Positions 1-40,863 are shown, numbered from the stretch's first letter. The stretch: DNA of 40,863 nt from Filifactoraceae bacterium (GCA_041845175.1 JBGZCE010000137.1:1-40863), one strand, 5' to 3'. Translations and numbers: made by a program. Notes: generated by a model not told the origin, from the sequence alone.

Positions 1-522
1 ACCAATGTGATCTCGATCACGGACGGACAGATCTTTTTGGAAACCGATCTGTTCAACTCCGGGATTCGTCCGGCGATCAATCCGGGGATCTCGGTATCGC
101 GGGTCGGCGGCAACGCGCAGATCAAGGCGATGAAGAAGGTTGCCGGAACACTGAAATTGGCTTATTCACAATATAAAGAGCTTCAAGCCTTTGCGCAATT
201 CGGATCGGATCTGGATGAGGATACCAAGGCGCGACTGGCAAGGGGCGAGCGAATCGTGGAGGTTCTGAAGCAACAGAACGCCTCGCCGATCTCGGTCGAG
301 CATCAGGTCATGATGATCTATGCGGTCAACAACGGTTATTTGAAGGAGATCGAGACGGAGGATGTTCGCGCGTTCGAGTCGCAGTTCTACCGCTATGCGG
401 ATGATCAGTATCCGCAGCTCGGGGAGGGCATTCGTCGGACGAAGGAGCTTTCACCGGAGCTGGAGGAAGAGCTCAAGACGGCGCTCGTCGATTTTACCAA
501 GATTTTTTCTGAAACGAAGTAG
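1..522 (+). CDS. atpA: F0F1 ATP synthase subunit alpha, C-terminal part (5' end outside the window)
   Basis: Frame 1 is open from nt 1 ([36 protein letters not shown]...), a typical F1-alpha C-terminal half. It is followed by gamma, beta and epsilon in canonical order. Confidence 0.95.
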
Positions 523-536
523 CCGGGGAGGTAGAC

Positions 537-1388
537 ATGGCAAGCGGAAGCATGAAGGACATCAAGCGGCGTATCAAAAGCGTCGAAAGTACCATGCAGA
601 TCACAAAGGCAATGGAGCTGGTGGCTTCCTCAAAGCTTCGCAGAGCGAAGGAGAAGGTGGAGCAGTCAAAGCCTTACTTCCGGATCATCAACGAAACAAT
701 GGAAAGCATCCTGCATAATACCGGCATCAGCGATTCGGCCTATACGGTCACAAGACCGGTCAACAGCTCCCTGTTCGTCGTCGTGGCGGGCGATCGGGGC
801 TTGGCAGGCGGCTACAACGCGAATTTGCTGAAATCGGCGATGAGTCAAATGGAGGGCAAGAATCCGCGGATCATAGCGATCGGCCGCAAGGCATGCGATT
901 TTTTCGAGAAGCAGAGCCATCCGGTGGTCGCGGGCTTTCCCAATATCGCAGAAGATCTGACCTTTGTCGATGTGTCGCGGATCGTTGCCGTTTTGCTGGA
1001 CGAATTTGATTCCGGGCGATCGGATGAAGCCTTCATCTGTTACACGGAATTCGTGTCCGCGCTGTCGCAGGTCCCGAGATCGCAAAAGCTGTTGCCGCTT
1101 TCGACAGCGGCGGAGCCGGGCAAAGCAAAGGGGAATATGGATTACGAGCCGTCTCCGGGATATGTTTTCAACGCGCTGGTCCCGCGATATCTGGAGGGCA
1201 TCGTCTATGCGACGATCATCAATGCCTTTGCGGCGGAGCAGGGCGCACGAAGAACGGCGATGGAGTCGGCGTCGGACAATGCGCTGGAGATGATTGATAG
1301 TCTGAATTTGCAATATAATAGAGCCCGACAGGCGGCGATCACGCAGGAAATTTCGGAGATCGTCGGCGGAGCGGAGGCGCTGCAATGA
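537..1388 (+). CDS. atpG: F0F1 ATP synthase subunit gamma
   Basis: 283 aa. N-terminus MKDIKRRIKSVESTMQITKAMELVASSKLRRA and C-terminus ARQAAITQEISEIVGGAEAL are typical gamma signatures. GGAGG RBS upstream; sits between alpha and beta. Confidence 0.95.
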   Translation: MASGSMKDIKRRIKSVESTMQITKAMELVASSKLRRAKEKVEQSKPYFRIINETMESILHNTGISDSAYTVTRPVNSSLFVVVAGDRGLAGGYNANLLKSAMSQMEGKNPRIIAIGRKACDFFEKQSHPVVAGFPNIAEDLTFVDVSRIVAVLLDEFDSGRSDEAFICYTEFVSALSQVPRSQKLLPLSTAAEPGKAKGNMDYEPSPGYVFNALVPRYLEGIVYATIINAFAAEQGARRTAMESASDNALEMIDSLNLQYNRARQAAITQEISEIVGGAEALQ

Positions 1389-1402
1389 TTCTGTCGGAGT
1401 GA

Positions 1403-2806
<1,404 letters not shown>

Positions 2807-2807
2807 T

Positions 2808-3206
2808 ATGAGCGAATTTCGTTTGCGCATCGTTACTCCGTACGGATTATTTTTTGACGACATGGTCGAAGGGGTGATTGTCCGAACGACCGAGGGTGAA
2901 ATGATGGTGCTCGCCAATCATATCAACTTTGCTTCGATCCTTGCAGTCAGCAAGGCAAGCATCAAACAACATGGGCAATACCGAGAGCTTACCTTGGCGG
3001 GCGGCTTGCTCGAGGTGGGCAAGGAAGCGACCACGATTATAAGCCATGCCGCGGAATTTGTCGACGAGATCGACATCGAGCGAGCGAAAAGAGCCAAAGA
3101 GACGGTGGAGCAAAAAATGAAAAATGCAAAATCGGTGGAAATGGATCTGCTCGAATACAAACTGAAAAAATCGTTGAATCGGATCCGGGCAAAAGAGCAT
3201 TCGTAA
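2808..3206 (+). CDS. atpC: F0F1 ATP synthase subunit epsilon
   Basis: 132 aa, starts 1 nt after the atpD stop. Size, position and the N-terminal beta-sandwich-like sequence (LRIVTPYG...) fit epsilon. Confidence 0.9.
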   Translation: MSEFRLRIVTPYGLFFDDMVEGVIVRTTEGEMMVLANHINFASILAVSKASIKQHGQYRELTLAGGLLEVGKEATTIISHAAEFVDEIDIERAKRAKETVEQKMKNAKSVEMDLLEYKLKKSLNRIRAKEHS

Positions 3207-3213
3207 AAAAAGT

Positions 3214-3248
3214 GAGCCGAAGTTTTTTGGAAACTCGGCTCTTTTTTA
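3214..3248 (+). terminator. Rho-independent terminator of the atp operon
   Basis: GAGCCGA (3214-3220) pairs with TCGGCTC (3235-3241), followed by a TTTTTT run. Confidence 0.8.
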
Positions 3249-3471
3249 CAAAACAATTTCTTGAAGCACAGATAAAATACTTACGAAATTAAAAGTTATT
3301 CCGGACGATCGAGAAGATTTGAAAATATTCCAAAGCGCCGTGAGCAAGCGAAAAAATAAGCGTTCAAAATATTTGCAAAAAAATTGAAAAAATGGATACA
3401 TATTTGAAAATTTGTGGTAACATAGAAAAAAATACTCTGAAGGGATTCCTTTGGGGGAAAGGAGGAAAGGT

Positions 3472-4017
3472 ATGAAGTCGGACATAAAGAGAGAAGAAAT
3501 GCTGGATGCGTTTATACAAGCCTTTACAGAGTACGGAATCGACAAGACATCGACAAAAAAATTGACCGCGAAGGCAGGGGTGAATGAAGCGCTACTCTAC
3601 TATTATTTCTCGGACAAGCATGACGCGGTGATCGCCTGCGTCAAGCGATGCTATGAGCGATACAAAAGTGGAACGGTCGACATTTTCCGCAAAAATATCG
3701 GGGATATTGACAAGATGATGGACAAGTTGCAGGCGTACACAAAAAAGACGATGCTCGAACAGCGATTCGCACTGGAAGTATTGACCCATCCGGTGTATTC
3801 GAAGAGCATTATCCCGAGTGTTGTTGCGCTCAACAAAGAGCTTGAAGACGATGTTCGAAAGCACGCAAGAGAAAGAGGCGTGGATGAAGATCTGCTCGTG
3901 ACATGGATCCAAATCGTAACCGATGCATTGGTCTACTATGTCATCACGAAAAACGAAGACAATTTCGTCAGCAAGAAAACCTTCATTGCGAACGAGATCA
4001 AAAAGCTGTTTGCATAA
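3472..4017 (+). CDS. TetR/AcrR family transcriptional regulator
   Basis: The N-terminal HTH (DKTSTKKLTAKAGVNEALLYYYFSDKHD) is TetR-like. The ATG at 3472 lies 6-8 nt after GGAGGAAAGG, so it is preferred over the TTG at 3451 used by the ORF track. Confidence 0.85.
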   Translation: MKSDIKREEMLDAFIQAFTEYGIDKTSTKKLTAKAGVNEALLYYYFSDKHDAVIACVKRCYERYKSGTVDIFRKNIGDIDKMMDKLQAYTKKTMLEQRFALEVLTHPVYSKSIIPSVVALNKELEDDVRKHARERGVDEDLLVTWIQIVTDALVYYVITKNEDNFVSKKTFIANEIKKLFA

Positions 4018-4043
4018 ACGATACTTAGAACTGACCGATGAAC

Positions 4044-4094
4044 AAAAGGGATTGCGCGGAATGAAATTTTTTCATTCCGGTGTAGTCCCTTTTT
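4044..4094 (+). terminator. Compound rho-independent terminator after the TetR gene
   Basis: Outer stem AAAAGGGA (4044-4051) pairs with TCCCTTTT (4086-4093). It encloses a perfect 10-bp hairpin, CGGAATGAAA/TTTCATTCCG (4057-4079), and ends in a T-run. Confidence 0.7.
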
Positions 4095-4267
4095 CGCATA
4101 CAAAACGGGTCGCTCTTGTCGAGCGCGCATGATAAAAGGATCCTCTATGCTCCCCTTTTTCGCGTACAATGCTGCTTACTCACGGGTCGATCGTCGCATG
4201 AGCTCGCTTCGGCTTTTGAGGGGCGGTCCATTATGCGTTTCAAATTCTTGCGGACCGTTTTGCAACA

Positions 4268-4292
4268 GTCGCCGGGAAAACGGCGATTTTTT
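4268..4292 (+). terminator. Second terminator-like hairpin with no obvious gene to terminate
   Basis: GTCGCCG (4268-4274), loop GGAAAA, CGGCGA (4281-4286), then TTTTTT (4287-4292). Confidence 0.5.
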
Positions 4293-4345
4293 ATGAAGCG
4301 CGAGAGGTTTTTTGTGTGCGCAAGACAGCTTAGCGTTTGATTGTA

Positions 4346-4374
4346 TTGACACATCGAGATTTTGGTGCTAAGGT
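4346..4374 (+). promoter_or_regulatory. Putative sigma-A promoter of the ATPase/Toprim pair
   Basis: Perfect -35 TTGACA (4346-4351), a 17-nt spacer and a weak -10 TAAGGT (4369-4374), about 50 nt upstream of the ATG at 4425. Confidence 0.4.
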
Positions 4375-4408
4375 AGTATTAGTTCTACTTTTCGGAACTA
4401 ACACTACC
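4372..4408. promoter_or_regulatory. 14-bp inverted repeat (operator or 5'-UTR hairpin) between promoter and RBS
   Basis: GGTAGTATTAGTTC (4372-4385) and GAACTAACACTACC (4395-4408) are reverse complements with one mismatch and a 9-nt loop. The repeat overlaps the -10 and precedes the AAAGGAGG RBS. Confidence 0.5.
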
Positions 4409-4424
4409 AAAAGGAGGCTATAAA

Positions 4425-5525
4425 ATGATCGTAATGAATTTGGAATTGAACAATTTGTATGCATTTAAGGATTTCAAAATCAATTTTTCATATCCCAAAA
4501 AGATCGTAAACTCATCGATCGAAGGAGAATATCTGCCGTCCAAGCCGAATTTTCGATATAAAAAAGTAAATATCCTTATGGGCGGAAATGCTTCGGGAAA
4601 AACCTCTCTTGGGCGAGCGATGGTGGACATCTTCAATTTTTTGGTGAGGGAAAAGACAGACCGCCTTGAAGAAGCGATCTGCAACAAGAACGACAATGCC
4701 TCCTTCAGCATCGATTTTGTGGAGGAAGGTACGCTATATCGAGCGGAGTGCATGATCAGAGCCGGCGAAAAGGAGACCACAAAAAAATTTGAGCTGGAAG
4801 TTTACGAAGCGAGCATCGCAAAAAAGGATTCTTATGAATCCTGTGTAAAAAAATTAAATAAAAAAATTGCTGATGAGGAGAGTACTTTTTTTGAAAAACT
4901 GGAAGCGCTCCCGAAGTTCGGCTGGCATTTTGCCTTGACCGACGACTTTCCCGGCGGTTTTTTTGTAAAAGACAAACATTCGGATCCGGAGATTTTGAGA
5001 ATCGTTTTGCAAGCGCTCGATACGGATATTCTTTCGGTAGAAGAGATCGAAGAGGTTGAAAACAGCTTTGTGATACGAAAAGAAAATCATTCCGTCATCA
5101 TTCAGGACGGTAAAACAATTACGGACAGCAAGCTCTCAAGCGGAACAAGGTCGGGAATAACGATTGCCCGGATGATCGGATCGATCAGACAAAGCTTTGC
5201 CGGTTGCTACTATTGCGATGAAAAATTTTCGTTTATCCATTCGGAACTGGAAAAGGCGATCCTGAGCATTATGATATCCTCGTTGAAAAACGAAAATCAG
5301 CTGTTCTTCACCACACACAATATGGAGATATTGAACATGGATCTTCCGGTACACAGCTTTACCTTTCTGAAAAAAAATCCCGTGATCGAAGCGGTCTATC
5401 CGGAGGATTATATCAAAAAAAACGATTTATCATTGTATAATGCGGTCAAAAACGATGTATTCAATTGTACTCCGAATCTGGAAAAGCTCTTTGAGCTGGA
5501 GGATATCCTGTATGAAGAGGACTAA
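4425..5525 (+). CDS. ABC-type (AAA_15/AAA_21-like) ATPase, candidate defense ATPase (AbiLi/AriA/OLD-N-terminal-like)
   Basis: 366 aa. Walker A GGNASGKTS, signature-like LSSGTRSG, Walker B YYCDE and H-loop FFTTHN. AAAGGAGG RBS. Visibly AT-richer than the flanking genes. Confidence 0.8.
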   Translation: MIVMNLELNNLYAFKDFKINFSYPKKIVNSSIEGEYLPSKPNFRYKKVNILMGGNASGKTSLGRAMVDIFNFLVREKTDRLEEAICNKNDNASFSIDFVEEGTLYRAECMIRAGEKETTKKFELEVYEASIAKKDSYESCVKKLNKKIADEESTFFEKLEALPKFGWHFALTDDFPGGFFVKDKHSDPEILRIVLQALDTDILSVEEIEEVENSFVIRKENHSVIIQDGKTITDSKLSSGTRSGITIARMIGSIRQSFAGCYYCDEKFSFIHSELEKAILSIMISSLKNENQLFFTTHNMEILNMDLPVHSFTFLKKNPVIEAVYPEDYIKKNDLSLYNAVKNDVFNCTPNLEKLFELEDILYEED

Positions 5526-6051
5526 AGGAAAAAAGTTTGTATATTTTGTGGAGGGCGAAAATGAAAAGGTTTTGATCAACTGTATCAAAAACCGATTTGT
5601 CGTGCCCGGTGTGGTGTCCGTATTCAATCCGCTGCAAAAAAATCTTAAAACACAGATTCGAATGCATCCGCCGAATACCTGCGTCATTTTGGTTTTTGAT
5701 ACCGACTCCGTTGAAGCGAGCAAAATCGAAATGCTGCGATCAAATATCCAAGCCTTGAAGAAGTCGAGGAATATCCAAGAGGTGATTCTGATTCCTCAGG
5801 TAAAAAATTTTGAAGATGAGCTGGTGGCGGCAACATCCGTTTCAAAAGCGATGGAATTTACAAATTCGAAAAGCGGGTCGGATTTCAAAAGAGATTTCAA
5901 CCGCATGGAGAAACAGCTGCTTGCAAAGCTGGAGGAATATCATTTTGACATTCGTCTGCTTTGGGCAAAGAATGCGGACAATGACTATCGAGAATTCAAC
6001 AATACGGCAGAAAAGATTAAATTGATTTCAAGTAAGGTCCCGAGAAAATAA
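5512..6051 (+). CDS. Small Toprim-like protein (RloB/DUF4435/DUF4276-like), partner of the ATPase
   Basis: 179 aa from the ATG at 5512 (GGAGG 10 nt upstream), overlapping the ATPase gene by 14 nt. Motifs: FVYFVEGENE (Toprim Glu), ILVFDTDS (DxD) and IPQVKNFEDEL (resembles the RloB C-terminal motif). Confidence 0.7.
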   Translation: MKRTKGKKFVYFVEGENEKVLINCIKNRFVVPGVVSVFNPLQKNLKTQIRMHPPNTCVILVFDTDSVEASKIEMLRSNIQALKKSRNIQEVILIPQVKNFEDELVAATSVSKAMEFTNSKSGSDFKRDFNRMEKQLLAKLEEYHFDIRLLWAKNADNDYREFNNTAEKIKLISSKVPRK

Positions 6052-6177
6052 GGGAGAATGATACGACTCGATCCTATTTCTCGGAGTTTTTGGAAATAGA
6101 GAGATGGCATTTTATGCTTGCTTGTGATAAAATGTTTCTATTGATAGGCTAACATTTTTGAATCGGAGGGAAACGGT

Positions 6178-6714
6178 ATGATTACGGAAATCAAAAACAA
6201 TATGAATGTGATCGAGTCGATGATCTATTTTTGGACGGCGGTGAGCGATCGTGAGAAGGTGGGTGAGCGTTATCTGGTGGAGCTGAGTGAATATCCGGAG
6301 ATGCAACTGCTTTACGACGGTGAGTTCAGCGGGGAGTCCGTGCGCAAGACGCTCAGTGCGATCTCTAACCGCGAGATGCTGAACAATTCCACGCAGAAGG
6401 AGCGCCAGTTCTGGAACAACAATATGTGGATGCTGGAGGATCTTTCGTTTATGAGCAATATGGTGGCGCCGCTGAAGGTGCTGAATTTTGATGCGCTCGT
6501 AGAGGAGATCAACAAGGAGAAGGATATCCGGACACCGAGCATCGAGGTGGTGTTTATTCCTGCGAACAAGGAGGAATTTTTTGTGAAGGGCAACAAGCTG
6601 GTGATCAACTTTTTCAGGGTGACGCCGGATTTGGTGCTGGGCGGCGAAGCGACGATCAACGGCAAGACGATCACGCAGTATGTCAAGGAAAAGATCATGA
6701 GCGAGTTCGAGTAG
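6178..6714 (+). CDS. Hypothetical protein
   Basis: 178-aa ORF with a GGAGGGAAACGG RBS and host-like GC and codon usage. I recognise no domain. Confidence 0.6.
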   Translation: MITEIKNNMNVIESMIYFWTAVSDREKVGERYLVELSEYPEMQLLYDGEFSGESVRKTLSAISNREMLNNSTQKERQFWNNNMWMLEDLSFMSNMVAPLKVLNFDALVEEINKEKDIRTPSIEVVFIPANKEEFFVKGNKLVINFFRVTPDLVLGGEATINGKTITQYVKEKIMSEFE

Positions 6715-6836
6715 AGCGCTTGTGTTTGACCTCGGAAAATCCGTTTGCGCACAAAGCCGCGGTCGGACAAAAAACCACCGGTGCGGGGAGAAGGGCTTGT
6801 GCCGTCTCCGTCCGAGACGGCGGAAAGGAGATCGGA

Positions 6837-7106
6837 ATGAAAATTCAGGAGCAGGAAGGCAGATTTTTTATTAATGATGAGAACGGGAATTTGCTGGCGG
6901 AGCTGACCTACACCGGCGAGGAGGTTTGGCATATCAATCGGACCTTTGTGGATGAATCGCTTCGCGGACAGGGGATCGCGGGCAAGCTGATGGAGGCTGC
7001 GGTTGCCAAGGCGCGAGCCGATCGGCGAAAAATCGTACCGGTGTGTTCGTATGCGGTGAAGGCTTTTGAGCAAAATGAATCGTATAAGGAGCTGTTGGCG
7101 GAATAG
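6837..7106 (+). CDS. Small GNAT-fold N-acetyltransferase (YjdJ-like, about 89 aa)
   Basis: ATG at 6837 after a GGAAAGGAG RBS. Contains RGQGIAGKLMEAAV (acetyl-CoA-binding R/QxxGxG/A motif) and VPVCSY. Length is typical of the single-domain YjdJ-like GNATs. Confidence 0.75.
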   Translation: MKIQEQEGRFFINDENGNLLAELTYTGEEVWHINRTFVDESLRGQGIAGKLMEAAVAKARADRRKIVPVCSYAVKAFEQNESYKELLAE

Positions 7107-7254
7107 AGCGCCCGCAGCGGGGACGAGAAGAAAGTAAAATCGTAGCCGAAATAAAAGTAAAGCAAAAGAACAAAGAGAAAACAAAAAACAAAGAAGCACA
7201 AAGAAGAAAGCGGAAGAATACAAAGGGCAGCAAAATAAAATCGTGGCAAGTGCA

Positions 7255-7288
7255 TAAAAAATCTCGGGCGGATGCTCGAGATTTTTTG
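7255..7288. terminator. Bidirectional terminator between the convergent GNAT and flhB-like genes
   Basis: A-run, ATCTCGGG...CTCGAGAT stem (7261-7282), then a T-run. It can serve both strands. Confidence 0.7.
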
Positions 7289-7292
7289 TGTC

Positions 7293-7568
7293 TTACCGCT
7301 CGCCTGCATATTTGAGCAGATAGATGTAGATGTCGACGATCATCTGATAGAGCTCCTCCGGGATCGGAGCGCCCAGCTCAAGCTGTGTCAAAACGGTTGC
7401 CAGTGAGGCGTCCTCGTGTACGGGGACGCCGTTTTGCTGTGCGGTTTCAAGAATTTTTTCCGCCATATAGCCCATGCCGGAGGCGACAATGATCGGCGCG
7501 CTGTTTTGCTGTTCGTCGTATCGGAGCGCGACGGCTTTTTTGCGGAGCTCGGATTTATATGGAGACAT
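7293..7568 (-). CDS. FlhB C-terminal-domain-like protein (EscU/YscU/HrcU family fragment, YlqH-like)
   Basis: 91 aa. KKAVALRYDEQQNSAPIIVASGMGYMAEKILETAQQNGVPVHEDASLA...IPEELYQMIVDI matches the FlhB cytoplasmic C-terminal domain pattern. Confidence 0.85.
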   Translation of the reverse strand: MSPYKSELRKKAVALRYDEQQNSAPIIVASGMGYMAEKILETAQQNGVPVHEDASLATVLTQLELGAPIPEELYQMIVDIYIYLLKYAGER

Positions 7569-8961
7569 TGATGCTGTTCCTCCCTTCCGTGATTTTCGGG
7601 AATACCTCGGTCAATTTGAGCTCGCCGGAGCCGGCTTCGACATAGAGGTTGTTTTGTCGGAGGTCGTTTTGCTCGATGATCCTTGCAAGATCGCTGCGTA
7701 TCTGACGAAAGTCCTTTTCCATTTCGCTCGGACAAAGGAGCTGGAGATCGACCTTTTTGTTTTGAACATTCATCACGAGGTCGAAGTTGCCGAGCTCGGC
7801 GATGTTGAATCGGATATAGACGCGCTGAACGCGCTCGCTGTCATTTCGTGCATCGTGACGGCTTTCGGGATCGATCCACATTTCCGAGAGCATTTTCTGT
7901 CCGTCGATCTCGGCGGGAAGCAGCGTGTAGACCAGCGGCATATAGACGCTTTCGTTGGTTAGAACGCTGCGCGCGATCTGTTCAAAGACGGCGCGGCTTT
8001 CGTGACGTTCGCTCGTCAGTCCTTTTTCGATCAGGCTGTTGATTTTGTCGGCGATCGGATTTTTGATCGTTGCCTTGTCCTGAAGCAGCTTGTGCAAAAT
8101 TCGGTCGGGTACGACATGATCGACATGGCCGAGCATTTTGGCGAAGGCTTCGTATTGAGTCAGGTTTCGCAGCGCGGCGGAGGAATTTTCAAAGCTGCCG
8201 CTTTCATAACGCGAAATGTTGAGTGCCAAGTGGCTCATCAGATCGCGCGCGAGTCCGAGATCGTTGGTTCTGCCGGTATATTTGGACAGTGTCGGAAGGA
8301 TCTCGTTTTTGAGGATCTCCAAATTGAGCCTTGTGTCGCCGGCATTGGCATTGGCATCGAGCTTTTCCGTCAGCTTGAGTAGGGCTTCGGCATCAGATTT
8401 GGGCATTGACTCGGCAAGCTGATGGAGATTTTGCAGGATGTTGCCGAGTATGCGCTGATTGGACGCCAGATCGTTGAACAGCTTGGCAAATTTGAGCACA
8501 TCCATCTGAAAGTCCACGGACGAATCCTTCATCATCGTGCGCAGCAGATCGAACAGTGCGAAGCTGTATCCGGTCGAGCTTTTGAGCTGCGTTTTGAGCA
8601 GTCCGCCGAGATCCTGCGATTCTTTGACGATCAGCTCGCCCAGCTCGTTCAGCTCACGCATCACATCGGGCGAGGCGACGACGGTGCCCTGGAGGGATCG
8701 GTTCATCAGCTCGCCGAGGCTTTTTGCCAGCGGCGGACTTTGATGGATGCTCTCCAAAAATTTGTTGTAGTTGGAAAGATAGTGTGTCCGCTCGCGCCCG
8801 AGTGCATCCTGCGCGCCTTTTTCGTCGCTGCGCGGCACTCTCGTCGGATCGGTCGGATTTTTGATATTCGGATTTTGAACGACCATCTGGCTCCCGCGTA
8901 CCGATTGATTGTATCCCGTCGTAGCGGCGGGCGGGGTGGTCACCTTGAGAATGTTTGCCAT
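7555..8961 (-). CDS. Hypothetical flagellar-locus protein, possibly FliK-like hook-length control protein
   Basis: 468 aa with an AAGGTGA RBS; its 3' end overlaps the flhB-like gene by 14 nt. The C-terminal region (LLPAEIDGQ...RVYIRFNIAELGNFDLVMNVQNKKVDLQLL) resembles the FliK C-terminal domain. The function is inferred from context only. Confidence 0.45.
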   Translation of the reverse strand: MANILKVTTPPAATTGYNQSVRGSQMVVQNPNIKNPTDPTRVPRSDEKGAQDALGRERTHYLSNYNKFLESIHQSPPLAKSLGELMNRSLQGTVVASPDVMRELNELGELIVKESQDLGGLLKTQLKSSTGYSFALFDLLRTMMKDSSVDFQMDVLKFAKLFNDLASNQRILGNILQNLHQLAESMPKSDAEALLKLTEKLDANANAGDTRLNLEILKNEILPTLSKYTGRTNDLGLARDLMSHLALNISRYESGSFENSSAALRNLTQYEAFAKMLGHVDHVVPDRILHKLLQDKATIKNPIADKINSLIEKGLTSERHESRAVFEQIARSVLTNESVYMPLVYTLLPAEIDGQKMLSEMWIDPESRHDARNDSERVQRVYIRFNIAELGNFDLVMNVQNKKVDLQLLCPSEMEKDFRQIRSDLARIIEQNDLRQNNLYVEAGSGELKLTEVFPKITEGRNSINVSI

Positions 8962-9079
8962 TTTTTCACCTTTTTATGCTATTGATATTATGATTTCTTC
9001 ACATCATCCGATAGTAATTATGTAACGATCACTAAAAATTATAACCATTTATAAAGAAAATTACAAGGTGGTGCCGATT

Positions 9080-11125
9080 ATGGAAAATATGATGGATTCC
9101 ATGCTGGATATGTATCTGTTTGAAACGAATACGCTTGTGGCTCAGCTGGAGGATATTCTGATTGCCGCTGAAAAGGACAAGGACTTTACAGCCGAGCATA
9201 TTGATGAAATTTTTCGGATCATGCACACGATCAAGGGATCGTCTGCGATGATGGAATTGAACGCGCTGATGCAAATTTCTCACCGAATCGAGGATCTTTT
9301 CTTCTATATTCGCGAAAATAAAATGATGCGTGTCGAAGAGAGCGATCGGCGCGAGCTGTTCGATATCGTCTTTCGGTCGGTGGACTATATCATCGGCGAG
9401 ATCCGCAAGCTGGAGGCGCGAGCGCCTCTCAATGAAAATATCGACAGCTATATCGACTCGATTAATAGCTATCTGCAAAAAATAAGCGGCAAGAGCGAGA
9501 CGGCGGCGGAGGCGATTCGAACGGATGAGAGCGAGGCGGATTCATCCGGCTGCGTCAAAGGGGTACGCGTGTTTTTCGACGACGGTGCGGGGATGGAAAA
9601 TCTTCGGGCATTTATGCTGGTCGGTGCAATCAGGGAGCTCGGCGCGGAGATCGAGTTCGAGCCGAGCGATGTGGAGCACAACGGGGATACGGCGCAGTTT
9701 ATTCTGGAAAACGGCTTTTTGATCAAGGTAAAAAGGGAAGAGGAGCTGCCGCTGATCACGACGGCGATCCAAAATTCGATCAACATTCGTTCGTATGAGT
9801 CGGTGGAGCTGACGGAGGAGCTGTCGACCGAAGCGGAGCAGGAGCAGGAGCAGGAGCAGACCGAGGTGCGAGCGGAGAAGCCGGAAGCGTCAATCAGCGA
9901 GAAAGCGTCGAATCCGTCATTGAGCGCGTTCGGTGCGGCAAAGCAGAGCCTGATCAGCGTCAATTTGAGCAAGCTGGATCAGCTGATGGCGGTCGTCGGC
10001 GAGATCGTCATCACGGAGTCGATGGTCACCTCTTCTCCGGATCTGACAGGGCTCAAGCTCGACAGCTTCACCAAGGCGGCGCGCCAGCTTCGCAAGCTCA
10101 ACTCGGAGCTTCAGGACATCGCGATGTCGCTGCGGATGGTGCCGGTGGCGGGCGTATTCCAGAAGATGAACCGCATCGTGCGCGATATGAGCAAAAATCT
10201 CGGCAAGGATGTACAGCTGATCATCGAGGGCGAGGACACGGAGGTGGACAAGTCGATCGTTGACAGCATCGGCGATCCGATCATGCATATCGTCCGAAAT
10301 TCAATGGATCACGGCATCGAAACGGCGGCGGAGCGAGCGGAAAGCGGCAAGGAGCCGCAGGGAACGATCGTACTGTCGGCAAGCCACACGGGCAGCGAGG
10401 TCATCATCAGCATTGCCGATGACGGACGCGGCATCAATGTGGAGCGGATCCTGGACAAGGCACAGGAGCGTGGGCTTTTGATAAAGCCGCGCAGCGAATA
10501 TACGAAAAAGGAAGCGATCGCACTCATCATGAGTCCGGGCTTCTCGACGAACGACAGCGTGACCGAATATTCGGGCCGCGGCGTCGGGATGGACGTCGTA
10601 CGCAAGAACATCGAAGCGCTCGGCGGCTCGGTAATCATGACGGGCGAAGCGGGCGAAGGCTCGACCACGACATTGAAGATCCCGTTGACACTGGCGATCG
10701 TTGCGGGAATGGAGACCGCCGTCGGCGAATCGAACTTCACGATCCCGATCAACAATATCCGCCAGTCCTTCAAAGCGACTGCCGGCGAAGTAATCCGCGG
10801 CGTGGACGGTCGCGAGATGATCAAGAAGATGGACGAGTTTTATCCGATCGTGCGGTTGCATGAACTGTATGCGATCCCGTCGCGAGCGACCCGGATCGAG
10901 GATGGTATTTTGATTTGGGTCGAAGCGGGTGACAAGGGATGCTGTCTTTTTGTCGATGAGCTCATCGGCGAGCAGCAGGTCGTCGTCAAGCCGCTGCCTG
11001 CCTATCTGGGAAGCTACGATGTCAAAAATTCGGGCATCGCCGGCTGCACGATCATGGGGAACGGAAGCATCAGCTTGATTTTGGATATACCGAATCTGTA
11101 CGCGGTATCCAACAGCGGATATTAG
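9080..11125 (+). CDS. cheA: Chemotaxis histidine kinase CheA
   Basis: Hpt site HTIKGSSAMM, dimerisation and HATPase regions (DPIMHIVRNSMDHGIE, DDGRGIN, GRGVGMDVV) and a CheW-like C-terminal domain. The ATG at 9080 lies 7 nt after AAGGTGGTG, so it is preferred over the GTG at 9068. Confidence 0.95.
   Translation: MENMMDSMLDMYLFETNTLVAQLEDILIAAEKDKDFTAEHIDEIFRIMHTIKGSSAMMELNALMQISHRIEDLFFYIRENKMMRVEESDRRELFDIVFRSVDYIIGEIRKLEARAPLNENIDSYIDSINSYLQKISGKSETAAEAIRTDESEADSSGCVKGVRVFFDDGAGMENLRAFMLVGAIRELGAEIEFEPSDVEHNGDTAQFILENGFLIKVKREEELPLITTAIQNSINIRSYESVELTEELSTEAEQEQEQEQTEVRAEKPEASISEKASNPSLSAFGAAKQSLISVNLSKLDQLMAVVGEIVITESMVTSSPDLTGLKLDSFTKAARQLRKLNSELQDIAMSLRMVPVAGVFQKMNRIVRDMSKNLGKDVQLIIEGEDTEVDKSIVDSIGDPIMHIVRNSMDHGIETAAERAESGKEPQGTIVLSASHTGSEVIISIADDGRGINVERILDKAQERGLLIKPRSEYTKKEAIALIMSPGFSTNDSVTEYSGRGVGMDVVRKNIEALGGSVIMTGEAGEGSTTTLKIPLTLAIVAGMETAVGESNFTIPINNIRQSFKATAGEVIRGVDGREMIKKMDEFYPIVRLHELYAIPSRATRIEDGILIWVEAGDKGCCLFVDELIGEQQVVVKPLPAYLGSYDVKNSGIAGCTIMGNGSISLILDIPNLYAVSNSGY
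9836..9859 (+). repeat. GAGCAG x4 microsatellite inside cheA (encodes EQEQEQEQ in the linker)
   Basis: Four perfect hexanucleotide units read directly from the sequence. Confidence 0.9.
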
Positions 11126-11134
11126 GAGGCTGAA

Positions 11135-11593
11135 ATGGAAATTTTACTGGAAAATGCCGAGCTCGGATTCGAGAGCGAGGCGGTGGAGAAATTTTTGAAC
11201 TTCCGATCGGACGGACTGCTGTTCGGTCTGAGCACGAAATATATCACGGAGATCATCACGAATATCAAGCCGACGCGAGTGCCGATGCTCCCGCATTTCA
11301 TCAAGGGGATCATCAACCTCCGCGGGCATATCATACCGATCATCGACATCCGACTGCGCTTCGGCAAGCCGGAGATCGAATACGACGAAAAGGCGTGCAT
11401 CATCGTCATTGAATATGAGGGCATCTCGATCGGGATCGTGGTCGATTCCGTTGTCAATGTCAGCGACATCCGGATCGACAGGATCTCGCCGATGCCGGAG
11501 AACAACACACAGGAGATGGTGAGCGGCGTAATCTCGATGCCGAGCGGCGAAGCGCTGATGGTGCTGGATTGCGCGCTGCTTATTAACAATTAG
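11135..11593 (+). CDS. cheW: Chemotaxis coupling protein CheW
   Basis: 152 aa. Typical CheW pattern (FGLSTKYITEII...VPMLPHFIKGIINLRGHIIPIIDIRLRFG...GIVVDSV), immediately downstream of cheA. Confidence 0.93.
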   Translation: MEILLENAELGFESEAVEKFLNFRSDGLLFGLSTKYITEIITNIKPTRVPMLPHFIKGIINLRGHIIPIIDIRLRFGKPEIEYDEKACIIVIEYEGISIGIVVDSVVNVSDIRIDRISPMPENNTQEMVSGVISMPSGEALMVLDCALLINN

Positions 11594-11631
11594 AAAATTT
11601 TGCCGATATACAAGAGAAAGGGGGGTATACA

Positions 11632-12441
11632 ATGCTTGAGATTACGAAACAGGATTTTTTGAAATTGACGAGTTTTGTAAAAAGCGGATACGGCATCGAT
11701 CTGTCAAAAAAGGAGCAGCTGATCGTCAGCCGTCTGCAATCCGTTGTCAACAACCCCCGATTCGGGAGCTTTGAAAAATATGTGGAGTACATCACCACAT
11801 CGGCACCGGAGCAGGATGTGGATCTGATGCTCAACAAGCTGACGACGAATTACACCTTCTTCTATCGAGAGGAGAATCACTTTGATTTTTTGAAAAACAC
11901 GATCCTGCCCCGATTGGAGAGAAGCAAGACAAGCAAGAGCCTCGCCATCTGGAGCGCCGGCTGTTCGTCGGGCGAAGAGCCGTACACGATCTCGATGATT
12001 CTGAAGGATTATTTCGGAAACGATCCGTCGTGGGATACGCGCGTGCTGGCGACCGATATTTCACAAAATGCGCTGGCAAAGGCGAAAGACTCGCTGTACG
12101 AAGAGGAACAGCTGACCAATATGCCGAAGAATTGGCGGGAAAAATATTTTGAAAAGGATACACTCAGCGGGAAAATCCGGATCCGATCGGCGATCAAGGA
12201 CAATGTTATCTTCAAAACCTTCAACCTGATGGATCCGATCAAGTTCAAACAAAAATTCGATGTGATATTTTGCAGGAATGTCATGATATACTTTGATCAG
12301 GACACGCGATACGGTCTGGTCGAGCGATTCTATGATTATTCCAATCCGGGCGCGTATCTGCTGATCGGGCATTCGGAGAGCCTGGCGAAGGAAAGAACGC
12401 GATATCGGTATATCACAACGGCAACCTATCAGAAATTATAA
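11632..12441 (+). CDS. cheR: Chemotaxis protein methyltransferase CheR
   Basis: 269 aa. TTNYTFFYREENHF, SAM-binding IWSAGCSSGEEPYT and FDVIFCRNVMIYF motifs. Confidence 0.93.
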   Translation: MLEITKQDFLKLTSFVKSGYGIDLSKKEQLIVSRLQSVVNNPRFGSFEKYVEYITTSAPEQDVDLMLNKLTTNYTFFYREENHFDFLKNTILPRLERSKTSKSLAIWSAGCSSGEEPYTISMILKDYFGNDPSWDTRVLATDISQNALAKAKDSLYEEEQLTNMPKNWREKYFEKDTLSGKIRIRSAIKDNVIFKTFNLMDPIKFKQKFDVIFCRNVMIYFDQDTRYGLVERFYDYSNPGAYLLIGHSESLAKERTRYRYITTATYQKL

Positions 12442-12449
12442 GGAAGATT

Positions 12450-13124
12450 ATGCAGGATAAGGAAATCAGAACGAGCGACCGAAGCACGATCGGCGAGGAG
12501 ATGAGCGCGATAAAACAAAAAATGTCCGCTCTGACAGGCAAATCGGATCGGATCGTGATCGCGATCGGCGCTTCGACCGGTGGGACGGATGCGATCGCCG
12601 AGGTTTTGAAGAAGCTGCCGGAGAACACGCCCGGAATCGTCATCGTTCAACACATGCCGCAGGGCTTTACCAAAATGTATGCGGAACGCCTCGACAAGCT
12701 TTGTCGGATCGAGGTCAAGGAGGCGGAGCACGGCGATCGGATCCGAAGCGGTCAGGCGCTGCTCGCGCCGGGCGGCTTGCAGATGCGCGTGATCAAAGAC
12801 AGGGACGGCGGCTATTGCGTCAGCTGCCTGGAGGGCGAGAAGATCAGCGGGCACAAGCCGTCCGTCGACGCATTATTTTTTTCGGTGGCGGAAAATGTAG
12901 GGAAAAACGCGATCGGGATCATTTTGACGGGCATGGGCAGAGACGGCGCGGACGGACTGCTCAAAATGCGAAAAAGCGGAGCCTTTACGATCGGACAGGA
13001 CGAGCACTCCTCCGTGGTGTACGGTATGCCGATGGCAGCCAACAGCATCGGTGCGGTGACGATCCAGGCGAGCGAAAAGGAGATCCCGCAAATTTTGGTA
13101 AAGCATCTCGCAGGAAGAGAATAA
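12450..13124 (+). CDS. cheB: Protein-glutamate methylesterase CheB, catalytic domain only (no receiver domain)
   Basis: 224 aa. Catalytic-triad contexts GASTGG (Ser), VQHMPQGFT (His) and TGMGRDGA (Asp). The 30 aa before the catalytic domain are not a REC domain. Confidence 0.88.
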   Translation: MQDKEIRTSDRSTIGEEMSAIKQKMSALTGKSDRIVIAIGASTGGTDAIAEVLKKLPENTPGIVIVQHMPQGFTKMYAERLDKLCRIEVKEAEHGDRIRSGQALLAPGGLQMRVIKDRDGGYCVSCLEGEKISGHKPSVDALFFSVAENVGKNAIGIILTGMGRDGADGLLKMRKSGAFTIGQDEHSSVVYGMPMAANSIGAVTIQASEKEIPQILVKHLAGRE

Positions 13125-13148
13125 ACGAAAAGAAGCAAGGAGGCTGAA

Positions 13149-13592
13149 ATGGATGTGAAAAAATTCAAAGAGGTCATATGGGAGCTGATGACTTTTTTTG
13201 ACGAATTGACGGCGCTGGAGGATGAAAAGCTCCGAGCGATCGCGGAAAACAATTTGAAAAAGCTTGAGGAATGTATGAGCAGGGAGCAGGTCGCGATCAT
13301 GCAGCTCAAGGTGCTGGAGAAGCACCGCGCGCAGATCCAGGCGCAAGGGGGCTACGAGGGGCTTTCTTTTCGGGAGCTCTTGACAAAGCTGCCGGAGGAG
13401 GATCGGACGGAGCTTGGCATGCTGTACAATCAGCTGGCGGACAAATTGATCCATTTCAACACAATCGCGGACAGCGTGCGTACCTCGATCGAAGCAAATC
13501 TGTACAGCATCGACGCAATCCTGGAACGATTGAAGCAAAAGAACGGACAGCCGTCCGTCAATGACAAAGGCTTTTCGAGCAAACGAGTGTAA
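13149..13592 (+). CDS. flgN: FlgN-family flagellar export chaperone
   Basis: 147 aa, helical. Located directly upstream of flgK/flgL, the usual FlgN clients. The N-terminal pattern (ELMTFFDELTALEDEKLRAIAENNLKKLEECMSREQ) is FlgN-like. Confidence 0.7.
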   Translation: MDVKKFKEVIWELMTFFDELTALEDEKLRAIAENNLKKLEECMSREQVAIMQLKVLEKHRAQIQAQGGYEGLSFRELLTKLPEEDRTELGMLYNQLADKLIHFNTIADSVRTSIEANLYSIDAILERLKQKNGQPSVNDKGFSSKRV

Positions 13593-13601
13593 GGAGAAGA
13601 T

Positions 13602-15158
13602 ATGAGATCAACATTTGCAGGCTTTACCACAGCAAGACTCGCCCTGAGAGCGAGCCAAAAGGCGCTGGATGTAACGGGACAAAATATCGCGAATATCAAT
13701 ACCGAGGGCTATACAAGGCAACGACTGGATCTGGTCAGTCTGACCGTCGGCTCGGGACCGGAGCGCTACAAGTCGGAGCACAATGTATTTGTCGGAAGCG
13801 GTGTATTGACGGCCGGCATCTCACAGATCCGCGATCCTTTCTTGGATATTCGTTTCCGAAACGAGATTGCCCATGTCGGCGGCGCGGAGCAGAAAAAAGA
13901 AATCTTGAAGGATCTGGAGAGCATTTTCGACGAGGTTTCCAAAACGGGAATCCAAAACCAGCTCAGCGAGGTCGGCACGATGCTGCAGAAGCTGTCGCTG
14001 GAGGTCGGGAATCAGGAGTTTGACCACATGGTCAAGGCCTCCGCCGATGTACTGACCAAGATGATGAATCAATATGCGCACCAGCTGGAGGTTGTCAAAA
14101 ACGATCAGGAGTACAACCTTCGCAATGTCGAGCTGCCGAAGCTCAACGATATATTGAGCAATATAAAGAATCTGAACGAAACGATCAAAGCCAATCATAT
14201 TCACGGCAATCCGGCGTTGGAGCTTCAGGATCAGCGCAACGCCCTGATCGATGAATTGGCGAGCTATGTGAATATTGATGTGAAGACCGGTCGCGAGAGC
14301 ATCGGCACCGATCGCTTTGTCGATACGCTTCAGATCAGGATCCGCGGCACGGAGCTGTCGCTGATCGACGACAACAAGGCGGCACAGCTCAAGCTGATGC
14401 CGGACGAGAGCATCGCACCGAACCCGCCGATCGCCTACGGAGATTATAAGCTCGAGCTGACCGACTCCGCCGGAACCGTTCATGCGGACATCTACGACAA
14501 GCTGAGATCCGGCGCGATCAAATCCTCGCTGGATATGATGAACAAGCAGGGCGAGTTTACGAATGACAGCATTCGGGGCTTCGGATATTATGAAAAATCA
14601 CTCAATCTGCTCGCCAATCGGATCGCGACGAACTTCAACGAGCTCAACAAGCTTACCAAGCCCGACGGAACGATTGAGCAAAGACCGCTGTTCGGACGAA
14701 ACGACGGCGGAACGGATCTGAGCGGGATCACGGCGAAAAACATCAAGATCCACGAGGACTGGCAAAGCGGAAAGATCGGGATCACGCCGTCCAAGAGCGG
14801 CGCTACGACCGGAGCGAACGACAATATTTTGAGGATGATCTCGTCGATCAGCAAAAAGGAAACCTATACCGCCGGGACGAGCACGATCTTCAACGGAACC
14901 TATCAGGAGTTTTTCACCAACATCGGCTCGGTGCTCGGACTGGACATCAGCTCGACGGAGTCGATCATGCAGAACCATATCACCGTCGCCAAGGAGATCT
15001 CGAATATGAAGGATGCGATCTCTTCGGTATCGCTGGACGAAGAAGGAATGAACCTTTTGCATTACCAAAAATCGTATAATGCGGCGGCAAGGCTGATGAC
15101 GACCTTGGACGAAGCGGTGGCTACAATCATCAACAATATGGGTGTTGTGGGGAGATAG
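13602..15158 (+). CDS. flgK: Flagellar hook-associated protein 1 FlgK
   Basis: 518 aa. N-terminus STFAGFTTARLALRASQKALDVTGQNIANINTEGYTRQ and C-terminus LDEEGMNLLHYQKSYNAAARLMTTLDE are canonical. Confidence 0.93.
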   Translation: MRSTFAGFTTARLALRASQKALDVTGQNIANINTEGYTRQRLDLVSLTVGSGPERYKSEHNVFVGSGVLTAGISQIRDPFLDIRFRNEIAHVGGAEQKKEILKDLESIFDEVSKTGIQNQLSEVGTMLQKLSLEVGNQEFDHMVKASADVLTKMMNQYAHQLEVVKNDQEYNLRNVELPKLNDILSNIKNLNETIKANHIHGNPALELQDQRNALIDELASYVNIDVKTGRESIGTDRFVDTLQIRIRGTELSLIDDNKAAQLKLMPDESIAPNPPIAYGDYKLELTDSAGTVHADIYDKLRSGAIKSSLDMMNKQGEFTNDSIRGFGYYEKSLNLLANRIATNFNELNKLTKPDGTIEQRPLFGRNDGGTDLSGITAKNIKIHEDWQSGKIGITPSKSGATTGANDNILRMISSISKKETYTAGTSTIFNGTYQEFFTNIGSVLGLDISSTESIMQNHITVAKEISNMKDAISSVSLDEEGMNLLHYQKSYNAAARLMTTLDEAVATIINNMGVVGR

Positions 15159-15161
15159 AAT

Positions 15162-16166
15162 ATGAGAATTACGACCAATTCGATTTTGAGAAATTACCGT
15201 TCCAATCTGACACAATCGATGGACAATCTGGACGACGCGCGCGAAAAGGTAATGACACGAAGAAAATTCAACAAAACCGAGCAGGATCCTGCCGGTGCGA
15301 CCAAGGCATTTCAGCTGCGCCGCGAATACATCAAAAATGAAGATCATATCGAAAACATCAAGCAGGCACAGGCACGCTTCGACTCGCTTGAATCCGGCGT
15401 TTTGCAGGTATCGAAGATGGCGGAGCAGATTCATTCCGATACGCTGATGGCAATCAACGGCTCGACGAGTCTGGAGCAAAGACAGGCGGTAGCACAAGGC
15501 TTTCGTCAGCTTCAGGAGTCGATGCTATTGAGCCTCAACGCCAAATTCGGCGACAAATTCGTATTCGGCGGCGCGAATTCGGCGGAGGTACCGCTCAAGC
15601 TCGACGCGGACGGCGTGACGCTACGGTATCAGGGGATCGATGTTTCGTCCGACCTGCCTGCCGATGTGGACAAGCTCAAGGCGCTGGCTGCGGAGAAGCA
15701 GTATCTCGACACGGGCTTCGGTCTGCAGCTCGATGCCAACGGCGATGTGGTGGACGGCACGGCGCTCAATATCTCGTCGCCGGCGATCGCGATCATCGGC
15801 TTCGGAAAGAATGCGAACGGCACACCGAAGAATCTCATCTCGATCATCGGACGGCTGGCTACGGAGTTTGAAAAGCCGACCCTCGACAATGAAGCGGTCC
15901 AAAGGCTGACCGATGAATTTACCAAATCGAGAAACAAGGTGATCGATACGGTTACCTCGATCGGAACGATGTCCAACTTTTTACAGACGACGGAGAGCCG
16001 ATTGATCGACGGACGGTTGAATCTGAACGAAAAGATCGTTTCGATCGAAAATGTCGATATGGAAGGCGCCATTTCCAATTATGAATGGGCAAAATATGCG
16101 TACAATGCCGCGCTCAAGGTGGGTACGAGCATTTTGCAGCCGTCCTTTATCGACTTTATGAAATAA
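15162..16166 (+). CDS. flgL: Flagellar hook-associated protein 3 FlgL
   Basis: 334 aa. Flagellin-like N-terminus (MRITTNSILRNYRSNL) and C-terminus (DMEGAISNYEWAKYAYNAALKVGTSILQPSFIDFM), downstream of flgK. Confidence 0.9.
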   Translation: MRITTNSILRNYRSNLTQSMDNLDDAREKVMTRRKFNKTEQDPAGATKAFQLRREYIKNEDHIENIKQAQARFDSLESGVLQVSKMAEQIHSDTLMAINGSTSLEQRQAVAQGFRQLQESMLLSLNAKFGDKFVFGGANSAEVPLKLDADGVTLRYQGIDVSSDLPADVDKLKALAAEKQYLDTGFGLQLDANGDVVDGTALNISSPAIAIIGFGKNANGTPKNLISIIGRLATEFEKPTLDNEAVQRLTDEFTKSRNKVIDTVTSIGTMSNFLQTTESRLIDGRLNLNEKIVSIENVDMEGAISNYEWAKYAYNAALKVGTSILQPSFIDFMK

Positions 16167-16178
16167 CAACAGGGGAGG

Positions 16179-16787
16179 ATGACAGTGGAACCGCTTATAC
16201 GAATCACTTCGGTACCGATCAAGGTCGAAATGAAAAGCACCGGGGCAAAAATTGAGAGAACATCATCGACGGTGGAGCTGAATATAAGCAGGACGGAGGG
16301 CGGCGGACTTCGGATCGAGTCCAGACCCGTCAAATTGAATATCGATACCTTTGAGGCGCGCAATTCGATCACTCCGACGACAAGACGGAGCATCGAGCAG
16401 GCAGCCGAGCGAGGCAGGATTGCCGCGTATGAGGCGACGGCGAAGCTGGGCAGGGAGGGCCAAATGTTTATGGATGCAAAGCTTTCCGGCGGTGCAGCGC
16501 TGGATCGCATTTTCGAGATGAGTATGGATATCCCGTCGGGGGACTTCACGCTGTCGAGAATCCCGACCGTACCGCCGAAGATCACTTGGACGGATCCGGA
16601 TTTGAGGATCGAATATGATATGGAAAAGCTCAACTTCGATTGGCGGATTCGACAGGGAGATTTTGAATTTATACCGGGAACGATCGAATTTTCGATCACG
16701 CAAAGGCCCGATGTGGTGATAGAATATATCGGAAGCCCGATTTATGTACCGCGCTCCGCGGATCCGAATTTTGAAGCGGAGGCATAA
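16179..16787 (+). CDS. Conserved hypothetical protein of the flgL-fliW interval (DUF6470-like, from memory)
   Basis: 202-aa ORF between flgL and fliW. The ATG at 16179 abuts the AGGGGAGG RBS, so the GTG at 16185 may be the real start. Confidence 0.6.
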   Translation: MTVEPLIRITSVPIKVEMKSTGAKIERTSSTVELNISRTEGGGLRIESRPVKLNIDTFEARNSITPTTRRSIEQAAERGRIAAYEATAKLGREGQMFMDAKLSGGAALDRIFEMSMDIPSGDFTLSRIPTVPPKITWTDPDLRIEYDMEKLNFDWRIRQGDFEFIPGTIEFSITQRPDVVIEYIGSPIYVPRSADPNFEAEA

Positions 16788-16803
16788 GGAAAAGGAGATT
16801 TTC

Positions 16804-17241
16804 ATGAAAACGAAGTATTTTGGAGAGGTAACCTTCTCGAAGGATGAGATCCTCACATTCGAAAATGGAATTTTCGGATTTGAGGACAGCAAAAAATTTG
16901 CACTCATGTATTTTGAGGACGGCACGGATGCGATGGTATGCCTGCAAAGCATAGAGGATGAGGACTTGGCTTTTGTCCTGATGAATCCTTTTTTCCTGCT
17001 GCCGAGCTATCAACCCGAGCTCAAGGACTCGGACATCGAGCTGCTTGAGCTCGACGAAAACACGGAGGGCGTGCTGTACTATGCGGTATGCGTGGCAAAG
17101 GACAGTCTGCCGGAGAGCACGATCAATCTTCGCTGCCCGATCGTCATCAATCCGTCAAACCGTAAAGCCGTGCAGGTAATCCTGGAGAACGACGAATATT
17201 CGTTCAGACATTCGCTTGCCGAATTTGCAAAGGAGGCGTAA
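16804..17241 (+). CDS. fliW: Flagellar assembly factor FliW
   Basis: ATG at 16804 after AAAGGAG. ILTFENGIFGFEDSKKFALMYF...CLQSIEDEDLAFVLMNPF...INLRCPIVINPSNRKAVQVIL matches the FliW pattern. Confidence 0.92.
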   Translation: MKTKYFGEVTFSKDEILTFENGIFGFEDSKKFALMYFEDGTDAMVCLQSIEDEDLAFVLMNPFFLLPSYQPELKDSDIELLELDENTEGVLYYAVCVAKDSLPESTINLRCPIVINPSNRKAVQVILENDEYSFRHSLAEFAKEA

Positions 17242-17242
17242 G

Positions 17243-17470
17243 ATGCTGGTCCTGCAAAGAAAAAAAGAAGAATCCATCGTCATCGACGGAAAGATCAGGA
17301 TCACCGTCGTCGACATCGGGAACGATAGAGTCAAGATCGCGATCGACGCGCCGAAAGAAATTTCGATCCTGCGCTCGGAGCTGATCGAAGCGGCGGACAC
17401 AAACCGCGAGGCGGCAAGTGCCAACGATGCGAAAAATGTGCAGCTGTTGAATGATCTGTTTAAGAAATAA
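17243..17470 (+). CDS. csrA: Carbon storage regulator CsrA (translational repressor)
   Basis: 75 aa. MLVLQRKKEESIVIDGKIRITVVDIGNDRVKIAIDAPKEISILRSEL is canonical CsrA. It starts 1 nt after the fliW stop. Confidence 0.95.
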   Translation: MLVLQRKKEESIVIDGKIRITVVDIGNDRVKIAIDAPKEISILRSELIEAADTNREAASANDAKNVQLLNDLFKK

Positions 17471-17475
17471 GGACT

Positions 17476-17501
17476 CCACGGCTCAGCCGTGGTTTCTTTT
17501 T
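17476..17501 (+). terminator. Rho-independent terminator of the che-flg-csrA operon
   Basis: CCACGGC (17476-17482), loop TCA, GCCGTGG (17486-17492), then TTTCTTTTT. Confidence 0.8.
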
Positions 17502-17646
17502 GTCTGAGGAGTTACAAAACAATTATATCGAGATTTGATGAAAACGAAGATCATACAAAGAATTTAACGGAATTTGACACTTTAACAGCGTTCGTATTTA
17601 TGCTATACTTGTTGTGAAACGATTGAAATGATAAGAGGAGAACATA

Positions 17647-18426
17647 ATGGACAAAGAGATCCGACCGCCATCGTCAAAGGAGCTCGGCGAGCTGTTGACC
17701 CGATCTTTTGAGAAGCTCCGTATCGCGTATGAGGATGAAAATGCTCTGAAGGATCATTTCGCGCTTTATATGAACAGCTTGTTGAGCTACAATTCACATA
17801 CCAATCTGACGGCGATCACGGAGCCGGAGGAAATTTATCAAAAGCATTTTGTCGATTCGGCATCGACGATTGTGGCGCTGGAGCATATTTTGAAAAAATA
17901 TCGGGCGCCGTATGCTTCGGCGAGCTTTATCGATGTCGGTACGGGCGCCGGCTTTCCGGCGGTACCCGTCAAGATTTTGCGGCCGACCATCCGGCTGACG
18001 CTGCTCGATTCGCTCGAAAAAAGGATCCGGTTCTTGCGCGAGCTTTCAAGCGCACTCGAATTTTCGAATATCGAGATTCTGCACGCTCGGGCGGAGGATG
18101 CCGCGCAAAATAAAGCGCTGCGCGCATCGTTCGACTTCGTGCTTTCCCGCGCGGTGGCGGGACTGCCGGTGCTTTTGGAATACTGCATCCCTTTTTTGAA
18201 AAAAGGCGGCTTCATGATCTGTCTGAAGGGACCATCGATCGAAGAGGAAATGCTTTCGGCAAAAAAAGCGATGCAGCTGCTCGGCACGGAGCTATGTGAT
18301 ATTTTGGATGTACAAATTCCTTTTACCGATTGGAGTCACAAGATCGCCGTTTTCAGAAAGGTGAAAGACACGGACGCGCGTTATCCGCGAAAGGCGGGCA
18401 AGCCGTCCAAGGAACCGTTGAAGTAA
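17647..18426 (+). CDS. rsmG: 16S rRNA (guanine527-N7)-methyltransferase RsmG
   Basis: 259 aa. NLTAITEPEEIYQKHFVDS and SAM-binding IDVGTGAGFPAVPVKI motifs. AAGAGGAG RBS. Confidence 0.9.
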   Translation: MDKEIRPPSSKELGELLTRSFEKLRIAYEDENALKDHFALYMNSLLSYNSHTNLTAITEPEEIYQKHFVDSASTIVALEHILKKYRAPYASASFIDVGTGAGFPAVPVKILRPTIRLTLLDSLEKRIRFLRELSSALEFSNIEILHARAEDAAQNKALRASFDFVLSRAVAGLPVLLEYCIPFLKKGGFMICLKGPSIEEEMLSAKKAMQLLGTELCDILDVQIPFTDWSHKIAVFRKVKDTDARYPRKAGKPSKEPLK

Positions 18427-18437
18427 AGAGGAAGGGT

Positions 18438-19223
18438 ATGAACAAGCTATACGAAATCAGTCTGGAGAGAATCTCTGCCGATGCAAGCCAGCCCAGAAAG
18501 TTTTTTGACCGCGTGGAGATTGAGGAGCTGGCAGACTCGATCAAAATCTACGGCATGATCCAGCCGATCATTGTCCGTCCGAACAATCAGCTCCTAAAGG
18601 ATGAGGATTCGAATCAGACCTATACGATCATTGCGGGCGAGCGCAGATACCGTGCCGCGCGCGTGGCGGGGCTGAGCACGATCGATGTGCTGATTCGAAG
18701 CAAGGACGAGGCAATGGAGCTTTCGCTGATCGAGAATATTCAGCGAAAGGATCTGAACAAGATCGAAGAAGCGTATGCCATTCAGCACATCATCGAGGAA
18801 AAGGGCTACACGCAGGGAGAGGTGGCAAGGGTGCTGTCCAAGAGCAGACCGTACATCTCCAACGCTTTGCGCATATTGAACCTCAGTCCGAAAATGCAGC
18901 AGGCGCTGATCGACGAAAAGATTTCGGACGCTCATGCGCGCGTGCTGGTCGGCATCAAGGAGGAGCAGGAGAAAAACCGCCTGCTCGAAAAAATCATCAA
19001 CGAAAAGCTTTCCGTCCGCGAGGCGGAGCGTTACAGCAAAAATCTGCGCGAGCGCAAGGATCTGTTTTTGCAGGAGGCGGTCGAGCGGCTGGAGGAGGCG
19101 CTCGGGAGCAGAGCCTACACCAAGGGCACGGCACAAAAGGGAACGCTGTGCATTACTTATTCCTCGGAGGAGGAGCTGGACAATCTGATCAATGTATTGA
19201 TGGAACATTTTACAGAGAGGTAG
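18438..19223 (+). CDS. parB: ParB/Spo0J/Noc-family DNA-binding protein
   Basis: ATG at 18438 after GAGGAAGGG. ParB boxes QPRKFFD and IIAGERRYRAARVAGL, and HTH TQGEVARVLSKSRPYISNALRIL. I cannot tell Noc from Spo0J by eye. Confidence 0.88.
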   Translation: MNKLYEISLERISADASQPRKFFDRVEIEELADSIKIYGMIQPIIVRPNNQLLKDEDSNQTYTIIAGERRYRAARVAGLSTIDVLIRSKDEAMELSLIENIQRKDLNKIEEAYAIQHIIEEKGYTQGEVARVLSKSRPYISNALRILNLSPKMQQALIDEKISDAHARVLVGIKEEQEKNRLLEKIINEKLSVREAERYSKNLRERKDLFLQEAVERLEEALGSRAYTKGTAQKGTLCITYSSEEELDNLINVLMEHFTER

Positions 19224-19232
19224 GGGGGAAGT

Positions 19233-20408
19233 ATGATCTATTTGGATAATGCGGCAACGACTTTTCCGAAGCCAAAGTCCGTTTTGGACGCGATGTACGC
19301 CTTTATGGAAACGACGATGGCGAATCCCGGGCGCTCGGGACATCGTATGGCGATGGAGACCAACAAAAGGATTCTTGAAACGAGGATCAAGCTGGCATCG
19401 GTGATCGGGGCAGCCAATCCGCTTCAGATCGCTTTCACGAAAAATGCCTCGGAGGCGCTCAATATGGCGATCGTCGGGCTGCTTACGCAAGGCGACCATG
19501 TGATCACGAGCATGATGGAGCACAATTCCGTCGTGCGTCCGCTCAACCGATTGTCCTCGGAAAACAGGATCGAATTGAGCGTGATCGAGGGCGACTTTGA
19601 AGGCTTTGTCCGCTGGGAGGACATCGAGCCCTCGATCCGGGAAAATACTGCGCTGATCGCGATCACGCACGCGAGCAATCTGCTCGGCAGCATCAACGAC
19701 ATCGGCGAGATCGGGAGAAGGATCCGTCAGCTCAATCAGACGCGCGAAAAGCAGATCGCGTTTTTGGTCGACTGCGCACAGACGGCAGGCTGTGTGCCGA
19801 TCCATGTGGAGGAGATGAATATTTCGCTGCTGGCGGGCGCGGGACACAAAAGCCTGTACGGTCCGACCGGCACGGGATTTTTGTATGTCGATGAAAATAT
19901 CTTTTTGGAGCCGATCTATTGCGGCGGAACGGGCAGCCTTTCCGAATCGCTGAACCAGCCGGAGTTTATGCCGGATATGCTGGAGACGGGCACGCTCAAT
20001 GCCGTCGGCATCGTCGGGCTCGGCGCGGGACTGGACTATCTCGCCGACAAGGGCATCGAAAATATTATGAAGAGTCAGCAGGCGCTGATGGAATATGCGA
20101 TCGCGAAGCTGGAGTCGATCCCGACGCTCAAATTCTACGGAAGCAAGGATGTGCGAAGGCGAAGCGGCGTGCTCTGCTTCAACCTCGGCGATCAGGATTC
20201 GCAGGAGCTGGTCGGCGCGCTCAGTGAGGAATACGGCATCGCGACACGCGGCGGGCTGCACTGCGCACCGCTTGCACATCGCCGTATGGGCACCGAAAAA
20301 CAGGGCATGATCCGTGCGTCGATCGCATCGTTCAGCACGAACGAGGACATCGACGCGCTGGCAGAAGCGCTCACGCGACTTGCGGCAAGAGCAGATCAAT
20401 TGAAATGA
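19233..20408 (+). CDS. Aminotransferase class V, cysteine desulfurase family protein
   Basis: 391 aa. IYLDNAATTFPKP N-terminus, PLP-lysine context GAGHKSLYGPTGTG and C-terminal GGLHCAP motif. Confidence 0.88.
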   Translation: MIYLDNAATTFPKPKSVLDAMYAFMETTMANPGRSGHRMAMETNKRILETRIKLASVIGAANPLQIAFTKNASEALNMAIVGLLTQGDHVITSMMEHNSVVRPLNRLSSENRIELSVIEGDFEGFVRWEDIEPSIRENTALIAITHASNLLGSINDIGEIGRRIRQLNQTREKQIAFLVDCAQTAGCVPIHVEEMNISLLAGAGHKSLYGPTGTGFLYVDENIFLEPIYCGGTGSLSESLNQPEFMPDMLETGTLNAVGIVGLGAGLDYLADKGIENIMKSQQALMEYAIAKLESIPTLKFYGSKDVRRRSGVLCFNLGDQDSQELVGALSEEYGIATRGGLHCAPLAHRRMGTEKQGMIRASIASFSTNEDIDALAEALTRLAARADQLK

Positions 20409-20419
20409 TGGACTGAAGA

Positions 20420-21706
20420 ATGAACGAAAGAGACAAAACGGCGGACGAGATCGCCAAAAACGATATGCGCCGAAACGGCTTTGAAAACGGAACCGAAGGC
20501 GCGGAATCACAAAGGTCGAGCGGCGAAGTAAGCTTTGACCGGAGCAAGATCGATCAGGCGCTGGATCATTTTTTGCAGGAGCAGGAGCGCGAGGCGGAAC
20601 GAAAAAAACAGCAGGAGCTGAGACTCGAAAAACAAAAGAGAAACCGACGCAGAGCAAAGACGATCTCCGCCATCGGGCTCATCGTTTTCGTTCTTCTGAT
20701 CATCCTTCTCAACCCCGAAACGATCAAGCAGTATCAACGATACGCCGATCAGCAGGCGCCGAGAGAGGAATACACGATCGAGTACAATTATTCCGTCGAT
20801 ATGGAGCTGGCACCGATGGGCGAGGGGATCGTACTGTACGATTCGGGCAACATCCGCTATCTGAAAAAGGACGGCGCGGAGATCTTCAGCATAGCGTTTC
20901 GGTTGGCGGATTGGGATATGGCGACCTCGGACGATCGGATCTATCTGATGGACAGGATCAACAAGCTGCTGTACTTTATCGACGACAAGGGCACCTTTGT
21001 CGCAAAGGTCGAGCTGCCGCATATCCCGAGCAAGCTGTATGCCGGCAAGGCGGGCAATCTCGTCGTCCACTATCGATCCGACGCCTCCGTGGAGGGCGTG
21101 CTGTTTTTCGATCGCGACGGAAAGCTCCTGGAGGATCTGAACTATCCGAAAACCACGCTGACCGTCATTGATGTCAACGCCCAAAATCAGATCACGGTGC
21201 ACGGGATGTATCGTGTGAACAATCATCTGACCAACAGCGTGTATCGCTATTCGGCAAACGGAAAGCTGATCTTCTCGAAGGAATTTGAGGATGTGCTGAT
21301 CGTTCGCCAATACGAAAACGCGCAGTCGCTCGCCTTCATCGACCCGAACACGATCCTTTTTTACGACAAAACGACGAATGAGCTGATCGACTCGGTCAAC
21401 TCCAATGTTTCGGCAAAGCTGCTCGCCTACGACGAGCTCAACGATGAGATTTATGTCCTGGACAAGCGCAACAAGCTGCACATATACGATATGACGGGCA
21501 GGCTCGTTGACGAAAAGCATTTTCAAAGCGAATACGAACAAATGGTGGTGTATAAAGGGAAATTGGTATTGCTTGGGGAAGATTTTATCCGAATCGACGA
21601 CAGGGAAATAAAATATCCGAAAAAGCCGGAAGGCTATTTCAAGGTTGGGGACTACTTGGGATTTGTAATGAAAGGTGAAATCCGACTCATGAACAAAATG
21701 GAGTAG
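20420..21706 (+). CDS. Single-pass membrane protein with a charged N-terminal tail and a repeat/beta-rich extracytoplasmic domain
   Basis: 428 aa. Lys/Glu-rich N-terminus, TM helix AIGLIVFVLLIILL, then a long domain with recurring YxxD/G...L motifs. Function unknown. Confidence 0.65.
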   Translation: MNERDKTADEIAKNDMRRNGFENGTEGAESQRSSGEVSFDRSKIDQALDHFLQEQEREAERKKQQELRLEKQKRNRRRAKTISAIGLIVFVLLIILLNPETIKQYQRYADQQAPREEYTIEYNYSVDMELAPMGEGIVLYDSGNIRYLKKDGAEIFSIAFRLADWDMATSDDRIYLMDRINKLLYFIDDKGTFVAKVELPHIPSKLYAGKAGNLVVHYRSDASVEGVLFFDRDGKLLEDLNYPKTTLTVIDVNAQNQITVHGMYRVNNHLTNSVYRYSANGKLIFSKEFEDVLIVRQYENAQSLAFIDPNTILFYDKTTNELIDSVNSNVSAKLLAYDELNDEIYVLDKRNKLHIYDMTGRLVDEKHFQSEYEQMVVYKGKLVLLGEDFIRIDDREIKYPKKPEGYFKVGDYLGFVMKGEIRLMNKME

Positions 21707-21708
21707 GT

Positions 21709-22290
21709 ATGGAAGTTAGGGATATTATCGGTTTTTTCAAAGAAATGAACAGCTTCGACTATATATTCATCGCCTATTTGCTCGGGCAAGCCTATTGGGG
21801 CTATCGGCAGGGCTTTCGGCTGATGCTCTATCAGATGGTCCGCTGGATCGTGCTGGCGCTGGGGGTTCTGGCGGCGAATCAGATTCTGCTGCCCTTTCTG
21901 ATGCAAAGCGGACAGTATGTGGCAAAGGCGAAGCAATTCAATTATTGGTGCTACGCCGTGATGATGGATTTTGCGCCCGAGGGCAATGAGCTTTCCGAGA
22001 TGCTCTACCAAAAAATGGCGGAGAGCATCCCATACGACCAGATTCTTTTTTATCTCGTCGTCATCATTCTGATCTCCCTGGCGACCAAGGTCTTTATCGT
22101 CGGTACGCTGTGGGGAGAAGAAACCGAAGGCAAATTCGCCGGGCTGCTGCTGGGCATCGCAAGAGCGATCGGCGTGTGTTTCATTTTTATGAAGCTGGCA
22201 TCCGTGATCATGGCGATTGCCAATCCGGAGGCATTCGAGCTTTGGCAGGAGGAGAGCAGCATTCTCTCGCTTCTGGGGATCAAATTTTAG
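21709..22290 (+). CDS. CvpA-family (colicin V production-like) integral membrane protein
   Basis: 193 aa starting 2 nt after the previous stop. N-terminal FDYIFIAYLLGQAYWGYRQGF plus several hydrophobic helices is CvpA-like. Confidence 0.6.
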   Translation: MEVRDIIGFFKEMNSFDYIFIAYLLGQAYWGYRQGFRLMLYQMVRWIVLALGVLAANQILLPFLMQSGQYVAKAKQFNYWCYAVMMDFAPEGNELSEMLYQKMAESIPYDQILFYLVVIILISLATKVFIVGTLWGEETEGKFAGLLLGIARAIGVCFIFMKLASVIMAIANPEAFELWQEESSILSLLGIKF

Positions 22291-22298
22291 GAGGAATT

Positions 22299-22925
22299 AT
22301 GAAACAAGTATTGGATGTGCGAAGTCTGGATTGTCCCAAACCCGTTATTGAAACGCAAAAAGCGCTGAAGCAGGAAGCGCTGACGGAGCTGGAGGTGCTC
22401 GTAGGCAACAAGACGGCTCGCGAAAATGTGAAGCGGCTGCTTGAGACGGGCGGCTACGCCTACACGCTGACCGACCGAGCGGACGGGAGCTTTGCGTTTG
22501 TTGTTTCAAACCGCAAGGTCGAAGCGGAAGCATCCGCGCAGACATCGGTGTCGGAACAAGCGCCAGAAGCATCTGCTCTGCGCGCGCGGGGAATGAACTA
22601 TGTGATTGTCAGCGACCGATTCGGCACGGGCGACGACGAGCTCGGCAGACTGCTGATGAAAAGCCTGCTCTACACGCTCACACAGACCGAGCCGTATCCC
22701 GAGAGCGTGCTGCTGCTGAACGGCGGGGTCAAGCTCAGCACCGAAAACGAAGAAACAATCATTCACCTCAAAGAGCTCGCCGCAAAAGGCACGAAGATCT
22801 ACAGCTGCGGCACCTGCCTGAATTTTTACGCTCTGGCGGAAAAATTGCAGGTTGGCGAGATCGGCAATATGTACGATGTGGTCGAGCGGCTGAACAACGC
22901 CGCGGAAAATATCACGATCGGATAA
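22299..22925 (+). CDS. yedF: YedF-like sulfurtransferase/selenium-metabolism protein (TusA-like N-domain plus DsrE-like C-domain)
   Basis: ATG at 22299 after TAGGAGGA. TusA CPxP motif (LDVRSLDCPKPV); C-terminal half VIVSDRFGTGDDELGRLLMKS...LLNGGVKL...IYSCGTCLN is typical of YedF. Confidence 0.8.
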   Translation: MKQVLDVRSLDCPKPVIETQKALKQEALTELEVLVGNKTARENVKRLLETGGYAYTLTDRADGSFAFVVSNRKVEAEASAQTSVSEQAPEASALRARGMNYVIVSDRFGTGDDELGRLLMKSLLYTLTQTEPYPESVLLLNGGVKLSTENEETIIHLKELAAKGTKIYSCGTCLNFYALAEKLQVGEIGNMYDVVERLNNAAENITIG

Positions 22926-23035
22926 TTCGGCGAGAGGACAAGATCACGGATAATACTGCCGTGCCGAAGGCGATCGCAGGTCAGAAGCACGCAGGGCAAA
23001 ACAGCACGATCGCATCCTTGTGATTCGCAAATCGG

Positions 23036-23068
23036 ATTCCCGTAACCGAAAGGTGGCGGGAATTTTTG
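23036..23068 (+). terminator. Rho-independent terminator after yedF
   Basis: ATTCCCG (23036-23042) pairs with CGGGAAT (23057-23063), with an inner ACC-GAAA-GGT hairpin, followed by TTTTT. Confidence 0.7.
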
Positions 23069-23106
23069 TGCATTTGAAGAATGAATTAAGAATTTCGGAA
23101 AAAGCT

Positions 23107-23135
23107 GTGACAAAATTTTTGAAGTAGGATATAAT
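23107..23135 (+). promoter_or_regulatory. Putative sigma-A promoter of the SLH/CAP gene
   Basis: -35 GTGACA (23107-23112), 17-nt spacer, perfect -10 TATAAT (23130-23135). Confidence 0.55.
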
Positions 23136-23218
23136 GGTTTCATATCACTTACGAAAAATCGGCGTCCGGATCTTGACAGCGGACGAATAAAAAGTCAAAA
23201 AGTATTTGGGGGTTACAA

Positions 23219-24331
23219 ATGAAAAAATATTTCGTATGGGCTTGCATCAGCATGCTGATTGTCGGCGCGCCGATGCAGGCGGTCGCCTTGTCGGACATCC
23301 GTCATCACTGGGCGAAGGAAAGCATTCAGAAAGTGATCGGACTGGGCTTGATGAAGGGCTACAGCAACAATACCTTCGGCGTTAAAAAGGAAGTGACGCG
23401 CGAAGAACTGGCAGCCGTCATCACGCGGCTGGTCGACAGCAATGCGCTCAAGAGCGCGGAAGTCCCGAGCGACGCTGCGGGTCGCTGGAGCGAAACGGCG
23501 ATCACACAAGCCGTCGCACTCGATCTGGTTTCGCCGCTGCCCGACAAACGCTTCGCACCGACGCAAGCAGTCACCCGCGGAGAGGTCGCCAAAGCGATCG
23601 CCAATCTTCCGGCGCTGAAGGAGCTCAAAGCAAGCGACACAAAGACCTATTCGGACATCGCAGACTCCGCTTATGCGACCCAGATCCGAAAAGTGGTGAA
23701 CTTAGGGCTGATGAGCGGCTATCCCGACGGCAGCTTTGCACCGCAAAAAAGCATTACCCGCGCCGAATTTGCGGCGATATTGGTTCGGGTACATAATATG
23801 ATCGGCGGACAGACCGTCACGCCGGAGACCGCGCCGCTCACATCGGGCCATACGGCAAAAACGCAGACACACAAAGCCTCCGAGGCTGCCGTCGTTGCGG
23901 TCGAGACCCTCAGCGACATCGTCGAGGTCAAGGGCGAATATCATCGGGAATGGGCGAAGCAGGTGCTGGACTATGTCAATGCGGAGCGCGCCAAGGCGGG
24001 GCTGACCGCGTTGACCTGGAGCGAAGCCCTGGAGAGCGGGACCGATATTCGTGCCGCCGAGATCGTCAAGCTGTGGAGCCATGATCGCCCGAACGGACAA
24101 AAATTTTCGACCGTCGGAACGAATGCGCGCTGTGAAAATATCGCGATGTTTGAAATAACCGGCGACAACAGCTATCCGTCATCGCCTGAAAAAGTCGTGA
24201 ACGCGTGGATGAATTCGGCGGGGCATAGGAAAAATATTTTGACCGCCGAGTGGACGGGGATGTCCGTGTCGCTGTTCATCATCAAAAAATCGAATTATGT
24301 CGGAATGTATTGGGTTCAGCATTTTGAATAA
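23219..24331 (+). CDS. Secreted wall-bound protein: signal peptide, three SLH domains and a C-terminal CAP/SCP (YkwD-like) domain
   Basis: 370 aa. Signal peptide MKKYFVWACISMLIVGAPMQAVA. Three SLH-like repeats (HWAKESIQKVIGLGLMKGYSNNTF...TREELAAV; WSETAITQAVALDLV...TRGEVAKAI; YATQIRKVVNLGLMSGYPDGSFAPQKSITRAEFAAIL). CAP motifs NAERAKAGLTALTW and WMNSAGHRKNIL. Confidence 0.85.
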   Translation: MKKYFVWACISMLIVGAPMQAVALSDIRHHWAKESIQKVIGLGLMKGYSNNTFGVKKEVTREELAAVITRLVDSNALKSAEVPSDAAGRWSETAITQAVALDLVSPLPDKRFAPTQAVTRGEVAKAIANLPALKELKASDTKTYSDIADSAYATQIRKVVNLGLMSGYPDGSFAPQKSITRAEFAAILVRVHNMIGGQTVTPETAPLTSGHTAKTQTHKASEAAVVAVETLSDIVEVKGEYHREWAKQVLDYVNAERAKAGLTALTWSEALESGTDIRAAEIVKLWSHDRPNGQKFSTVGTNARCENIAMFEITGDNSYPSSPEKVVNAWMNSAGHRKNILTAEWTGMSVSLFIIKKSNYVGMYWVQHFE

Positions 24332-24337
24332 CACATC

Positions 24338-24369
24338 AAAAGCCTTGTCGCGGTCCGTGACAAGGCTTT
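24338..24369 (+). terminator. Terminator-like hairpin after the SLH/CAP gene
   Basis: AAAGCCTTGTC (24339-24349) pairs with GACAAGGCTTT (24359-24369), loop 9 nt. The trailing T-run is short. Confidence 0.55.
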
Positions 24370-24397
24370 CGTGTAGGCGCAGCGCGGCGTGGCGGGA

Positions 24398-24611
24398 ATC
24401 AATCGGGCGCGAGCAGGCGAGAGAGCAGAAGCGGCGGCTCGTATAGGTAAAGCATCAGCTGCGATCACGAGCGGTGAAATCAAGTGAGAAGCGCCGAAGT
24501 ACAGCAAAAATCAACCGGGCGCGAGCAGGCGAGAGAGCAGAAGCAGCATATCGGCATAGGTAAAGTGTCAGCTGCAATCACGAGCGGGGAAATCGAGTGA
24601 GAAGCCCGAAG
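24398..24611. repeat. Two tandem copies of a 112-bp purine-rich intergenic unit
   Basis: ATCAATCGGGCGCGAGCAGGCGAGAGAGCAGAAGC... at 24398 recurs as ATCAACCGGGCGCGAGCAGGCGAGAGAGCAGAAGC... at 24510, about 85 percent identical by eye through ...GTGAGAAGC(G/C)CCGAAG. Confidence 0.85.
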
Positions 24612-24629
24612 CGAAGGGAGGAGCGTATT

Positions 24630-26009
24630 TTGAGAGAGATCTTGCCGAATATCGACAAAGCAAGCAAAGAGCCGATGTATTTGCAGCTCTACAAATACAT
24701 CAGGGACGAGATCGAAAAAGGATTTTTGGGACAGGGCGAACGCCTGCCGTCCATCCGAGTGCTGGCGGGCAAGCTCGGCATCAGCGTGACGACGATCCGC
24801 ACCGCATACGACCAGTTGAGCATGGAGGGCTATCTGATCAACCGCGAAAAATCCGGCTACTATGTCGGAAAGCTCGACTACATCACCGAGGCGTACTCGA
24901 TGGCATATTCCTTTCGCGAGCAGGCGGAGCGTGCACAAAATCGAGATCCGATGATCTATGACGAGGAATGCTTCGACTTTGTTCGCTGGAAAAAATGCTG
25001 CGCCCATGTGCTGACCCATGAAACAAAAGCCCTGCTTGCCGAAGCCGATGTGCAGGGCGAGCTTCGGCTTCGCGAGCAGATCGCCAAATATGTTTTTCAA
25101 TCCCGCGGCGTGCATTCGCGCGCGGAGGAGATCGTGCTCGGAGCAGGCACGCAGGCGCTGATCAATATCTTGGCGGCGATTCTGCGCAGAGACGGCAAAC
25201 AGACGATCGGCTTCGAGAATCCGACCTACACGATGAATCAGCAGATTTTTGACGCACAGGGCTTTTTGACCTTCAACTTTGCTCTCGACAAGGAAGGGCT
25301 TCTGCCGGACGAACGCGCCAAAAAAATGCAGCTGCTCTATGTCAGTCCGTCGCACCAATTTCCGACCGGCATCGTCATGTCCGCCCAGCGCCGCTCACAG
25401 CTTTTGGCATGGGCAACGGAGCAAAAGAGCTATGTGATCGAGGACGACTACGACTCGGAGCTTCGATACTTCGGACGCCCGATCCCCGCGCTCAAGGCGA
25501 TGGACAAAGCGAGCCGCGTCATCTATATGGGCTCCTTCTCCTCGACGCTGCTGCCGTCGATCCGCATCAGCTATCTGGTGCTGCCCGACGCACTGCTTGA
25601 TATTTACAAAAAGCTCAAGCACACCTACGCGCAGGGTGTGTCCAAGGTGGATCAGCTGACGCTGTGCAAATTTATGGAGGAAGGGCATTATCAGCGGCAT
25701 ATTCGGCGCATTCGGCGACTGTACAGCGAAAAATCCGCAAGGCTATCCGAGCTGTTTGCACTCCATCCGCGGACAAGGGTCATCAGCGACACCTCCGGAC
25801 TGTTTATGATCGTCGAGTTTGACAGCTCAAAAAGCGAAACACAGCTTGCGGAAAAATTCGTGCACGCCGGCATCAAGGCGACACCGCTCGGCAGCTACTA
25901 CAAAACGGGAGCCGCATCGCAAATGCCTCGGCTTTTGATCTACTTTTATAATATTGAAGGAAAATGGCTGATCGACACGATCAAAAAGCTTTGCGACGAA
26001 ATGGATTGA
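24630..26009 (+). CDS. MocR/GabR/PdxR-type regulator (GntR wHTH fused to a fold-type-I aminotransferase-like domain)
   Basis: wHTH LPSIRVLAGKLGISVTTIRTAYDQLSMEGYL; aminotransferase-like YVSPSHQFPTG and GSFSSTLLPSIRISYLV. The TTG at 24630 follows GGGAGGAG by 6 nt. The GTG at 24597 in the ORF track lies inside the upstream repeat and has no RBS. Confidence 0.8.
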   Translation: MREILPNIDKASKEPMYLQLYKYIRDEIEKGFLGQGERLPSIRVLAGKLGISVTTIRTAYDQLSMEGYLINREKSGYYVGKLDYITEAYSMAYSFREQAERAQNRDPMIYDEECFDFVRWKKCCAHVLTHETKALLAEADVQGELRLREQIAKYVFQSRGVHSRAEEIVLGAGTQALINILAAILRRDGKQTIGFENPTYTMNQQIFDAQGFLTFNFALDKEGLLPDERAKKMQLLYVSPSHQFPTGIVMSAQRRSQLLAWATEQKSYVIEDDYDSELRYFGRPIPALKAMDKASRVIYMGSFSSTLLPSIRISYLVLPDALLDIYKKLKHTYAQGVSKVDQLTLCKFMEEGHYQRHIRRIRRLYSEKSARLSELFALHPRTRVISDTSGLFMIVEFDSSKSETQLAEKFVHAGIKATPLGSYYKTGAASQMPRLLIYFYNIEGKWLIDTIKKLCDEMD

Positions 26010-26012
26010 TCC

Positions 26013-26150
26013 GCGAAACGGCGAGCCAACGGGTCCAAATGGATGTGAAGCATGTGCCTGCGGTTTGTATCGTCGGAGACGCTCAAGGAGAAAAGTTTTG
26101 CCAATACACTGCGCTTGATGAATTTTCCCGTTTTCGCCATGTGCCGAAGA
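26013..26150 (+). pseudogene. Fragment of a DDE (rve/integrase-core) transposase
   Basis: The translation RVQMDVKHVPAVCIVGDAQGEKFCQYTALDEFSRFRH resembles the first catalytic-Asp region of integrase-core transposases (xQxDVKxVP...YQYTAIDExSRxR). It has no start and no downstream continuation. Confidence 0.6.
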
Positions 26151-26233
26151 AAACGCTATTCAATTTTTTATGGCCGGGTGTAACATATGTTTGGCAAACC
26201 TACAAAGCCCTATTTTTTGAAAGCAAAATCGAG

Positions 26234-26263
26234 TTGTGTTTTCGCTATTTTATGTGGTATAAT
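26234..26263 (+). promoter_or_regulatory. Putative extended -10 promoter of the XRE/ORF6N pair
   Basis: -35 TTGTGT (26234-26239), 18-nt spacer, TGgTATAAT (26255-26263), 24 nt upstream of the ATG at 26287. GGAGG RBS. Confidence 0.55.
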
Positions 26264-26286
26264 TAAAACAATTTTGGAGGTGCTTT

Positions 26287-26490
26287 ATGAGTGTTTCTTA
26301 TAAAAAATTATGGATCCATTTAATAGAAAAAAATATGAAAAGAACCGATTTGATAAAGCTCACAGGCATTACCTCGAACACCTTAGCCAATATGGGCAAA
26401 GACGAATATATATCCATGAAAAACTTAGAAAAAATATGTAGAGCAATGAATCTGACTCCGAGTGATATATTGGAATTTGTGGAGGATTAG
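26287..26490 (+). CDS. Small XRE-family helix-turn-helix protein
   Basis: 67 aa. MKRTDLIKLTGITSNTLANMGKDEYISMKNLEKICRAMNLTPSDILEF is a typical Cro/C1-type HTH. Confidence 0.8.
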   Translation: MSVSYKKLWIHLIEKNMKRTDLIKLTGITSNTLANMGKDEYISMKNLEKICRAMNLTPSDILEFVED

Positions 26491-26493
26491 CAC

Positions 26494-26847
26494 ATGAAAG
26501 ATGAGAAGACTTTGATACTGATAGATGAAACAAATATCACAGAACTGATTTATACCATTCGTGGAAAACAGGTGATGATTGATAGGGACTTAGCTTCTTT
26601 ATACCAAGTTGAAACGAAGTATTTAAATAGGCAGAGAAGCAGAAATGCTGACAGATTTCCGGAGGATTTTTGTTTTCAATTGACAAAAGAAGAATATGAA
26701 GTTTTGAGGTGCCAAAATGTCACCTCAAAAAATGAAGAAGGTTCGGGTGGTAGAAGATATATGCCGTATATGTTCACTGAACAAGGAATTGCGATGCTTT
26801 CCGCGGTTCTTAAAAATGATAATACACCCGATCTAAAAACTCATTAA
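26494..26847 (+). CDS. ORF6N (KilA-N-related) domain protein, apparently truncated at the C-terminus
   Basis: [57 protein letters not shown]...[24 protein letters not shown] matches the ORF6N pattern. The similarity stops abruptly where the IS30-like remnant begins. Confidence 0.7.
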
Positions 26848-27045
26848 ATAGCCCCTCCGCAGTTGCATAATCTAAAGATTTTCTTGGCAGATCATTCATT
26901 TCATCGGTAAAGGATAAAATCTTCTCTGTTGTAAAACGATCGATGGATATTCCTTTGGGAACATTTCCACGAAAGCTTCGGTTATGAAACTCATTCTGCG
27001 GTCTTTCCCAAGAAGAATACGGGTGTGCAAAGTAAACGGAGGTAC
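26810..27045 (-). pseudogene. C-terminal remnant of an IS30-family transposase
   Basis: Minus-strand translation [64 protein letters not shown] is a degraded version of the IS30 C-terminus (YFxxPYxxWxRGxNENxNGLxRxxxPKG...LNxRPRKxLxxxTPxExF). The catalytic N-terminal two thirds are absent. Confidence 0.65.
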
Positions 27046-27122
27046 CCCGATTTTCAATCTCCGCAAAGAAGAAAAAGAAGAAAAAGAAGAATGATTGCTT
27101 CGAGGATATTGCTTTCGCATAC

Positions 27123-27175
27123 AAAAAAGGGGCAGCCGCAGAATGAGCAGAGCTCATTTTGCAGCAGCCCCTTTT
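27123..27175 (-). terminator. Rho-independent terminator of the surface-protein gene
   Basis: AAAAGGGGC (27125-27133) pairs with GCCCCTTTT (27167-27175), with an inner AATGAG/CTCATT hairpin. On the minus strand the stem is followed by a U-run. Confidence 0.7.
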
Positions 27176-27204
27176 CGGGTGGAGATTCCGTCGGTCGGGA
27201 ATCC

Positions 27205-28080
27205 TTATCTTTTCTTGGAGCTGAATTTTATCTTATTCGGCAGGACAGCCGGCGGAATCACCGCTTGTATCGGCTCGATCGAACCGATCCCTGTTTTCGG
27301 AACGGTCTTGATGTTCTGAACGACCGGTGCCGAGCTGAGCGGAACGGACGGATCGGCGATCGTTGTATCCGTTGCCGGCGTTGTCCCTGCTGCCGGATCG
27401 GTCGCCTTAGTCGGGTCGGTCGGCTTTGTCGGATCAGTCGGCTTTGTCGGATCAGTCGGCTTTGTCGGATCGGTTGCCGCCGGATCAGTTTCTTTGGTCG
27501 GATCAGTTTCTTTGGTCGGATCAGTTTCTTTGGTCGGATCAGTTTCTTTGGTCGGATCAGTTTCTTTGGTCGGATCAGTTTCTTTGGTCGGATCGGTTGC
27601 CGCCGGATCAGTTTCTTTGGTCGGATCGGTCGGATTCGTTCCCGGAGGTGTGTACGGATCCGGTCTTACCGGAGAATTCGGCTGAGAACCGCCCCCGCCG
27701 CCACTATTGCCGCCGGAGGTCTGAACGGGAACCCATATTGCATAAAGAGTAACATCAGCACCAAAGCTTAGTCGGAGTTGGTCACCTGGGTATAGTATCT
27801 GTTCTGGGTCGGTCGGAGTACCTAGGCGCAACCAATGAGCAAATTCCATGCCCGGCGGAGCGGTAAAGGGATTAGCGAATTCATCTAATCGAAGAACCGT
27901 ATGCACATAGTCGTTGCCATTTTGCCGGTATGCATTACTTGCAATGGGATTACCTGTTCCTCCTTCGCCCGGATAATAACGGACGGTGATAGAATTCGCA
28001 TGCGCGCTCATCAATCCGATCCACAGTGTGCTGATCGCCACCAATAATGCGATCTTCAAAAAAAATCTTGTTCGTTTCAT
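27205..28080 (-). CDS. Secreted surface protein: Listeria-Bacteroides (Flg_new-like) repeat domain, Thr/Pro/Asp-rich hexapeptide repeats and a VPKTG sorting-signal-like C-terminus
   Basis: ATG at 28080 (RBS AAGGGGG) gives the signal peptide MKRTRFFLKIALLVAISTLWIGLMSAHA. ITVRYYPGEGG...FAHW...DVTLYAIW resembles the Flg_new repeat. There are about 13 TDPTK[EP]-type units. The C-terminus is VPKTG, a semi-hydrophobic stretch, then KKR. Confidence 0.8.
   Translation of the reverse strand: MKRTRFFLKIALLVAISTLWIGLMSAHANSITVRYYPGEGGTGNPIASNAYRQNGNDYVHTVLRLDEFANPFTAPPGMEFAHWLRLGTPTDPEQILYPGDQLRLSFGADVTLYAIWVPVQTSGGNSGGGGGSQPNSPVRPDPYTPPGTNPTDPTKETDPAATDPTKETDPTKETDPTKETDPTKETDPTKETDPTKETDPAATDPTKPTDPTKPTDPTKPTDPTKATDPAAGTTPATDTTIADPSVPLSSAPVVQNIKTVPKTGIGSIEPIQAVIPPAVLPNKIKFSSKKR
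27395..27640. repeat. 18-bp tandem repeat array inside the surface-protein gene
   Basis: GGATCAGTTTCTTTGGTC occurs six times head to tail without mismatch (27482-27589) and once more at 27605-27622. It is flanked by the variants GGATCAGTCGGCTTTGTC (x2) and GGATCGGTTGCCGCC. Confidence 0.95.
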
Positions 28081-28294
28081 AATAACCCCCTTCTTTCGGT
28101 TATGTTTTGTAATGACAGCATAGACCATCAGACTCCCCTCCGAGCTATGATCGACGCCTTGCGGCAGCGCCGCAAATTTTCGGCTGTCGTCGCTCCCCAC
28201 CTCGAGCGCCGTCAATCCGATCCTGTCGCCGAGCATAAGGATCGCTCAGCATTGACTCTACCCTAAGAATATCATAGGTACAAAAATTTTTATA

Positions 28295-28317
28295 TGGCCC
28301 GAAAGGACCATTTTTTT
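28295..28317 (+). terminator. Orphan terminator-like hairpin in the buk upstream region
   Basis: TGGCCC-GAAA-GGACCA (one mismatch) followed by TTTTTTT. No plus-strand gene ends upstream of it. Confidence 0.35.
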
Positions 28318-28609
28318 GAGTGCGAAGCACGGAGGAGATTCACGGCGGTCGTTTCGGATAGAGAACGGATCGGGAGGGGACAGCCGCTTCGACAGAGTGC
28401 GGATCATCGAGCGGGGAAGAGGTATCCGCGGCGAGAGCGGGAGGACTGCAGGATAACGGCGGTCGTGCCGGCGGGAGCACAAGGATGTGGTGTCCATTGC
28501 TTCGACCCATCTGCGGCTTCGCACGAAATCCGATCGAAATTGGCAAAGCGTAATGACAAAAAAACGCTTTCATAGTAGAATAGAGGATGAAAAGGAGGTA
28601 GATTATCGT

Positions 28610-29665
28610 ATGAAAATTTTAGCGATAAATCCGGGCTCGACTTCGACAAAGCTCGCCCTTTACGAGGACAAGGAGCTGATTTTCAAGGAAAGTCTGGAGC
28701 ACAGCAACGAGGAGCTGGCAAAGTATCCGTCGATCGCGTCGCAATACGCGATGCGCAAGGAGGCGATCGTGTCGGTGCTGAAGGAGAAAGGATACAGGGT
28801 AGAGGAGCTCAGTGCGGTCGTCGGCAGAGGCGGGATCCTTCCGCCGGTCAAGTCGGGCGCGTATCGGGTGAACGAGGTGATGGCGGATGTGCTTTTGAAC
28901 CGTCCGGTGCTGGAGCATGCGTCCAATCTGGGCGGACTGATCGCCAAGGATCTGGCGGATTCGATCGGTGTGGATGCGTACATCTATGATTCGGTCGCGG
29001 TGGACGAGCTGGACGAGGTGGCGCGTATCACAGGCATCAAGGAGATCAAGCGCACGAGCTTGTCGCACGCGCTCAATATGCGTGCGTCCGCGATCAAATC
29101 GGCGGAAATGCTCGGCAAGCCGTACAACCAAACAAACCAGATTGTTGCGCATTTGGGCGGAGGAATGTCGATTTCGGCGCACAGACAGGGCAGAATGGTC
29201 GATATCGTGTCGGACGACGAGGGACCTTTTTCGCCGGAGCGCTCCGGACGATTGCCGGTCAAGGACTTTGTGAAGTACGCATTGCAGTTTGATTTGCAGA
29301 CACTGATGAAGAAGATGCGCGGCGGAGCGGGACTGGTTTCGCTTTTGGGCACCAATTCGGCGGTCGAGGTGGAAAAAATGATCGCATCGGGCGACGAAAC
29401 GGCCAAGCTGGTCTATGAAGCGATGGCGTACCAGATCTCCAAGTCGATCGGCGAGCTGGCGGTCGTTTTGGACGGCAAGGTCGACGCGATCGTGATCACG
29501 GGCGGGATCGCCTATTCAAAATTCATTACGGACTATATCACGAGCAAGGTGAAGTTTATCGCACCGGTGCATATTTTGCCGGGAGAGAACGAATTGGAAT
29601 CGCTGGCGCACGGCGCGTATCGGGTGCTCACGGGGCAGGAGACGGCGCACGAGTTTGCGGAATAG
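28610..29665 (+). CDS. buk: Butyrate kinase
   Basis: ATG at 28610 after AAAGGAGG. MKILAINPGSTSTKLALYED, GRGGILPP, HASNLGG and AHLGGGMSI motifs of the acetate/butyrate kinase family, with butyrate-kinase-like length (351 aa). Confidence 0.9.
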   Translation: MKILAINPGSTSTKLALYEDKELIFKESLEHSNEELAKYPSIASQYAMRKEAIVSVLKEKGYRVEELSAVVGRGGILPPVKSGAYRVNEVMADVLLNRPVLEHASNLGGLIAKDLADSIGVDAYIYDSVAVDELDEVARITGIKEIKRTSLSHALNMRASAIKSAEMLGKPYNQTNQIVAHLGGGMSISAHRQGRMVDIVSDDEGPFSPERSGRLPVKDFVKYALQFDLQTLMKKMRGGAGLVSLLGTNSAVEVEKMIASGDETAKLVYEAMAYQISKSIGELAVVLDGKVDAIVITGGIAYSKFITDYITSKVKFIAPVHILPGENELESLAHGAYRVLTGQETAHEFAE

Positions 29666-29849
29666 TGCAGGGGCCAAGCGCGGGACGATCCGTCCGAAAA
29701 AGCGCGAGCGGCGGAGCCTGCAGGATTTGCGGTCGGGCGCTCGGCGCCGGGCTTGCGATTGAAGGGCGTTTTGATAAAGGCGCTTTGATGAGCCTTCGGG
29801 ATAGATTTTTGTAAAAATGCTTTGAGCAACAGGGAAAAGGAAGGTTATT

Positions 29850-31166
29850 ATGATTCGAATGACGGCGGCGCACGCGCAGTGGCCGATCGAAAACGATGCG
29901 ATCTTTGAAATTGCGGGTCGTGCAAAAAAAGCGCAGGCGGAGCTTGGAAGAGATAAGGTGATCGACGCGACCATCGGTGCGATCATGGACGATGACGGCA
30001 ATCTGGTCTGTCTGGATACGGTCTACACGGAGCTGAAGAATCTTCCGAATGCGAGGATGGCGGCGTATGCGATGATCGAGGGACAGCCGGAGTTTTTGAC
30101 GGCGGCGGAAAAGGCCTGCTTCGCGGAGTATCGTCCGAAGGGCTTTATTCGTTCGGTCGCAACACCGGGCGGAACGGGCGGCGTCAAACACGCGGTATGG
30201 AATTACACCGACGAGGGCGACGATATTTTGGTAGCCGACTGGTTCTGGTCACCGTACAAGACCATTGCGGAGGAGGGCGGCAGAGGGCTTCGCACCTTCC
30301 GTCTGTTCAACGAGCAGGGCGGCTTCGATGTGAAAGATTTTGAAGAAAAATACGGCGAGCTGATCCGGGAACAAAAACGAGCACTGGTGATCCTCAACAC
30401 GCCGGCGCAGAATCCGACCGGCTACAGCCTGTCCGACGACGAGTGGGATCAGGTACTGGCTGTGCTGAAAAAGCTCGCAGAGGATAAGGAAAATAAAATT
30501 ATTCTGCTTGTGGATACCGCATATATCGACTATGCGGGCGTCGGCACGGAGCGACGCGCGTTTTTCGGCAAATTCGGCGATCTGCCGGAGAATATTTTTG
30601 TGATGATCGCCTTCTCGATGTCCAAGGGCTATACGATGTACGGCTTCCGATCGGGTGCGCTGATCGGGATCTCGTCGGTGGAGGATATTGCGATCGACTT
30701 TTTCTACTCCTGTATGCATGCGAGCAGAGCGAACTGGTCAAACGGCACGCGCTCGGCGATGGAGACGCTGATCGAGATCGACAGAGATCCTGCGAAAAAA
30801 GCCGCCTACGAAAAGGAACGCGATCATTGGAAGACGGTTTTGCAAACGAGAGCCGAGGCTTTTGTAAAAGCGGCGGCGGAGGTCGGACTGGAGATCCTGC
30901 CGTATCGCGACGGATTCTTCACGACGATTCCGTATCATCATCCGAAAAAGCTGGTGGAAAAGCTGACGGAAAAAAATCTCTACGCCGTGGCGCTCCGAAA
31001 GGGCGTGCGCTTTGCGATCTGTGCGGTCGATATGCCGAATTGCGCCAAAGCGCCGGCGATCATCAAGGAAGCGATGGACGAGCTTCATCAGGAAAGGCTT
31101 GCCAAGGGTGCGTCCGGCTGCTGTAATGGCGGACATGGCGGCGGTTGCTGCGGCAAACATAAATAA
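29850..31166 (+). CDS. Class I/II aminotransferase (aspartate/aromatic type) with a Cys/Gly/His-rich C-terminal tail
   Basis: 438 aa. LNTPAQNPTGYSLS and the PLP lysine in FSMSKGYTMYGFRSGAL. The last 20 residues are ASGCCNGGHGGGCCGKHK. Confidence 0.85.
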   Translation: MIRMTAAHAQWPIENDAIFEIAGRAKKAQAELGRDKVIDATIGAIMDDDGNLVCLDTVYTELKNLPNARMAAYAMIEGQPEFLTAAEKACFAEYRPKGFIRSVATPGGTGGVKHAVWNYTDEGDDILVADWFWSPYKTIAEEGGRGLRTFRLFNEQGGFDVKDFEEKYGELIREQKRALVILNTPAQNPTGYSLSDDEWDQVLAVLKKLAEDKENKIILLVDTAYIDYAGVGTERRAFFGKFGDLPENIFVMIAFSMSKGYTMYGFRSGALIGISSVEDIAIDFFYSCMHASRANWSNGTRSAMETLIEIDRDPAKKAAYEKERDHWKTVLQTRAEAFVKAAAEVGLEILPYRDGFFTTIPYHHPKKLVEKLTEKNLYAVALRKGVRFAICAVDMPNCAKAPAIIKEAMDELHQERLAKGASGCCNGGHGGGCCGKHK

Positions 31167-31222
31167 AAAGCCGTAAACGGCTCGCGGATCGGGCGGAACC
31201 GCCGGCTCAAGGAGCACGACAG

Positions 31223-31585
31223 GTGAGCGAACGCGGACGATAACGCTCGGCGGCGCGATTCGTATGAGAACGGACGGCGCTCACACAAAAACGGCGAGTG
31301 AACGACAAGCGCACGAATGCGGACGACCGTCGGAGGGATAAGCCGGTCCTGCAAGGTGCGCAAACGAAAAAGCCGATGCGCAAAGAGCGCGCAACGGATG
31401 TGAGCGAACGCGGACGATAACGCTCGGCGGTGCGATCCGTATGAGAACGGACGGCGCTCGCACAAAAACGGCGAGTGAACGACAAGCGCACGAGTGCGCG
31501 GAGGGATAAGCCGGTCCTGCGAGGTGCGCAAACGAAAAAGCCGATGCGCAAAGAGCGCGCAACGGATGCGAGCGAACGCGCGAAA
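31223..31585. repeat. About 2.1 tandem copies of a 177/168-bp purine-rich, T-poor intergenic unit
   Basis: GTGAGCGAACGCGGACGATAACGCTCGGCGG... at 31223 recurs at 31400, and a third copy begins at 31568. The copies differ by a 9-nt indel and a few substitutions. Confidence 0.9.
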
Positions 31586-31660
31586 GCAAAAAGGTTCGGG
31601 TTGTTGGCGCTTTCGGATTTTTTCGGAAGCGGTTTTATGATTTATAGAAAGAGGTATTGT

Positions 31661-33418
31661 ATGAAAAAATTTGTCAGCAGGCTGATGGCAGGGGTATTGA
31701 TCGCCACGACGATCTTCGGGACAGCGGCATTTGCGGCGGAGGAAAAAACGCTGACGATCATCCACACCAACGATACGCATGCGGCGGTAACGGACAACGG
31801 GCGCGCGCAGATCGGATTTGCAAAGCTCGGCGGCTATGTGGATGAGCTGCGCAAAAAGGAGAATGTGCTGGTGCTGGACGCGGGCGATATGTTCCAGGGC
31901 TTGCCGTTCGCCAATCTTGAAAAAGGACACAGTATAGTTTCCGTCGTCAATCTGGTCGGCTATGACGCGATGGCGGTCGGCAACCACGAATTCGATTTCG
32001 GTGCGGACAATCTGCTTGCCATCGAGAAAAAGCTGAGCTTCCCGATGCTCGCGGCGAATGTCGAGAAAAACGGACAGTCGGTGTTCAAGCCGTACATCGT
32101 CAAAGAGGTGAACGGGATCAAGGTCGGGATCTTCGGGATCTCCACACCGGAAACCGCATTCAAAACGCATCCGGACAATGTCAAGGGCTACGAATTTACC
32201 GATATCGTGAAGGCGGCGCAAAAAACAACGGAAACGCTCCGAAATACGGAAAAAGTCGATGTCGTGATCGCGCTGGTGCATCTGGGTCTGTATGAGGGCG
32301 ACTACACTTCGGATCTGATCGCCAAAGGCGTTGAGGGAATCGACCTCATCATCGACGGACACAGCCACACGACCTTGGAGAACGGCTTGAAGGAAGGCCA
32401 TTCGCTGATCGTCAGCACCGGCGCTTCGCTCAATGCGGTCGGCAAGGTGGACATCAAGCTGACGGACAAAAAGGTGACGGATATTCAGGCAAAATTGCTC
32501 AAATATGCGGACTTTGCCAATGTCGTGCCGAAGCAGTCGATCGCGGATGCGATCAAGGCGGTCGAGGACGCACAAAAGCCGCTGCTTGACAAGGTGGTCG
32601 GAAAAACCGCCGTCGAGCTGGTCGGCGAGCGCTCGATCGTGCGAACCGGCGAATCCAATCTCGGACAGCTTGCGACGGCGGCGATGCTCGATCTGACAAA
32701 GGCGGATATCGCCATCACCAACGGCGGCGGGATCCGCGCGAGCATCAAGGCGGGAGATATCACGATGCGCGATATGGTGACCGTGTTCCCGTTCGGCAAT
32801 ACGATCATGGTCAAGGAGATCAAAGGCTCCGACATCGTGGCGGCGCTCGAGCACGGAACGAGCGATTATCCGAATGAGAAGGGCGCGTTCCCGCATGTGG
32901 CGGGCTTGACCTTCACGCTCAATGTCAATGCGCCGGCAGGCAAGCGCGTGTCCGATGTCAAGGTCAACGGCGAGCCGATCGATATGGACAGATCCTATAC
33001 GGTGGCGACCAACGACTTTATGGCGGCGGGCGGCGACGGATATACGATGCTGAAGGCGTATCCGATTAAAGCGGAATACAACACGCTGATGGATACACTG
33101 CTGGCGTATGTGCAGAAGCTCGGCACGGTCGAGGGCAAATCGGAAAAACGGATCACCTTCGATGAAAAAACCGGCGCGGACGAAACGGTCGGCATTCGCG
33201 AATTTGCGATCGCGCGGGGCTACAAGGTGGATTATGACGCAAAAACCAAATCGGTCGTGTTGACCAAGGGCGATGTCGTCATCACCGTTTCGATCACAGG
33301 CAATGCATATCGGGTCGGCGATGCGGAGGCGGTCAAGCTCGCCAATGCGCCGGTGCTTATGAACGGACATTATCTGTATAAAGCGATCGATCTGAATACA
33401 CTGTTCAAAGCCGCGTAG
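31661..33418 (+). CDS. Secreted bifunctional metallophosphatase/5'-nucleotidase with a C-terminal copper-amine-oxidase-N-like (stalk) domain
   Basis: ATG at 31661 gives the signal peptide MKKFVSRLMAGVLIATTIFGTAAFA. Metallophosphoesterase motifs HTNDTHA, GDMFQG and GNHEFD; 5'-nucleotidase C-domain (ITNGGGIRA, FPFGNT). The C-terminal 70 aa (VVITVSITGNAYRVGDAEAVKLANAPVLMNGHYLY) look like the Clostridial Cu_amine_oxidN1-type domain. Confidence 0.88.
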   Translation: MKKFVSRLMAGVLIATTIFGTAAFAAEEKTLTIIHTNDTHAAVTDNGRAQIGFAKLGGYVDELRKKENVLVLDAGDMFQGLPFANLEKGHSIVSVVNLVGYDAMAVGNHEFDFGADNLLAIEKKLSFPMLAANVEKNGQSVFKPYIVKEVNGIKVGIFGISTPETAFKTHPDNVKGYEFTDIVKAAQKTTETLRNTEKVDVVIALVHLGLYEGDYTSDLIAKGVEGIDLIIDGHSHTTLENGLKEGHSLIVSTGASLNAVGKVDIKLTDKKVTDIQAKLLKYADFANVVPKQSIADAIKAVEDAQKPLLDKVVGKTAVELVGERSIVRTGESNLGQLATAAMLDLTKADIAITNGGGIRASIKAGDITMRDMVTVFPFGNTIMVKEIKGSDIVAALEHGTSDYPNEKGAFPHVAGLTFTLNVNAPAGKRVSDVKVNGEPIDMDRSYTVATNDFMAAGGDGYTMLKAYPIKAEYNTLMDTLLAYVQKLGTVEGKSEKRITFDEKTGADETVGIREFAIARGYKVDYDAKTKSVVLTKGDVVITVSITGNAYRVGDAEAVKLANAPVLMNGHYLYKAIDLNTLFKAA

Positions 33419-33498
33419 CAGGCATTGCACGGAGCGTGCGATAAAAGCGCGCGAGCAGGAGAAAACGATTCGTGCGCAAGCGGATCGACAAACAAATC

Positions 33499-33537
33499 AA
33501 AAGGGCATATCGGACAATTCCGGTACGCCCTTTTTTG
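33499..33537. terminator. Bidirectional terminator between the convergent 5'-nucleotidase and kinase genes
   Basis: AAAAGGGC (33499-33506) pairs with GCCCTTTT (33527-33534), with an A-run on one side and a T-run on the other. Confidence 0.7.
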
Positions 33538-33542
33538 TATGG

Positions 33543-35003
33543 CTAATGCTCAAAGCAGCTGCCGCCGATAAACTCGCGCAGAATCGAGGTGTTGGGGATG
33601 GCAAGCTCATCCTCCGCGCCGCGGAAAAAGGCAAGCAGCTCGGACAGGCGCAGCGCCTCCTCATAGTACGGACTGTCCGAACGCACCTCGTCGAGCACCG
33701 AAAGCGCGTGCCTTTTGAGAAACGCCAGCTCATAGATCAGCGACGAGTTGAACAGGATATCCGCATTTTCCTGGAACGGAAAAATATTGATGTTTTCGCC
33801 CTTGACGACATTCGTCCACAGCTCGAGCGTGCGCTCGGCATCGTAGCCGCGCGTCTTGATATCGCGCACCATGCGGCGCAGCAGCCGCAGATCGGTGGTG
33901 GCGATGCGATTGTGCTCATCGATGTTGAGCTGCGTCAGCGCCGAGATATAGACCTTGAATTTGCGATCGCTCGGGATCGAGGCGGTCAGCTCCTCGTTCA
34001 AGCCGTGGATTCCTTCAACGAGAAGATAGGTATCCGGCGACAGCTTGATCGGCGGGCGGCGATATTCGCGCACTCCGCGGATAAAATCAAAGCTCGGGAG
34101 AATAACCTCCTCGCCACGCAGCAGCTTTTGCAGATCGGCATTGAATGCGGCGACATCCACCGCCGCAATGGAATCGAAATCCGGCTTGCCGTCCGCGCCG
34201 AGCGGCGTTTGATCCCGATCGACAAAATAATCGTCCAGTCCGACGGTGATGAATTTTTTGCCGAGCACACGGAGCTGTATGCCCAATCGCTTGGCAAAGG
34301 TCGTCTTGCCGGACGAGGACGGGCCGGCGATCAGGATCAGCCTTGCCGTGCTTTTTTTGTGGATCGAATCGGCGATCTGCGCGATCTTCTTTTCATGGAG
34401 CGCCTCGGAGATCCGCACGATGTCGCTGAGCTCGCCGCGTCGAGTCACCTCGTTCAGATCGCCCGCATGGTTGATCTCAAGCAGGCGCGCCCAATCCTCC
34501 GACTCGCGAAAAATGGCAAAGAGCTTTTCCTGATGGCGATACCCGAGCACGCCGTTTGAAAAAGGAAATGCCAAAATGATTCCGTCCTCCGCCGCGATCA
34601 GACTGAATTGGTCGATGTCGCCGCTGTTTTCGAGCACGCCGCCCAAAAAGCAGTACATCGTATCGGTCAGCCGGCAGAGCGTGACGCGCTCAACCTCCGC
34701 GCTGCGGAGCACCTGCACCTTGTCGGTCATGCCCTGTGCTTCAAAGATCGTGATCGCCTCCGCGGTCGAAAGCGTTTTTGTTATGATCGGAATGCGCCGG
34801 GAGATCAGCTCGCGGATCTTCTCGCGCAGGCGCTCCAGCAGCACATTGTCCGGCACGATGCCGCGGAGCTGGGTGTAGATGCCCTTGTTGATGCTGTATT
34901 CGATCAGAACGCTCGGCTTGTCGAGCAGGCTCGATGCCGCCTCGATATAGAGCATACAGAGAGTGTTGATGTATTTGCGCTTGGCTGCGCTGCGGTCATT
35001 CAT
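33543..35003 (-). CDS. Uridine kinase/PRK-family nucleoside kinase with an N-terminal TGS-like extension
   Basis: 486 aa. P-loop LILIAGPSSSGKTTFAKRL followed by LDDYFVDRD...PDFD and LLVEGIHGLN, typical of the phosphoribulokinase/uridine kinase family. Confidence 0.8.
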   Translation of the reverse strand: MNDRSAAKRKYINTLCMLYIEAASSLLDKPSVLIEYSINKGIYTQLRGIVPDNVLLERLREKIRELISRRIPIITKTLSTAEAITIFEAQGMTDKVQVLRSAEVERVTLCRLTDTMYCFLGGVLENSGDIDQFSLIAAEDGIILAFPFSNGVLGYRHQEKLFAIFRESEDWARLLEINHAGDLNEVTRRGELSDIVRISEALHEKKIAQIADSIHKKSTARLILIAGPSSSGKTTFAKRLGIQLRVLGKKFITVGLDDYFVDRDQTPLGADGKPDFDSIAAVDVAAFNADLQKLLRGEEVILPSFDFIRGVREYRRPPIKLSPDTYLLVEGIHGLNEELTASIPSDRKFKVYISALTQLNIDEHNRIATTDLRLLRRMVRDIKTRGYDAERTLELWTNVVKGENINIFPFQENADILFNSSLIYELAFLKRHALSVLDEVRSDSPYYEEALRLSELLAFFRGAEDELAIPNTSILREFIGGSCFEH

Positions 35004-35111
35004 AATTTGTTCCGTCCTTTCGAGTTCGTTGTCATTGATTCCATTATACCAAATTCGGCGCGCTTCGGCAGTTCAAATTTCGGATGAAGAGCGAAATGCC
35101 TTTTGCCGCAC

Positions 35112-35150
35112 AAAAAATCGACCCCGAAGGAGCGTCCCTTCAAGGTCGAT
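35112..35150 (-). terminator. Rho-independent terminator of the lipoprotein array
   Basis: On the minus strand, ATCGACC...GGTCGAT (with an inner GAAGG/CCTTC hairpin) is followed by TTTTTT. Confidence 0.7.
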
Positions 35151-35172
35151 CGTTTACATTTGTTGCAATTAG

Positions 35173-35742
35173 TTAGCCGACTGCGATCGAATAATTTTCT
35201 TCAACCGCCTTCATCAGATTCGGCATGACCTCCGGCAAGGCTTCCAATGCGATATAGCGGATCTGTCCGCTTTCGTCTTCAAAGAACCATACATTCAGAA
35301 GGAATAGCTCCTGCATCGACGGATCAACATAGCTTCCGCTCATAATGGTTGCCGGATACTCCCGGAAGGTCCCCTCCGAGAGAGTAATCGTCGTATCCTC
35401 ATAGGACCCCGGATCGGAGTAGTAATCGTTATGGAAAGTGATCAGATCCTCCATGGAATAGTCCTCTCCGGCGATCCGATTGACGCCCAGATCCAAAATG
35501 CTGTCATCGTCATTGTTGTAATAGCGAAGCATCTCGTCTTCCACGCTTGCATCCGGCAGCAATTCCCAATCGCCGTCGAGGGAAAGGGTGCCGAGCAGCT
35601 CGTTGCCCATAACGAATGCATCGCTCGATGTGGTCGAGCCGCCGTCCGTAGAGCCGGAGCTGTTGCTTGTGGAGCTTGAACCGCAGCCGGTCAGCGCAAC
35701 GATCGCGACCAGCAGAACAAAAAGCAATCGGGTTTTCTTCAT
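35173..35742 (-). CDS. Lipoprotein, paralog 1 of a four-member tandem family (unknown function)
   Basis: ATG at 35742 after AGGAGG. Lipobox VALTGC, Ser/Thr/Gly-rich linker, and the shared C-terminal motif NVWFFEDESGQIRYIALEALP. Confidence 0.8.
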   Translation of the reverse strand: MKKTRLLFVLLVAIVALTGCGSSSTSNSSGSTDGGSTTSSDAFVMGNELLGTLSLDGDWELLPDASVEDEMLRYYNNDDDSILDLGVNRIAGEDYSMEDLITFHNDYYSDPGSYEDTTITLSEGTFREYPATIMSGSYVDPSMQELFLLNVWFFEDESGQIRYIALEALPEVMPNLMKAVEENYSIAVG

Positions 35743-35771
35743 AAATCCTCCTCTGTTTTTCTGAAATGGAA

Positions 35772-36335
35772 TCAATTACCGGTCAGCAGACTGACCCTTG
35801 AATAAGTATCCTCGACCTCTTTTGCAAGCGCGTCCATTTCGTCCGGCTTGGCATCGATCGCCATATAACGCACAAATCCCTCATCCTCAAAGAACCACAC
35901 GCGATAAGCAAGCGTTTCGTTCAGCTCCGGATCGACGAAGGTGCCGCTGACCAGTGTCGCCGGCAGCGTTTGAAAGCTCGCGTTCTCATCGACGGTGAGA
36001 TCCTCGGATGTGAGCGTGGTCGTGTAGTATTGACTGCAAGCGGAGATCAGATCCTCCTTGGTCGTGTTGGTGCTCTCGTTGGAACCGAAGTAGACGAAGG
36101 TGCCGTCCTCCGCGAGGAAGCCGAGCATACCGGTGTCATCGAGCTTCTCGAGATTTTCTTCCCAGCGCGTGCCCACGAGATAGACATAGCCGTAGTCGTC
36201 GTTGCCGAGCTCGACCGAATTCTCCGGGAGCATCACGCCGGCATTTGAGTCGTCGCTTGAAGTCGTCGTGCCGCCGCAAGCCGTCAGCGCAAAAATCGAG
36301 AGCATCAGCAATAAAAGCAATTTCATTTTTTTCAT
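35772..36335 (-). CDS. Lipoprotein, paralog 2
   Basis: Lipobox FALTAC. Shared motifs ELGNDDYGYVYLVG, VDENASFQ and RVWFFEDEGFVRYMAIDAKP. Confidence 0.8.
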   Translation of the reverse strand: MKKMKLLLLLMLSIFALTACGGTTTSSDDSNAGVMLPENSVELGNDDYGYVYLVGTRWEENLEKLDDTGMLGFLAEDGTFVYFGSNESTNTTKEDLISACSQYYTTTLTSEDLTVDENASFQTLPATLVSGTFVDPELNETLAYRVWFFEDEGFVRYMAIDAKPDEMDALAKEVEDTYSRVSLLTGN

Positions 36336-36380
36336 ACAGTTCTCCTTTCAAGCTCGGTCAAGAGCTTCATAAAGTCAGAG

Positions 36381-36938
36381 TTATTTTTTGGTGATGGAGT
36401 AGGTGTCCTCGACCGCCTTGCTGAACGCGTCGATCGACTCTTCGACCGCCTCCGCCGTCACAAAACGGACCTGACCGTTTTCGTCCGTGAAATGCCATAC
36501 CTTGACATAGAATTCCAGATTGACGCCGTCGTCGAGATAGCGACCGGTCAGAAGGATCGCATCGTAATTTTGGAACGAAGCGTTCTCGTCGATCACGATA
36601 TCCTCCGCCTGGAAGCTATCCACATAGAAGGATCGGTTCGACTCGACGAGCTGGTCGATCGTGAGCGTGCCGGAGCTTTGCTTGTCGATGCCCAGATCCA
36701 CGATGGACTGGTCGGAGCTCAAAAAGCTGATCATTCCAAGCCCCTCCGATTCGGCGATCGTTTGCTCCCATTCGCCCGTCAGATAGACATAGCCGTAGGT
36801 ATCGCTGCCGAGCTCGACCGCGCCCTCCGGGATCGTTGTGTCGGCATTTGAGCCGTCGCTCGAAGTCGTCGCGCCGCCGCAGGCAGTCAGCGTAAAGATC
36901 GAGAGTAGTAAAAATAAAAGTAAAGTCGTTTTTTTCAT
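36381..36938 (-). CDS. Lipoprotein, paralog 3
   Basis: ATG at 36938 (MKKTTLLLF...). Lipobox FTLTAC. Shared motifs ELGSDTYGYVYLTGEW, IDENASFQ and KVWHFTDENGQVRFVTAEAV. Confidence 0.8.
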   Translation of the reverse strand: MKKTTLLLFLLLSIFTLTACGGATTSSDGSNADTTIPEGAVELGSDTYGYVYLTGEWEQTIAESEGLGMISFLSSDQSIVDLGIDKQSSGTLTIDQLVESNRSFYVDSFQAEDIVIDENASFQNYDAILLTGRYLDDGVNLEFYVKVWHFTDENGQVRFVTAEAVEESIDAFSKAVEDTYSITKK

Positions 36939-37080
36939 AGGGTCCCTTCTCAATGCTCCGTGATAAGAGCATCACAATGTTTAATTTACTACTTGCATTT
37001 TAACACAAGCGACCCGAAAGTTCAACCGTAAAGACTTTTTGTGCGCGGAAAAATGCCCGAGCGTGTGAAAAGACGAAGCA

Positions 37081-37360
37081 AAAACGGCAAGCGGCAAAGC
37101 CTGCTCGAAGCAGCGCGACGGAAATGCACTCGCACAAAAACGGTAAACGCACGGCACAAAATTTTCCGAAAGAAAAAGCACAACGAAAGGACGAGGCGAA
37201 AGCCGCGAAGCGACGGATCAGGCACCGAGCATACGGACGGAGCGCGTGATAAAACGGCAAGCGGCAAAGCCTGCTCGAAGCGGCGCGACAGAAATGCGCT
37301 CGCACAAAAACGCTAAGCGCATGACACAAAATTTTCCGAAAGAAAAAGCGACGGATCGAG
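37081..37360. repeat. Two copies (170-bp period) of a 99-bp purine-rich intergenic unit
   Basis: AAAACGGCAAGCGGCAAAGCCTGCTCGAAGC...CTCGCACAAAAACG...CACAAAATTTTCCGAAAGAAAAAGC at 37081-37179 recurs at 37251-37349 with about 8 substitutions. The trailing GCGACGGATC(A/G)(G/A)G is also repeated. Confidence 0.9.
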
Positions 37361-37404
37361 GGATACCCTGATCGTCGCCTTTGTTTTTCGTGCTGTGGTG
37401 CGGA

Positions 37405-37950
37405 CTATCTTTTTGTAAGCGCAAAGGTTTCCTCAACCGCTGAGGCAAGTGCATCGATGTCACTCGGTCTCGCTTCTACCGCAACATAACGAAGCTGGCC
37501 GTTCGCATCCTCGAAGAACCATACCTTCAGTTTGAATAGCTCTTCAAAATACGGATCGTCGTATTGTCCGGTCATAATCACCGCGGAATGATCCTGGAAT
37601 GAGCCGTTTTCATCGATTGCGATATCCGTTACCGCGAACTGGAGCTCATAGAATTCGGTGTAGAACTCGATCATCTCATCCAAGGTCAACTCGTCGCCCG
37701 CAACAAGGTTCAGCGACAGATCCACGACATTTCCGTCATCGTCCATGTAGCTGAGCATTTCGGCATCGTCCGCCTCGCTGATGACGGTTTCCCAGGTGCC
37801 CTTCAGATATACATAGCCGTAGGTATCGTTCCCCAGCTCCGTATCGCCTGCCCAGGCAGAGCTCGAGGTCGTGCCGCCGGTCGATCCGCCACAAGCCGTC
37901 AATACCAAAAGCGCAGCCAACAACATTGCAAATAAACCGGTTTTCTTCAT
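37405..37950 (-). CDS. Lipoprotein, paralog 4
   Basis: Lipobox LVLTAC. Shared motifs ELGNDTYGYVYLKGTW, IDENGSFQ and KVWFFEDANGQLRYVAVEARP. Confidence 0.8.
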   Translation of the reverse strand: MKKTGLFAMLLAALLVLTACGGSTGGTTSSSAWAGDTELGNDTYGYVYLKGTWETVISEADDAEMLSYMDDDGNVVDLSLNLVAGDELTLDEMIEFYTEFYELQFAVTDIAIDENGSFQDHSAVIMTGQYDDPYFEELFKLKVWFFEDANGQLRYVAVEARPSDIDALASAVEETFALTKR

Positions 37951-37998
37951 AAAATCCCCCTCACAATCAATAAAATATAAATTTAATTTGCCAACTGC

Positions 37999-38027
37999 AT
38001 TGTAACATACTCTTGATTAAAGTACAA
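37999..38027 (-). promoter_or_regulatory. Putative extended -10 promoter for lipoprotein paralog 4
   Basis: Minus strand: -35 TTGTAC, 17-nt spacer, TGtTACAAT. About 45 nt upstream of the ATG at 37950. Confidence 0.5.
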
Positions 38028-38302
38028 TATAAATAACGAAAACGGCGGTCGCCGCATCGGGCGTCCGCGCGGCGATCGCTCCGACAGCGGTTTTGCGCAG
38101 GCTGTAAGCGGATGGTTCGATCGTGATCTTCGATTGAAGAAAATGAGCCGAGCTTGCTTTGAGGATCGCCCGCGCAAAAAGCGGAAGCCTTCCGTCCTGC
38201 GACGGCGGCGGCTGCAAAACCGGCGAACCGCCGACAAAAAACGGCGCGGATCGATTTGTGATCGGATTTTTTCACGAGAACTTCACAAGGCGGCGGTATA
38301 CT

Positions 38303-38540
38303 GAACGGGCGGAGCAAGGTGCACTTATAAATGAGGAAAAGCGCGGTGTTCTATCCCACGATCACAAGCGGCGGACCCGAGCGTAGCGCTCAGCGATACG
38401 ATGAGGGAAGGATCATACCGACGGACCGAAATGGTCCCGGCGGATTTTAAGACAAGAAGGAATGTGTACGAGCGATCGTGCCGGATGCCGATCGGGCGGA
38501 GCGCGATGTGTTTATAAATGAGAAAAAAGCGTGCGTTCAT
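38303..38540. repeat. Two diverged copies of a roughly 50-bp element, 188 bp apart, upstream of the response regulator
   Basis: CGGGCGGAGCAAGGTGCACTTATAAATGAGGAAAAGCGCGGTGTTC (from 38307) versus CGGGCGGAGCGCGATGTGTTTATAAATGAGAAAAAAGCGTGCGTTC (from 38495). Confidence 0.7.
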
Positions 38541-38588
38541 GATACGATCGTATGCGGGAGAAGGAAGCTTACGGAGAACGGAGGATGT

Positions 38589-39257
38589 ATGTATCATATT
38601 TTGGTAGTGGATGATGAAGAAAAGATCCGGCTGCTGATCCGAAAATACGCGGAGCATGAGGGCCATCATGTGACCGAGGCGGAAAATGCGATGAAGGCGC
38701 TGGAGCTTTGTGAAGAAAAAGAATTCGATATCGTCATCATGGATGTGATGATGCCGGAGCTCGACGGCTTCTCGGCGGTGCGGGAGCTGCGCAAGCTCTC
38801 GAAGGTGCCGGTGCTGATGCTGTCGGCAAGAGGCGAGGAATATGACCGGATCCACGGCTTCGAGATCGGCGTCGACGATTATGTGGTCAAGCCGTTCTCC
38901 GCCAAGGAGCTGATGCTGCGGATCGACGCGATCGTCAAGCGCTCTAATGTCGCGCTTTCGCAGGAAAAATTCGTACAGGACGGACTGGTCGTCAATTTCG
39001 ATGCGATGACGGTCGATGTGGACGGCGTGCGCGAAAGCTTTTCGCCCAAGGAATATGAGCTGCTCGTCTATCTGATCCGAAACAAGAATATCGCGATGAG
39101 CAGAGATAATTTGATCTCAAAGATATGGGGCTACGATTTTTACGGCGACGAGCGCACGCTGGACACCCATATCAAATTGATCCGAAAAAGGCTGGGGCCG
39201 TACAGCGATCGGATCGTAACGGTGAGAGGGGTGGGCTATCGCTTTGAAGAAAAATAA
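38589..39257 (+). CDS. OmpR-family response regulator
   Basis: ATG at 38589. Receiver motifs ILVVDDE, DIVIMDVMMPELDG and KPF. Winged-helix C-terminus (LSPKEYELLVYL...TLDTHIKLIRKRL...TVRGVGYRF). Confidence 0.92.
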   Translation: MYHILVVDDEEKIRLLIRKYAEHEGHHVTEAENAMKALELCEEKEFDIVIMDVMMPELDGFSAVRELRKLSKVPVLMLSARGEEYDRIHGFEIGVDDYVVKPFSAKELMLRIDAIVKRSNVALSQEKFVQDGLVVNFDAMTVDVDGVRESFSPKEYELLVYLIRNKNIAMSRDNLISKIWGYDFYGDERTLDTHIKLIRKRLGPYSDRIVTVRGVGYRFEEK

Positions 39258-40689
39258 AGGGATCGTATTCAAGCTGTTTCGCTATTTGAGCGGCTTTGTC
39301 CTTTTTATCGTCCTGCTGCTGCTATTGCTGCAAACGGTTTTTTTGGAGGATTTCTACAAAAACATCAAGCGCGCCGAGATCCGTTCGGCGGCGCAGCATG
39401 CGCTCTCGATCGTTGACGAGGAGGACGAGCTTGCAACCTATCTTTCCGAAAAAATGATTACGGAGGATCTGTGCATCCATATCGTTGACGAGGAGGGAAT
39501 GCTCCTCTACTCATCGGAGCGCTTCAGAGATTGTGACATCCTACGCATGACGGACGCTCAGCGCAAGACGCTGTATGAAGAAACGATCGCCGTCGCGAGT
39601 CGGGAGACGCTCACCGTGACCCGAGGGATCGGGCCGCCGACCGAGCCGGAGCCGCGAAAGGTATTCGGCAAGGGCGAGCATGAGCGGCTGATGTACACGA
39701 TCGCGGACGAGGAAGCGGGCGTGATGGTGGTGATCGATTCGATGATCACGCCGATGAGCGCGACCACCTCGGTGCTTCGCGTGCAGATCCTGTATGTGAC
39801 CGGGATCCTGATCCTGTCGGCGGCGGTGCTGGCGTATGTGCTTTCGCGCAAGATCGCAAAGCCGATCATGGATATCAACCGATCCGCCAAAAAGCTGATC
39901 TCGGGCGGCTATGATCTGAAGCTTCAGGACAATGCCTATCGGGAGATCGACGAGCTCAACGACACGATGACCAGAACCTCGATCGAGCTCGGAAAGACCG
40001 AAAGACTCCAAAAGGAGCTGATCGCGAATATTTCTCACGATCTGCGCACGCCTTTGACGATGATCATCGGCTATGCGGAGGTCATTCGGGATCTGCCGGG
40101 CGAGGACACGAAGGAAAATGTGCAGGTCATCATCGACGAGGCGCAGCGGCTCAGCAATCTGGTCAACGATGTGCTGATGATCTCCAAGGCATCGGCGGAA
40201 TTGAACAAGCTTCAGCTCGAACGCTTCGACCTGACGCAGCTGATCGACGAGATTATCGACCGATGCGCCAAAATGACGGAGGCGGAGGGCTATCAATTCG
40301 AATTCTCCTACGAGGACACGGCAGAGATCGAAGCGGACCGATCCAAGATCGGGCAGGTGCTGTACAATCTGCTTGGCAATGCAATCACGCACACCGGACA
40401 GGACAAGAGCATTCTCGTGAAGCAGGAGCTTGTCGGCGAAAAGGGCAAGGAGCAGGTGCGCGTCCGTATTTTCGACACGGGCATCGGCATTGCGCCGGAG
40501 CATCTGGAGGATATCTGGCAGCGCTACTACAAGGTTGACAAGGAGCATATCCGCTCCAGCGTCGGCTCGGGGCTCGGACTGTCGATCGTCAAGGACATCG
40601 TGAGCGCGCATGGCGGGAGCTACGGCGTCGAATCCGAGGTCGGCAGGGGCAGCTGCTTTTGGATCACGCTGCCGATCAGCGAACGATAG
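39244..40689 (+). CDS. Sensor histidine kinase (two TM segments, HAMP, HisKA, HATPase_c)
   Basis: The TTG at 39244 is the only start-like codon after the in-frame stop at 39223. It is preceded by GAGAGGGG and overlaps the regulator gene by 14 nt. H-box ELIANISHDLRTPLT, N-box LYNLLGNAITHT, G-boxes DTGIGI and GSGLGLSIV. Confidence 0.9.
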   Translation: MKKNKGIVFKLFRYLSGFVLFIVLLLLLLQTVFLEDFYKNIKRAEIRSAAQHALSIVDEEDELATYLSEKMITEDLCIHIVDEEGMLLYSSERFRDCDILRMTDAQRKTLYEETIAVASRETLTVTRGIGPPTEPEPRKVFGKGEHERLMYTIADEEAGVMVVIDSMITPMSATTSVLRVQILYVTGILILSAAVLAYVLSRKIAKPIMDINRSAKKLISGGYDLKLQDNAYREIDELNDTMTRTSIELGKTERLQKELIANISHDLRTPLTMIIGYAEVIRDLPGEDTKENVQVIIDEAQRLSNLVNDVLMISKASAELNKLQLERFDLTQLIDEIIDRCAKMTEAEGYQFEFSYEDTAEIEADRSKIGQVLYNLLGNAITHTGQDKSILVKQELVGEKGKEQVRVRIFDTGIGIAPEHLEDIWQRYYKVDKEHIRSSVGSGLGLSIVKDIVSAHGGSYGVESEVGRGSCFWITLPISER

Positions 40690-40814
40690 GAGACCGTGGC
40701 CTTCGGGGGCTTGATTGAAACGGCGATCGCGCGGGTAAGACATAGACGGAAGATCATGCCGCGCAAATGCCGCTTGCGGCAGAAACAAGTACTGAAAAAT
40801 GTGGAGGGATCATA

Positions 40815-40863
40815 ATGATAGAAGAACTGCCGAGACTGAACGAGCTCGCAAAAATCGCCAAGG
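40815..40863 (+). CDS. Start of an unidentified ORF running off the 3' edge
   Basis: ATG at 40815 lies 7 nt after GGAGGG. Only 16 codons (MIEELPRLNELAKIAK) are visible. Confidence 0.35.
   Translation, partial: MIEELPRLNELAKIAK

What the first reader, a model, noticed from the sequence alone, without database searches (positions are those of the whole stretch)
4346..6051. AT-rich two-gene island: ABC-type ATPase translationally coupled to a small Toprim/RloB-like protein (PARIS/AbiL/split-OLD-like candidate defense module)
Seen in sequence: a 366-aa protein with Walker A (GGNASGKTS), an ABC signature-like LSSGTRSG, Walker B (YYCDE) and an H-loop (FFTTHN). It is followed, with a 14-nt overlap, by a 179-aa protein carrying a Toprim-style Glu (FVEGENE), a DxD (VFDTDS) and an RloB-like PQVKNFEDEL motif. 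The pair is visibly AT-richer than the flanking atp, TetR and GNAT genes. It has its own TTGACA promoter and a 14-bp inverted repeat over the -10/5'-UTR, and it sits behind two consecutive terminators. Established knowledge: the ABC-ATPase plus Toprim architecture defines OLD-family nucleases (fused, e.g. Gabija GajA), PARIS (AriA/AriB) and AbiL (AbiLi/AbiLii, RloA/RloB), all anti-phage systems. Inference: this is a compact, possibly divergent member of that supergroup acquired horizontally. Both proteins look short compared with my recollection of typical family members, which could mean a distinct subfamily.
Basis: partly seen in the sequence, partly recalled or inferred. Interest (0 to 1): 0.75.

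Follow-up and report, generated by a model that had tools for sequence, protein, structure and literature searches.

The report
Compact AbiL-like ATPase–nuclease defence pair
Two tightly linked genes, an ABC-type ATPase and a very small probable Toprim nuclease, form a compact and so far uncharacterised branch of the known AbiL/PARIS/OLD type of anti-phage systems, and they travel with a conserved 25-bp palindrome at their promoter that nobody seems to have described.

Summary
Two genes overlap by 14 nt: A (4425-5525, 366 aa) and B (5512-6051, 179 aa). A has intact Walker A, signature, Walker B and H-loop motifs. B has invariant E, DxD, EDE and K motifs. At 40.8% GC the pair is the most AT-rich stretch of the 40.9-kb window.

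A is securely an ABC ATPase. It matches PADLOC AbiLi at 1e-28, and Foldseek matches PtuA, Rad50 and SMC heads at about 1e-10.

B is probably a minimal OLD-like Toprim. Its motif order and predicted topology fit. Its profile hits are sub-threshold, RloB gives nothing, and Foldseek finds no Toprim structure.

The pair is a real module. A lies directly upstream of B in 80 of 80 genomic loci from several phyla, in IMG/VR viral contigs, in one phage genome and on an Acinetobacter plasmid. There is no conserved third gene.

It sits at the transcription start in front of A in 68 of 83 sources and almost nowhere else. Its half-site sequence is conserved but hairpin stability is not, which favours a DNA operator.

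Best reading: an autoregulated abortive-infection or defence pair. It is a new variant of a known kind and has not been tested experimentally.

The parts
4346..4374 (+). Predicted sigma-70-type promoter: TTGACA (4346-4351), 17-nt spacer, TGc-TAAGGT (-10 at 4369-4374)
   Evidence: Read directly from the sequence. The -10 is weak, and the consensus scan did not list the site. In homologous loci, clear TTGACA/TATAAT-like boxes sit 0-13 nt upstream of the conserved element.
4378..4402 (.). Conserved 25-bp leader palindrome ATTAGTTC-N9-GAACTAAC. The family consensus is ATTAsTTC-N9-GAAnTAAT. In this genome the arms extend to 4372-4408.
   Evidence: Inverted repeat. Regex census: 40 of 79 upstream regions versus 6 of 1580 shuffles, with the spacer fixed at 9 nt in 39 of 40. 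The sequence-only model R1 finds it at E of about 0.002 or better in 68 of 83 sources, always just upstream of A; the 3 off-target hits have E>=0.15. It is also present on IMG/VR viral contigs.
4410..4417 (+). Shine-Dalgarno sequence AAAGGAGG for gene A
   Evidence: Sequence; 7 nt before the ATG at 4425.
4425..5525 (+). Gene A: 366-aa ABC ATPase with a Rad50/SMC/PtuA-like head, AbiLi-like
   Evidence: PADLOC AbiLi 9.7e-29. Pfam AAA_21 26.7 bits against a cut-off of 27, and AAA_15. AF2 pLDDT 84. Foldseek matches PtuA, Rad50 and SMC heads at about 1e-10. PHROG 5836 at 2.5e-56.
4581..4604 (+). Walker A / P-loop GGNASGKT (residues 53-60)
   Evidence: G53, N55, G58, K59 and T60 are invariant in the family.
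5133..5147 (+). ABC signature LSSGT (residues 237-241)
   Evidence: L237, S238, G240 and T241 are invariant.
5217..5222 (+). Walker B catalytic Asp-Glu (D265-E266, within YYCDE)
   Evidence: Invariant.
5316..5318 (+). H-loop histidine (H298, within FFTTHN)
   Evidence: Invariant.
5498..5502 (+). Shine-Dalgarno sequence GGAGG for gene B, inside the 3' end of A
   Evidence: Sequence.
5512..6051 (+). Gene B: 179-aa probable minimal OLD-like Toprim nuclease with a short C-terminal helical part
   Evidence: AF2 pLDDT 92.2, with beta-alpha-beta-alpha-beta-alpha-beta topology followed by helices. 13 of 47 family members hit Pfam OLD-like_TOPRIM_1 below threshold. PADLOC AbiLii 0.0024. PHROG 10204 at 1.8e-16. 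No Foldseek support.
5551..5565 (+). Candidate Toprim glutamate E14 and acidic residue E18 (VEGENE)
   Evidence: E14 and G15 are invariant. They sit right after strand 1 of the model. The E / E+4 spacing matches E400/E404 of B. pseudomallei OLD (PMC6755086).
5698..5706 (+). Candidate DxD motif D63-T64-D65 (VFDTDS)
   Evidence: Invariant; at the end of strand 3.
5812..5820 (+). Acidic cluster E101-D102-E103 (PQVKNFEDEL) at the start of the first helix after strand 4
   Evidence: E103 is invariant and E101/D102 are conserved in at least 90% of members. The position parallels T506/E508 of B. pseudomallei OLD.
5887..5889 (+). Invariant lysine K126 (DFK) in the helical part
   Evidence: Invariant. 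It is a candidate equivalent of K562 of B. pseudomallei OLD; this is an inference.
6040..6090 (+). Weak candidate terminator: 8-bp arms (6040-6047 and 6077-6084) followed by AGTTTTT
   Evidence: The loop is long (29 nt), so confidence is low.

Best explanation
This is a self-contained two-gene conflict module of the 'ABC ATPase plus separate Toprim nuclease' type. Most likely it is an abortive-infection or anti-phage system that works like PARIS or AbiL.

The proposed mechanism has four steps, all inferred rather than shown:
1. Gene A makes a catalytically competent Rad50/SMC-like ABC ATPase that acts as sensor and keeper.
2. Gene B makes a minimal OLD-like Toprim metal-dependent nuclease that acts as effector.
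3. In uninfected cells A holds B inactive.
4. A phage-derived cue changes A's state, and B is then released or activated to cut nucleic acid, either tRNA or DNA, which stops the infection.

The operon is read from its own promoter. A conserved 25-bp palindrome at the transcription start most likely serves as an operator through which the module represses itself. No other gene travels with the pair, so the binding protein would be A, B or their complex.
For: Shown:
- A has every ABC catalytic motif invariant.
- A's best defence model is AbiLi at 9.7e-29, followed by mad3, AriA and PtuA.
- A's model matches PtuA, Rad50 and SMC heads at about 1e-10.
- B's family keeps E14, E/D18, D63xD65, E101-D102-E103 and K126 in the same order as the catalytic set of B. 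pseudomallei OLD: E400, E404, D455xD457, T506/E508 and K562.
- The model places E14 after strand 1 and DxD after strand 3 of a four-strand alpha/beta core, at pLDDT 92.
- 13 of 47 members hit Pfam OLD-like_TOPRIM_1 (best 8.7e-6), and 12 of 47 hit PADLOC AbiLii.
- A lies directly upstream of B on the same strand in 80 of 80 loci from Clostridia, Erysipelotrichales, Fusobacterium, Treponema and Melainabacteria.
- The pair also occurs on a phage genome between the portal and terminase genes, on IMG/VR contigs and on a mobilizable Acinetobacter plasmid.
- There is no conserved third gene, large or small.
- About one immediate neighbour in ten hits a defence or candidate-defence model, and integrases and HicB antitoxins also occur.
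- The pair has the lowest GC in the window.

For the operator:
- The half-site sequence and the 9-nt spacing are conserved in 68 of 83 sources and almost nowhere else.
- The element starts 0-13 nt after the -10 box.
- The central positions of the would-be stem are unpaired in 25 of 34 and 13 of 34 sequences.
- RNA folding is no better than shuffled sequence in several loci.

The mechanism is taken from published PARIS and OLD work (PMC11464382, PMC13064643, PMC6755086).
Against: - No experiment exists for this family.
- The Toprim assignment lacks a significant profile or structure match. Foldseek against PDB and BFVD gave only generic Rossmann-like hits at E>0.005. Profile comparison with P2 Old was not significant. 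A PDB sequence-profile search was empty.
- Pfam RloB and DUF4435 do not match.
- Immediate neighbours are mostly ordinary metabolic or regulatory genes.
- In this species the pair sits between the atp operon and flagellar/chemotaxis genes in every assembly read. It therefore looks fixed, not like a variable hotspot.
- A comparable ATPase+Toprim candidate, HEC-01, gave no protection in the one published test (bioRxiv 10.1101/2024.01.29.577857).
- Neither A nor B has a recognisable DNA-binding domain, so the autoregulation step is a guess.
Confidence: 0.6

Rival explanations
1. The pair is a selfish toxin-antitoxin-like addiction module. B is a toxic nuclease and A its protein antitoxin, autoregulated through the palindrome. 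Its main effect is its own maintenance on mobile elements and in chromosomes, not phage defence.
For: It is a compact bicistronic operon with tight or overlapping junctions. It has a conserved promoter-proximal palindrome, as in type II TA operons. It is scattered across phyla and occurs on a plasmid and on phages. Neighbours include HicB antitoxins and integrases. PARIS itself behaves as a TA pair (PMC13064643).
Against: TA behaviour and defence are not exclusive. All characterised ATPase+Toprim pairs with a phenotype (AbiL, PARIS, OLD) act in phage exclusion. An antitoxin with fully conserved ATPase catalytic residues suggests regulated sensing, not simple neutralisation.
Confidence: 0.15
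2. B is not a nuclease. It is a small regulatory or DNA-binding protein with a generic Rossmann/flavodoxin-like fold, for example the repressor that binds the palindrome. The effector activity would then lie in A or elsewhere.
For: Foldseek returns only generic alpha/beta folds such as SIS, flavodoxin, TIR and designed Rossmann proteins, all at E>0.01 against the PDB. No curated Toprim, RloB or DUF4435 model reaches threshold. Something encoded by the module must bind the conserved palindrome if it is an operator, and the helical domain of Class 2 OLD proteins resembles R-M controller proteins.
Against: Five acidic positions and a lysine are invariant or nearly so, with exactly the order and placement of OLD catalytic residues. 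That is hard to explain for a pure DNA binder. The only models hit repeatedly across members are OLD-like_TOPRIM_1 (13 of 47) and AbiLii (12 of 47). The weak BFVD hits with high probability include primase, helicase-primase and topoisomerase proteins.
Confidence: 0.1
3. The pair is an accessory DNA-repair or recombination pair analogous to RecF-RecR or SbcCD: an SMC-like ATPase plus a Toprim or nuclease partner acting on host DNA ends.
For: A has weak hits to RecF and Rad50 models and to Rad50 and SMC3 chains. RecR carries a Toprim domain (established knowledge). In this species the pair is fixed in a housekeeping neighbourhood.
Against: Its distribution is patchy and it occurs on a phage, on viral contigs and on a plasmid. 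Its composition is atypical. It shows no synteny with repair genes. A's affinity for defence ATPase models (AbiLi 1e-28) is far stronger than for RecF (1e-3).
Confidence: 0.05
4. The conserved leader element acts as RNA, not as a DNA operator. It would be a 5'-proximal hairpin that sets mRNA stability or translation, or that is bound or cut by B, for example as a decoy substrate or an RNA partner.
For: In most loci the element lies downstream of the predicted -10 box and would be transcribed. It folds strongly in the window (-17.1 kcal/mol, z -4.3) and in L049. Columns 15/23 covary: GC 21, UA 6, AU 1. The distance to the start codon is mostly fixed at -44. Toprim effectors of PARIS, and reportedly OLD, are RNases.
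Against: The middle of the stem is unpaired in 25 of 34 and 13 of 34 sequences. Folding is no better than shuffles in L042, L071 and L099. The spacer is fixed in length whatever its sequence. In the window the predicted transcription start (about 4381) falls inside the left arm. There is no Rfam match.
Confidence: 0.2

Closest known systems
AbiL (AbiLi + AbiLii) of Lactococcus, and the Campylobacter RloA/RloB pair
   Same: It is a two-gene operon with an ABC (Rad50/SMC-like) ATPase first and a separate small Toprim/OLD-like protein second. A's best model is PADLOC AbiLi (9.7e-29). The only defence model that B and 12 of 47 relatives touch is AbiLii.
   Different: B is far below any threshold for AbiLii, and Pfam RloB gives no hit. 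Both proteins are shorter: 366 aa against a 453-residue PARIS-i/AbiLi superposition, and 179 aa against a 206-residue AbiLii/OLD superposition, as given in PMC13064643. tblastn of A and B against 72,556 plasmids found no lactococcal plasmid. The conserved leader palindrome has not been reported for AbiL, as far as the papers read here show.
PARIS (AriA + AriB; proposed Class 4 OLD)
   Same: Split ABC ATPase plus Toprim effector, often carried by phages or satellites. The likely logic is sensor-sequesters-effector (PMC11464382, PMC13064643). A has weak partial hits to AriA models (3.4e-7).
   Different: AriA (about 55 kDa) and AriB (about 35 kDa, DUF4435) are much larger. B has no AriB or DUF4435 hit. 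The trigger and the target are unknown here.
OLD family nucleases (P2 Old, Class 1; GajA of Gabija, Class 2; retron Class 3)
   Same: The same pairing of domains. B's conserved E, E+4, DxD, post-strand-4 acidic residues and Lys follow the order of the B. pseudomallei OLD two-metal site. B's VEGxxE motif aligns to LVEGKTE of P2 Old.
   Different: In OLD proteins the domains are fused in one 520-600-aa polypeptide. Here they are separate, and the 150 best-scoring of 957 B-family representatives are all 120-215 aa. Comparison with P2 Old is not statistically significant. There is no UvrD-like GajB partner and no retron.
HEC-01 (PADLOC candidate: ABC ATPase + Toprim protein embedded in Hma systems)
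   Same: The same two-gene domain logic. A few weak hits link A to HEC-01A and one B relative to HEC-01B.
   Different: The hits are marginal (E 1e-3 or worse). HEC-01 showed no protection in its published test. The genomic context differs, since this pair is not embedded in Hma.
Septu / retron PtuA ATPases
   Same: They are the closest solved structures to the A model (Foldseek about 1e-10, TM about 0.4-0.5).
   Different: PtuA works with an HNH nuclease, PtuB, not a Toprim protein. Sequence hits to PtuA models are weak.

Membership tests
ABC ATPase (Rad50/SMC/RecF-like clade) | Walker A, ABC signature (LSGG-like), Walker B D-E and H-loop His present and conserved | tested here: met
   GxNxxGKT, LSSGT, D265-E266 and H298 are invariant in 41-46 homologues.
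ABC ATPase (Rad50/SMC/RecF-like clade) | Fold similarity to solved ABC heads | tested here: met
   The AF2 model (pLDDT 84) matches PtuA, Rad50 and SMC heads; 205 PDB chains at E<=0.001, top about 1e-10.
AbiL (PADLOC/DefenseFinder sense) | First gene matches an AbiLi model | tested here: met
   PDLC02335 AbiLi at 9.7e-29, covering residues 4-359.
AbiL (PADLOC/DefenseFinder sense) | Adjacent second gene matches an AbiLii model | tested here: inconclusive
   PDLC02337 AbiLii at E=0.0024 for B. It hits 12 of 47 family members, best 2.5e-4. Whether PADLOC's own cut-offs would accept this could not be checked.
AbiL / RloAB | Second protein belongs to Pfam RloB (PF13707) | tested here: not met
   No RloB hit at E<=1 for B. 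RloB is not among the families listed for the 47 relatives at E<=0.1.
AbiL / RloAB | Detectable similarity to the lactococcal AbiLi/AbiLii or Campylobacter RloA/RloB proteins themselves | not testable with these tools
   The reference sequences were not at hand. tblastn against PLSDB plasmids gave no lactococcal hit.
PARIS | AriA-type ATPase plus AriB (DUF4435 Toprim) | tested here: not met
   AriA models give only 3e-7 to 3e-4, and only partial alignments. There is no AriB or DUF4435 hit for B or its relatives.
OLD family nuclease | ATPase and Toprim fused in one polypeptide | tested here: not met
   The genes are separate in the window and in all 80 loci. The 150 best-scoring B-family representatives are 120-215 aa.
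Toprim domain | Four-strand parallel sheet with the conserved Glu after strand 1 and DxD after strand 3 | tested here: met
   AF2 model at pLDDT 92: strands 8-13, 34-37, 56-63 and 88-96. E14 and D63xD65 are invariant. The definition is taken from PMC6755086. This rests on a predicted model, not a solved structure.
Toprim domain | Significant profile or structure match to a known Toprim family | tested here: inconclusive
   Pfam OLD-like_TOPRIM_1: 13 of 47 members, best 26.1 bits against a cut-off of 27. Toprim_2: 2 members. OLD-like_TOPRIM: 1 member. The window's own B hits none of these. Foldseek PDB and BFVD: nothing at E<=0.001. hhalign and hmmsearch against P2 Old were not significant.
OLD-type two-metal nuclease site | Extra acidic residue at E+4, acidic residues at the start of the helix after strand 4, and a Lys in the helical domain | tested here: met
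   E/D18, E101-D102-E103 and K126 are conserved. They are positioned as E404, T506/E508 and K562 of B. pseudomallei OLD. Spatial equivalence was not verified.
Defence-island resident | Neighbourhood enriched in known defence genes | tested here: inconclusive
   Of 132 immediate neighbours, roughly a dozen hit defence or candidate models at E<=1e-10. Three are integrases and three are HicB. Most are unrelated genes. No background rate was computed.
Autoregulated TA-like operon | Palindromic operator at the promoter, bound by a module protein | not testable with these tools
   The palindrome is conserved and specific to this position. Binding was not testable.

The most novel reading that the evidence does not exclude
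The module is a three-part unit: the ATPase, a mini-Toprim and a module-specific 25-bp operator. The A-B complex, possibly through B's short helical domain (the counterpart of the controller-protein-like domain of OLD nucleases), sits on its own promoter. The phage cue that releases B as a nuclease would at the same moment derepress the operon. Sensing, effector release and transcriptional amplification would then be coupled in the smallest known ABC-ATPase/Toprim system. A still more unusual variant is that the transcribed palindrome is an RNA partner or decoy substrate of the Toprim RNase.
Probability: 0.25. Interest if true: 0.65.

Novelty: new variant of a known kind. Interest (0 to 1): 0.5.

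Why it matters
ABC-ATPase plus Toprim systems (OLD, Gabija, PARIS, AbiL) are among the commonest anti-phage devices. How the ATPase restrains and releases the nuclease is understood only for PARIS.

This family matters for four reasons:
- It is a stripped-down version: 366 aa plus about 170 aa, with no accessory gene.
- It is widespread in gut and oral anaerobes: 957 clusters at 50% identity, spread over several phyla.
- It is missed or only half-recognised by current annotation. Public records name B and its relatives at most 'hypothetical protein' (B's own cluster carries no name), and B's PHROG is 'unknown function'.
- Its small size makes it attractive for structural and mechanistic work.

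The conserved, module-specific palindrome gives a directly testable handle on how such systems are kept silent. It would also be a useful genomic marker for finding further members.

Tried and rejected
- NCBIfam on A and B gave only marginal RecF, Rad50, MAD3 and PtuA hits and nothing for B.
- A PDB sequence search with B's profile gave nothing meaningful (best was ribosomal protein L38 at 0.022). With A alone it gave nothing. With A's profile it gave only Rad50 and SMC3 at 1e-4 to 1e-2.
- Foldseek of the B model against PDB and BFVD gave no significant match.
- The consensus sequence of the B family did no better against Pfam than single members did.
- I tried walking out from the divergent Acinetobacter partner with the last homology search. 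It returned 7 near-identical proteins and no Pfam label, a dead end.
- hhalign and hmmsearch of the B profile against P2 Old gave a coherent register but no significance.
- tblastn of P2 Old against all fetched loci found no OLD homologues to use as comparators.
- Is the TetR gene upstream (3451-4017) the regulator acting on the inverted repeat? Rejected as the general explanation. The same palindrome occurs in front of A in dozens of loci without any conserved neighbour. A local contribution by TetR is not excluded.
- Could the palindrome be conserved because it is coding? Rejected. Its distance to the ATG varies in frame, and 59 of 78 loci have in-frame stops.
- Known operators recalled from memory, such as the Cheo/LexA box and CIRCE, do not fit the half-site orientation or spacing. 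This is from my own knowledge and was not tested.
- Rfam gave no match, either over the whole window at gathering threshold or over two leader regions at E<=1.
- The search for same-species assemblies lacking the pair found none. All contigs read carry it in the same context.
- The organism could not be named, because the cluster look-up returned no names.
Full report
**1. What is in the sequence**

Two same-strand ORFs occupy 4425-5525 (A, 366 aa) and 5512-6051 (B, 179 aa). B's start is an internal ATG of a longer ORF beginning at 5440. Three things support it. A GGAGG lies 9 nt upstream. The N-termini of 47 homologues align to it. Independent public gene calls on same-species assemblies give the same product. 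The 14-nt overlap is real.

A+B has 40.8% GC, the lowest of 393 equal-sized windows in the 40.9-kb window (mean 52.1%, sd 3.9). The TetR gene just upstream (45%) and the spacer before it (31%) are also low, so the AT-rich patch is wider than the pair.

TTGACA at 4346-4351 is exact. Seventeen nt later comes TGc-TAAGGT, which is a weak -10, and the consensus scan did not call the site. One canonical terminator lies at 4267-4288. A perfect hairpin without a T-run lies at 4057-4079. The inverted repeat at 4372-4385 / 4395-4408 is confirmed.

**2. Gene A**

Pfam gives only AAA_21 just under threshold (26.7 against 27 bits) and AAA_15. PADLOC's AbiLi model PDLC02335 matches at 9.7e-29 over residues 4-359. 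That is far ahead of mad3, PDC-M12A, AriA and PtuA.

Walker A, LSSGT, the Walker B D-E and the H-loop His are invariant in the family. The AF2 model has pLDDT 84. Foldseek matches it to Septu and retron PtuA, Rad50 and SMC heads at about 1e-10. A is an active-looking ABC ATPase of the Rad50/SMC-like defence clade.

**3. Gene B**

No curated model reaches threshold for the window's protein: Pfam, NCBIfam and PDB sequence searches all fail. PADLOC AbiLii gives E=0.0024. Among 47 relatives, 13 hit Pfam OLD-like_TOPRIM_1 (best 26.1 bits against a cut-off of 27) and 12 hit AbiLii. A few hit DUF3226, Toprim_2 or OLD-like_TOPRIM, and RloB is not among the families listed.

The family alignment has these conserved positions:
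- Invariant: Y11, E14, G15, G33, F62-D63-T64-D65, Q96, E103, K126, W151.
- Nearly invariant: E101, D102.

The AF2 model (pLDDT 92.2) is a four-strand beta-alpha core with E14 right after strand 1 and DxD at the end of strand 3. Short helices follow. This is the textbook Toprim arrangement as summarised in PMC6755086.

That paper also defines the OLD two-metal site: E400, E404, D455xD457, T506/E508 at the start of the first helix after the core, and K562 in the helical domain. B has E14, E/D18, D63xD65, E101-D102-E103 at the start of the helix after strand 4, and K126, in the same order.

Against this, Foldseek found nothing significant in PDB or BFVD. The weak BFVD hits with high probability do include primase, helicase-primase and topoisomerase proteins. 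Comparison with P2 Old put the motifs in a coherent register but without significance.

I therefore call B a probable, highly reduced OLD-like Toprim nuclease. It is not a proven one, and it is not an RloB-family member.

**4. The pair is a module**

A scan of one genome per species found 195 relatives of B. In the 80 loci kept, an A homologue lies directly upstream on the same strand in every case. Junctions range from -14 to +30 nt.

Hosts include Lachnospiraceae, Oscillospiraceae/Acutalibacteraceae, Erysipelotrichales, Eubacterium yurii, Fusobacterium, Treponema and Gastranaerophilales.

No other gene is conserved next to the pair. The best flanking cluster of 70 aa or more occurs in only 7 of 80 loci, and no small ORF is shared beyond near-identical loci.

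An exhaustive profile search counts 957 B-family clusters at 50% identity. The 150 best-scoring representatives listed are all 120-215 aa, so no fusions are seen among them.

The pair also occurs in three other settings:
- Phage NatCom_17901, between the portal and terminase genes on the opposite strand, again with a 14-nt overlap.
- 14 IMG/VR contigs.
- A mobilizable Acinetobacter plasmid, in diverged form. A is 30% identical, and the partner is linked to the B family by hhalign at 96.8% probability.

PHROGs place both proteins in 'unknown function' phage families.

Immediate neighbours are mostly unrelated genes. About one in ten hits defence or candidate-defence models, and there are a few integrases and HicB antitoxins. 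In the window's own species, every assembly read has the pair in the same place: atp operon, TetR, A, B, a TDE2712-family gene, GNAT, then flagellar and chemotaxis genes.

**5. The inverted repeat is a conserved family element**

Searching the 120 nt upstream of A in the homologous loci for the best inverted repeat returned the same sequence again and again. The consensus is ATTAsTTC-N9-GAAnTAAT.

- With at most one mismatch per half it occurs in 40 of 79 upstream regions, against 6 of 1580 shuffles.
- The spacer is exactly 9 nt in 39 of 40.
- It most often starts 44 nt before the ATG.

A sequence-only covariance model built from 34 copies was run over 1.1 Mb (83 sources). It found the element at E of about 0.002 or better in 68 sources, always just upstream of A. 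These include 34 loci not used for the model and the phage. The only three hits elsewhere had E>=0.15. It is also present in 7 of 8 IMG/VR loci with an intact upstream region.

It begins 0-13 nt after recognisable -10 boxes, so it sits at or just after the transcription start.

It is not coding. Its frame relative to the ATG varies, and 59 of 78 loci have in-frame stops. It matches no Rfam family.

**6. DNA operator or RNA hairpin?**

Evidence for a DNA operator:
- The middle of the putative stem is unpaired in 25 of 34 (columns 11/27) and 13 of 34 (columns 10/28) sequences.
- Predicted RNA stability is strong in the window (-17.1 kcal/mol, z -4.3) and in L049, but no better than shuffles in L042, L071 and L099.
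- Half-site sequence and spacing are conserved while the centre varies.
- In the window the predicted start site falls inside the left arm.

Evidence for an RNA role:
- Columns 15/23 do covary.
- The element is transcribed in most loci.

I favour a binding site for a dimeric protein (about 0.6) over an RNA role (about 0.2). The element follows the module across phyla, phage and viral contigs, and nothing else does. The simplest idea is therefore autoregulation by A, B or their complex. The upstream TetR gene cannot be the general explanation.

This step is inference, and neither protein has a recognised DNA-binding domain. The helical domain of Class 2 OLD proteins resembles R-M controller proteins, which makes B's helical tail a candidate.

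**7. How it most likely works**

By analogy with PARIS and OLD, A senses a phage-derived cue and controls B. B is a two-metal Toprim nuclease whose action on tRNA or DNA aborts infection. The operon is kept low by the palindrome.

Shown: the domain identities of A, the conserved catalytic-type residues, strict linkage, mobility and the cis element.

Inferred: the nuclease activity, sequestration, the trigger, the target, the defence phenotype and autoregulation.

Rivals are a purely selfish TA-like module, a non-nuclease B, and a repair function. They are listed separately with what would refute each.

**8. Comparison and novelty**

The closest named system is AbiL. A meets its ATPase criterion. 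B does not meet the RloB criterion and is only marginal for AbiLii. PARIS and fused OLD membership fail.

Functionally the pair belongs to the ABC-ATPase/Toprim supergroup. As a family it is a distinct, compact, uncharacterised branch with its own cis element. I rate it a new variant of a known kind, interest about 0.5. The architecture will not surprise a specialist. The minimal size, the breadth in anaerobes and the conserved operator make it a good, directly testable model.

Noticed in passing
L099 3899-5498 (phage NatCom_17901, PV036423.1): A complete phage genome from human faeces (Ca. Heliusvirales) carries the A-B pair (42% and 33% identity) between the portal and large-terminase genes on the opposite strand. 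It has the same 14-nt overlap and the leader palindrome 41 nt upstream. Both genes are annotated 'hypothetical protein'.
   Followed up: partly
L100 3001-4788 (Acinetobacter piscicola plasmid pYH12207-5, NZ_CP048664.1): A 12.7-kb mobilizable plasmid carries a diverged pair: a 416-aa ATPase 30% identical to A, and a 174-aa partner linked to the B family only by profile comparison. It lacks the leader palindrome. The family therefore reaches Gammaproteobacteria.
   Followed up: partly
L032 6715-6746 (Treponema sp. MAG): Here a perfect copy of the palindrome lies 191 nt upstream of A instead of about 44 nt. This implies a much longer leader or an unrecognised feature in between.
   Followed up: no
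homologues of A such as P0175, P0200, P0204; loci L027, L060, L065, L071, L077 and others: In 19 of 78 loci an in-frame upstream ATG lets gene callers extend A by 16 to about 80 residues straight through the palindrome (most by 16-30; peptides such as ..ISS.. or ..YYF..). These N-terminal extensions in public proteins are probably mis-called starts.
   Followed up: partly
cluster of window 4425-5525 (P0397, 137 aa, and P0401, 245 aa, on one 9799-bp contig): One same-species assembly encodes A as two fragments. This is either a frameshifted or inactivated copy or an assembly error.
   Followed up: no
window 3451-4017 and 3207-3450: The TetR-family gene directly upstream of the pair, and the spacer before it, are also AT-rich (45% and 31% GC). 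They may belong to the same acquired patch. TetR is not a conserved neighbour of the pair elsewhere.
   Followed up: partly
window 4018-4424: The spacer between TetR and A is unusually long at 407 nt. It contains overlapping palindromes at 4113-4138 and 4179-4202, besides the hairpin and the terminator. There is no Rfam match.
   Followed up: no
window 6178-6714: The gene downstream of B matches the NCBIfam 'TDE2712 family protein' (2e-65), a family of unknown function. Its GC3 (76%) is typical of the host, so it is not part of the island.
   Followed up: no
window about 25300-27800: This is the second AT-rich patch of the window (down to 41.6% GC). It contains an ORF6N-domain ORF (26494-26847, Pfam 7.5e-36), a domain typical of mobile elements and prophages, next to a GntR-aminotransferase regulator gene.
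   Followed up: partly
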